From: Mobula hypostoma | Taxonomy: Eukaryota | Direction of reading: 5' to 3' | NCBI RefSeq assembly: GCF_963921235.1 | Contig: NC_086097.1 | Span: 58,158,001 to 58,222,000, forward strand | DNA: 64,000 nt | Part shown: positions 1-64,000 of the stretch, one piece after another | Numbering within the stretch: position 1 is the first letter of the stretch | How the letters are laid out: every line of letters begins with the position of its first letter | Program-made: the position numbers and the translations under genes | Notes under the pieces: model-generated | Database searches by the model: none | What the model saw: the letters and a program-made list of their open reading frames with translations, nothing else | Told to the model about the DNA's origin: nothing

Positions 1-1319
1 ACCCTGCAAACTTATCCTTCAATCTCTTTGAATTATGGAGGAAACCATAAGTATAAATGTCTCTCTCCAGCAGACTTCAACATGATCATCATGACTCCAG
101 TATTTCTACTATTTTTTAATTGTATATATAATTTTTTTTGTGTGTTCTATTGCTGAGCAGCAGTGAACCATCTGATTGGCCTATTAGAGTTCTCTTTGGG
201 AACTAGTTGACTTGATCAGCATTTCTGATCTGGCTATTGTTCATGATTGCATTTAATAAAAAAAAATCCCGATGCTTTTTTTTGCTATTAGACTTTTAAT
301 GACCCTATCAAAACACCCCTTGAGAAAAATGTCTCTTCAGAATTCCAGTAGTTTGGCTAGAACTAATACTACCATCTTCAAGGAATAATTGCACTCATTT
401 GTTTATAAAGCCTTAAAAAGGTGTCCCATTTACTGCCTGAAAGTGAAAGATTAGTGCTTATATGGCACTTCATGAATTTTTTTCCAGAAACAGTCCAAAA
501 TACTCTCATGGTAATTTTCTTTGAAGTACTGTGGCTGCTTCTGAGTATAAAATATCGGTGCGCTGAGAATGCATAAATCTTTTCTGGGAGCTAGTCATTT
601 TTGTTAACTTTGCTTTTGGACAGAGAGCTGATGAAGCTATTTTCAACAGACCATTTTTCAGAATTGTGATGTGGGCAGCTGAGGATCAAAAGAACAATAT
701 GCCCTTCCCATTGGCTATCCAAGGCCAGCTTACCTTTCAAATGCAAGAAGCAGTAACTGAAGGTCATAACTGTGGGGATGCAGGCAAAACTTGGGAATGA
801 AAAGAAATTGACTGAAAGGAAGGAGAACAGTTTGTGCTCATTAGAGGAGGAAGCTAAAGTACAGTGCCCCAGGAACCTCTAGTCCTTATACATAGGCAAA
901 TTGGTTGAACTTTCAGATGATACCAAACTAGACACCATAATTGAAGGAGGCAGGCAGAGAGAGCTGACAATAAATGACTCTCAGGCAATAGCATTTAAAT
1001 GTAATAGAGATGAAATACATTAAAAGAAAGAAAAATGGAAAAAATGCCTACTTCAAGAATACCATTGAAATGACTGAAGGTGAAGTTGAAATATACAGAG
1101 AATTGGATGGAAGTGTATTATCAAGATTTGTAATCGTATAAAGTTTGAAACAAACTTGCCAAGGCTCAGGAACACCGAAAGATTTGACTGTTTATGGAAG
1201 CTTCTACAAACAACACTGCAATCCAAATGCAGTCAACCACCTGCACTAGGGGAAATGGCTTGACCAAAGATGATGACCTTTGATCTAACACAAAACTCAT
1301 GGTCTAATGAGAAGCAATG

Positions 1320-1880
1320 ATTCCTGCCCTCCTATATGACTGCATTACCTACAACGGTGGCCACAAGGCATTTGAGCAATGTCACCAACACTTCCTCCAT
1401 AACAATGCCCAAGCTCACTGGAAGGATATGGGAACCAATATAAGTTCTCCTCTCGCCCCCATCACCTTCAGTATCAAGGCTCTAGTTACACATACTGTAG
1501 TTGGCCAGATTGGGCAGGTGATGTCATTCACATGCCTGCCACTAGACTCTGTCATAGGAAGAGATTAACAGGTGGATTGAGAACAAGTTTCAAGGCAGTG
1601 CTTAAAGTATCCTTGAAGTAATACAATATCCCCACTGCTGCTGGAAACTTTTGTATCATGATTCCTCACTATAGAAGAACCATGTGGAATGGTATTGAGA
1701 ACTTCAAGTCCGTGCATCAGGAGCACAGTGAAGCCCTGCACCTGCTGTAGAATAAGCAGACTACCTCATCAGTCCCTTCAGTCCCCATCTGCTCTGCCAG
1801 TGGGAGAGTCTATGGTTACCAAGTTGGCCTCATCAGCCAACTCAGAACACAAAAAACTGGAGTGAAAGTCAGTCATGTTC
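1320..1880 (+). mobile_element. Decayed 3' end of an RTE-type LINE
   Basis: Frameshifted RT C-terminal region. 1780-1850 translates VPICSASGRVYGYQVGLISQLRTQ, resembling the terminal C2H2-like motif (CxxCGRxxxSxIGLxSHxRTH) of RTE ORF2. Confidence 0.6.
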
Positions 1881-3288
1881 AGTCCTCAGCTGTTGCCCCA
1901 GAAATGCATTAAAAAAGACACCATCCTTAAAGCAATAATTAGTTCTTTGCAACCAATTGTCTAATTTCATCTGGTAATAGTCAATAAGAGCAATTTCGAA
2001 AAGCTTTGCAAGCCCGAAATGACATCCTTAGAGAATGGGCCCAATAATTTTAGAAAACTGAATGTGCATTTATTTGCTACATTCAAAGTACCATAAGCAT
2101 ACACTCCACTGTCTACTTCAATCCACTGTACTAGGCATGGACTTCCCATAAGATTTGCTGTTTATGTACATCAGGAAAAAATGCCCAGTTATAGGTAATT
2201 GTAGATAATTCACATTATTTTAGCAGTTGGGTCAGGTGTTTTCAATGCTAGCGACAGGAGATACCCATTCAGAGTTGTTTTGAGTGAGCCCTACAATTCA
2301 GTGTGATTGGGTGATACTTTCAGTGTCAACAGCTTGTAGTGTAAGTTTTAAGTCCATAAGACCATAAGATATAGGAGCAGAAGTAGGCCATTCGGCCCAT
2401 CGAGTCTGCTCCGCCATTCAACCATGGGCTGATTCAATTTTTCCAGTCATCCCCACTCCCCTGCTTTCACCCCATACCCTTTGATGCCCTGGCTAATCAA
2501 GAACCTATCTATCTCTGCCTTAAATACAGCCAATGACTTGGCCTCCATAGCCACTCGTGGAAACAAATTTCACAGATTTACCACCCTCTGACTGAAGTAA
2601 TTTCTCCGAATCTCTGTTCTAAATGGACGTCCTTCAATCCTGAAGTCGCATCCTCTTGTCCTGGACTCCCTGACCATGGGAAATAACTTTTCCATATCTA
2701 ATCTGTTCAGGCCTTTTAACATTCAGAATGTTTCTATGAGATCCCCCCTCATTCTCCTGAACTCCAGGGAATACAGCCCAAGAGCTGCCAGACATTCCTC
2801 ATACAGTAACCCTTTCATTCCTGGAATCATTCTCGTGAATCTTCACTGAACCCTCTCCAATGTGAGTGTATCCTTTCTAAAATAAGGAGCCCAAAACTGC
2901 ACACAATACTCCAAGTGTGGTCTCATGAGTGCCTTATAGAGCCTCAACATCACATCCCTGCCCTTATATTCTATACCTCTAGAAATGAATGCCAACATTG
3001 CATTCACCTTCTTCACCACCGACTCAACCTGGAGGTTAACCTTTAGGGTATCCTGTACAAGGACTCTCAAGTCTCTTTGCATCTCTGCATTTTGAATTCT
3101 CTCTCCATCTAAATAATAGTCTGCCAGTTTATTTCTTCCACCAAAGTGCATGACCATACATTTTCCAACATTGTATTTCATTTGCTACTTCTTTGCCCAT
3201 TCCCTGAAACTATCTTAGTCTCTCTGCAGGCTTCCTGTTTCCTCAACATGAGCTGCTCCTCCACCTATCTTTGTATCATCGGCAAATT

Positions 3289-3839
3289 CAAAGATTCAAA
3301 GATTCAAAAAACTTTATTGCCATTCTAACTGTACATCAGCTCTGCAGGGCAGGATGAGACAGCGTTTCCCAGGAGCAGTGCAATCATAACATAACAAATG
3401 CAACACTAATTAATAAACGTAACAATAAATAGTAAAACACAACAGCCACATGTCAGTTAAAATCAAGTTATAAGTGTCCAGTGCAAGTTAAAAGTGTCCA
3501 AAGCAGAGTCAGGTAGAGCAGCTATTTAGCAGGCTGATTGCCTGTGGGAGGAAGCTGTTTAGTAGCCTTGTGGTTTTAGTTTTGATGCTCCTGTAATGTT
3601 TGCCTGATGGCAGAAGAACAAACAGTTCATGGAGAGGGTGTGAGGGGTCTTAAATGATGTATCGTGTCTTCTGGAGGCATCAACTCTGAAGGAGGTTGAG
3701 GACAGAAGGTAGAGAGACCCCAATAACCTTCTCTGCTCCCCTAACCACCCTCTGCAAGGCTTTTTTGTCGACAGCACTGCAGCTGGAGTACCAGGTTGTG
3801 ATGCTAAAGGTCAGCACACTCTCAACCACGCCTCTGTAG
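3289..3839 (-). mobile_element. Rex1/Babar-type LINE 3' fragment inserted in the CR1
   Basis: YRGVVESVLTFSITTWY...KALQRVVRGAEKVIG, followed by a HELFVLLPSG-type C-terminus. (TTTGAATC)n tail at 3289-3308. AATT duplicated at both junctions. Confidence 0.85.
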
Positions 3840-4774
3840 AATTTAGCCACAAATCCATTAATCCCATAGTCCAAATCATTGACATACATTGTAAAAAGCA
3901 GAAGTTCCAACACCGACCCCTGTGGAACTCCACTGGTAACCAGCAGCCAGCCAGAATAGGGTCCCTTTATTCCCACTCTCTGTTTTCTGCTGATCAGCCT
4001 ATGCTCCACCCATGCTAGCAACTCCCCTGTAATTCCATGGGCTCTTATCTTGCTAAGCAGTCTCATGTGTGGCACCTTGTCAAAGGCCTTCTAAAAATCT
4101 AAGTACAGCTCATCTACTGCATCTCCTTTGTCTACCCTGTCTGTAATTTCCTCAAAAAATTGCAGTAGGTTAGTCAGGCAGGATTTTCCTTTCAGGAAAC
4201 CATGCTGGCTTTGGCCTATCTTGTCATGTGCCTCCAGGTACTCCGTAATTTCATCCCTAACAATTGATTCTAACAAGTTCTCAACCACTGATGTCAGGCT
4301 AACAGGTCTATAGTTTCCTTTCTGCTGCCTCCCACCCTTCTTCAATAGTGGAGTAACATTTGCAATTTTCCAGTCATCCGGTACAATGCCAGAATCTACT
4401 GATTTTTGAAGGATCATTATTAATGCCTCCGCAATCTCTCCAGCTACTTTCTTCAGAACCCAAGGGTGCATTCCATCAGGTCCAGGAGATTTATCCATTA
4501 AGCTTCCTGAGCACCTTCTCAGTCGTAATTTTCACTGCACAAACTTCACTTCCCTGACACTCTTGAATATCTGGTATACTGCAGATGTCTTCCACTGTGA
4601 AGACTGATGCAAAATACACATTCAGTTCCTCTTCCATTTCTGCGTCTCTCATTACAATATCTCCAGCATCATTTTTTATTTCTCCTATATCTACCCTCAA
4701 CTCTTTTTTACCCTTTATATACTTAAAAAAGCTTTTAGTATCTTCTTTGATATTAGTCACCAGCTTCCTTTCAT

Positions 4775-5323
4775 TTTTTTAATACTTTATTTTCAAAATT
4801 TTCAAAAAAAACAATGAGATCAACAAAAACATACCAGCTCAGACATGTATAAAAAAGAAATAAGCAAAAAAAAGAAGACATAACATTAGAGGGATGCCTA
4901 TTGTACAAAGTGCTCAAAAATACTAAACATTAAATCTCAAATGAGGGCCCTGAGAAATCAGCAGGGGGGAAATTGCTCATCCACGACCCTCGCCCCCGCC
5001 CCCGGTCTCATCCAGGTAGGCAAGAAATGGATCCCAGATAGCTGAAATTTTTTTAATTGAATTGATTCTCAAGAACCTAAGTTTCTCTATCTGTATGACT
5101 GAGATCATATCAGCCATCCATCTCCGAAAGGAAGGGGGAGAGTGTGATTTCCATTCCCTCAAGATAAGTCTTTTGGCAATAATCATCCCCAGCATCAGAG
5201 ACTGTTGTATGGCTGCAGGGAAACAAATAGTAGATTGCCAGCAGCCAAATATAGCGAGACCAGCTTCCAAGAGGAAGGATCTTTTATAGGCCTTTGAGTA
5301 CCAGTTGAATATTTTGGACCAAA
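4775..5323 (-). mobile_element. 5'-truncated L1-clade LINE with 16-bp TSD, inserted in the CR1
   Basis: ORF2 C-terminus FWSKIF...AKRLILREWKS...EKLRF...IWDPF. AATAAA plus a short polyA on the minus strand. TSD accagcttcctttcat at 4759-4774 and 5324-5339. Confidence 0.9.
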
Positions 5324-6334
5324 ACCAGCTTCCTTTCATAATTCATCTTTTTCTTCCTAATGACCTTCTTAGTTTCCTTCTGCAAGTTTTCAAAAGCTCC
5401 CCAATCCTCTATCTTCCCACTAGCTCTGGTCTCCTTGTACGCCCTCTCTCCTGCTTTTACTTTGGCTCTGACTTCATGTGTCAGCCATTGTAGTGTCCTC
5501 CTTCCATTTGAAAATTTCTTCTTATTTGGAATATATCTGTCTTGCACTTCCCTCATTTTTCATAGAAATTCCAGCCATTGCTGCTCTGCTGTCCTTCCTG
5601 CTGGTGTCTCTTTCCAGTCAACCTTTCCCCTCTCATGCCATTGTAATTTCCTTTATGCCACTGAAATACCGACACATTGGAATTAAGTTTCTCCTTCTCA
5701 AGTTTCAAAATGAACTCGATCATATTATGATCACTGTTCCCTAAGGGTTCCTGAACCTTAAGCTCTTTTGTTTTTGAAATTCACCGTGTCCTCTTGTATA
5801 GATGCTTCAAGAAGATGTCAGTAGTGGCATTTTGTTTTGAAGTATATACCTTACTATCATAAACAAAATGTGAGAGTAACATGGTGCCTTTTTCAAGTTG
5901 TGGTGGGGGTGATGTCAGAAATGGCCAAAGTGCATTGTAATTTGTTACAGGTGTAAAGGGCCAGCTTGTAAAAATGAGAAATGCAGAAGATGATAGCTAA
6001 CACAATCCTCTTAAATGTGCATAACTCTTCTTGTTTTTATGTTGCTTCAGATCTACATCAATAACATGAGTTGATATCAATATCATAATTGGAGGCATCA
6101 CAAGGAAAGTTTACTGCCATTCAATAACTGAATATTCTATGTTACCACTTCTGCTCCTTCACTAATAATGTTAGCAGAGAAGAACATCTCCAAACACTGT
6201 AAATATGTGCTAAGACTATCTGACTTTCCAGTGTTTCCAGTCTGCTATTTCGCAAGCAGCAACTGCATTCACTATTCCACGTACTTAAAATGAGACCATC
6301 CTTCAGCCTTGGTGCTTTTCTCTTTACTTATTCA

Positions 6335-6700
6335 CTTAGAACTTAGAAAGGTACAGCACAGGATAGGCCCTTCTGCCCATGATATTGTTCCAAACTTTTA
6401 ACCTTCTCTAAGATCAACTTAACCCTTCCCTCTTCCTCTGCCCTCCATTTTTCCAATATCCATGTCTATCCAAGGGTGTCTAAAAATACCTCTACCACGA
6501 CCCACCAGTCTCTGCGCAAAAAGATTACCTCTGACATCCCCTTCTATACTTTCCTCCAAACACCTTAAAACTATGCCCCATTGTATCAGTTATTTCTGCC
6601 CTGGGAAAATGATGCTGGCCACCCACTTTATCCACACCTCCATCAAATCGCTTCTCATCCACCGTGGCAAAGAGAATGCCCTGGCTCACTCGACCAATGA
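6335..6700 (-). mobile_element. Decayed CR1 3' end
   Basis: ttagaacttagaa tail followed by acagcacagg..ggcccttctgcccat, the CR1 3' terminal motif. Confidence 0.65.
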
Positions 6701-9700
6701 GGAGAAGTAGTTGAATTAATGGTGTAGTGGAATGCCGGGAAATCAGTGGGAGCTAGATCATGGTCTCAGGGTGGTTGCAGGTCATTAGGTGAGAGGGTGG
6801 ATGGAAGTCGAAGGCGGAGCTAGTAACTAAAGCAGATCTTCCTGATCCTCATCTGCTATAAGTGAGGGAGGAGGTCCCTTGTGAAACATGGCTTCTCACA
6901 AAAGGTCTGTGGACAGTGTGACCTTCAGAGTGTTTTCCTATTGCCTTTACCGCACAGCAACAAACAACAGTGTCTCTTCCAACCTGACTCTGGAATGCCT
7001 TCACAAATAACCCAAAGACATAAGAAGTCAAAGTCATCGTTGTATTTATTGTCATATGCACAAGCTCACATATGTATAGATGCAGTGAATCTTTTACTTG
7101 CAACAGCATCACACGCATGTAGCATCAGACACACAACTCGCATAATAAAAATTTAAATTCAATATATATTACTGACAACACTGCACTTATAGAAGTAGCG
7201 ACATTAAAGCAGCAATTACCCTTCTACAAAATAATAAATGGACAGAAAAATATTAAACTTGAATTGAAGAACAAAATTAAATGATGAGAGTAGAATTAGA
7301 GAACATTGGCACAGACTAAGAAAAGGAAACTTCATGGCTAAAATCATGACAGCCTTCTTTCTCACAGATGAAACAATAATTGCAATGGAAGTTATGATGT
7401 GAGTGAATGTGAAAATCCTTAATGCATTTGAAATGCAATGATATATAGAAATAAGGTGAACATTTTTGTGCTATAGATTAATATTGAGTAGTTGCCCTTT
7501 TTCAGATGTTAGAGCCATTTGAGTACCCTGCAGGAGGAAGATGCCGAGAGCTGTTATGGTTAGTGGAAATAATTCCATTCCACCCCATCGCCTCAATAAC
7601 CAGAGATGTTCCAGATGATACGTAAATCAGCAGCTGGGTTTCACTAGTCATGATTCTAGCAGCTGTGCTCATGACCCAGTATGATGCAATCTAAGTTTGT
7701 GCAACACCAATGACACACTGAAACCTAGCAACTAGCCCATCACAGTTTCTCGCCTCTCTGTAGAGCTACATAGTAATTGGAACTTAGAAGTTAAAGTCAT
7801 GTACCGCTCATTGTTAGAAATGGAAAGTACCCAACCAATTATATCCTTCATCCTATAAGAGGTTTTGAAATAACCAAGTTGTTCTTGAACTGCATTCCCA
7901 AGCGTTCACAAGGTACAGTGGCAACAGGGAAAGCATTTGTTGTCCAGTGTGACTTAAAGAGTGCAGAGGAAAGTTTTGTGTTGTAATAAATCACTGTGTT
8001 GTACAGTTGTGAGCTGTTTTGCATTATATTTTGCTGTTTGCTGTACATGGCTTCAAACTGAGTCACATGAGGCTGTCTGCTTTCCTGAGCAATATGTAAC
8101 ACTGCACATCTGAGCTTCAGCCTATGACGTGGCTAAACAGTAACATCTGCTCATTTTGTTTAAAACCTGAAGCTAAGCCTCAAAATTCCATGCCCTGATC
8201 CTACTGGCAACATGTGACTCTTTTTTTCCCTTTAACATGTTTATAGCTTTTATATACCTACACACTAAACCCCACCTGAAAGATTTGCAAATCGCGTCTC
8301 TCCTTTTTCATACATGATGACTAACAGAAATACCTTAAGTTCAAGGTGTTACAGCTTCCACCAGCTTATTATTTACTTGCATTACGTTGAGTTTATGGTC
8401 GCACAGCAGTTGTTGTTGGTGGAATGAAACCCCTTAAATTTTCAAAGTGCAAGTATGTGTGTCTTTAATATAGATTTTGGGCAAATACATTGAATAAAAT
8501 TAGTCAAATTCTTTACCATACTACTTTGAACAGAACAGTAATGAAATAATTCGGTGCTGCAAATTGGGTATCTGCCACAAACACAAAGTGTTAGTGTACA
8601 ACAGTTTGATCAGTTTAGAGTATATATGCTTAAGTTCCAAAATGCTGAACCAAAATGTTACGGTGATCATCTTCACTGGTTTACTCTGATGGGCCAGATC
8701 CAGGTGATGACGTATCTTCAAGGTCGTTTCTCTATTGAAGCATGAGCAGTGAAAGATGTATCCTTGTGTCCTGCTGGAACTGATAGGGTAAATTGAATGC
8801 AGATGGTTCTCAACTATAAGGGGATGGGCCTCTGATCTTTCAGCTGCTTTCCAAACAAACATAGAGAGGCACTGCCATCTCCTGACCGACAACTGAAATT
8901 GCAGGTCCGGGAAATAGAAAGTGCAAATTAAAGACCTGTATAGAAATTCAATTGCTTTGTGTTTTTCTTCAGCAGCATGTGATGGAAAATCATTGTTTGG
9001 GAATATACAACAATACCATTCTCCTGCAGACTCTTAATTGTCACACAGGTTGGCTACTTCTGAGTGTGAGTGTGAGACACTCTTGTGCCCTGATGCCTAG
9101 GTACTGAGACCATGTTGTCCTGACAGCAGCGTTGCTGGGTGCACCAAATTTTACCATACTGTTGGGACAATTAGCTACCTTCATCCTTTGGCACACCTTC
9201 TAAACACCACCCCACTCATTACACTGACACCACTGATACACATCACAGAGGGGGATATTTGCATGTAAGTATTCAAGTGAAATATATGCGTGTATGACAT
9301 AATGACATCATTATATATGTAACGAAGCTATATTTGATGTTATTTCGGAGTGAAGTGTCTATTCATGTATTCAAACTTGCAATCAGAATCAGGTTTATTA
9401 TTACCAAAGTGAAATTTGTTGTTTTGCGAGCCACCTAGAAATGATTTCTTGTCAGAACTAATCAGTCTTCCCTGAATAGCTTTCATTCCACCTCCAACAA
9501 AACTGTGATTATTGATGCTAAAGACAGCTTTGAGTTTATTGCATTCCATCTCATGACCTCCAAGATGTACACCAGTGTTTTCTCCTACCTCTATGCTTCT
9601 TCATAAAGAAGGTCACAGGATCTGATTCCAAGGCTGAGGGTATCATGAGCCCTGTGGATCTGTGTGGCAGGCCACAGAGTGTTGGGCTCCAAGGTTTCTA

Positions 9701-10613
9701 AAACACCTGAATTTGTTAATAGTTGCCTTAACCAGATTTGTTAAGCCCTTGTGTTTTCTGTTTAATCTTGTCACGTTGCTTTTGACTGGCACAGGTTTTC
9801 CACATTCTGTGATTATTTAAAGTGGATTCCTGATTAACACTTATCGCAGGGTCCTTGTTTTGAGAATGATTCATTTTGTGGTGTTGCTTGACCGAGCCAC
9901 CAATGTTCTGTCTCCACATCGGCATCTGTTGTTCCTTCACACCTGGGTTAAGTCATTGCCAGCAAATTCCATGACAGAAGGATTATGGAGTCTTAATTTT
10001 TTATCTTCAATCCAAATCATATCTTGATAATGTTGATCGGAATGAACGAATAAATACCACATGTATACCAGGTCTATAACATTGAAGTGTGCACCATGTC
10101 TTGGTTGAACTTCTTAGTTAGACTTCTTCACATAAAAATCTCCCTAAGATTCCAATAAGTGGATTGAGAAGCAACAACAACTTCTCTTTCAAGGGTGAAC
10201 ATGTAAAATCTTTATGTTTTCAGCTCCACATCTCTAGCAGTCTGACTCAGGGAAATGTCTATCGGTGTCTATCAAATTTATGGTTTCTTTCTTTTAACAT
10301 ACTTCTTGTTCAGTTGCTGCTTTCTCCACCAAGTGCAATAGTCTTTTTCAGTAGCAGCAAGTTTTGTCTCCTGCTCTACACTCTGACTATCTAGATATTT
10401 CTCGCCATCAGTCTATACTGAAAGAAGTGTCTTCGCTAACATTCCACTCTCAACCTTTTTAAAAAAATAATTAAATGTTCATTATATTATAAATTAGTAC
10501 TGCCTGTAAAGTCATTGTTGCATTTACATATACTGCCATTAAAAACAAAATCACAGTAAGAAATACTATGTAGCATAAAACTGTAATTTTAACATTTCCT
10601 GTGACTTTGATTT

Positions 10614-10629
10614 GCCAGTGGAGGGCACT
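10614..10629 (+). promoter_or_regulatory. CTCF-like motif
   Basis: GCCAGTGGAGGGCACT is close to the CTCF core CCASYAGRKGGCRS and lies in non-repetitive DNA. Motif match only. Confidence 0.35.
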
Positions 10630-11339
10630 CCCACACTCTTTGGCCGAGTTCTACACTTTGTAATGCTGATAGTCAGCATTAAAGTGGTGCCAAATCTTGT
10701 CTTTCCATCAAAAGATTTATGGGTCTAAAGTGACTAATGTTTCAAAATGAAATTAGACCTAAATTCCCTACTGGAGTTACCCTGCAGAGTTGATCTAACT
10801 CTAGCAGAAGGGGGCAGAATCAATCTCTCCTATGTTTTTCCACTGGTTCTGAGCCAAGTTGAAGTAATTCATAAGTGTGTCAACATTTCTTGCAGCAGCT
10901 CACCTACTTTCTTTATACTCATCCATAATTTTATTGCCCCTGGATGTGACAATTCCAGAACCATACCTGCAGGAAGGCATCCTGAAATTTTCTCTCCGTA
11001 AACTTGAGGTCATTTGAAGTTCTGCTGTCAGTATCCTGGTTCCTTGTAGACCCTGGATTATTAATAAAATTGCAAATTTGATCTGAGAAGTGGAAATGTC
11101 ACTCCATTATTTCAACAGAATAGGTTAAGTAAACTATGTTTTAAGTGGCATTTTAGTCTAAAATAAGGTATAGAAATATTACCATCTTTAAGAAAAGAAC
11201 ACGTGGACACACTCGATCAGCATGGACATTTGAAGGGTAATGCACACCTGACTACACTAATATTTTTCCTCAAGCAGCCATGAGTGTGTAGATAGGGAAG
11301 CGCTAATGCTTATTTTCTGTATGAGCTTATTATGGATCT

Positions 11340-11950
11340 CCATGGATGGTGCAGTCTCGGTCCCAAGCCATTCGCAATAGCCAGGTCCTAGTGCGAGGTA
11401 CGATTCACTGTTTAGACAATCTAAATACTGGCCCAGATTGGAGGCGAGAGCCAATTTCGCTCCTCTCCGCAATGTTCACTACTCTCTGCAGGGCACCAGA
11501 GCCTTTCGCTGTTCCGTTGTTTGGTCAATTTAAGCACCTTCTCAGATAGACTCAAAAGAGAGGGTGTTGGGATCCAAGCCGTGAACCGATTTTGCTCACT
11601 CTCTGCGATGGTCACACCCCTTTCCGTGGCACTCAGGCTATGAAGACTGCCCCAGCTGCTGTGCTCCATGCCTGATAATGTGACAAACTGATAAGCGAGG
11701 CTTTGGGCCTACTCCAGGCTGCTCCAGAGTACGGATCTGAGGACTCAGTTTGATTCAGAAGGTTGTTGTTCATTTTGATTGTTTGCATGATTTGTGTTTT
11801 TTTCCTTTTTCTTGTGCATCGAGTATTGGTCTTTTTATTTTTTTAAATTAGGTTTCTTGCTTCGTGGCTACCTATAAGCAAACAAATCTCAGGGATGTAT
11901 GAGTTATACATTCTTTGATAATAAATGTACTTTGAATCTTTGAATCTTGA
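11340..11950 (+). mobile_element. Non-coding non-LTR retroelement (SINE or long 3'UTR) with Rex/Babar-type tail
   Basis: CpG-richer body, a T-rich segment, then AATAAA and tttgaatctttgaatcttg, the same tail unit as the Rex fragment at 3289. Confidence 0.55.
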
Positions 11951-11964
11951 AAATTATGAAATGT

Positions 11965-12500
11965 TTTACAGCATTGCTGCATCAATCACAGTCCCAGAGA
12001 CCCAGGATCAATCCTGACAGTGGATCTTGCCTATGTGGAGTCCACAGAATCTACAGATTTCCCCTAGATGCTCCCATATCCTCCCACACCTCAATACACG
12101 CTCACCGGTAGGTTCATTATCTGCTGTAAATTGCTCCCAGTGTAGCCACACACAAAATGTTGGAGGAACTCAGTGGGTCAGACAGTATCTATGCAGGGAA
12201 ATGGACAGTTGATGTTTCTGCTTGAGACTCTTCTTCAGGATTTGAAGCATTAACTGTTCGTTTCCTTCTATTGATACTACCTGACCTGTTGAGTTCCTCC
12301 GGCAATTGTACGTTGCTCCAGATTTCCAGCATTTTCAATCTCTCTTGTGTTGCCCCAATTTGCAGGTAGATGGCAAAAGAATTTGGGAGACTTGATTTGG
12401 ATATGAGAGAGAAAAAAATAATGCAAAAGGATACTTGATGTTTGGCAGGAATGTACTAGGTCCAAGGGCATGTTTCTGCACTGTATGACTCCTTGACTAT
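11965..12500 (+). mobile_element. Decayed V-SINE/HE1-like SINE, split by a Penelope-derived palindrome
   Basis: cacagtcccagagacccaggatcaatcctgac (tRNA-like B-box region), tcctcccacac and tgtaaattgctcccagtgt (V-domain-like). CR1-type 3' end at 12460-12500. Confidence 0.55.
12146..12345. mobile_element. Palindromic non-autonomous Penelope pLTR derivative
   Basis: Inverted arms acacacaaaatgttggaggaactcag... and ...ttgagttcctccggcaattg, homologous to the pLTR at 59500-59633. Confidence 0.8.
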
Positions 12501-12589
12501 ACAAACACACAGAATTGAAAACAACCTTGGATCAGGGTTTTAAAAAATGCTGGAAGGTGGAGGATGAATGAAGGCTACTACAGCCAAAA

Positions 12590-13540
12590 TAGTCAAATAT
12601 AGTCATGGAGAAACAAACCTTTTGGCCTACCACCTCAATGCTGACTATAATGTCCGTCTATACTCATCCCAATTGTCCACATTAAATCTGCATTCCTCTC
12701 TGCTTCACTTATTCAAGTACTTGTCCAGGGAGGGAGGGAGAGAAATTCGACTCAGACCTTGGGAGGCCTGTGTCGGGCATTCTCATGCCTTACAGGGCGC
12801 AAATGCCTTGTAACTTGACCAAATGCCTCTTAAGTTTTGTTACTGTTCTCACCTCTACTCCTATTCTATATACTAATGGCACACAAGCTTGCTAGTGTTT
12901 TGTAGAATTGCCCCAACTCACGTACCTGGTTGACGAAGATAAGCATGCCATAAACTTTCTTCACCACCCTGTCAACCTGTGTTTCCACTTCCAGGCAGCT
13001 ACGTACTTGCACCACAAGGTCTCTCTTTGTTGAGCAACGCTTTCCAAGGCCCTAATATTCATGCTGCATATTCTGCCCTGGTTTAAATTCTCAATGAATC
13101 ACTTTGCACTTGTCCATGTTAAATTCCTTCTGCCATTCCATTGCTCACTTTCCCAGTTGACCCTATTGTAATCTTATTCAACCTTCTTCATAGTTTACTA
13201 TTCTACCAGGCTTGGTCCTAATTTTCTTATGCCATCTACGTTCTCATTCAAATCCCTATATATGATGAACAACGGTGGACCCAGCATCATGTGGCTCACA
13301 CACTAGTCTCCAGTCTCCAAGCTGAAAAGAAACTTTCCACCACTGTCATTTGCCGCCTGCTACCAAGCCAATGTCATATCATATAGGCTATCTCAACCTC
13401 TGGATCCCATGAATTCTAAAATTCCAGACCAGTCTATCATGCAGGAGTTTGTCAATACATGTAGGTATTGTCTATCATCCTGACTTTCTCAGTCCTCTTG
13501 ACCAGCATTTCAAAAAATGCAATTTTCCCATGCATCAAGC
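12590..13540 (-). mobile_element. Old CR1, segment 1 of 3 (continues at 17636-17788 and 26868-27015)
   Basis: Decayed 3' end and RT (aacggtggacccagca, tctggatcccatg). The sequence resumes colinearly after each nested insertion. Confidence 0.75.
12728..12812. mobile_element. Short (~85 bp) SINE-like insertion
   Basis: GC-rich insert flanked by acttgtcca (12719-12727) and acttgacca (12813-12821). Confidence 0.5.
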
Positions 13541-13714
13541 AGCTGATTGGACAATCGGGGTCAGGTGACCAAGCAGCTTGAAAAGTTCACACAGATAAAT
13601 AGAGGGGTAGCTCAAGCAGAGCGGCCAGTGAAGGAGTGGAGCTTTGAGGCTTCGACTTGAGAGGCTTCGACGAGAAGAGACTGAGGACGAGCTTGCTCCC
13701 AGTTAGTCTTTACA

Positions 13715-14656
13715 ATGTCTCCTGAGACAGTGATGTGCCTCTCATTTGAGATGTGGCAGTCTTGGGGGAACGCCCCTCTCCTTCAGAATCACATCTGCCA
13801 GAAGTGCATACGGCTGGGTGATCTGGAAGACCGTGTAAGGAATCTGGAGCAGCAGCTGGATGACCTTTGACTCACAAGGGAGAATGAGGCAGTCATTGAT
13901 GAGAGCTACAGGGAGGTAGTCACACCTAGGCTGTCGGAAGCAGGTCGTTGCGTGACATTCAGAGGGGGGAAAGCGAAGGTGAGCAGACAGGTAGTGCAGA
14001 GCACCCCTGTAACCATTCCCCTGAATAATAAGTTTACCGTCCTGGATACTGTTGGCGGGGACGACTGACCAGGTGTTAGCCATGGTGGCAGGGCCTCCGG
14101 CACTGAGACTGACCCTGTGGTGCAGAAGGGTGGGACAGAGAAGAGGAGAGCTGTCATCATTGGGGACTCTATAGTCAGGGGAACAGACAGGAGATTTTGT
14201 GGATGTGAGATGGACACCTGCATGGTTTGTTGCCTCCTGGGTGCCAGGGTCCGGTATGTCTCTGACCCGGTGCACGACATCCTGGTACGAGAGGGAAAGC
14301 AACCAGAAGTCATGATACATGTTGGTACCAATGACATAGGCAGGAAGAGGGATGAGGTCCTGAAGTGTGAGTTTCGGGAACTAGGCAGAAGGCTGAAGAA
14401 CAGGACCTCAAGGGTGATGTTCTCAGGATTGCTGCCAGTGCTACGTGATAGTGATGGTAAGAATTAGAGGAGATGGCAGTTGAATGCGTGGCTGAGGAGT
14501 TGGTGCAGGGGGCAGGGTTTTAGATTTTTAGATCATTGGGATCTCTTCTGGGGAAAGTGGGACCTGTACAGATTGGATGGGTTGCACCTGAACTCGAAGG
14601 GGAGCAATATCATTGCAGGTAGGTTTGCTAGCATGGTTCGGGAGGGTTTATACTAA
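13715..14656 (+). pseudogene. CR1 ORF1 (zinc finger/leucine zipper + SGNH esterase), disrupted by in-frame stops
   Basis: MSPETVMCLSFEMW...ICQKC...LEDRVRNLEQQL; IIGDSIVR; IHVGTND; DGLHLN. Frame is preserved but carries premature stops. Confidence 0.9.
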
Positions 14657-17555
14657 TTTGCAAGGGGGATGGGACCTGCAGGGATAGAGCAGTGAAAGAA
14701 GTGCATGGAGTAAAGCCAGATCTAACATACAGAGAGGCTTTGAGGAAAGAGAAGCAGAATAAACGGTGTAAAGACAGTAAGGTAGAAGGGCTGAAATGTG
14801 TGTACCTCAATGCAAGAAGCATCATTAACAAAGGTGATGAACGGAGAGCTTGGATACATACATGGAATTATGATGTAGTGGCCATTACAGAGGCTTGGCT
14901 GGCACCAGGGCAGGAATGGATTCTCAATATTCCTGGATTTCAGTGCTTTAAAAGGGATAGAGAGGGGGGGAAAAGGGGAAGAAGGGTGGTATTACTGGTC
15001 AGGGATACTATTACAGCTATAGAAAGGGTGGGTAATGTAGCAGGATCCTCTTTTGAGTCAGTATGGGTGGAAGCCAGGAACAGGAAGGGAGCAGTTACTC
15101 TATTAGGGGTAGTCTATAGGCCCCCTGGTAGCAGCGGAGATACCGAGGAGCAGATTGGGAGGCAGATTGTGGAAAGGTGTAAAGATAACAGGGTTGTTAT
15201 CATGGGTGACTTTAACCTCCCTAATATTGATTGGCACCTGATTAGTTCCAAGGGCTTAGATGGGGCAGAGTTTGTTAAGTGTGTCCAGGATGGATTCCTG
15301 TCACAGTATGTTGAGAGGCCGACTAGGGGGAATGCCATACTAGATCTAGTACTAGGTAACGAACTGGGTCAGGTCACAGATCTTGCAGTGGGTGAGCATC
15401 TGGGGTACAGTGGCCACCGCTCCCTGGCCTTTAACATTATCATGGAAAAGGACAGAATCAGAAAGGACAGGAAAATTTTTAATTGGGGAAGGGCAAGTTA
15501 TGAGGCTATAAGGCTAGAACTTGCGGGTGTGAATTGGGATGATGTTTTAGGAGGGAAATGTACTATGGACATGTGGCAATGTTTAGGGATCTCTTGCAGG
15601 ATGTTAGGGATAAATTTGTCCCGGTGAGGAAGATAAAGAATGGTAGGGTGAAGGAACCATGGGTGACAAGTGAGGTGGAGAATCTAGTCAGGTGGAAGAA
15701 AGCAGCATACATGAGGTTAGGAAGCAAGGATCAGATGGGTCTATTGAGGAATATAAGGTAGCAAGAAAGGAGCTTAAGAAGGGGCTGAGGAGAGCAAGAA
15801 GGGGGCATGAGAAGGCCTTGGTGAGTAGGGTAAAGGAAAACCCCAAGGCGTTCTTTAATTATGTGAAGAACAAAAGGATGACAGGAGTGACGGTAGGACC
15901 AATTTGAGATAAAGGTGAGAAGATGTGCCTGGAGGCTGTGGAAGTGAGCGAGGTCCTCAATGAGTTCTTCTCTTCGGTATTCACCAATGAGAGGGAACTT
16001 GATGACGGTGAGGACAATATGAGTGAGGTTGAGGTTCTGGAGCATGTTGATATTAAGGGAAAGGAGGTGTTGGAGTTGTTAAAATACTTTAGGACGGATA
16101 AGTCCCCGGGGCCTGACGGAATATTCCCCAGGCTGCTCCATGAGGCAAGGGAAGAGATTGCTGTGCCTCTGGCTAGGATCTTTATGTCCTCGTTGTCCAT
16201 GGGAATGGCACTGGAGGATTGGAGGGAGGCAAATGTTGTCCCCTTGTTCAAAAAAGGTAACAGGGATAGTCCGGGTAATTATAGACCCTGGGTCTGTCAT
16301 GGGAAAGCCGCTGGAAAAGATTCTTGGAGATAGGATCTATGGACATTTAGAGAATCATGGTCTGATCAGGGACAGTCAGCATGGCTTTGTGAAGGGCAGA
16401 TCATGTCCAACAAGCCTGATAGAGTTCTTTGAGGAGGTGACCAGGCATATAGATGAGGGTAGTGCAGTGGATGTGATCTACATGGATTTTAGTAAGGTAT
16501 TTGACAAGGTTCCACATGGTAGGCTTATTCAGAAAGTCAGAAGGCATGGGATCCAGGGAAGTTTGGCCAGGGGAATTCAGAATTGGCATGCCTGCAGAAA
16601 GCAGAGGGTCGTGGTGGAGGGAGTACATTCCGATTGGAGGGTTGTGACTAGTGGTGTCCCACAAGGATCTGTTCTGGGACCTCTACTTTTCGTAATTTTT
16701 ATGAATGACCTGGATGTGGGGGTAGAAGGGTGGATTGGCAAGTTTGCAGATGACACAAAGTTTGGCGGTGTTGTGGATAGTGTAAAGGATTATTGAAGAT
16801 TGCAGAGAGACATTGATAGGATGCAGAAGTGAGCTGAGAAGTGGCAGATGGAGTTCAACCCGGAGAAGTGTGAGGTGGTACACTTTGGAAGGACAAATTC
16901 CAAGGCAGAGTACAAAGTAAATGGCAGGATACTTGGTAGTGCAGAGGAGCAGAGGGATCTGGGGGTACATGTCCACAAATCCCTGAAAGTTGCCTCACAG
17001 GTAGATAGGGTAGTTAAGAAAGCTCATGGGGTGTTAGCTTTCATAAGTCGAGGGATAGAGTTTAAGAGTCGCGAGGTAATGATTCAGCTCTATAAAACTC
17101 TGGTTAGGCCACACTTGGAGTACTGTGTCCAGTTCTGGTCACCTCACTATAGGAAGGATGTGGAAACATTGGAAAGGGTATAGAGGAGATTTACCAAGAT
17201 GTTGCCTGGATTTGAGAGTATGCATTATGATCAGAGATTAAGGGAGCTAGGGCTTTACTCTTTGGAGAGAAGGAGGATGAGAGGAGACATGATAGAGGTA
17301 TACAAGATATTAAGAGGAATAGATAGAATGGACAATCAGCGCTTCTTCCCCAGGGCACAACTGCTCAGTTCAAGAGGACATGGCTTTAAGATAAGGGGTG
17401 GGAAGTTCCAGGGGGATATTAGAGGAAGGTTTTTTATTCAGAGAATGGTTGGTACGTGGAATGTACTGCCTGAGATAATGGTGGAAGCAGATACACTAGT
17501 GAAATTTAAGAACCTACTAGACAGGTATATGGAGGAATTTAAGGTGGGGAGTTAA
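14657..17555 (+). pseudogene. CR1 ORF2 (AP endonuclease + reverse transcriptase), frameshifted and with stops
   Basis: YLNARSI, ITEAW, YRPP, GDFN, ILDLVL (APE); [33 protein letters not shown] (RT). Confidence 0.95.
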
Positions 17556-17788
17556 ATGGGAGGCAGGGTTTGAGGGTTGGCATAACATTGTGGGCCGAAA
17601 GGCCTGTACTGTGCTATACTATTCTATGTTCTATAAAACCATAGTAACTATGTCAAATCGTTTCTTGACTTTACAAATGTAAATACATCATTTGTCTCAG
17701 AAAACCCTCCTGTAACTCTTCCACCACTGATGTAAAATTTGATGGGCTGTAGTCCTTTGGCTTACCTCTTCTGTCCTTCTTAAATAAG

Positions 17789-18205
17789 TGTCACAACCAC
17801 AGACTCTGCCACGGGGTCTGCGCACACTTGCAGATGGGCTGCAGAACAAGTTTGGCAATCATGCTCATAAGTATGCATGTTCCAGCCAATTAGTGCTTCA
17901 TTGTGGTGGTATTTAACTCCCTTCTCATTTCAGTCTTGTTGAGACTTGACCAAAAGCAACGCAACATCAATGGTCCCTGCTTACGGTTGTCCTGGTTCTG
18001 GAAAAGAAGACTGGCGCTGTTGAAGAGTGGTATTTATTTAGTATTAAGATACTACTGTCGACCTGCTATATTGGCATTAGCTTTAGTTTGAAAATTCTGG
18101 TTAACAGCCCTGTTGGCTCAGTGTTTACTGTTTTTTTCTTCTATTTCCGCAGAGCTCCTATTAAAAGTCAGTGTCTCACTCTTGGCACTTTGGCCATAAC
18201 CATAC
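17789..18205 (+). repeat. 5' LTR of the outer Gypsy (3' end partly deleted)
   Basis: Colinear with 26330-26867; starts with TGTCA. Confidence 0.85.
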
Positions 18206-21200
18206 ATACTAGTCCGCAAAATGGATCCAGCAGAGAGAGAACAGCTGACCTTGGCCAGATAGGAGAGATGTTAGTCAGTTGAAGCCACATTGAGAGAAGT
18301 TCCTCAGGCAGTGCAACAGATATTCGCAGAACAACAAACCTCGTTCAGACTGAAATTTGAGGAGGTGAATCTAAATTCAATAGAGACTGGATGGCCAGCA
18401 TGTCTCACACAGTGTGGCAGCTTCTTTCAGAGTGGCAAGCCCAGTCCCAGCTGGAAGAAAAGGTGTCAGCCCTCGCAGTCAATGTTCAGCAACTCACCGT
18501 AGACAGCCAGAATTAGGTGGCAGAAAATATTGCTCTCATGTCTTCAGTTCAGCAACTTACTTCCAACAGCCAGAATCAGGTGGCAGCCACTACCGCTCTT
18601 GCTGCCATAATTTAGCAGCCTCTAGCCATCTCAGTCCCAGTCCCAGCACCTCCCAAATCCTCCTCTTCAACCTCGGCCACTTGTGCCCGACTCCCATAAC
18701 TGCGTCTGGGCCAGAATTCCTCCACCAGGTAGATTATCGGGTGACTCTGATGGCTGCAGGAATTTTATTACCCAGTGTGAAATGACTTTCCAAGCCCAGC
18801 CTGGTCGTTTCAGTGATGACGTGAATAAACTGGGGTATATGGTGAACCTCGTAGACAGATCCCCACTCAGCCTGCTCAGCAGGGTTCCCCTGTAGCCCGA
18901 TCATTTCCGCATTTTGTTGTTGAGTTCTAGAGAATTTCTGATCTTCCAGTATAGGGTCAGGACGCCACCCACCGATGCCTGGACCTGCACCAAGGTAGAA
19001 GGACAGTGAGGGACTATGCAGTAAAGTGCTGCATGCTTGTGGTGGAGATGGAGTGGAACAAGAGATCCCTCATCACTACCTTCTAGCAGGTACTGAGCAC
19101 TGGGGTCTGGTGCGAGTTCACAGTGCGTGACCAGCAGGACAGCTTGGATAACCTGATTAATCTGGCCATCTGAATTGACAACTGGGCAACTGAGTGTCGC
19201 AAAGAGAAACTGCCCAAGCTACCTACTCCTTAAGTCACCGTTTGTCTGTACCTTCACCCCGTACACTGTCTGTGCAGGAGCCTTATGCAGGTGGGGCAAA
19301 GGAGGAAAGAGATCAGTGCAGGAGAACAGGTTCCTGCCTCTATTGTGGCAATTAAGGATACCTCCAGGCTTCATGGCCCAAGCACCCAATAAAAGAGGAT
19401 ATTCGCCAACAAAAGGGGAGTTCTTATGGGTCTGTCTCCTTGCAAGCATCTTCCCCTAATTGTATAACGCTCCCAGCTTCCTTGTCTTGGGGGTCTCAGA
19501 CCTATGAGCTTCAGGTGGTTATTGAAGCCGGGACAGCCGGAAACCTCATGGATATCTCTTTGGTTCAAAAATGGAGAGTTTTGACTCAGCAATTGAGAGA
19601 AAATATCGACATTAAGACCCTGGATGAGTGGCATCTGGGCACTGGCAAGATCCACCTTTCCACAGAGCCCTTCCAACTTGTTCTAGAAGGCAACCATAGG
19701 GAACAATTCTCCTTCTCTCTGGTTGACTCACCTGAACTGCTCCTGATTATCACGGCCCAACTCATGGATTATTGGACCCTAAGGGTACTCCAAGAGCAGG
19801 GACCAGCATGCCTGTCTACATGTTTACATCCAACTCAAGGCCATGTCTGTGAATCCCCTCTTGTATCAACTGCTAATTTGGACCTTTCTGTCATTCCAGC
19901 TGAACATGCTGATCTTCATGAGGTCTTCAGTAAAAAGAAGACCACATTGCTACCTCTACAGTGGCCATATGACTGTGCATTTAACCCTCTACTAGTCCTC
20001 CCCAGAACCAACTGTTTTCCATCTCTCATCCTGAAATAGTGGCCGTGGAAGAGTTCATCAAGAAGGCATTGGCCTTAGAGTTTATCCATCCGTCAACCTC
20101 ACCCTAGGAGTGGGATTCTTTTTGGTGGGCAAGAAGAATGGCAAGCTCTGTCCCTTCATTAATCATTGGCCCCTCAACAACATCACAGTGAAGAATGGCT
20201 ACCCTCTTCCCCTGCTTGCCTTTGCGTTAGAAGATCTCCAAGGAGCAATCATATTTTCCAAGCTAGATCTGTGCAATATTTATAACCTGGCTCATATCTG
20301 AGAGGAGTTCAAATGGAAGACAGCCTTCAGTACTTCCATTGGCCTCCATGGGTACCTTGTGATCCCCTTTGGTCTGACCGATGCTCCCTCTGTTATTCAG
20401 GCCCTGGTCAATGATGTGTTCAGGGACATGTTGAATCATATTGTTTTTGTGTATTTGGTTGACATTTGATCTCTTCTCTCCCTCACCAGGAATGTGTCCA
20501 GCATGTCCTTGAGAAGCCAGAGAAGTATGAGTTCTGCAAAGAGCAGGTGTTGTTTTTGGGGTATATCCTCATCCCTTCCAGTGTCCAAATGGGCCCGAGT
20601 AAAGTTCAGACAATACAGAGTGGTCCAAACCATCTAAATTCATACAGGTGATGCGCTTCATGGGGCTTGGTAAACTTTTATTACCACTTCATCAGAAACT
20701 TCAGTTTCATCGTGGTCTCCATAAAAGCACTCACTAAGAAAACCTCTGCAGAATTCCTTTGGACAAATGAAGCAGACCAAACATTCTCAGAACTAAAGTG
20801 AGGCTTCAATGCTGCCCTGGTGCTGCAGCACCCTCACCCATTCCATCCACTCGTCATCAGAGTGGATGCACCAGATGTCGGCATTGGAGTTGTACTCTCC
20901 CAGTGCTCTTCTGCAGATAAATGGCAGCACCCCTGTGCCTTACTTTCATATCGCATGATTCTGCCGAGTGTAATTACAATGTTGAGAACTGAGTACTTCT
21001 GGCTGTCAAGTAGGCCCTGGAAGCACGACGACACTGGCTGGAGGGGGCAGAGCACTCCATTTTTGTATGAACAGAACACAAGAACCTCTACTACATTCTG
21101 GACACCAAGAAACTCAACTCCTAGAAGTCCGTTGGGCTCTTTTCTTTGCTCAGTTTATTTTCACCTTCATTTACTGTCCTGGCAGCAAGAATACCAAGGT

Positions 21201-22806
21201 TGATGCTCTCTTCCGGCAGTTTGACTTGTCTGAGGCCAACACCAATCCAGGGTTCATCCTTCCTCACTTGTGCATTGCTGCTCTGGTGATTTAGGGAGTA
21301 GAGGTGGAGGAGAGGACTGCCCAGTGGTCAGATCCAGACCCAAGTGGGGGATCTCCCAACTGGCCATTTGTCCCTGCCATGGTGCACCCCAGAGTGTTGG
21401 AATGGAGTCACTCCTCCCATCTGGATTGACATCCAGGAATTCAACAGAAAGAGAGAAAGAACAATGTTCATGCTTAGACAGAGCACATGCGCAGACCATA
21501 GATCAATATGTAGTGCTAAGTGTGTGGGGGGGGGGGTTATTGCTCTCAAAGAAATAGATCCATATATTACACTTCCTCCCCCTTCAGATTAAAGGAACAT
21601 AAAACTGTATATATACAAAACATTCAATTTCCCTTTCATAAACCCATATTTCAAATAAACATACTCTCACCATAACAGCCCATAACTAATTTCACAGTTC
21701 CAAAGGTTCAGTCTTTAGGGTAGCTCTGTTTCTTTCACTATAGTGCTTTTGGGCCTGTGGAGTGGCATCACGTTTGGTAAGTGCCTTGTCTAAGAGAAGT
21801 TTCTGAGTTTCTGGTGTCACGTTGCTATCAGTGACATTATCATCACTGAGGGGTAAGTCCATTGACTGTAATGTGTCCACCTTGTTGGATGCAATTGAGT
21901 CAGGTGTGTTCTATGGTTGAACATTCAGTCTCTGGTCCACATGATGTCTCCATGTCTCATCTGCAACATCCACTGTGTACATCAGTCGTTCATTTCTTGT
22001 AGCTATCCTACCAGGTGTCCATTTGTCTTCTTGGTAATCATGAACTGGGATTCCTGTCCAACCTCAAAGTTCCTTGCTGATTTACTTGCAATCTGGTTGA
22101 ACTGTTTATTCTGCACTTCCCTCCATAGATCTGGTTTCAGGAGGCCATGTGAGATCTCAGATTCCTGCTCATGAACAAGATTGCAGTTGTTTGATCTATT
22201 GTCGCATGAACAGAGTTCCAATACACAAAAAGAAAGTTGTCCGCCTTGTGATGTAGAGAAATGTCCTCTTGTCCATTGCTTCAATGGACTTATTGAAGGT
22301 TTGGAGAAACCTTTCAGCTAACCCATTTGTTTCTGGGTGGTGAGGAGCAGACTTGAAATGTCTGATGCCATTTGTCTTCATGAACAGTTGGAATTCTTCA
22401 AACATGTATTGTGGTCCGTTGTCACTCACTATTTGTTCTAGTAAGCCATTTCTGGTGAAAATAATCCTCAGGACAGAGGCAGTCTTTGCTGAGGTGGTTG
22501 ACTTCATTGCTACAATCTCTGGCCAATTTGAATGAGCAGACACAGCAATCAGAAACGTGGAGTCCATGAATGGCCCAGCAAAGTCAGTATGTACTCTTTG
22601 CCATGGTGATGATGGCCACTCCCATGGGTGTACCAGTGCCTGTGGGGTACATTTTGAACTTTTTGGCATCCCAAGCTGCTTCTGGACAAATCTTCAATCT
22701 GCTTATCTATTCCCAGCCACCACACAGTTTCACATGAGACTCTTCACCTTGTCTGTTTTGCAGGTGTCCTTCATGAAGATTTTCTGACACTCTGGTATGC
22801 ATTTGA

Positions 22807-23292
22807 AGGTTGATTTATACTTGTGCATACAGGTTACGCCGTAACTTACGCGACTGGCCTACGCCATTGTGAGCATTTATACTTGTGCATTGGTCTGTCA
22901 GTGTCACTCTGCAATTCACCGCCAAAACGTTAGTTGGCGGTGGGGTTTCTTTACCACTGTGTTGAGTTTCTTCCTGTACTTCAAACAATGGCGATTGAAA
23001 CTGAACACATCATGTTGGAGTTGGAGCCAATAAATGTTGAACAAGTGTTTCTTCTCTCTCAATTCTGAAATGGCGGAGAAGAAGAAGCAACCAGAAATGC
23101 ATAGGAGGAAATGCGATGCTACCAAGCGGACCAATCACAGTTGTTGCGGTCTGCGTCGCTGTGACGCGTAGTTACATTTTGGGAGAGGTGCGTGTTAGGC
23201 TACGGCGTAGGGTTTGGCGTAGAGTACAGTGTATGGTACGCAGCTATGCCTTACCTATGGCGTACATTTGACGCAGAAGTATAAATTGGGCC
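22807..23292. mobile_element. PIF/Harbinger-like MITE
   Basis: Imperfect TIRs aggttgatttatacttgtgc / gcagaagtataaattgggcc. 3-bp flanks tga/tta. Subterminal TACGCCGTA-type repeats. Interrupts the Gypsy pol. Confidence 0.75.
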
Positions 23293-24368
23293 TTAGAGGG
23301 AACCACAACACAAGATCTACACATCAGCATTCTTTGGCATACGGACAGTTGGTCTCGTCTTGCTGAGTACTCTGGAAACATACGGTTACTGTGAGCTGGC
23401 CATCCTTGCATGGTGACGTCATAGACTTTTGATAATGTTGGGTCATTCCTTGTTTCCCTTTGTATTTCGGTATTTGTAATCAGCAACTGGTCCACCAATG
23501 TGGTGTGGAACACTTCTGCTGGGTCACAGAATGAAGTCATTTCTTCTTCAGTTGCCAATAGTGGAAGGCGTGACAAGCCATCAGTGTTGTGTTGTTTGGT
23601 ACTCTTGAACTCTATGCCGTAAGAGTGGGCTCCCAGAAGTAGTAACCAGGTAGCAGTGATCACTGGAATTCCTTTTCTAGGATTGAAAATGGACAGAAGG
23701 GGCTGGTGATCTGCGTCAGTAATACTATGCAATTCTAGGCATGTATAAAGTGACCTTCAATCACTTTATACATTTGCTTAGTTTTGTGTGTGAAACTCTT
23801 CACTCAGCATGGTTTTTCTCTTTGGTTGTGCTTTTGTCTGACTTGCACATTCTCTCTGTGTGACCTTATCTATGACACTTTCTGCAGACATTTTGTTTCA
23901 ACCAACAGTCATTTGCACCATGAGAGGATTTGTCACATCGATAACATTTTTGGCCTTTTGCACCATTCAGGGACATTTTGTGCATTTCACATTCTAACCT
24001 CCTTTTCTGTAGTTCTGCTGCATACTTTGCTGCAGTCTCTAATGATATTGAAATGGTTAATGCCTGTTTTAAGGTTGGGCCTCTTTTGGACAGTAGCCTC
24101 TTTTGAATGCTTTGACTAAGCATGCCACATACAGGCCTGTCCCTTAATGCATCAGGAAGTCCATCACTAAGGTCGCATTTCTGGGAAAGTTTGCGCAGTT
24201 CTGCGATGTATTCCGAAACGCTTTTATTTTTTGACTGGTTCCTTTTGTAAAATCTAAATTTCTTAGCTATCACCAATGATTTAGGGCTCAAGTGATTTTG
24301 TAAAATTATAACAATTTCATCGGACATCTTGTTTGCTGGCTTTGCAGGGGTTACTAGGTTGCGTAAAA

Positions 24369-24714
24369 CAGTGGTCCCCAACTTCCAGGCCGCGGACCGA
24401 TACATTGCCACAAAGCATGCAACGGTGCAGCGGTAGCCGGAACGCACACAGCACATCTTTAAGAAAAAAGCTGAAATAAACAAGCTAATTAGATGCCGCA
24501 TGGCACGTAAATGTCGGCGCAGATCAGAGGCGATTGCCAATTGTGTCGCCTCTGATCTGGGCCGACATTTATGTGCCGGGCGGCACCTAATTAATTAGCC
24601 TGTTTATTTCGGCTTTTTTCTTAAAGATGTGCTGGGTGCATTCCGGCTACTGCTGCACCCCTGCGTTCTTTGCGGCCCCGTATCGGTCCGCTGCCCAGAG
24701 GTTGGGGACCACTG
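24369..24714. mobile_element. hAT (Charlie-like) fold-back MITE
   Basis: Perfect 14-bp TIRs CAGTGGTCCCCAAC. 8-bp TSD gcgtaaaa/gcataaaa. The element is self-complementary over most of its length. Confidence 0.92.
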
Positions 24715-26329
24715 GCATAAAAGACTGTACATTCTTGGGCCCATTACACTCAGAAGTGTAGGGTTTCTTTTGCTCCCCCACGTTGTTTGCATTACAATAC
24801 AGTTTCACCTACTTGATATATGACTCCCAACCTTCATTAGCACTATGAAATTCATCAACTTTCCCACCTGAAGCCATCACCACATTATTTTCACTTTAAA
24901 TTCAGCTCATGCTGTTTCGTTCCATAACTGTCGGCGCAGTTTATGATATTTTGTGACATTCAGGTTCGTACTCTTTGCTAATTTATTGTGTCTGTGCACA
25001 AGTACATATCAATTAAATAAAAGTATGCACACGGAGATGGCTTTAACTGATGTATTTACATTGCAGTGAGAGATAGAGAGAGAACGTGCCTGCGTAGACA
25101 ACAGCGCATGTGCAGACAACAGATCAATACATCTGGGGGTGGGGGAAGAGGTCATTTCTCTAAAAGAAATAGATCTATAGATTACAATTTTAGTGGTCAT
25201 CTATGTTCCAGAACATCCACAAATTCATGTCTGCCTGTTCCACTTGTGCCCAGAATAAGACGTCACGTCAGTGGCCCGCAGGTCTGCTCTGTCTGTTGCC
25301 TGTGTCTCACAGCTCCTGATCGCAGCTTTCGATGGATTTCATCACCAGTGTGCCCCTGTTGATAGAACCACTACCATTCTGATGGTTGTGGACTGATTCT
25401 TCAGGATTGCCCATTTCATTGTTCTCGCCAAGCTCCTTTCAGCCCTCAAGACTGGCACCTCATGGTTTAGCATGTGGTCAGGCTGCATGGCTTTCCTTTG
25501 GACATAGAATCTGATTGAGGACTGCAGCTCATGGGATATTTTTGGAAATCCTTCTGTTCTCTTGCGGGAGCTACAGCCAGCCTCTTATCTGGTTTCCACC
25601 CTGTTTCCACCCCCTACTCTATTGGCCAGACCAAGAGAGTGAATAAGGAGCTGGAGACAACCCTGCCATGTCTTGTCTCTTCCAACCCCACGTACTGGAG
25701 TTCCCAACTGGTTTGAACAGAGATTGTCCACAATAACCTCGGATTGTCCTCCACTGGCATGTCCACTTTGAATGTCAAAAGGGATTCCAGCCACCACCCT
25801 TCTCTGACCAAGAATGATATGGAAGTTTATGAACATTATAAGTGCATGTGAATTCGGGCCAGATCTTCTCTGTTGCATGCTCAGAAGCAACGTGCCCTGC
25901 ATCTGATTGGCCCTGCCGACAGGTGAGCTAGGTGGTGGCTAGAAATCTTCCTTTGAAAGTCAAATGCCGCAAGTCAGCCACATTTATAGCAGAGGCCATC
26001 AGCAAGGTTAAGCCTACCATCATTAATGAATATTCACCTGAAGTTCCTTGTTTCCCAGCTCAAGCCGGTGACAACCTCCCACATGGTTCCAGTCACTCTC
26101 CCTCCCCTCCCCTCCACTTGCTGGATGGGCCTTTGATTTTTTCTGTGTGGCACCTCCTGGTGTCTCGCCGGGTGCAGGCCGAGTCCATTATCTCGTGGAT
26201 TGGGAGGGGTATGGCCCTCAGGATCATTCTTGAGTTCCAGCCCATGACATCCTGGATATTGCTGTCATCTGGGACTACCGGCAGGCACAAGTCAATGGCA
26301 CTCGTGAGCTGTGCCAAACAAGGGGAGCC

Positions 26330-26867
26330 TGTCGCCACCATGGATTTTGCTGCGGGGTTTGTGCGCCCTCACAGGCGGGCTGTGGAACGGGGTCGGCAAT
26401 CACGCTCATAAGTATGCATGGTCCAGCCAGTTAGTGTTTCACTATGGTGGTATTTAACTCCTTTCCTCTCAGTTCAGTCTTGTCACGGTTTGACCAAAAG
26501 CAGAGCAATGTTAACATTCCCTTCTTACCATTATTCTAGTTCCAGGATGGAGACTCACATTTAGACTGTTGCTGCTAAGGAGCGCTATTTATTTAGTATT
26601 AAACTACTATGGCCGAGCCACTGTATCGGCATTAACTTTAGTTTGAAAATTCTAGTTAACAGTCTGGTTGGCCTAGTGTTTATTGTTTTTCCTTTAATTC
26701 TGTGCAATTCCTATTAGGAGTCAGTGAACTGTTGACCACTTCAATGTTTACTTTCTTTGTTTCCCTCTCTCTCTCCCTCCCTCTCCCTCTCCCTCTCCCC
26801 CTCCCTCTCCCTCTCCCCCTCCCCCTCCCTCTCCCTCCACTTTGGGTCTAACCGCACATCCCTGTCA
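26330..26867 (+). repeat. 3' LTR of the outer Gypsy
   Basis: Follows the PPT; TG...CA ends; contains a (CTCCCT)n tract. Confidence 0.9.
26761..26838 (+). repeat. (CTCCCT)n microsatellite
   Basis: Direct observation. Confidence 0.95.
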
Positions 26868-27029
26868 ATAAAGGCACATCAGCCAACCTGCAGTCTTCCA
26901 GTACCTCACCCGTGGCTAATGGAGATAGAAAAATTGCTGCCAGGACCCAGCAATCTCCTCATCTCCTTCCCATAACATCCTAGGATATACTCTGTCAGAT
27001 TTGTCCACTTTAGAACTCTGAACAGAGAA

Positions 27030-29290
27030 TTCAGAACAGAGAATACTACAGCACAGTATAGGCCTTCTGGCTCATGAAGTGCTGACTTTTCAACCTATTT
27101 CAAGATAAGATTTCCCTTCCATGTAACTTTCCATTTTCCTTTCATTCTTGGCTCCAGTTATCTAAATGTCTCTTTAATGTCCCTATTGTACCTGCCTCTA
27201 CCAATGCCCCTGGCACGGGGTTCCATGCACTTACCACCCTCTGTGTAAAAATCTACTTTCTTCCAATTTGTCTAAGTCCTGCTGCAATCGCATTGCTTCC
27301 TCAGCATGACCTGCCCATCCACCAATCTTTGTATCATCTGCAAACTTTGCCTCATCAATTCCATTATCTAAATCATTGACAAACAATGTGAAAAGCAGCG
27401 GTCCCAATACTGACCCCCGAGGAACACCACTAGTCACTGGCAGCCAACTAGAAAAGGCCCCTTTTATTCCCACTCGCTGCCTCCTGCCTGTCAGCCATTC
27501 CGCTAACCATGCCAGTATCTTTCCTGTAACGTTGTAGGATTTTATCTTGTTAAGCAGCCTCATTTGTGGTATCTTATCAAATGCCTTCTGAAAATCCAAG
27601 TAAATGACATTCACTGCCTCTCCTTTGCCAACCTGCTGGTTACCTCCTCAAAAAACTGTAACAGGTTTGTCAGGCAAGATTTCCCTTCACAGAAACCATG
27701 CTGACTCTGACTTATTTTGTCATTTGTCTCCAGGTACCCCAAAACATCATCCTTAGTAATAAACTCCAACACTTTCCCAACCACTGAGGTTAGGCTAACT
27801 GGCCTATAATTTCCTTTCTTTTGCCTTCCTCCCTTCTTAAAGAGTGGAGTGACATATTTTATCTTTTTCCTTCTTATAGCTTTTTTTTAGTTACCTTTTG
27901 TTGGATTTTAAAAGCTTGTCAATCATCCAAATTCCCACTCACTCTTGCTACCTTACACGCCCTTTCCTTGGCTTTTGTGCAGTCCTTAACTTCCTTTCTT
28001 AGCCATCATTACCTACCCCTGGCATTTAATAACTTCTTCCTCTGTGGGACATATCTATCCTGCCCCTTGTGACCTATTCCGAGAAACTTCGGTCATACCT
28101 GCCAGTGTCCTCCTCCAATCCACCTGGGCAAGCTCCTCTCTCTGGCCTCTGTAATTTCCTTTGCATTGCAATGCTGATACATGTGAATACTGCTTCTCCC
28201 TCTCAAAATGCAGTATGAATTCAATCATATTATGATCACTGCCTCCAAAAGGTTCCTTTACGTTCAGCTCTCTAATAAGATCTGGGTTATTACACAACAC
28301 CCAATCTAAGACCTTTCCCCAAGTGGCCTCAAGCACAAGCTGCTCTAAATTCCATTTTGTAGGCATGCAATAAATTCCCTCTCTTACGATCTGACACCAG
28401 CCAGATTTTCCCAATCCCCTTGCATATTGAAGTCCCCCATTACTATTGTGTCACTACCCCTATTACATGTGTCTTCCAGCTCCCTTTGCATTCTCAACCC
28501 CACATCTTGGCTACTATTTGGAGGCCTATATATGATTCCCATAATGGATTTTTTTACCCTTGCAGTTTCTTAACTCCACTCACAAAGATTCAACATTCTC
28601 TTACCCCACGTCACCTCTTTCTAAAGATATAATTCCATCTCTTCTCAACAGAGCCACACCACTGCCTGTCCTTTCAATACATAGTATATCCTTTGATGTT
28701 AAGCTCCCAACTGTGGCCTTCTTTCAGCCACAACTCAGTGATGCCCACAACGTCATACTGACCAATCTCTAAATGCACCACGAGTTCATCCACCTTATTC
28801 TGAATGCTACAGCACCTTCACTCCTACATTCTTCACCCTTTTGAATTTTGCCTCTGTGGTACAATTTAACTCTTTGCTCTGTCTGCATTTGTACCCAATC
28901 ATTGACTTGTCCTTCCTTACATTCATGTTACACCCATCACTTGTAAACCCGCTGGACATCCTCATATTAGTTCCCATCCCCCTGTAATATTAGTTTAAAC
29001 CATTTCCATCAGCCCTTGTAAACTTGCCCACAAGAATATTAGTCCCTCTCGATTTCAAGTGTAATCCATCCCTTCTGTACAGGTGCCACCTGCCCCAGAA
29101 GTGGTCCCAATTATCCAGACATCTGAATCCCTGCCCCCGCTCCAATTCTTCAGCCATGTGTTTATCTGCTACCTCATTCTATTCCTATCCTCACTGTTGC
29201 ATGGCACGGGCAGCAATCCTATGATTACTACTCTTGAGGTCCTGCTTCTCAGCTTCCTTCTTAATTTCCTATATTCTTTTTTTCAGAACC
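27030..29290 (-). mobile_element. Older CR1 copies with internal deletions (3' end, RT, APE, end of ORF1)
   Basis: YLDFQKAFDK, GVPRGSVLGP, AKFADD, VLDWVLCN, SDHNMIEF. Esterase-region remnant at 29000-29290. Confidence 0.85.
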
Positions 29291-29760
29291 TCCTATCAAA
29301 AAGGAAGAAGAGATCACTAGACCTTAGAATGGACTTAGATAGTGTTGACACTAGATTGACACTGGTGCTTGAAGGATTAAGTTGTCTCAGCTTAGTTTGT
29401 ATATCTTGATGGTTGATCTACTTAAAGCATTTGATAAGTTGAAGGGGCTCAACAGTACAAATGAAAAGAAACCATTTCCTACAATAAACGAATGTTCAAG
29501 TGGGTGTAATCTTAAAAGGAGAGCCAAACCAATCAGAGTTGAGATAAGAAAGCCTTCATATTAAGTCTTCATATTTGAAGTTTATTTCTCCCATTTCCAA
29601 AAAGACTCTGAGCATCAGTTTAATGGAAACTGAAATCTGAAAATAATGGAATTTGTTTTTGTTGAATGAATCAAATAGAGCAAACATGGGCCTATCAATT
29701 TAGGGTGCATCTGCACTATGATCTAATTGAATGATAGAATAGTCCTGCAGGAGAGAGTAG
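29290..29760 (+). mobile_element. Highly decayed CR1 3' portion
   Basis: Residual similarity to the CR1 ORF2 end and 3'UTR (atgatctaattgaatg). Confidence 0.5.
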
Positions 29761-30879
29761 CCTTCCACAGTGAATGGAAAACCACTTGCCTGGCTCCATT
29801 TATATCAAGAGAGCATTCTAAATCACCACCATCATACACTTAAAGAAACATTCTAAATTGGCTGTGTTATGTACTTAAGGCAGTAGGTTAACTGCTGCTG
29901 ATTTGCTCGAAGTGAAGCATACTAAATTACTCTTGTAAGGTTAACAGGGAAGGCAATGTTTGCAGGAAATGTTCTGTGATCTGCTGCTGGAACTACTAGG
30001 ACATGTTTTTGTAAAAAATACCCTGTGTTGTTCTATACAAGAGAAGTAAAGAGTAACAGTTGAAGCCTCCACAAATCTCCCAAACCGCTTAAAATCAGCT
30101 GTATTGAATTTTATTTGATAATAGATCATACAGAATTGCATACCCTGGGGTCATATTCATAGGAGAAGAATGGAGTGCAATACAGATAAAGGGTTAAGAG
30201 AGCCAGAAATATGCTGTATGAAAAATGTTTTTTCAGCCATAAGCAAAGGCTTTGCAAATACGGCCAAGGTATTAATAGAGTTCAAATTTGGCTGCACTGG
30301 TTCAAATAACCCAGGCTCTGTCAATCTAGTTAATGTATTTGAAACAGTAATGGTGTTCAACAATATAAATGAAAATAAACAATTTCCTACAAGAAAAGAA
30401 TCTGCAACAAGTGAGCATAATCTTAAAAGTAGATCTAAGCCAATCAATAATTCTTGAGTCATTTTATATTTCTTATGAAATTATCAGAATAAAAGAAAAT
30501 AGCCAGGGAAAGCCAGATTTTTAGGTGTTAACTGGCTCCTTAAGCTGCCAGTATGCTGACTAAGAAGTACAGGGACAATTCAAATTTGGTCCATGGCTGA
30601 ACTTGCACAGTGTAATGTGATAATAGTCCCTGTACCCACTTGAATGTTGAGCTGGCTGGACCAGGATTCCTTATCACAATTATCAACCACAATTATTGAG
30701 CTTTCTGACATAAAAACCAAACTTCCCTCCTGATTCATCCACTGCAGCCACAGTGCTGGCAACTCCATCCATCAACCTCATCTCTTCCCCTCCCAGCAGC
30801 ATCCTCTACGCCCACCATTACCAGCTATGCTTTCTTCCCAGAGGTCAATGACCTTCTCCGAGGCGCTAATCCCTGGTGA

Positions 30880-31470
30880 CAGAGTGGAACGTAAATGTGG
30901 ATGTACATAGTGCTGCTCTATTTCTAAATGACAGTATTACTCTTAGGGTTATGAAGTGCTACTCCAGAAACCTTGGCGACTTGCTGCAGGATGTCTATAT
31001 GTTGTACGTGTTGGAGCCCATGGTGCGCCAGTGGGGGAAGGTCTGCATTCTCATCTTAATGTGTGAGATACTGAGTCAGCAAATTGGTTATTCTTTGATA
31101 ATGTCAAGCAACTGAATGTTGAGACTTTGCTCATTATAGGAAGGGTAGAGTACTTCACTGCACTACTGTGTGGTACATGGAGCAAAGATTTTGGAGCTGG
31201 GAGGATCTTAGGAAGAGAACTATGAAGTATCTGGCTTCATGTAACACTTCATGTAGCTAGTTAATACGAATTTTTTGTCAAGATATTGGTGGGGACGGGG
31301 AACCCTCAACCACTGAATATTGTGGTGGGGTGGGATATGGATGGAGTGATAGAGTGGGTGGTGTTTATTCCTTTTAATTAGGCATTGCCTGGAAATTGTG
31401 GAGCATATACAGTATGTTACCTTTTATTTATTAGAGCAAGAAGAAAATCATCCTGGCCTGTGCAAGTAAG
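30880..31470 (-). mobile_element. Highly decayed LINE (CR1/L2-like) RT fragment
   Basis: Residual motifs only. Confidence 0.35.
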
Positions 31471-32104
31471 CACAGATTGATTGAAATATAAAAATAAATT
31501 ATTGAAAAATAAAAAAGAATCAATAAAAACTATTAAAAAAATGGAACCAAACACTCTTTAAAATTCCGCATTGGGCATCCTTTTAATGGAGAGGTGGCCA
31601 TAATGAATCAAAGGTGACTAGGCAAAGACAATATATTTATTATGAAAACTGAGTAGATAGAAACAGTTTTTACAACATTAATGTTTATAAGCAAACTAAA
31701 TTATTCTAGGTTTATTAATATATTTCTCCATCATTTAACAAGATATTTTCTTGTTCTTTCTCCATTTCCTTGCTGAAGACTTATGTCCAGAAACATTGAT
31801 AGTTCAATTAGAGTTCATCTTGGTCAACTTTTAAGAAGAATAAGATTGTCAGAAATTACCGTATCCCTGCTCAGACTGAACATACACTTTTAATTCCTTT
31901 AGTTTCAATAAAAAATGAAATCAACAATGTACAAAACTGCAAGAGGAAATTGGATAACATGTAGTTTATGAAACAGTCATGTTCAACAGAATTTGCAAAT
32001 ACAAGCTTAATTTTGATGCAATTTGTTCATTTTTTTGACAGTGACTGCACTTCATAACTAATTGAGCTGTGAGGTATTTTGATATATTTTAAACATTACA
32101 TGAA

Positions 32105-32519
32105 AAGTACTGTGCAGAAGTCTTAGGCACATGTGTATGGCTAGGGTGCCTAAGACTTTTGCACTGTACTGTATTTGTCAACATGGTGCGGAGAGCAAGT
32201 TTGTAAATCTGGCAGGAGCAAAGGATGTTGGGAATGGCGAGGATGAAACGCCACAGGAGGTGTCTGAGACAGGTGGCAGGGAAGCAGTGCCAGGGGCAGG
32301 GGGTGGCACAGATGTAAACACCCAGCCCAGAGACACCAGGCAAGGTCATTTGATTCCAAACAATTGGTTTATGGATCATCACAGAATGCCTCTGTTGCTT
32401 CTCGCTCCCTCCACCCCCTATCTCCTTTTCCTAACCATGATTCCCCTCTCACTGCTCTTTTCCCACTCTCAGCTCACAAGATGCTATATATATGTGCCTA
32501 AGACTTTTGCCCAGTACTG
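32105..32519. mobile_element. Tc1/mariner-type MITE with three TIR copies
   Basis: (C)AGTACTGTGCARAAGTCTTAGGCAC at 32105-32130, with inverted copies at 32146-32171 and 32494-32519, each followed by TA. Confidence 0.85.
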
Positions 32520-33924
32520 TACTGTTTATTAATGTTGAAGGCAAAATTACAGAATACTGGACAAAGGCAATTTTCTTTATATTTTGTATACTTTTGATTT
32601 TTGCATTTAGTGAAGCTTTGTCAAGCTTCGTTTCCATTTCATGAATGATTTCATACGTACAGTCAACTGTGATATCGAAAGGACTATGGGTATCTATCAA
32701 GAGCGGTGATCAGTAATGCTGTCAGTGAAACAGGTCGGTGACAATACTTTACAATTCCTGTCATGTTTGATTAGCTGGATACATAACACAATGTTATATT
32801 CATGAGTACAACATTTTGCATTGATTAGAAGGGAAATTTAATCAAACATGTTGAAAAATAAATTATTAATCAGAGTCTGTACCTTTTGAACCCTGGGCTG
32901 TTTGAATAGACTGATTGGAAACAGCGAAATGATTACACCACAAAGATGCAAAACTTTGTAAAGTATATAAATATTTAATAGATAGATGTTTTCATTTTGA
33001 TGATATTTTTAAGTAAGTTCGAGAATGTTTTTGGACACTTGCAAATATCAGAAACATTCATCAATATTTGAGCACCTTAGTGGCTTTTGACAACCAGTTC
33101 AACCCAGAATTCAGTCTCTTTCCTGGTAGAGCACTCTTGTAGGATTGCCAATCAGCAAGGTCTTCACCTGGCAGGGTCTTGGTCAAAATTATTTTCTGTG
33201 TGAAAGCTTATGCAGAGAATCCATGAGTTTTCTAGGAATGTAAGTGGCAGTTACAATGAGATGAGTTGCTTTGTACAAATTCCAGCCTATTGAATAAGCA
33301 TTGAATAAGGATGTTGAATGACTACACCCCCTTAATTTTATTCAATAATTGATCTGATTGTCTACTTGTTGCATGTGTTTGTTACAGTATACAATATTGA
33401 TCCCTAACTACAGATTGGAACAAAGGATTAGAGAAATATTAATGTCTTGTTGCTGCTTAAAATAGGAGGAAAGGATATACTACTGAGTAATTACAGGCCA
33501 GTTAATTTAATTCCAGTAGTGGATAAATTATCGGGGGAATCAATTCGGAATGGTCAGAAAGTGTATAAGGGCAGGTTGTGATTGGTTAACCTTATCGAAA
33601 TCTTTGAGGAGGCAACAAAAAGAGTCAACAAAGGTAGTGCATTTGTATGAATTTCAGCAATGTTTTGACAAGGTCCCACTGGCAAGCGAGACAAAAATAT
33701 AAAGATGTATTGCAGTGAAGGGAAAAATGTAATTGTATTGAAAATTAGCTCAGTTCTGAAACAAGTGATACTGATTTATGAGTGTTTTTATGAACTTGAC
33801 GAGGCTCAGATCTTCGTCCCTAGATTTTCTTTGCTCATGTTTATGATTTAGGCTTGAATGCAGGGAGCATAATGAAGAGGCTTACAAATTATACAACAAA
33901 ATAATCCTGTTGTAAGACTCAAAA

Positions 33925-34110
33925 ACAAGAGAAAATCTGTAGATGATGGAATTCTGAGCAACACATACAAAAGGCTGGAGGAACAGCAGGCCAGGCAGCA
34001 TCTATGGAAAAAAGCAGGACTTCAGTTTTGGCCTGAAATGTTGACTGTTCTCTTTTCCACAGATGCTCCCTTGCATGCTGAGTTCCTCCAGCGTTTTGTG
34101 TGTTTTGCTG
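33925..34110. mobile_element. Palindromic Penelope pLTR derivative
   Basis: Inverted arms gcaacacatacaaaaggctggaggaac / gttcctccagcgttttgtgtgttttgc. Confidence 0.8.
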
Positions 34111-34666
34111 TTGTAAACCTTTTGCCTTAGGAAGACTTCTGTCAAATCAGAGAAACATGAGGTCAAAGTTTCAGGGAAATGCAACAAGACAAGGTGAAAT
34201 ATGCATTAACTGCCAGGCTTCATGGAGGAGCAGAGGGAGCTTCAGGAGTATGACCACAGATCTTAAAGACAGCAGAGCAGGAATTCTACTCTAATAGGTG
34301 AACCAGTGGAAACAAAACAAAGGAGGTGATGCTGGAATTGCATACCCCACTTGTGAGGCTACTGTTTGAGTGTAACATGCAGGTCTGGTCACTGAATAGA
34401 TGTGCTTGTGTGGGAGAGGGTGAAGAAGATGAAGTTTTATTTTTCTGTATGAAGAATAGGTAACAGAGGATTCTTTTTTCTTTGGTTGGAGGTAGCTGAA
34501 CTGAGGTGTCTAAAGTTATGGAAGGCCTAGAAAGAGGAAATGGGAATAGGAGGGAGCAACTTCCCTTAGTCACAAGATCAAATCTGGAGGGTGGTGGGTG
34601 GATACAAATTTAAAGTGAATGGGAAAAGAAGTAGTGGAGAATTTAGAAAATATTTCCACTTGATGG

Positions 34667-35102
34667 TATTGGAAAACATTTTAACTCTGTTTTCTAGGTG
34701 TTTATTTTAAGTGTTTTTATCGCGTATTGGGTGTTTATTCAGATATTGACTATGCCTTTACTATGCATTAAGTGTCTGTTACTGAGTGCGTGGGATTACT
34801 GTGGTATTTGGGACGTAACCATTGAATGAAACCTGTGTACTTTTAACCCCCTCGAGAAAAACGAATGTAACCAAGTAAGAGAGATAAGAGTGATTGATTT
34901 ATTAGTTAGAGTAAAAAACTTACGGAGGTAGGCTAACCCAGAAGGGCTATAAAGGATGTTGTGTGAAAACGACAAGGGGGCAGTCAGTGACAGACTTACA
35001 CAGCCTAGTCCACTGTCTGTCTCAGCTTTACTTTGCAAATTAAAGTTTAAACATTTCTTGAAGAATCTTCGGCGCTTCCTTGTCATTTGTGAAACCACGA
35101 CA
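34667..35102 (+). mobile_element. Solo LTR (ERV- or Gypsy-type), 436 bp
   Basis: 4-bp TSD ATGG at 34663-34666 and 35103-35106. Ends TATTGG (probably decayed TG) and ACGACA. TATAAA at ~34948, ATTAAA at ~35039. The host CR1 resumes across it. Confidence 0.7.
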
Positions 35103-36289
35103 ATGGGTGGTCTGAAATGTGGTGCTTTCAAGGTTAAAAGGGACAAAAATCCTCATTCCATTAAAAAAGGGGCTAGAAGTGAATTACAGAGTCATGGAGT
35201 CATTGCTTAAAGGGGTTCAGATTGGGTAGCTCTTTCTGAACTTGCATGGGGGTGCTGGGCTGAAAAAACCTTCATTGGCTCCATGAATAAAAGTAATCAA
35301 TCAGGTCTCATTGAAATTTGTTCAATTCAGATCAGTCCGTGCTTAAAGTGTCTCGGTTTTTCGTTTCCTTTCATTATACATCTGCAGCAATTTGCTGGGA
35401 CAAAACTGGTCCCTGAGAACTCAGACTACATGAGAGCACAGTAGTATGTATCAATGAGCATGAAACTGTCCTGCATCCCTGTGAGTAATCTGAACGTTTG
35501 AGGATAGGGAAATGCTTAGCAGGGTGAGACCAACCAAACACCGTTAGTGTCTCCTGTGACACAATTTCACACCGACTTCAGTTGGTAATTTGGAATGAGG
35601 AATGAGTGTTCCAGGCAACAACATCATTTCAGGCCTGAAAGGAGAGCAAAATAAATTTGAACTTCCTGATAACTAGTGTTGTTTGGGAGTAAAATCTGTC
35701 AGTTGATATGACTCTCTCTAGAGCCTTTGTTCTGAACACATTCATAAAAGATCGGATGTAATCTGTGTCTGTCAGAAGTTCATATGAGTAGCAATGAAAT
35801 GGTACCTTTCTCTGTTCAGATTTCCTGGTCCCACTAACAAAAGAACGGTGAAAACTGGGCAGATAATTTGCCCACGTGTCTCATGTAAATTGGCTACAAA
35901 ATATGCATGCATTTTTGACATAACATCAAAATTGCCATAAATTCTGTTCCCCTTCCAAGACAGACATACAATGATAATAATTTTATGAACACCAATAAAA
36001 CACGAGTCAAGTGTTATAACTTGTTTAACCTGTTTGTCATATATGTTACTATTAAAATTAATTGCATGTATTTATTCTTTACAGGGATTTAACTCAAGTT
36101 CAGTGATGCAATATACTGTTTAAATGGCAGCTGCTTATAATCACTTCCATGATTTTTGAGCATGCAGAGAATACATTTCACAAAATATGAAAGGTGAGCG
36201 AAACTAGACCTGGTTAACCTGCAGTAAAGTCCCCCCCCCCCCCCGTAAACATGGAGAGCATTTTGTAGTCCTTCTCATTTGGAATCTGA

Positions 36290-36550
36290 CCCATAATTTC
36301 CTTTTTCTTGCCTCCCACCCTTCTTAAAGAGTGGAGTGACATTTGCAATTTTCCAGTCCTCTGCAGCCATTCCAAAATCTGGTATCTGTTGAAAGATCAT
36401 GACTAATTCCTCCACAACCTCTTCGGCTATCTCTTTCAAAGCCCTGGGGTGTAGTCCATCTGGTTAGGTGACTTATCTACCTTCAGCAAATTTCAGCTTC
36501 CCAAGCACCTTTTCATTAGTACTAGCAACGACACTCACTTTGCCCCCTGT
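36290..36550 (-). mobile_element. CR1 RT fragment
   Basis: Closely similar to 4310-4550. Confidence 0.85.
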
Positions 36551-38309
36551 TATGGCAGTTTTCAACATCTGTTTCCAGGACTACACATCAATAATTTGTA
36601 AAGCAAGTTTCAGTCAATGAATTAAGATGCAGATTTGCAGCTTCCCATTACATTGTCTTGCATACTGTTTCACCAAATACAGATTCACAATGTTAATATA
36701 CTGATGATTATTCTATTTATAGGACATGCTTCAGAAATAAGGTGACATGAAATTGTATCATCGTACTCCCAGTTCCTTTGTATATGTTATTATAACTATA
36801 GTTCTTAAATTAAGGATACATTTACTTATGAAAATCTGTATAAAATGAATCTGTTATTCTTCCTATTTTATCAGAAGCTTTTCCTTTTTGAGGTGTACAG
36901 ACAGCTAAAATGCCACGGTAATATAATTGCAGTATAAATACATTCCACACAGGCAAAACCCATTTGTAATATCCATCAAATCCCATTACAATTACACTTT
37001 CTAAATGGGATTTTTTTCCATTTTAGCATTTTATTTGATATTAGCAGAATTGAATATGTATGAGGCATTCATAATCAATGCTTCATATTCAATAAACCAT
37101 GCATACAAGACTTTCGGGAAAACATAATTGTATCTTATATATTTCCAACAATTAAAAATGTGCCATGTGATTTCCCTGCTATATAATTACCAACAATGCT
37201 GGTACTGAGAGTGATAGTTGCATCTTAAATTCTATTTCCATAATAAAAAGGAGATGAACCAGTTCTTCATAATAAAAAGACAAAAGGTGGCAATGGGGGG
37301 AATATTTAACACCAGTCACCAACACAAATAAAATGTTAAAAACTAAACTCATCTCTGAAATCAACAATTAGTTTTTAATATTTAAATAAGAGCTGGCAAT
37401 TTGATTACATCTATTTTAAAGAAAATCAGAATGTTAGAAATATAAGCATAAATCATGTTCCTTAACCACAAGATCTGAATATCATAGCGTATTACTTCAA
37501 ATGACAAGTTTTTCCTATTGTTACTGCAAGTTTGACCACATGCTTCATATATTATTTGTTAACCACATGATATGCTGGAACATTGATTTTAAAGGAATTG
37601 TTAATATGCGGTTGATTGTCAGGAAGAGTCACTTATCTGATTTGGTGTATTGAAGGATTGATTACTCATAGAATGTGTGATATGAACCCTGATTTGTCTC
37701 AGAAATCTGCCTGAAGTTTAACCCCAGTCAAAATCCCTAAAATGTTTCTGGCAATATTTTCTACATAATACCAGCTCTATCTATATATTCATAATCACCT
37801 TAAATGATCAAATCTGAAACCCACTCAGAATCATGATGGTTGCCTTGATCAACTTACAATTACATTTTCAGAGAAATGATTTAGAAATCCAAATAAGTAA
37901 TAACATACTGCACGTGCCAAACCTGCAGAATCCCCTTGGGGTGCCAATGCCTCTGCAATGTGCTATGCTATGGTAGACCACCGTTCCTTGTTTATTCCAA
38001 TCCATCTCACAGTGAATGAGCATATGGCCAAATGTATGTTGCAATGCTCCCTTCTGTTCAGTCTCCAACCTCATGGTCACTGGATGAGTGCTTCACCTAC
38101 CTCATCTCTGTAAATCAAGCCTCACTGCCAGACTCTCTGATCATTTGTATACTGCCAGGGCATGGCAAGAGGTTTCAAATACCACAAGATCAGTTTCCCT
38201 AAAGGATCATTCTTTCAAAGTCGTTTGTCTATTCCTCATGTAATCTATGGCGAGAAGCACAAGTACCAATTAATTCCTCTCCTCAGCACCATTGTAGATG
38301 TGATAGCAA

Positions 38310-39810
38310 TTTTCATCTAAGAAGGTAGTAACATGAGAAACAGAAACAGAAACGGTAGGCATTCAGCCTTGTGTCCACACTGCACTTCAATTGGATCATG
38401 GCTGGACTTTTATCACTAAAGCACCATATACCTCCAGGGTCCCTTAATATCCGAACAAGTATCAACCTCTGAAATTTAACAGACCTCTTAGGTAGAACGT
38501 TCCTAAGATTCAATAAAAGTGAAGCAGTCTCGTGTTGACTCTGTCCCTTATTTGAGACTGTGACCTCTGATTTGAATCATCTCAGTTTTGGGAAATATGG
38601 ACAGGGTAAGAGGTATTAGAAGTTTGTAATTTTCTATTATTTTACTCCTCCTCCTTCTAATTTCTAAAGAGCATAGGCCCAGTCTATTTAATCCCTTTAC
38701 AAAAGAAAATCTTCTTTCCAGGAATCATTGCTCTGTCTTTCCCTGGACAGTTTACTAGGTGCTCTCTCACTAGGGTCAATGTAATTTCAGAATTGCACCT
38801 TTTTTCTTGCATTCAAGTTCACTTACAGCAAAGACCTGCATACTGCTTGTTTCCCTCCTTGTTTGTTGACATTCAGTGATCACTGAACAAAGACTCTAGA
38901 TTCCTCTATTTGCCAACTTTTCAATTTTTCTGGCAATTTTCTTCTTTTTCTAAGTTACTGACTTCCTACTTCTTCACACTTTATTCCATGTTCTCATCCA
39001 CTTAATTACCCTGTCCCTATTAAATTGAAATATTTCTGCATTATCGTCACTACTCGTCCTGTCACTCAACTTTATCAGCAAACCTGGATAGATTACCCTT
39101 GCTCCTCTCATCCCAGTCATTAAAGTGATTTGGATGAAGGGAGCAAACACAATAAGATGGACCCTTGACCTCGCAGTCTACTTTAATATCATCGTGCACC
39201 TTATTGTTTTTCTGCACACACTTTTTTTGTAACTGTTATACTTCGTTGTACATTGATACTGTTTTACCTCAACGCACTGGGTGTGCAAGTCAAGCTTTTT
39301 ATTGTATCTCAATAATAAACCAATTGGATTTCCGAAAGGTTTGTGAACAGCTGTGCAGCCAGAGCCAATCCCTGGGGCTCTTCAGTTGCAACTTGTTCCT
39401 TCCATTACCAATCTGCAGTCTACTCAATACGTTACCCTGCAATTCCACATCTCTAACCTTGTTTAATGGCCTCATGTGAAACACTTTAAGGATGGACTTC
39501 TGAATATCCAAATACATAATGTACATGTCTTCACTACTTATTCTGCCAATTGTAACTTCAAAAGGTTGTTAATGGATATTTCAAATGTATTCCCTTCCGT
39601 AAATCCATGTTGATCCTACCTGCTCCATTTATTATGTTCTAAGTGCCTTATTACAACATACTTAAACAGTAGATTCCAAAATTTTCCCCAACTATAGATG
39701 TCATGCTAAATGAGTTTTTTCGCTCTCTCCTTTCTTACATAGTTTAGCATTTGCATACTTAAACTGTGCAAATTGTTCCAGAAAACTTGTAACTTTGGAA
39801 GATGAGAACC
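38310..39810 (-). mobile_element. Highly decayed CR1, with a Rex-type 3'UTR insert at ~39160-39325
   Basis: YLDIQKS..KVFH RT remnant; 3' motif ggcattcagccttg. Confidence 0.6.
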
Positions 39811-39844
39811 AGTGCAGCTACGATCAGGGAATCACCCCTTTCAG

Positions 39845-40275
39845 AAACACAAGGGATTCTGCAGATGCTGGAAGTGCAAAGCAACACACACAAAATGCTG
39901 GAAGAAGTCAGCATCTATGAAAATGAATTACCAGTCGATGAAAGCTCTCTGCTTCTTTCTCGGAAAAACACCTGACCAGTTCACCTCCGCCACCACCTTC
40001 CTTTATCTGGCAGGACTCGTCTTCACCCTCAAAAGTTTCTCTTTCAGCTCCTCACACTTTCTGCAAACGCAAGGGCACCCTTGGACCATGCACATCTGCA
40101 TGGGCCCCAGCTAATCCTGCAATTTTGTTGGCTACGTGGAACAGTCCTGGTAACATGCTACATTGATGACTGTACTGGTGCTACTTAATGCACCAATGAT
40201 GAGCTCATTAATTTTGTTAACTTTGCCTCCAACTTCCACTCTATCCTTAAAATGACTTGGTCCATTTCTGACCTT
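39845..40275 (+). mobile_element. Penelope fragment: inverted pLTR piece (39845-39940) joined to an RT core remnant
   Basis: catgggccccagcta (MGPSY-like) and tacattgatgactgt (YIDDC). Confidence 0.75.
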
Positions 40276-40621
40276 TTGCATGCTTGCAGGGATAAGTACC
40301 AGGAGGGTGATGGGTAGGGAGTCCACAATTAATTTCTTGTTCTTGCTGACATTCAATGTGAGGCTATTGTTACAACCCCACTTAATTGCTGATCTATATC
40401 ATTCATGCATGCCTCTTCAACACCGTCTAAGGTTTTGCCAACAAAATGGTGTCACCAACAAACTTATAGATGGTATTTGAGCCACAGCTGCTGCTTGACC
40501 CTTCAGTGGATGTACCATTCAGATCAAAGAAGCCCACTTGATAGGTACCTCACTAATTGCTCTAAACGTACAATCCTGTAGCACTAGCATCATCAGCTGT
40601 AGTGTGTACAGTCGACACAGT

Positions 40622-41142
40622 TGTCAGTACCTCCAGTTGAACCTAGTCTTTTTGTGTGCTTCCCCCTAGCTGTCAGTCTGTGGTTTTGTATTGCCATGTG
40701 CTCTTGTTTGTTTTCATGCCCCATGTGCTCTTGTCCCTGCTCCTGCTCTACTCTGGCCCATGTATTACTGAGTACTCCGTCTCTCACCTGTTTCTCATTA
40801 TTACCTGTATTGCTGCCACCTGTGTCTCATTGTGCTCCACCTATCATCTGCCTGTCTGTTTATTGCTCAGTGTATTTCAGTACTGTGTTTTCACCTGTTT
40901 GTTGCCAGATTCTGCCAGGGAATTTTCCTGAGCCCTTCCAGCATTCATATCTGTACTCTGTCCATCTGAATATTGACTCTGCCTCTTTCCCGATTCTTGT
41001 TTTTGGATTTCTCTGGATGTTTTGATCTCTGCCTGAACTTTGACACTGACTTTGTTTACACCTCGGGATTTATTACTCAGTTAATATCACTGTGTGCACA
41101 GTACTGGGTCTGCGATTGGATCTCTGCTCCAGCGTCCTGATA
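40622..41142 (+). mobile_element. Gypsy-type solo LTR
   Basis: TGTCA...CCTGATA ends; 5-bp flanks acagt/acaat; repeated CACCTG boxes and pyrimidine-rich body like fish Gypsy LTRs. Confidence 0.75.
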
Positions 41143-41159
41143 ACAATGCACTATAGTTA

Positions 41160-41835
41160 GGATGAAATAGGATGAAAGGATGAAATATCTTTATTGTCAT
41201 TGCATAGTACAATTTGTCATACATCGATACAGTGAAAATGAGTTTGCAACTCTCATACTCAATGCTATAAAACAATAAATAAAATCAAGTAACCAGCCAG
41301 TACAAGCAATGTCCAGCAGTACAAAAGCACAACTCAGATGCATGACAGCCACAAAACCAGTATTAAAGTAGCAATATAACAAATTTATGGATGATGCTTG
41401 ATCGATTGGTTCAGAGCAATTATAGCTCTGGGGAAGAAGCTATTTTTCAGTCTGGAAGTGCGGGCATAGAAAATCTTATAACGTCTGCCAGATGGAAGAA
41501 GTTCAAACAGATGATTGCATGGGTGTGTGTTGTACTTACAGATGCTTGTAGCTTTCCTTAGGCAGCGAGAGCTGTTGGTGTCCTCCAGGGCTGGGAGCTG
41601 TGTCCCGATGATCTTCTGTGCGTTAGAGACGACCTGCTGAAGTGCTTTCCCATCAGCTGTTGTACAACTGAGATACCACACAGAGATGCAGTATGTTAAG
41701 ATGCTCTCTGTGGTGCAGCGGTAAAAGGTCACCAGCATCTGTTCAGGTAGACCAGCTTTCTTCAGTGTCCTGAGGAAAAACAAGCATTGCTGTGCTTTCT
41801 TAGCTATTATTGTGGTGTTAGTGGACCATGTATTA
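41160..41835 (-). mobile_element. Rex1/Babar LINE, 5'-truncated
   Basis: ORF 41385-41840 TWSTNT..KKAQQCLFFLRTLKK..FYRCTTESILTYCI..LLPSGRRY..RLKNSFFPRAI. (TTTCATCC)n tail. Confidence 0.92.
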
Positions 41836-44269
41836 TTCATCTAGGCTACTCTGACAGCATCTTCCAAACCAGTGTTAGTTAAATGTCTGCAATGGACTTC
41901 AACTCATTGCAAATCCCTTTAAGGTAGAGGAAAGAACTACAAGAGCACTAGCCAGATTAACGCAGGTTCACATTCACATTAACTAAGAAGAACAAGATTC
42001 CTTCGGTATTTTGTTTTCTTTAAATCTTTTCCTTTGTCTCACCAAAGTCCACATTCCATGGACACTGCACTTAGTGGGCACCGTAGTTTCTGCTCAGACA
42101 TGCTCTGTTTGGCAGAACCCACTGACTTATATCCACATTCCACAAACTCTGACTCCACTGACAGTAACTTCAGTTCACCAATTCTTGCCAGTTACTAATT
42201 TAACTGTGTAAGGAACCTCACTGGCACTTATCCTTACTTACTACTGCAAATGAAAACTACTTGATTAGGAAAGTCTGACCGTAAAACTAACAAACAAATA
42301 AATACCTTCCTCAACAAAGTCTACACTCTGTGGGTGTTGTACACAGTGGCTGTGTATGCTCTGAATTTTTTTGCAGTGTTTGAAGTTTTAAAATCAAAAC
42401 AGTTGAACATACACCCAAGTGAGGTGGTTATCTATAAGGATTGCCATAATTTATGTTTATAAATATTGTTGCTTAAAAATGTCTAGTTCATTATTTTTAT
42501 TTTGGCTGTACCTCTTCCATCCCTTTCCTGAAAAGATGCATTTTTTTTTCTGGTTGCAAATGTGAAGTTTTGTTCTCAAATCTGAGAATAACCATATGCG
42601 CAGTGATTCAAAGTGTGTGTATCAAACTCAACAGATGTCTAGCTATCCTGGAAGAGCATTTCAGGATAAGAGAAAAAATATGTTTTAAAATGTAATCTGA
42701 TAATCAACTGCTTTCTATCAACTATATTTCTTCAGGATTTTTAGAAAAATCATATCATTAAGTGGAAGTAATAGGAAATTGTTTCATTAAAAATTATGTG
42801 GCACACATGAAGTATCAAATATCTTAATGCATGTCAACTCCTATTGGATAAAGAGTGAAAACTTTCTACTTGTTGCTTGTGCTATTAAGTACATAATTGT
42901 TTGAAAATTTAAAAAATATAATATTTCTGTCCTAGACCAATGAAATTCAATACAAAATTAAAGTTGAAAGTAGAATCCAACAACAACTCTGGAAATGACC
43001 AGAGATAGATTTAAGTTAGTGAGGTGTAAAATACAGTATTAGCTTCTGCTGTGTGGGTAGGTTAGATTTTAAAACATCTAATTAGTTTACATATGAATTA
43101 TAATTTACATATTATCTCAGTCCTTCATTGTTATTGTTTATTAAGGTTGTTCGCTGCTCTACAGAGAGAATTTCAAATAATATTGACTTTTATCAAAACG
43201 GCTGTTGAACCTGGACAAGATTCTAAGAGGAATAGACGCCAATGAGCTAGTTTCTAGCTTTTGTGCTATTATATTTAAAATTGATATAATCCTAACGTAT
43301 GAATTTCAGATCAACTTATAATTTTACGATCAAGAGAAGAGAAGTGATTTAATGTTCTTGACTCATTCATGCTGGTAGCAGAGTCCAGCCTGACTGAGTT
43401 TCATTTTTCCATTTTGCTAACCATTAATAGTTGCTATGTTCAAGAAAATATTTTGAACATATTGGCTGGTATTATGTACCTATCTCTATTCTATTACATA
43501 CTCATATTATATCTACACACAACACTGTAAGAGGCCAGTTCCCATTATAAATGAATGTTTCACTGCATTTAAGGTTATCAGTATTAACAAGTCCTATCTA
43601 CAATTTGAATACACTTCAGTTGCAATGATCAAGAAACCCCCACTGCTTTAACATTGTTAGAAGTTTAAGAAGATGAAGGATAGACAGGCAAGCAGGCCGT
43701 TTGTCCACTTGCATCTTCCTATTTAATAACTGCTACCTTCCAGCACTTATCCCCTGATTGTCTGAACGTTCAAAAGTCAATTGCTCCCTGTCTCAATTAA
43801 AATCAGCAACTGAACCTGTACAGCACAATACGCTTGGGTAAAGGATTCTGAAATGTTGCTGCACTCTGTACTCTGCCTTGAGCAGCCAACTCTGAGTTTC
43901 AGACACTGATCTCTGGCTAGAGACACTGCAGCCAGGGCAATTACACTGTCAAGTCCCAAAAGAATATTGAACCTGAGATTGCTGGTTATCTATAATTACA
44001 GAGTTCACTGTTTCATACTGTGAATAGATCAGGCAGAAGATGAAATGCTGTTTCTCAAGCTTAGGTCAAACTTTGTGGGACAGCAGAAGTGGCCAAGATT
44101 AAGGAGGTCTGAGTAGGATGGAGAATTAAAATAACAGGTGTCTGGCAGCTCAGCTTCCCTTCGCTGTTGTGTAAAACAATTACCAATGGAGAGGGCACCA
44201 CCTTGTAAGCATCAAATTGTTGTAACCACGTTGTAATCACACTAAATTCAGAGACATACAAATGAAATT

Positions 44270-44680
44270 CTGCCTCATCTTGAAGGAATGAATAGGAACC
44301 TTAATCTTGGAAAGGGAAGAGGTAAAAGAGCAAGTGTTCATCTCCTATAGTTGCATGGAACGTGTCATGAGAAGCACAGTACACAGGGGAACTGTCAAGC
44401 AAGCAATCCCTTTGGATTGCTGAAGGAGGAAGGCAGTGCTGGAATCATGTTAGAAGTGGGAGAAATAATGCAGAATGATTCTTTGAACTCAGAAGCTGAT
44501 AGGTTGGAAGATGAAGACAAGCAGCAAAGGAGATCCACATTTACGCTCTTGGTGCAGCAAGAATGAGTGAAAAGTAAATTGTAGGAATGAGAACGTGGTT
44601 TGAAACAATTGCTACCAAAGATGCTGCCTGACTGGGTGAGTATTTACTTGGTTTTCTGTCTTTACTCTCAGAGGTCAGTC
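44270..44680 (-). mobile_element. Decayed Penelope fragment
   Basis: Residual similarity to the GIY-YIG-proximal region; pLTR remnant at 44620-44665. Confidence 0.45.
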
Positions 44681-47291
44681 AGCCTCCAGAGAAGCAAACA
44701 TTGAAAGGCATGCATTTCAATAGAATTGCAAAATTGTTACAGATGGAATAGCTGCTTGAAAGAAAAGCAAGACCTTGGTAGATGACATTAAAAGTTATTT
44801 GAGCAAAGCTGTGAAAAATAACATGTAAATAATGGTAATACTGAACTGCCCACTAAATAGCAAAAGAGTAAGATTGATCATATTAATATCTGTCATATCT
44901 GCAGCATTTTTGCTTTTTGAATATTCCGTTCTCAATATGATTCATTCTATTTAAATACATAACGTCATTAAACTGATGACCAAGGTTGCCCTTGTCATGG
45001 CTGATTGGCCTTCGTTCATCTGAAACTAAACATTAATGCTCCATTAAGTCATGCAGCCTCCCTCTGGAGCATAATTCCACCACATTATAGCATGGCATCA
45101 ATCCACCAAGTAACTGATTTGCTCTCTTTAACTGTTCTCAATCCCTTGTGCATACTAGCTCGTGGTTCCTCGTTGCACACATACTGTTTCCTTCTTCACT
45201 TGCACAAAGAGGACAGTCTCCCAGTGACCTAAACCTTCCTTTAACCGGCCACTTTTTCTATCCCTGCTGTTTTCAACCTGACCTCATCGTCAGCCCCCAG
45301 TATCCAGACAAAGCTCAAAATTCAGGAATAGGATCTAACTTTAATTTTCTGAGTGTTCTGTGGCTTTCTGAGTGGAACTCAGAGTTATTCCAGATTTTGT
45401 CCACGTCTTCAAGTTAAATTACAGTATTGGCTGTGCTGATGCAATTTGAAATAGTCAGGGCTGGGAAAGATAAATATGTATTTTGGGGCACAAGAGACCC
45501 TTCAGCAGGTTATAATGCAGGTTGAGTGACCTGCCAAAGGATAGTTTCCTCAAAATGAGAAATAAGTCTTTAGAACCCAGGTTTAAAACACAAGACATTT
45601 CAGGTCATTATGGGTCTAGATTGTTCTATGTTCATGGTTGTATTTCCGTACTTCATGTTGTTACAAAACAAGAAACAGACATTTTCTGCAGCGATCCCCT
45701 TTAGGTAACTCACATTCATCCAAAGCTACAAGAGTGAGTCAGACAATTAATTCCCTGATAGAAAGATTATGGGGATGCTAAAGTTACTGTGAGTACTAGA
45801 CTCTTTTGTTGGTTCTGGATTCTGGACTGATAACGTCCTTCATCATCCTTTATTCTGTAAGTAAATACAAAACCGAAGTGGAATTGTACTGTATCATATG
45901 AGATAGCGAGATAATGAAACGTATGGTTTCTTTTGGAGTCATGCCAGTAAAATAAAACTATACACATTAATCACTGCGATCCAACAAGTTCAACAGCTGA
46001 AATTCCTTTTTACATTAGAAAGTGAAACAGTGAGGATATGATGATTATCTGTACTCTTTGAAGGTTTTTTGCTGCCTTGAGGATTAGTGTGCCTTGCTGC
46101 ACAAGCAGTTTCCAGTATTAAAAATTAATCTCATTGTGACAGATACAATACCTACAGTGTCTATGTATCACCTTTGCAAACACCAAGGCTCTCAGATGGC
46201 TAAAGTTCTTTTTTTTTTAATTGGAATTCTGTTTGTTAATTACGGTTAGAAGTTAAAAAAAGGGAAACTTTTGTAATCCAAGTTGTCTTGCTTGATTTTG
46301 AAATCTTAGTATCCTACTTACTTGAGGTGAAGATTCCAGTTCATATTAATATTGATATTCAGATATTTTTGATATTCAGGTCTTTTTTAGAAACTGATTT
46401 CCTTTAAGGAACATATCAGATTATCTAATCTAGTTAAAGATACCAAGTCCAACTATCTAGTATAATTCAAGCAGGCTATAGATTTCTGCATATTGGATTG
46501 TCCTGGATCTTGCTGCTTGAGGTCCTGCCAGCCTACATTTAATTTTTTAAATGTGGTGACCTGAATTAACTGACTCTCTACGCCCTACAAGGTGGAGCAG
46601 TGTCTGAGTGGCACATAAAACTGTTTTATTCTGAAACCTAATCTCTGAAAAGATCTGACACCTTCTAATTGATTGCCCACTGATAAAGACAGCAAAGTTT
46701 TGGATGTCCTTCATGTTTAGTGACCCATAAAAAGTAGCCCCAAAATGGACTTAAACAACTAAACAAATTATTAGTAAAGTGAAAAGAACTTAAAAACACA
46801 TTTAAATGTTAACACCTAACTTGGAAAGATTAAAAAAATACAAAGTACTAGGCACTACCAAGTTCAGTACTGATGTTTCTCCACAGTATCAGACGGATGG
46901 GGTAGCCAGTGGTACTCCTGCCCTCCCTGGCATAAAGCTGGGGGCTGGGTGTGAAGTGCATCTGGAACTTCCTTCAGTGAGTAACTGCTCTGTCCCAGGG
47001 ATCCATGGAGTCTCGTGAATTGGCATCTCACACCCCCCACCCCCCAAGCTCGTCACATACTTCCATCTTCCACCACTCGCATGCAGTCAGTCACAGAATG
47101 CTCTACACTTGCACTGGCTCCAGCCTTCGTGATTTTAAATGCCTTTATCAGATCTTGTTACAAGGAGAGCAACACCGATTTCTGCAGTATTTCTACATAA
47201 CCGAAGCCCTTCCTGGAATCATTTTGGTAAATTTCTTCTGACAAAAGATTCATGTTTTACACTGTCTTGTTATTAGACCAGAGAAAAAATA

Positions 47292-47430
47292 TTCAGTCCT
47301 GATGAAGGGTCTTGGCCCAAATCATCGACAGTTTACTCTTTTTCATAGATGCTGCCTGGCCTACTGAGTTCCTCCGGCATTTTGTATGTTTTGCTTGGAT
47401 TTCCAGCATCTGCAGATTTTCTCTTGTTTG
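47292..47430 (+). mobile_element. Solo Penelope pLTR beginning at a degenerate hammerhead
   Basis: agtcctgatgaagggtcttggccc...gatgctgcctggcctactgagttcctcc; homologous to 59500-59633. Confidence 0.85.
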
Positions 47431-47649
47431 AAAAAGTATACACCCTTCTTTAGTAGTTTCCTCTGATCTATACTGTAGATATCTCTGAGTAAAACTTACC
47501 AGCTCTCTTAAAATAGTCTAAGTTGTTTCCCAACTACTTTACACACTACCATTTTTTTGGTATCTTTTGTTCCATTTTCTAAGATGTTCTTTGCTACAAA
47601 AACCAACCAATCTCACTTATGATACTTTCTTTCTTCTAATTACACAATG

Positions 47650-48360
47650 CTTAGAACTTAGAACAGTAGAGCACAAAGTTTGTGAAGACTTTTTAACCTG
47701 CTCCACAATCAATCTAACCATTCTCTCCCACACAGCCCATACCCCTTCATTTTTCTTTCATCTATGTGCATGAGTGTCTCTTAGGTGTCTCCAGTACATC
47801 ATCTCCTACCACCACCCCTAGTAACACATTTCCATACATCTACCACTCCCTCTTTTTAAATACCTATCTGTGATAGTTCCTGTAAACCTTCCTCCACTCA
47901 CTTTAATAGGAAGTCTTCTGGTGTTAGCCATTGATGCCTTGGGAAAAAAGCCGACGGTTGTCCTACCTGTCTATGCTTCACTATGTTATACATCTCTATC
48001 AAGACACATCTCACCTTCCATTGCTTCAAAGAGAAAAGCTCCACTTCTCTCAAACTTTTCTCATAAGACATGATCTCTAATCAAGGCAATATCCTGGTAA
48101 GTCTCCTCTGCACCCTCTCAAAAATGCCCACATCCTTCTTATAATGAGGTGACCAGAACAAAACACAATGGTCCAAGTGTACTCTAACCACAGTTTTATA
48201 AAGCTACAACATTACCTTGAGGCTTTTGAACTCAACCCCTCAACTAATGAAGGCCAACACACCATATGCCTTCTTAACCATTCTATCAACTTGCGTAGTG
48301 ACTTTAAGATATCCATGGACTTGGAACACAAGATCCCTCTGTTCTTCCACACTGCTAAGA
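47650..48360 (-). mobile_element. CR1 3' fragment
   Basis: ttagaacttagaac tail; antisense of the RT C-terminal region. Confidence 0.8.
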
Positions 48361-48976
48361 ATCATTTTCCTCCACACTTCTTAATTAGATGAGAAGATTC
48401 CATTTTTCTTTTACCCTCTCTTTGAAACATCTTCCTGGTTTCTTTCCCTATTAATTTAGCACAGATTTTGAAATCATCCTTATTCTTCAATCAGCTCAAG
48501 AGGAAACATTTTGATCCCCGAACCATTATTCAGAATCACTCTTAAAACTGGTTCTTTCTTCCCCCCACCCCCAACCTCCTAAACATAAAAGTATATGTGC
48601 CAAGCTTACACAACTTGTTCCATTTTCGTGGGTCTGTCAGCCATCTTCTCAGACTGAAGTAGACACAGAGTTGCGAGAAGTTCAGTGACTTTGCATAAGT
48701 AACATTGTACTTAGGACTGACCTTGGCTCTCCAGTTGGAGGCTGGTCAAGGACCTGTGCTATGAGAGATAATTGCTTTCCCATTGTAATATTGCCTTTTT
48801 GAGCTTAAGACCAATATCCCACAAATATTTTTAGTGCGTTTTCAATACCTACTCATTAGCTTTTAGCTGTTTTATATGAGGAGACCAAGTTTAACAGCTC
48901 ACAAAAATGGATCAGAGCTTTATCAGGTGTGAAGATCAGACAGGATCTGTATTTTTTGCCTGCTCAGTGGAGTGCC

Positions 48977-48990
48977 GTTACCATGGCAAC
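48977..48990. promoter_or_regulatory. Perfect RFX X-box
   Basis: GTTACCATGGCAAC matches GTNRCC-N(0-3)-RGYAAC and is immediately followed by TAATTA. Confidence 0.55.
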
Positions 48991-50051
48991 TAATTAAATG
49001 GACTTTTTTCAAAAATCACCTGGACACCTCATTAGGAGGCCAACAGTGACTATTAGATAGTCACTATTGAAGCTGCTTGAAATGAGCTGCCCCCATTAAA
49101 AGGAGGAGGAACTATATAGCTGAAACAGGTGCTGGCATGAAGGAGAAAACGATGCAAGACAAGTACAGGTGAGCTCTGTATTCATTAGATGGTGCACTGA
49201 GGTAGAAAGTAGAAGAATGATCAGGACAGCTTCTGGCCAGGAAGACATCCAAACACAAAGAGAGAAAGAAGTGGATGATATCCCTGAGTTATATCTGTAT
49301 ACAAGCTCCAAGGATGGGAACATAATGATTCTAGAAGTTAAATGAACTTGTGCAACTGACAAAAACCTGTTGATACTGTCACTTAGCAACTGCACTGCTG
49401 GCTCCGGGCTCCAATCAATTCTCCAAGAAGTTCTCAGTTGCCTGCAGTTTGTGGCAACCAGGACTTGTACCAGAAGTCTAGCAGGAAGATGATGATGAAG
49501 GGTCACCCTCAATAGATTTCAAACATTTTGCAGCTAGACTGGAGGCACCCATGAGGTACCTATCATGTACCATCCTTTGAATTGAACTGTGTCTGGGCTA
49601 GGATGGCCTGTTAAGTGTATACATATCCCCACGTCCAGCAATGGGCAAATTACCTTGTGCGTGCTCAGGGGAGATAAAGCCAAGGGAATACCTTAATAGA
49701 AAGCTCCCATTGCCCAGTGGGGCATCTTGGTGAAAAATGTGACTACGGCAGTAAACCCTTCTGGAAAATAAAGAGTGGATCCCTGTAGGTGGTCTGACGG
49801 CATCCTGTAATCATCCTGGTAGTTTCTGCATTCAGATATTTCCTGATATCTTGACTTAGACTTGCCACTTGAACCAGATATGCCTGGATGAGAGAAAGGG
49901 GTTGCATCTGTGCAAAGCCACCAGCTTTGGTAATAATGTTATACACAATTTAGAGACCAAAGTCATCTTGATACTCATAAGCCCCACCCTATGGGCAGCT
50001 TTGTTCTGAATTTTACAATACTAATACTCTTTGCCCTTTCACAATTCCTAT

Positions 50052-50958
50052 GTGGGTTGGCAAGTTTACAGATGACACAAAGGTTGGTGGTGTTGTAGAT
50101 AGTGTAGAGGATTGTCAAAGGTTGCAGAGAGACATTGATAGGATGCAGGGGTGGGCTGAGAAGTGGCAGATGGAGTTCAACCCGGAGAAGTGTGAGGTGG
50201 TACACTTTGGAAGGACAAACTCCAAGGCAGAGTACAAAGTAAATGGCAGGATACTTGGTAGTGTGGAGGAGCAGAGGGATCTCGGGGTACATGTCCACAG
50301 ATCCCTGAAAGTTGCCTCACAGGTGGATAGGGTAGTTAAGAAAGCTTATGGGATGTTAGCTTTCATAAGTCGAGGGATAGAGTTTAAGAGTCGCAATGTA
50401 ATGATGCAGCTCTATAAAACTCTGGATAGGCCAGACTTGGAGTACTGTGTCCAGTTCTGGTCGCAGCATTGGACCAGATGTGGAAGCGTTGGAAAGGGTA
50501 CAGAGGAAATTTACCAGGATGCTGCCTACTTTAGAGAGTATGCACTATGATCAGAAATTAAGGGAGCTAGGGCTTTACTCTTTGGAGAGAAGGAGGATGA
50601 GAGGAGACATGATAGAGGTGTACAAGATAATAAGAGGAATAGATAGAGTGGATAGCCAGCGCCTCTTCCCCAGGGCACCACTGCTCAATACAGAAGGACA
50701 TGGCTTTAAGGTAAGGGGTGGGAAGTTCAAGGGGGATATTAGAGGAAGTTTTTTTACTCAGAGAGTGGTTAGTGCGTGGAATGCACTGCCTGAGTCAGTG
50801 GTGGAGGCAGATACACTGGTGAAGTTTAAGAGACTACTAGACAGGTATATGGAGGAATTTAAGGTGGGGGGGGTTACATGGGAGGCAGGGTTTGAGGGCC
50901 GGCACAACATTGTGGGCCGAAGGGCCTAAACTGTGCTGTACTATTCTATGTTCTATGT
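50052..50958 (+). mobile_element. 5'-truncated CR1, same subfamily as 13541-17635
   Basis: Colinear and highly similar to 16728-17635; (TTCTATG)n tail. Confidence 0.97.
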
Positions 50959-53079
50959 TGTCGCCTTTAAGAAAGTAATCTGATTTTTCTTCACCATTTA
51001 GTGTATGCTGCCAATAATTTGTGCATTAATGATTTTATCTCATTGGCCACCATGCAGAACCTGTTAATTCATATTTAATGCTTGCCCTGGTGAATCATCT
51101 TTTGATTACAGGCATTTGAACTTGTGTTCACTTTGAATGAAAACAAACATTTTCGGTCGGATCGTATCATTAAACATTCTATCTGCATTTTCTTTCCATT
51201 AGTTCAATCGTTTACAAGTTAACTAATATTTTTACTGCAGATTGATTTTGTAGGTGGATGATTTTACCAAATGCTAGGGCAGGAATGTTCCATTGATTCT
51301 ATTTCTATTCATGACTGTGAATTTTAATTTTCAGATACAATCTAATTTTCTGTTATGCTACTTCGTGGTTGACAATCTTTGTTATTTTGCATTTCAGTTT
51401 GTGAGTAAGATCAGCAAATCAGTACTGACTGGTGAGAAGGTTGTGGGTGGGCCAACAGGGACCGAGGTTGTGGCACTGAGTTTCACACTTGCATGTACAA
51501 CTCATCTTACCAGCTAACAAAAGCCCAGCTTATCAATATGAATGTTTTTGAGTTTGCTTCCCAGAGGTGTTTATACCACTGATGTTTAACCCCTACTGGA
51601 TGATATGGCATCAGTATTGCCATTGTAGGGTAGGCAAGTTACAGATTTGCTCCACGATAGTAAATGAGGGAATGCTTGAGAAAGAACTTATGACTTGATT
51701 AAATAGCAAGTATAAACAGGAATCAAAAGTAGGGAAAAAAAGCCATTCATTTCTTGCTGGCCTGACAGACTCGATTGCTGCTGAGAAGCGTAATTTTTGT
51801 GCCATTGTAGCTCTTGAAATCTGAGCATTATTTACTAAAGATTTCCAAGCTTTAACATTTCAATTAGATTTCCTTTGGTTTGTTGAACAGGGTATAATTT
51901 ATTTATTTTCATATCCTGGGTTACAGATAATTTATAGTACTGCTGCTTTGAAGTCATTGAATTGTTTTTGCCATTAAAGTGACTTGGCTGTTTTGGCTTG
52001 TTATTACAGATCTTCATATTTACTCTCTTCAAATGTTTGGATCTTTCAGCAATGTATACCTTGGATGCTGCAAGTAGTTCTAGCCCACTGCCTGGTGTGT
52101 AAACTTATTGGGAACATATTCCTTGAATGTTGAGTGTTCTGTCTTATACTGATCCTTTTCAGCTCCTGTGCACTATTTACAATTAGTTTCTTTTGTTTTC
52201 TATCTTTTCTTTAGTTCACATTATGTGAAATTTGTCCAATGTCCTTGTTTTTTTTTGCCAAGCAACGGCATCTTTAGCTGATTATATTGCATATCCCCTT
52301 TATTACTGTATTTGTTCATCATATAGTTACCTAAAATCTGTCTGGATAAGTTCAATGTTGGAATGTAAGCAAATCACCTCACTAATCCCTGTGTGTTCAT
52401 ATGTGGGCATAGTTTTTTGAAAAGTTGTTTGCAATACCAGGATGTTGCCACAAAGGGGTGCCCTTGTGCTTTGCTAGTCTTCTGTTTTTAATAGACTGGA
52501 TCACATGGACCTTCCCCATGCATTTGCTGTGCTGCATGGTTGGTGTTCTTGGTTCTGATAATGTGATTTCTACAAATTGATAGCTGGCAAATTACTCAGT
52601 CCAAAAATGCACATAAATTTAATCTTAACGCACAATTAGAAAGGAAACACTGCAGAGTTAATGACTGTTTGTCCAATAGCTAATTTAGCTCTCACTCATT
52701 AGTTCACACAGGAACACTTCCAAAGTAAATGGCTGAACAATGCCATCACTGCCTATTAATACAATTGTCTAAAGCAGGAGAAATGGATAAATAGAAAAAA
52801 AATATTAAATTTAATCATTCTTCAGCTTGTCTCATTTGCCTCACACCCGCTTTGGAACATGTATTTTAAACTGACACGTAACTACAGAGTTGTGCCAGTG
52901 TTGGACAAGCATTACTTAGCTTCCACCCCATTTCTGAGTTGGCTAAGATGTTTAGCAAAGAAGTATGAACCAAAAGAAAACGCGATGAAATTATCTAAAT
53001 GCTGAACCATTTGCCGTGAGCTAATTTTTTTTAAAATAGTGTAATTTAACATTTTGGTACATGTAAAGTAGTGAATGAC

Positions 53080-53410
53080 ATTGTCTGCAAGAGTCAGACT
53101 TGGGCATGCTCTGGAAGAAAGGGGTGAACTGAAGATGGCAGTAGTGTTGATTGAATTGCAAACATTCCAGATGTTCTTATTGAAGCTCAGTCAACTCAAT
53201 GTCGGTCATCTCGTCCTGACATTGTGCTGGACTGCTAGAGTTGGGCAGGAATAAACAACCATATAGACAGAGTTGTTGGAATACATGGTGGTTGCCACTT
53301 GGAGAGGATCCATTAGTAGCATTGAACTGATCTCATCCACTCTAGAGGACATCAAATTGGGGTTTCATTGAAAAGAAGGCACACCCAAGAGAAGTGTTTG
53401 GAAATGGTGC
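53080..53410 (-). mobile_element. Ancient LINE (CR1/L2) RT fragment
   Basis: Residual motifs only. Confidence 0.4.
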
Positions 53411-54317
53411 AGGAAATTTAGATTAATGCACCAGAAATTTCAGTGCACTTGTAAAATAGCAGCATACTGTGAAAGAAACACAGGAATCATTACCCAACTT
53501 TTTAATGTTGCGTTTTTGGATGGCAACAATCCAAGCAGTGAAGATCTTGTATAGTTTGTAATTCAGCAACTTTACTGCCCAAGTCCAAGGCACGACCTCT
53601 ATATTGGAAAAATAAATAAAACTTCCTAGAATCTTCATCCAGACTTTAAAACAGCATTTCTTTAAAGGTCAATAAGATCTCTAGCAATTGGATGTTTTCA
53701 GAAGAAGGATCAGATAATTGAAGATTAAATATAACATACAATTTTAAAAAGTGATTCAAATTTGGAATGTCTTGAGTAAATAGGAAAAAATCTACAAAAT
53801 GAAAGATAATGGCATACTCCCACATGACAGCAGTGGTGGTCATTGAACTGTTTGTATTGGAAATACAACTCACTTCAAAAGTAACTTTTTGGCTATAATG
53901 TGCTTTAAGGAGACCTAAGCTTATTTACAGACGACAGTGCACATGTGCCAGCTGAAGTCCATTTGGTCTGGTTGCTCGTCATTGTCAAACCATCTCTTGA
54001 TGCACATCTGGTTTATAAAGAAAGGGCATCTGGCAGGTTCACAGCGCCAAAGGATTATTGACTCTGCTCTAAAAACAACTTTCTGTCACCTTTCCAAATT
54101 GTTTTCCAGAAACTTCTAACTAGAACATTTAACACATTTGCATATAGTAAGGCCAGAGTGAGGATTTCCAGCTGGTATATTTGTATAACTACTCACCATA
54201 TTGTATCACCTCAGTGGGCATCAAATACACAAAGCTGAGCTAGAAACAGCCAATGTCACTTTCACTGGGGTTAATATCGTTATGCAATGCAAGTCTGAGC
54301 TTGTAAATATAGATGCT

Positions 54318-55080
54318 AAACACAAGAGATTCTGCGGGTGCTTAAATCTAGAGTAACACACACACACAATTCTGGCGGGTCAGGCAGCATCGATAGAAAG
54401 AAATGCACAATTGATGTTTCGGGCCAAGGCCCTTCATCGAGGCTGGAAAGAAAGAGGGAAAAAGCCAGAGTAAGAAGGAGTACAAGCTAGAAGGTGATAG
54501 GTGAAGATGTGAGGGGGAAGATAGATGAATGGTGAGGAGGATGAGTGAGAAGGTGGGAGGTGATAGGACTGAAAAGGTAAGAAATAGAAAAGGTAAAGGA
54601 CTGAAGAAGAAAGAATCTGATAGGAGAGGAGGGTGAATCATGGGAACAAGGGAAGGAGAAGGGACACCAGGGGGAAGTTATCTGCAGGTAAGGAAAAAAG
54701 AAGAGGTGAGAGGGGAGCCAGAATGGGGAGCAGGGAATGGAAAAAGAGAGAAGGGGTAGGGGTAAGAAATTACTAGGAATGAGAGAAATCAGTGTTTATA
54801 CCATTAGCTTGGAGGCTACCCAGACAGAATATGAGGTGTTGGTTCTCCAACCAGAGTGGCATTAGAGGAGGCCATGAGTCTGCATGTCAGAAAGGGAACG
54901 GGGCTTGGTCTTAAGATGGTTGGCCACCAGGAGATCCTGCTTGTTGTGGACAGAGCAAAGATACTGGACAAAGCGGTCCCCTACACTGCATCAGGTCTCA
55001 CTGATATAGAGGAGGCCAGACAAAGAGCACCAGATACAGTAGGTGAGCCCAATAGGCTCGCAGGTGAAGTGTTGCTCCAC
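54318..55080 (-). mobile_element. Penelope-like element 3' part (GIY-YIG end, pyrimidine tract, pLTR)
   Basis: Antisense homology to 58880-59633. Confidence 0.85.
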
Positions 55081-55501
55081 ATTTGATCCACTTTTATTGT
55101 GCTTTAGTTGCCTTCACCCCTCTACTGTCAGCGTTATTTGGCCAACATCTTTTCACTGCTTTGATTTATGCCCAGGATTAAGTAACCCTGAGTTAATGAT
55201 CAAATCTTTTTTGGAGATGTATTTTGCACTCATTCATTGCCTTGTAAGGAACAACTTTTAAAAATGAATGCAATAAAATGGGTATATGGCTTGAGTTGAG
55301 GAATGGGATTGATGCAATTGCGATCATGGACCGGGAGCAAAAAGGCCGTCTTCCATGTTGTAAGGAATTGCAAATATGGAACAAGTGACATAAATCGAAA
55401 ACGACTGCATTTGGCAGTGATAATCAAATTATTAAATATCTTTTCATTCAATATTAATATTCACCCTGTGTATTAAGTAAAGTGGACTAAACTAATTGCG
55501 A

Positions 55502-55705
55502 AGCAACACACATAAAATGCTGAAAGAACTTAGCAGGTCAGGCAGCAAATGGAAAAGAGCAAACAGTCGACGTTTCGGGCCTGATGAAAGGTCTCGGCCT
55601 GAAATGTCGATTTTTCATAGATGCTGCCTGACCCGCTGAGTTCTTCCAGCATTTTGTGTGTGTTGCTTTGGATTTCCAGCATCTGCAGATTTTCTTGCGT
55701 TTGTG
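55502..55705. mobile_element. Palindromic Penelope pLTR derivative with a central hammerhead core
   Basis: Arms aagcaacacacataaaatgctg / cagcattttgtgtgtgttgctt. CTGATGA...GAAATGTC at 55581-55608. Confidence 0.9.
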
Positions 55706-56289
55706 TAATTTAATTGCATATTAATTTCTTTTTGTGCAACAGAATTGTTTAGATATTATAATTTTAGTAAAGGAAACCTCAGTGGTAGTTTTGATGCAGA
55801 AGTAAATAGTTAATCTGTTTTTCAAAATGTCTATCACTATTTGCTGTTGAAATTCTAAAATATTTTTCAGATGCTATATTGTCACACCAAGCTTCGTAAC
55901 ACTGTATTAGAATGATTTCATTTTTGCTGGTGGACTTGACAGTGTTAAAGCTGACTCTGTGAAGACTTCTGGTGAAATGTGTCACTGTGGAAGTTACATT
56001 AAAGCCAGACATGCAACATCTCATTTGAAAGAGCCTATTTTATGGTTAGAGGCAAGAGTCTGCTCTCACAGTTACTGCATTAACAGTTGCTTGCGATGAT
56101 TTGAAATGAAATCTGTTGTCATCAGGATCTGATTCAGTTTGACATTCTTTATAAATAATCTTTGGGATTTATGTGGGTCAGAATCCTGACTGACACCCAC
56201 AGAGTCTAAACAATGGACTAAAAAGTAAGAATCACACATCAGGCTTGATTTATTTACAAAGGGTGAAACAAAGGCTGGGGATGAGAGAG

Positions 56290-56925
56290 AAATAAAAGAG
56301 GTGAGACAAAGTGACAAAGGACTGGAACGTGTTGGGAAATGCCAGAAGTATGATGCCAAATTGTTGGCATTTCTCCATTAAGTGACAGCAAAATGGGGAT
56401 TCCATAAGGGTGTTGAACCGGTCGATCTGGTGTTCTTGGATTTTCAGAAAGCTTTGGATAAAGTCTGCATTAAAGGATTAGTTTGCAAAATAAAATCACA
56501 TGGTACTATAAGTATCTTTTTTTTGGCATAGATTGAGGAAAACTGGGATTTGCAGTGAGGATCTAACAGACAGACTCCTGGGATGGTAGAACTGCTGTAT
56601 GAGGAGGGACTAAATTGACTACATTTGTACTCAAGCTTAAAAAAATGAGAAAGGATCACATTGAAACTTTTATTCTGAAGGGGATTGACAGATTGGATAC
56701 CTGTTTGGTAGGTTTCGGGTGTCCAGAGTGCAGGGCCATTGTTTTGGGTTATTGGGCAAATTTAGGATTATGATTTTTTTTAAACTCCTATTAGAGGCTG
56801 GTGAACTTGTAAAATCCACTGCTATAAATGGCTGTAGAGGCCATTTTATTGTTTTTTTAGACAGATTGATAAATTTCTGGATATATGAAAGTGTATGGGG
56901 AGAGAACCTGGAACATGATATAGAA
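56290..56925 (+). mobile_element. Decayed CR1 fragment
   Basis: ttcttggattttcagaaagctttggataaagt (FLDFQKALDK). Confidence 0.6.
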
Positions 56926-56928
56926 ATA

Positions 56929-57459
56929 CACTCAATGGCCACTTACTAGGTACACCTGCAAATACCTAATCTGACAATTATGTAGTAGCAACTGAATACA
57001 TAAAGCATGCAGACATGCTCGAGAGGTTCAGTTGTTGTCCAGACCAAACATCAGAATGGGGAAGAAATGTGATCTAGGCAGATTGGATGGTAGAATGATT
57101 GTTGGTGCCAGACAGGGTAATATGAGTATCTCAAAATGTTGATCTCCTGGGATTTTCACATATAACGTTGTCTAGAATTCACAGAGAATGGTGCAGGAGA
57201 CACAACAACAAAAAAAAATTCCAGCAAGCGGCAGTTCTGTGGGCGAAAATGTCTTGTTAATGAGAGAGGTCAGAAAGAATAGCTAGCTTGACAGTAACTC
57301 AAATTACCATGGTTTACAATAGTGATGCGCAGAAGAGCATCTCTGAATGCACAAGATGTCGAACCTTGAAGTAGATGGGCTACAACAGAAGACCATGAAA
57401 ATACACTCGCTGGCTATTTTATTAGGTAGACGGGGACCTAATTAAGTGGCCACTGAGTG
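56929..57459 (+). mobile_element. Non-autonomous Tc1 element with a transposase N-terminal remnant and three TIR copies
   Basis: TA-flanked TIRs CACTCARTGGCCACTT; MGKKCDL..MIVGARQG HTH remnant from ~57056; extra left-type TIR at 57404. Confidence 0.9.
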
Positions 57460-57599
57460 TAGATGATTCTTTAAAATTGAACTGAAATAACTGAACAGGC
57501 CTGAAGGGACAAATGACTGTCTCCTGCTATTATTTCCTATTTCTGTATTAGCTGGGTTTCACACATTTTAAGGAATTGCTTATCAGGGAGTGGATTATT

Positions 57600-57950
57600 T
57601 GTTGAATATGGAAATCCAGTGAAAGACTGAGAGGCATAGATAGGGTAGATAGTCAGAAATTTGTCCCCTGGTAGGTATATCAAAAGCAAGGGACTGTGGG
57701 TATAATGTGAGAGGAAAATGTTTTAAAGCAGTTATAAAATTTTGTTGCACAGTCAGTGGTTGATAGCTGGAACCTGTTAGCAGAGGAGATGAAGGTGGAA
57801 CTTGATACAATCATTGTTTGAGACAGAAGCTTAAATGAACAAGCCATATAAAGATATGGCTCTTATGCAGGCAGACTGGAAGAGTGAACGTGGCTTAAAG
57901 ATCTGCATGACCACAATGAATTAAAGGGCCTGTTTCTGTGCTGAACGCTC
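57600..57950 (+). mobile_element. Decayed CR1 3' end
   Basis: Terminal motif aagggcctgtttctgtgctg. Confidence 0.65.
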
Positions 57951-58330
57951 GAGAATCCCTGAAATATAGGAAAGTGTATGAAATCCTGCAAAGCTTTGGA
58001 ACTATTAAAAGCTTGGCTTGAAATGTTTGACCAGCACAAAAGGTAGAACATCAAAGGTACAGCCCAGGAAGCTCAGGCTTTTCTAATATTGTGGATGACA
58101 CGAAGTGTGGTTGATGGAAGGGAAAATTTTCTTCCATGTCAAATGTCCATCGTGTGGGCAGGCACAGAGATGAGGAGGCAGAGCTAGGGTCATGTTCAGA
58201 GCACTTGTTGAAACCAGCATACCTGGTGTCAAAGGAGCTCAATTCCTCTCAAATGAATATCTTCCTGATGTACCCACAATACCCCGAGCGAGTCTAGTCG
58301 CATTTCAACTTGACTCACAAAGAATCTCAC

Positions 58331-59214
58331 AGTCTACTGACTCTCACAGCTATCTGGACTATTCCTCCTCTCACCCTGTCTCTTACAAAAACGCCATCCC
58401 ATTCTCGCAATTCCTCCGTCTCCGCCGCATCTGCTCTCAGGATGAGGCTTTTCATTCTAGGACGAGGGAGATGTCTTCTTTTTTTAAAGAAAGGGGCTTC
58501 CCTTCCTCCACTATCAACTCTGCTCTTAAACGCATCTCCCCCATTTCACGTACATCTGCTTTCACTCCATCCTCCCACCACCCCACTAGGAATAGGGTTC
58601 CCCTGGTCCTCACCTACCACCCCACTAGCCTCCGGGTCCAACGTATTATTCTCCGTAACTTCCGCCACCTCCAACGGGATCCCACCACTAAGCACACCTT
58701 TCCCTCCCCACCTCTCTCTGCATTCCGCAGGGATCGCTCCCTACGCAACTCCCTTGTCCATTCGTCCCCCCCCATCCCTCCCCACTGATCTCCGTCCTGG
58801 CACTTATCCGTGTAAGCGGAACAAGTGCTACACATGCCCTTACACTTCCCCCTTACCACCATTCAGGGCCCCAAACAGTCCTTCCAGGTGAGGCAAAACT
58901 TCACCTGTGAGTCGACTGGGGTGATATACTGCGTCCGGTGCTCCCGATGTGGCCTTTTATGTATTGGCGAGACCCGACGCAGACTGGGAGACCGCTTTGC
59001 TGAACATCTACGCTCTGTCCGCCAGAGAAAGCAGGATCTCCCAGTGGCCACACATTTTAATTCCACATCCCATTCCCATTCTGACATGTCTATCCACGGC
59101 CTCCTCTACTGTAAAGATGAAGCCACACTCAGGTTGGAGGAACAACACCTTATATTCCATCTGGGTAGCCTCCAACCTAATGGCATGAACATTGACTTCT
59201 CTAACTTCCACTAA
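58331..59214 (+). pseudogene. Penelope ORF C-terminal part, one frameshift near the C-run at ~58770-58790
   Basis: ORFs 58192-58788 and 58825-59214 join into RT thumb, CxxxxCxxC linker and GIY-YIG domain. Confidence 0.9.
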
Positions 59215-59501
59215 GGCCCCACCTCCCCCTCGTACCCCATCTGTTACTTATTTTTATGCACACATTCTTTCTCTCACTCTCCTTTTTCTCCCTCTGTCCC
59301 TCTGAATATACCTCTTGCCCATCCTCTGGGTCCTCCCCCCCCCCCTGTCTTTCTTCCCGGACCTCCTGTCCCATGATCCTCTCGTATCCCCTTTTGCCTA
59401 TCACCTGTCCAGCTCTTGGCTCTATCCCTTCCCCTCCTGTCTTCTCCTATCATTTTGGATCTCCCCCTCCCCCTTCAACTTTCAAATCCCTTCCTTCAGT
59501 T

Positions 59502-59537
59502 AGTCCTGACGAAGGGTCTCGGCCTGAAACGTCAACT
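59502..59537 (+). ncRNA. Minimal type I hammerhead ribozyme motif in the Penelope pLTR
   Basis: AGTC-CTGACGA-AGGgtctcggCCT-GAAAC-GTC-AACT: intact core, stem II, palindromic loopless stem III (ACGT) and a GUC site. One mismatch in stem I. Confidence 0.8.
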
Positions 59538-59994
59538 GCACCTCTTCCTACAGATGCTGCCTGGCCTGCTGCATTCACCAGCAACTTTGATGTGTGTTGC
59601 TTGAATTTCCAGCATCTGCAGAATTCCTGTTGTTCACAAAGAATCTGTCCTGTTCACTCAAATCAAGGAATCAAGCTCAAGGGATGCAACTGAACAAACT
59701 CCTCCCTATACTATAACACTTACCCATAGGCTTGTGTCTTGCCCATGGGTTTCAGTCTAATGTTGTCTGGTTGTGATGAATCCAGAGACCTATGATGGGG
59801 ACTTCAACAAAGTAGAAAAGCAAGGTTTTGCACCCATCCTTGGCAATAATACAGTTCAGTAGATGGGGCTGATGAAAGTATATCACAACAGGATCGTAGA
59901 GGTAGCTAAACGAACACAGGCAAACTACAACTACTGATGGACGAAAGTCCTGCTATGGCTGAGAATGAGGATGAAGCCTAAGTATTACTACTAT

Positions 59995-61340
59995 CAAAAG
60001 CAACACACAGTAAATGCTGGAGGAAATCAGCAGGTCAGGAAATAGAAATGGATCAACAGTTGACATTTTGGGTCGAAACCCTTCTTCAGGAGTGGAAAGG
60101 AAGGGGATAGACACCAGAATAAAAAGGTGAGGGGAGGGGAAGAAGGATAGATAGACAGTGATAGGTGAAGCCATGTGGGTTGGAAAGATAAAGGGCTGGA
60201 GAGGAAGGAATCTAATAGGAGAGGAGAATGGACCGTAGGAGAAAGTGAAGTTGGAGAGGACCCAGGGGAGGTGATAGGCAGGCAAGAAGAGGTAAGAGAC
60301 CAGAGTGGGAAATAGAAGAAGAGGGAAGAGGAGAGGGATTTTTTTTTACCAGAAGGAGAAATTGTTATTCATGCCATCAGATTGGAGGCTACCCAAAAGG
60401 AGTACAAGGTGTTGCTCCTCCACTCTGTGGGTTGCCTCATCTTAGCACATGTCAGATTGGGAATGGGAATTAAAATATTTGGCCACAGGGAAGTTCTGTT
60501 TTTGGAGATAGAGCAGAGGTGCTCAACGAAGTGATTCACCCAATTTATGATGGGTCTCACCAGTGTAGAGGAGGTCACATCGGGAGCACTGGACACAATA
60601 AACAATTCCAGTAGATTCGCTGGAGAAGTATTGCCACACCTGGAAGGACTGTTTGGTGCCCTGAATTGAGGTGAGGGAGGAGGTGTATGGGCAGTGTAGC
60701 ACATTGGCTGCTTGCAGGGTTAAGTGCTGGGATGGAGATTAATGGGGATGGAAGAATGGACATGGGAATCACAGAGGGAGTGATCCCAGCCGCAAGTGGA
60801 GAGAGGGAGGGATGGAGGTAAAGATATGTCTGGTGGTAGGGTCCTTTTGGAGATGGCAACAGTTGTGGAGAATGATGTTTTGGATTAGGAGGTGGTGAGC
60901 AAGGACAGGAAGAATTCTATCGCTGTTAAAGTGGTGGGAAGATAGGGTGAGTCCAGCTGTTCTTGACATGGAGGACATGCAGGTGAGGTTTACATCAATG
61001 GTGGAGGAAAGGAAACCTCGTTCTTTGAAGAAGGAGGACATCTCTGATGCCTTGCAAAGCAAAAGTGCATCAAGGGAACACATGCAGCAGAGTCAGAGGA
61101 ACTGAGAAAAGGGAATAGCATTTTCACAAGAGACAGGGTAAGAAGAGATATAGTCAAGATAACCATGGGAATCAGTAGGTTTACAAGAGATGTTGGCCAA
61201 TGCTTTGTCTCCAGAGATGAAGACAGAGACATTGAGAAAGGGGAGGGAGGTGTCAGAAATGGACCAAGTGAGTTTAAGGGCAGGATGGAAGTTAGAGACA
61301 AGTTTGATGAAACCTATTGATATCAGATGTGGCTTCAAAT
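59995..61340 (-). mobile_element. Older Penelope-like element, tail-to-tail with the young copy
   Basis: NFHPALKLTWSISDTSLPFL..KPTDSHGYLDY..AIPFSQFL. pLTR with a degenerate hammerhead at 60057-60093. Confidence 0.9.
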
Positions 61341-61669
61341 CCAGGGATCAAGACATGTCATGAAGGCAGAGAATCTGCTGCAGTTATGATGTTCACACAC
61401 TCTATTAGTGAATGTGGACATGAGGTGAGATCAGACTGAGCTGGTCCTGATATTTTCACTGCTGAAATTATTGTCCATGTGCTGAGTGGTGACTACATTA
61501 AGTATGGATTGGAAAATGGTGCCATTAGTGGATATAAACAAGAAGACTTGACACCAGCAAGAAGGGATCATAGAAAATACATAGACATGAGCTTGTAGTC
61601 ATAGCTCAGTCTAAGTCATGTGAATGGAGGAAAAAGTTAGATTTACTCTAATTTTCTCCCTTTGCAATT

Positions 61670-62513
61670 AAGTTCAAAGGTTAATTTTGTTGTCAAAGTA
61701 TACATGTACAACTCTGGCATTTGTCTTCTCCAGTTAGCCATGAAATACAGAAAAACTACAGGAGTCATTGAAAGAGAAAACAGCAACCCCCTTCCCACGT
61801 GAAAAGGAAAAAGAAACAAAACCCTCTACCCCCAAACCCCCCCACCCCTCCTTTGCACAAAAACCAACAGATCACCCACACGGAAGATGGCAGCCAGGAC
61901 ATCAAAATCCCAAACCCCAACCCCCCTCATTGCAAAAAAAAACAGCAACAACATCAAATCCTGTACCCCCTCCCCACAAAGAACAGCCACAACATCAGAT
62001 ACCCAACCCCCTCCCTGCAAAAAAGAGCAGTGCCAACAGCACCAAACCCCAACCCCCTCTCCCACACACAAAAACCAACAAGAGCACCAGAGTCCAAATC
62101 CCCAACCCATCCCTTGCACAAAAAACAACACATCACCTACCCGGAACCCCAACCCACCAATCAGCAACAAGAAAGGGAACACAGAAGGCTGAAGGAGACC
62201 AATATAAACTACAGACAAATAGTCACATAAATTGTAGAATTTTGAAAACATCCTCTCGCCAGAACTGAGGAGAGTGGCCACTCAAACTCAGATCTTCCAC
62301 GAAGAGCGACCGCAGCCTTCCGAACGCCGCCAGCTTGGCTACCAACCACCATCAACCTGTGGCTTCCATGGAGAGCGACTCCACATTCAACTAGATGCCT
62401 CAATCTTCCTCAATGCTTCAAAATGGAGTCACTCATGGCCCCGAACCCCGTTTCTGGTCCTTCTGCATGAGGCAGTCCGTGCTTGTAGCTGTCCGGGCAC
62501 TGCAGAGCGCCAA
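61670..62513 (-). mobile_element. Non-coding non-LTR element 3' region containing a degenerate minisatellite
   Basis: Tail-like aagttcaaagg..ttgtcaaagtatacat at the left end; CpG-rich body at 62270-62513; cut by the Tigger insertion at TA. Confidence 0.5.
61785..62160 (+). repeat. Degenerate ~40-bp C/A-rich minisatellite
   Basis: Recurring unit like ccccaaccccctcccy(g)cacaaaaa-cagcaacaacatca. Confidence 0.75.
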
Positions 62514-62515
62514 TA

Positions 62516-64000
62516 CAGGTGTTCCCCACTTTTCGAATATTCACTTTACGAAACCTCACTGTTATGAAAGACCTACATTAGTACCCTGTTTTCGCTTTCA
62601 AAAGGTGTTTTCACTGTTACGAAAAAAAGCGCACGCGAAAAAATCAGCTCGTGATAAAAGGCAGTGCACGCCCCGAGCAGCTGCTCTCCCCCGGATTCGG
62701 GACTGCAATCTCGCCGACATTGCTTAAACACATGCCTGTGAGCAGCCATTTGCAAGATGAGTTCTAAGGTATCGGAAAAGCCTGAAAGAGCTCGTAAGGG
62801 TGTTACACTTAGCGTAAAACTAGACATAATTAAGCGTTTCGATCGTGGTGGACGAAGTAAGGACTAAGTGAGTTTGGCTTGTGGAAGCTGATGAACATGA
62901 TGTTGAAGAGATTTTGGCGTCCCATGACCAAGAACTGATAGATGAAGAGCTGATGCAATTGGAAGAGGAAAGGATAACAACTGAAACTGAATACAGTAGC
63001 GAACAGACCGAAAGTGAATTCGTCCAGGAACTGAACGTGAAGCAACTGCGTGAGATTTTCACTGCAATGATAAAGTATGACTTTAATTTTGAAAGGGTAC
63101 GTCGGTTTAGGGGATATTTGCAGGATGGTTTGAGTCCTTACAGAGAACTGTATGATAGAAAAATGCACGAGGCTCAGCAGTCAAGCAAGCCTTCCGCATC
63201 AGCCACAGCAGACGATGAACCTCGACCTTCGACATCGAGGCAGGCAGTCATAGGAGAAGATGAGCTGCCTGCTCTAATGGAAACAGACGACGAGATGACA
63301 CCCCATTGTCCCACCACCCCACGATTCGCAGAGAATGCAACGGTAGCCGGGACGCACACAGCACATCTTTAAGAAAAAAGCCAAAATAAACATGCTAACT
63401 AATTAGGTGCCGCCCGACACGTAATTAATTAGCATGTTTATTTTGGCTTTTTTCTTAAAGATGTGCTGTGTGCCTCCCGGCTACCGCTGCATTCCTGCAT
63501 GCTTCGTGGTTCGGTATCTGTCGGTGGCCTGGAGGGTGGGACCACTGCACCATCCCAACCTGTGACGACTCAGTCTAACACACCCTCATCAGTGTGCTCG
63601 GCGCTGAACCAATTCCGGTAAGTGATACTACACTGTACATACATTATTTCTACTTTATATTGGCTATGTATTTTTACGTGTTATTTGGTATGATTTGGCA
63701 GCTTCATAGCTTAAAGGTTACTGGAGAGCACTTGCGCCGTGTTTTTGCCAACAGCGCTTGCGTGAGATTTTCTGCCGACGGCGCTTGCGTGAGATTTTTG
63801 CTACGGAGAGCAGTGCAGTAATGATTGTGGAAAAGTATTTCTACTTTATATAGGCTGTGTATTTATCATATCATTCCTGCTTTTATGACATGTTACTGTC
63901 ATTTTAGGTTTTATGTGTTATTTGGCATGATTTGGTAGGTTATTTTTGGCTCTGCGAACGCTCACAAAATTTTCCCATATAAGTAAATGGTAATTGCTTC
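62516..64000 (+). mobile_element. Internally deleted Tigger/pogo DNA transposon (runs off the window end)
   Basis: TA then CAGGTGTTCCCCACTTTTCGAA TIR. 62757-62867 encodes MSSKVSEKPERARKGVTLSVKLDIIKRFDRG (CENP-B/psq HTH start), joined directly to the acidic C-terminus DVEEILASHDQELIDEELMQLEEE. No DDE domain. Confidence 0.88.
63304..63547. mobile_element. hAT-MITE-derived fold-back segment inside the Tigger element
   Basis: 72-bp inverted arms at 63334-63405 and 63422-63493, homologous to 24369-24714. Right end gggtgggaccactg resembles the hAT TIR. Confidence 0.8.

Follow-up and report, generated by a model that had tools for sequence, protein, structure and literature searches.

Palindromes built from the end of a Penelope-like element

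The window (the whole stretch of 64,000 nucleotides analysed here) contains three palindromes, at 55.5k, 12.2k and 33.9k, each made of two head-to-head copies of the last ~100-137 nt of a Penelope-like element (PLE). Positions within the arms are numbered from the first base after the hammerhead GTC (+1), with a solo copy at 47293-47430 serving as the ruler (+1 = 47327). Alignment confirmed both arms and junctions, in agreement with an earlier note on this DNA that had described three non-coding palindromes made of two inverted Penelope pLTR copies. A profile built from the arms detected 11 strong arms in 8 insertions in the window and nothing else below E 0.009, while the same profile run against the reversed window gave nothing below E 4. 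A fragment at 44.6k, from a more distant family, is excluded from the count of 11 arms. The repeats of the window may point to a cartilaginous fish as host. The palindromes, the solo copy and a fused inverted copy are as follows.

55501-55705, minus-strand arm then plus-strand arm: 55.5k palindrome
55501..55581, minus strand: tailless inverted pLTR arm of 55.5k, +70 to -13, stopping in stem II of the hammerhead, on its 3' strand
55580..55705, plus strand: tailed pLTR arm of 55.5k, -29 to about +104
12146-12351, minus-strand arm then plus-strand arm: 12.2k palindrome
12146..12240, minus strand: tailless inverted arm of 12.2k, reaching -30 and containing a whole degenerate hammerhead (12211-12238)
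12241..12351, plus strand: tailed sense arm of 12.2k, from the GAAAC equivalent (-7 to -13)
33920-34109, minus-strand arm, centre remnant, plus-strand arm: 33.9k palindrome
33920..34014, minus strand: tailed inverted arm of 33.9k, stopping at about +10
34015..34026, no strand: centre remnant of 33.9k, 7 nt antisense (34015-34021) and 5 nt sense of the hammerhead 5' edge
34025..34109, plus strand: tailless sense arm of 33.9k, from stem II (-18) to +69
47293..47430, plus strand: solo tailed pLTR, -34 to +104
39845..39941, minus strand: tailed inverted pLTR at 39.8k, stopping at -5 and fused to a broken sense RT body
39942-40272, plus strand: the broken RT body fused to the 39.8k arm, with a YIDD motif

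The plus-strand arm of the 55.5k palindrome begins at -29 (CCTGATGA) and carries a 10-nt deletion directly after the cut site. Its two arms have the CC at 55580-55581 in common, a 2-nt microhomology, and their ends at -13 and -29 match the earlier description of an antisense arm stopping in stem II and a sense arm starting from CTGATGA. The palindrome has a predicted folding MFE of -117 kcal/mol (z -14.3), and none of 200 shuffles was equally stable. At 12.2k the sense start is placed at -7 by local alignment, at -11 by MAFFT and at -13 if the GA at 12239-12240 is shared by both arms; the whole degenerate antisense hammerhead that had been reported beside a sense arm starting at the GAAAC equivalent was seen at 12211-12238. 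This palindrome seemingly lies inside an older SINE-like repeat (12100-12400), which may blur its target duplication.

The start of the 33.9k sense arm at -18 is in stem II, and that of the solo pLTR at 47293 (-34) is at the ribozyme, both as previously claimed. Both words of the 33.9k centre occur together in 0.0001 of 20,000 random 15-mers, a test that was post hoc, and the antisense 7-mer alone occurs in 6.6% of them. The letters of the remnant suggest that both arms may once have reached about -32/-34. Internal deletions are common in these pLTR arms. The stretch at 39845-40272 has the classic PLE layout, and its frameshifted sense RT body breaks off at 40272.

Coding copies in the window

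Three arms continue through a pyrimidine-rich 3'UTR into coding sequence:

54318..55095, minus strand: decayed 5'-truncated PLE with a tail, running on past the hammerhead to the 3'UTR and the GIY-YIG region
58328..59634, plus strand: 5'-truncated coding PLE (58.3k) with the RT C-terminal part, a Cys-rich linker, GIY-YIG, 3'UTR, hammerhead (59506-59533) and tail; its frame is broken
59997..61312, minus strand: decayed 5'-truncated PLE without a tail, continuing through the hammerhead

Since the arms continue into GIY-YIG/RT coding bodies, we conclude that they are the end of a PLE. The same terminal sequence is joined to an ORF with RT and C-terminal GIY-YIG, as expected of an EN+ PLE. The GIY-YIG region at 58816-59211 scored E 0.014 in Pfam, below the curated cut-off, and GIY-YIG clusters were matched in the ESM Atlas at 0.96. 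In the 58.3k copy the GIY-YIG frame follows the motif CKRNKCYTC; a Cys-rich feature of this kind is named for the Neptune clade of PLEs (PMC3846280, in its accessible parts), which is a candidate placement for this family.

The 58.3k insertion with its flanks (58315-59646) is a young, nearly intact 5'-truncated PLE and would be good bait for the active family. Elsewhere, 44110-44665 holds a very decayed antisense PLE body that belongs to the more distant family. At the 5' end of that body is a short piece of pLTR in sense orientation (44608-44641), beginning downstream of the hammerhead.

The hammerhead in the pLTR

A strict core scan of the window gave four matches, three in pLTR copies, where the core is intact (55581-55608, 59506-59533 and 12211-12238), and one unrelated. 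Since Rfam returned no hammerhead family at E<=1, the ribozyme was identified through the core motif and the description in PMC4209133. By this sequence evidence, the pLTR carries a minimal type I hammerhead, represented in the 55.5k palindrome by:

55581..55608, plus strand: minimal type I hammerhead core, CTGATGA ... GAAA..GTC, with its stem I partner lost to the 10-nt deletion

In the solo copy, stems I and II are predicted to form, with P 0.75-0.98 for most pairs. Forcing the hammerhead core in predicted foldings costs 19.4 kcal/mol in the 55.5k palindrome; the solo copy needs 5.2 and the long copy 10.8. In these models, the hammerhead of a palindrome transcript is buried in the long hairpin. 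The probability of stem II is 0.000 in the palindrome and, since it is also 0.000 in the long copy in its context, is uninformative by itself.

At the 5' edge of the hammerhead, three of four copies hold the word YYANWYY, which we take to be an initiator-like motif and which has a background of 11.7 per kb; the same bases can also be read as a polypyrimidine-CAG splice acceptor. Both motifs are weak, the word is frequent and the bases allow a double reading, and neither was used as evidence. Rfam matches to psbJ and to miRNAs in the window were dismissed as generic hairpins. A 66-nt hairpin at 57399-57464, with a sub-threshold Rfam miRNA score of 38.8 against 80 bits, is probably a small palindromic repeat.

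Outer ends, tails and target duplications

The outer ends fall at +102 to +104 in seven arms, at +69/70 in three and at about +64 in one. The palindrome arms use two end sites, +69/70 and +102-104, which are ~35 nt from each other, and each arm of a palindrome has a different one. A ~35-nt (34-35 nt) PLE tail, which the earlier note did not remark on, is present on exactly one arm in all three palindromes, and in all three the 5' end differs from the reverse complement of the 3' end. The palindromes thus show the PLE arrangement, in which an inverted pLTR is truncated at 5' and a single end carries a tail of 30-40 nt.

Target duplications (TSDs) were tested at seven insertions, with edges set from alignments and 6 nt of slack that was also given to the null; the 39.8k insertion, whose far end is missing, was outside the test. 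The 58.3k insertion has an exact 13-nt duplication (58315-58327 / 59634-59646; 0/3000 null sites), and the solo copy has one of 10 nt with one mismatch (47283-47292 / 47430-47439; p 0.019). For the palindrome at 55.5k the duplication is:

55493..55499 (left) and 55711-55717 (right), plus strand: 7-nt TSD, null p 0.016

Five of these 7 nt occur again at 55706-55710. A candidate TSD at 33.9k (13 nt with two mismatches, 33907-33919 / 34108-34120) is borderline at p 0.064, and in the remaining three of the seven insertions tested no TSD was found (p 0.21 at 12.2k). Duplications are thus supported in 3/7 insertions and borderline in one, with lengths that vary (7, 10 and 13 nt).

Neither inverted terminal repeats nor a constant 2/3/8-bp TSD with one fixed structure, as in a MITE, was found. 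Because the termini are asymmetric and TSD lengths vary, these are not DNA MITEs; the one-sided tail, the variable TSDs and the coding PLE copies with the same end uphold the earlier view that the elements are not DNA transposons.

Another palindromic family in the window, at 24370-24714 and 63333-63548, has matching termini (CAGTGGTCCCCAAC); its 63k copy is partial and forms a near-perfect 80-bp hairpin. This family resembles a hAT-type DNA MITE.

Inner ends lie in and beside the hammerhead

The inner ends of the arms are at -34 in the solo copy, -30 and about -11 at 12.2k, -29 and -13 at 55.5k, -18 and about +10 at 33.9k, and -5 at 39.8k. In the window, 8/11 arms therefore stop in a 47-nt span from -34 to about +10 of the cut site; the other three are long, and none of the 11 stops in the 3'UTR. 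Counted per arm, the clustering has P values of 1e-8 to 5e-3 under log-uniform or exponential truncation nulls, and counted per insertion, with two chances each, of 6e-4 to 0.40. Since the per-insertion P extends to 0.40 and the span was chosen post hoc, we regard clustering of the junctions in or beside the hammerhead, seen in few copies, as likely and not as established.

None of the eight inner ends is at +1, and seven of them keep sequence 5' of the cut, which is absent from a self-cleaved 3' product. We conclude from these two observations that self-cleavage does not set the ends. The proposal of the earlier note that the ribozyme delimits a mobilised RNA unit fails, in the catalytic sense, on the same points and on the outer ends, which are ~70/~104 nt downstream. 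The ribozyme region may still help, without catalysis, to position the junction, which is a modest lead. The 55.5k and the 12.2k junctions both allow a reading in which -29/-30 meets -13 and 2 nt overlap, although three C-to-T changes are needed for it at 12.2k. Taken with the 33.9k centre remnant, this shared reading of the sequences points to preferred junction sites.

The junctions differ between palindromes, there are two sequence subtypes, and the tail is on different inner arms (on the longer, -29, at 55.5k and on the shorter at 12.2k), all of which supports the earlier suggestion of repeated independent formation. The 12.2k arms have 12 and 9 changes in common with the long copy at 54k, and the 55.5k and 33.9k arms group with the solo copy. 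Identity between the arms of one palindrome is 0.89, 0.86 and, for the third, 0.70, compared with 0.63-0.84 in 12 cross-palindrome pairs. Counts of shared private variants gave no separation (5, 9 and 3 in same-insertion pairs; mean 4.1 and maximum 12 in others) and are confounded by the subtypes.

Copies in sequencing-run contigs

Contigs of four sequencing runs, one of them (X17) possibly of RNA, were aligned to the solo copy; the depth profile tracks the mismatches of that copy and was not used. The three DNA runs, which carry different organism codes, yielded 65,316, 62,016 and 64,804 contig pieces, figures that are not copy numbers. The tail end is sharp, with loose ends at 47429/47430 in 1026 + 2276 contigs of run X1 and a similar picture in X5 and X13. 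Of 148 counted joints between pieces, to which some uncounted ones must be added, 15 were listed, and these are examples and not a distribution. Head-to-head joints among those listed take two forms, one inside the ribozyme, -28/+5 (three contigs, X13), and one outside it, +13/+72 (four contigs in X13, one in X5).

Also among the listed joints are opposite-strand joints of outer ends (47385-47394 to 47430), a tail-to-tail layout with 1-5 contigs per form per DNA run that is absent from the window and possibly reflects insertions into the end of another copy. A further listed joint leads from the tail end to a start at the hammerhead 5' edge (47430 to 47294; 9, 7 and 3 contigs); with its intervening letters unread, it is ambiguous between 137-nt head-to-tail dimers, which would be retrozyme-like, and two nearby copies. 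Joints skipping 73-79 and those from 47417-47421 to 47346 were read as alignment artefacts. Exact-pattern scans gave no matches in viral contigs and, in JGI metagenomes, none and then one locus with merely a 24-nt hammerhead-like match; the 11 GTDB matches were confined to about 20-29 nt and treated as chance.

How the palindromes may have formed

We conclude that the palindromes are short head-to-head insertions of PLE ends, that is, ordinary PLE insertion debris, and are not ribozyme-cut. As to mechanism, two primings from both target nicks, early stops near the hammerhead 5' edge and microhomology joining are on balance probable. Each palindrome would then be a one-off product of an endonuclease-bearing PLE and not a replicating unit. 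By analogy with the biochemistry of the Anolis PLE, the RT-GIY-YIG protein would nick the two target strands at positions separated by 7-13 nt. Reverse transcription would then begin from each 3'-OH, at either of two start sites inside an uncleaved RNA. Both cDNAs would halt early near the hammerhead 5' edge, either because the pLTR copy used is near the 5' end of the RNA or because the RT stalls, and would be joined head-to-head by 1-2 nt of microhomology, anew at each insertion, with some centres later trimmed by deletion. If only one cDNA halted there, the classic inverted pLTR with a long body (39.8k) would result, and if only one were retained, a solo pLTR (47.3k). The RT sequence to which the 39.8k arm is joined is not contiguous with it, so that insertion requires either a template switch or priming a second time. 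Also in favour of the two-priming mechanism are the tail on exactly one arm in all three palindromes, as PLEs are described to have it (PMC8557442 and PMC3846280), the sharp tail end in the contigs, the TSDs of 13, 7 and 10 nt, and a single subtype for both arms of an insertion, with identities of 0.89 and 0.86.

In the Anolis PLE, the tail is the span between two RT start sites and the protein cleaves and extends both strands (PMC11167929); outer ends ~70/~104 nt downstream would, on this analogy, fit two PLE reverse-transcription start sites. Mutating the hammerhead of that element leaves its insertion product unchanged, and the cut is not the end point of any RNA-seq read (PMC11167929). Helix I in D. 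virilis marks the end of an intron (PMC4209133), and transcription starts ~120 nt further upstream (PMC2377424 with PMC4209133), according to the accessible parts of the sources; because of that distant start, the reading of the hammerhead edge as an RNA 5' end is unproven. What counts against the two-priming mechanism is that its priming on both strands is taken from Anolis, that the arms of the third palindrome are only 0.70 identical, that the shared-variant counts gave no separation, that the clustering of inner ends is not clear per insertion and that 3/7 insertions are without a TSD.

Two of the junction results also count against it, since the common reading of the 55.5k and 12.2k junctions, which belong to different subtypes, and the -28/+5 joint fit fold-back self-priming equally well. 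Here an antisense strand (RNA or cDNA) ending near the hammerhead 5' edge would copy itself after folding back, with stem I or II of the ribozyme serving as the short inverted repeat. Resolution by the endonuclease would leave the tail on either arm; self-priming was proposed in Arkhipova 2013 (PMC3846280, in its accessible parts). The stem I prediction, -33/+6, is near the -28/+5 joint, and the arms share a subtype. However, priming would be by only 2 bp, the RT sequence that adjoins the inverted arm at 39.8k comes from a part of the element distant from the pLTR, and the +13/+72 joint is outside the ribozyme. Extra trimming would also be needed, because each arm at 12.2k and 33.9k holds sequence absent from its partner. 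We consider fold-back unlikely, though a serious rival.

A variant that would modify, and not exclude, the two-priming mechanism is that the palindromes began as near-perfect mirrors centred at about -32, the hammerhead 5' edge, and were later altered by deletions. The antisense 7-mer and sense 5-mer of that edge kept at the 33.9k centre are consistent with it, as are the cluster of ends formed by the solo copy, the 12.2k left arm and the 55.5k right arm (-34, -30 and -29) and the frequency of internal deletions, but random sequence often contains the 7-mer by itself (6.6%), both words were tested together only post hoc, and the 39.8k arm ends at -5. This history seems improbable.

We would likewise give little credence to the idea that the hammerhead is a template-pairing device, in which two PLE RNAs would dimerise via the palindromic helix III, a protein dimer would prime at +70/+104 and the cDNAs would join at the ribozyme. 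If true, it would account in one step for three features, namely the inverted pLTR, the tail on one side only and the fact that hammerheads which cleave poorly are conserved, and tens of thousands of copies would be a fossil record of PLE integration with the signature -29/-30 to -13.

Still further from the data is the proposal of RNA-mobilised, retrozyme-like units with ends made by hammerhead self-cleavage, as advanced in the earlier note. It would account for 8/11 arms having their junctions within or next to the hammerhead; processing of PLE RNA has been proposed as a function of PLE hammerheads (PMC4209133), and head-to-tail retrozymes derive from pLTRs (bioRxiv 10.64898/2026.07.22.740005), both as stated in the accessible parts of these sources. 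Against it, no inner end is at +1 and 7/8 lie upstream, the outer ends are 70-104 nt from the cut, and the junctions differ; the palindrome hammerhead is predicted to be sequestered (at the cost of 19.4 kcal/mol) and has lost stem I at 55.5k; and in Anolis cleavage is dispensable, with no reads ending at the cut (PMC11167929). In this window the self-cleavage proposal is largely refuted, and we hold it to be very improbable.

A DNA-transposon MITE family that captured pLTR sequence would be about 200 bp, palindromic, non-coding and abundant, as these elements are (about 62,000-65,000 contig pieces per DNA run, which are not copy numbers), but judged by sequence it is already refuted and has next to no probability, with a 35-nt tail on one side only, varying TSDs, differing junctions and a different look from that of a DNA-type element here, 24370-24714, with its matching termini and 8-nt flank duplication (one mismatch).

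Comparison with known systems

The layout seen here is already published: inverted pLTRs, a one-sided tail, variable TSDs and solo pLTRs are described in the accessible parts of PMC3846280, PMC8557442 and PMC8969392. A hammerhead hot spot for the junctions was not found in print and rests on few copies, and we offer it as a modest lead; no published mapping of inversion junctions onto the hammerhead was found in a search that had Repbase/Dfam and subscription journals outside it. The origin of the inverted pLTRs and the purpose of PLE hammerheads are open questions, as far as the accessible parts of PMC8557442 and PMC11167929 go, and abundant minimal insertions reduce the PLE product to its junctions.

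Canonical EN+ PLE insertions, in the accessible parts of PMC3846280 and PMC8557442, are alike in having a head-to-head inverted 5'-truncated pLTR, a 30-40 nt tail on one end, solo pLTRs, a small offset or overlap at the inverted junction and a variable TSD, there of 8-10 nt. In the present case, however, the arms are too short for coding sequence, which leaves a MITE-like 200-bp hairpin, and the junctions crowd into the hammerhead. In the Anolis Poseidon element PAc studied in vitro (Frangieh 2024, PMC11167929), the tail is delimited by two internal RT start sites, about 85-92 nt past the cut. There the protein nicks both strands and extends them, as is proposed here, and cleavage is dispensable; the main text of that study does not deal with inverted products. 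PAc belongs to a different family, whereas the PLE described here has a Cys-rich linker and may be Neptune-like.

Pairs of minimal type I hammerheads with one on each strand, separated by 100-700 bp, are also reported in Schistosoma mansoni, together with dispersed single ones; both are ascribed to truncated PLEs in the accessible parts of Cervera & de la Pena 2014 (PMC4209133). Here, in contrast, the hammerhead regions of the two arms touch or overlap one another, and as a rule a single core survives. Animal non-LTR retrozymes resemble the palindromes in being pLTR-derived and non-coding with a type I hammerhead (bioRxiv 10.64898/2026.07.22.740005, in its accessible parts), but they are head-to-tail tandems with a hammerhead per unit, whereas the palindromes are head-to-head with the hammerhead broken or buried. 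No head-to-tail tandem array with complete hammerheads was present among the seven TRF rows for the window.

Finally, the Xenopus Harbinger repeat and MITEs are likewise self-folding repeats of about 200 bp that would probably give strong dsRNA if transcribed, and palindromic repeats are editing targets, according to the accessible parts of PMC5625713. The palindromes differ from them in having neither symmetric TIRs nor a constant TSD and in their retroelement origin, and such elements can be mis-annotated as MITEs. If transcribed, they would give ~90-bp hairpins, which by extension from PMC5625713 may be ADAR targets.
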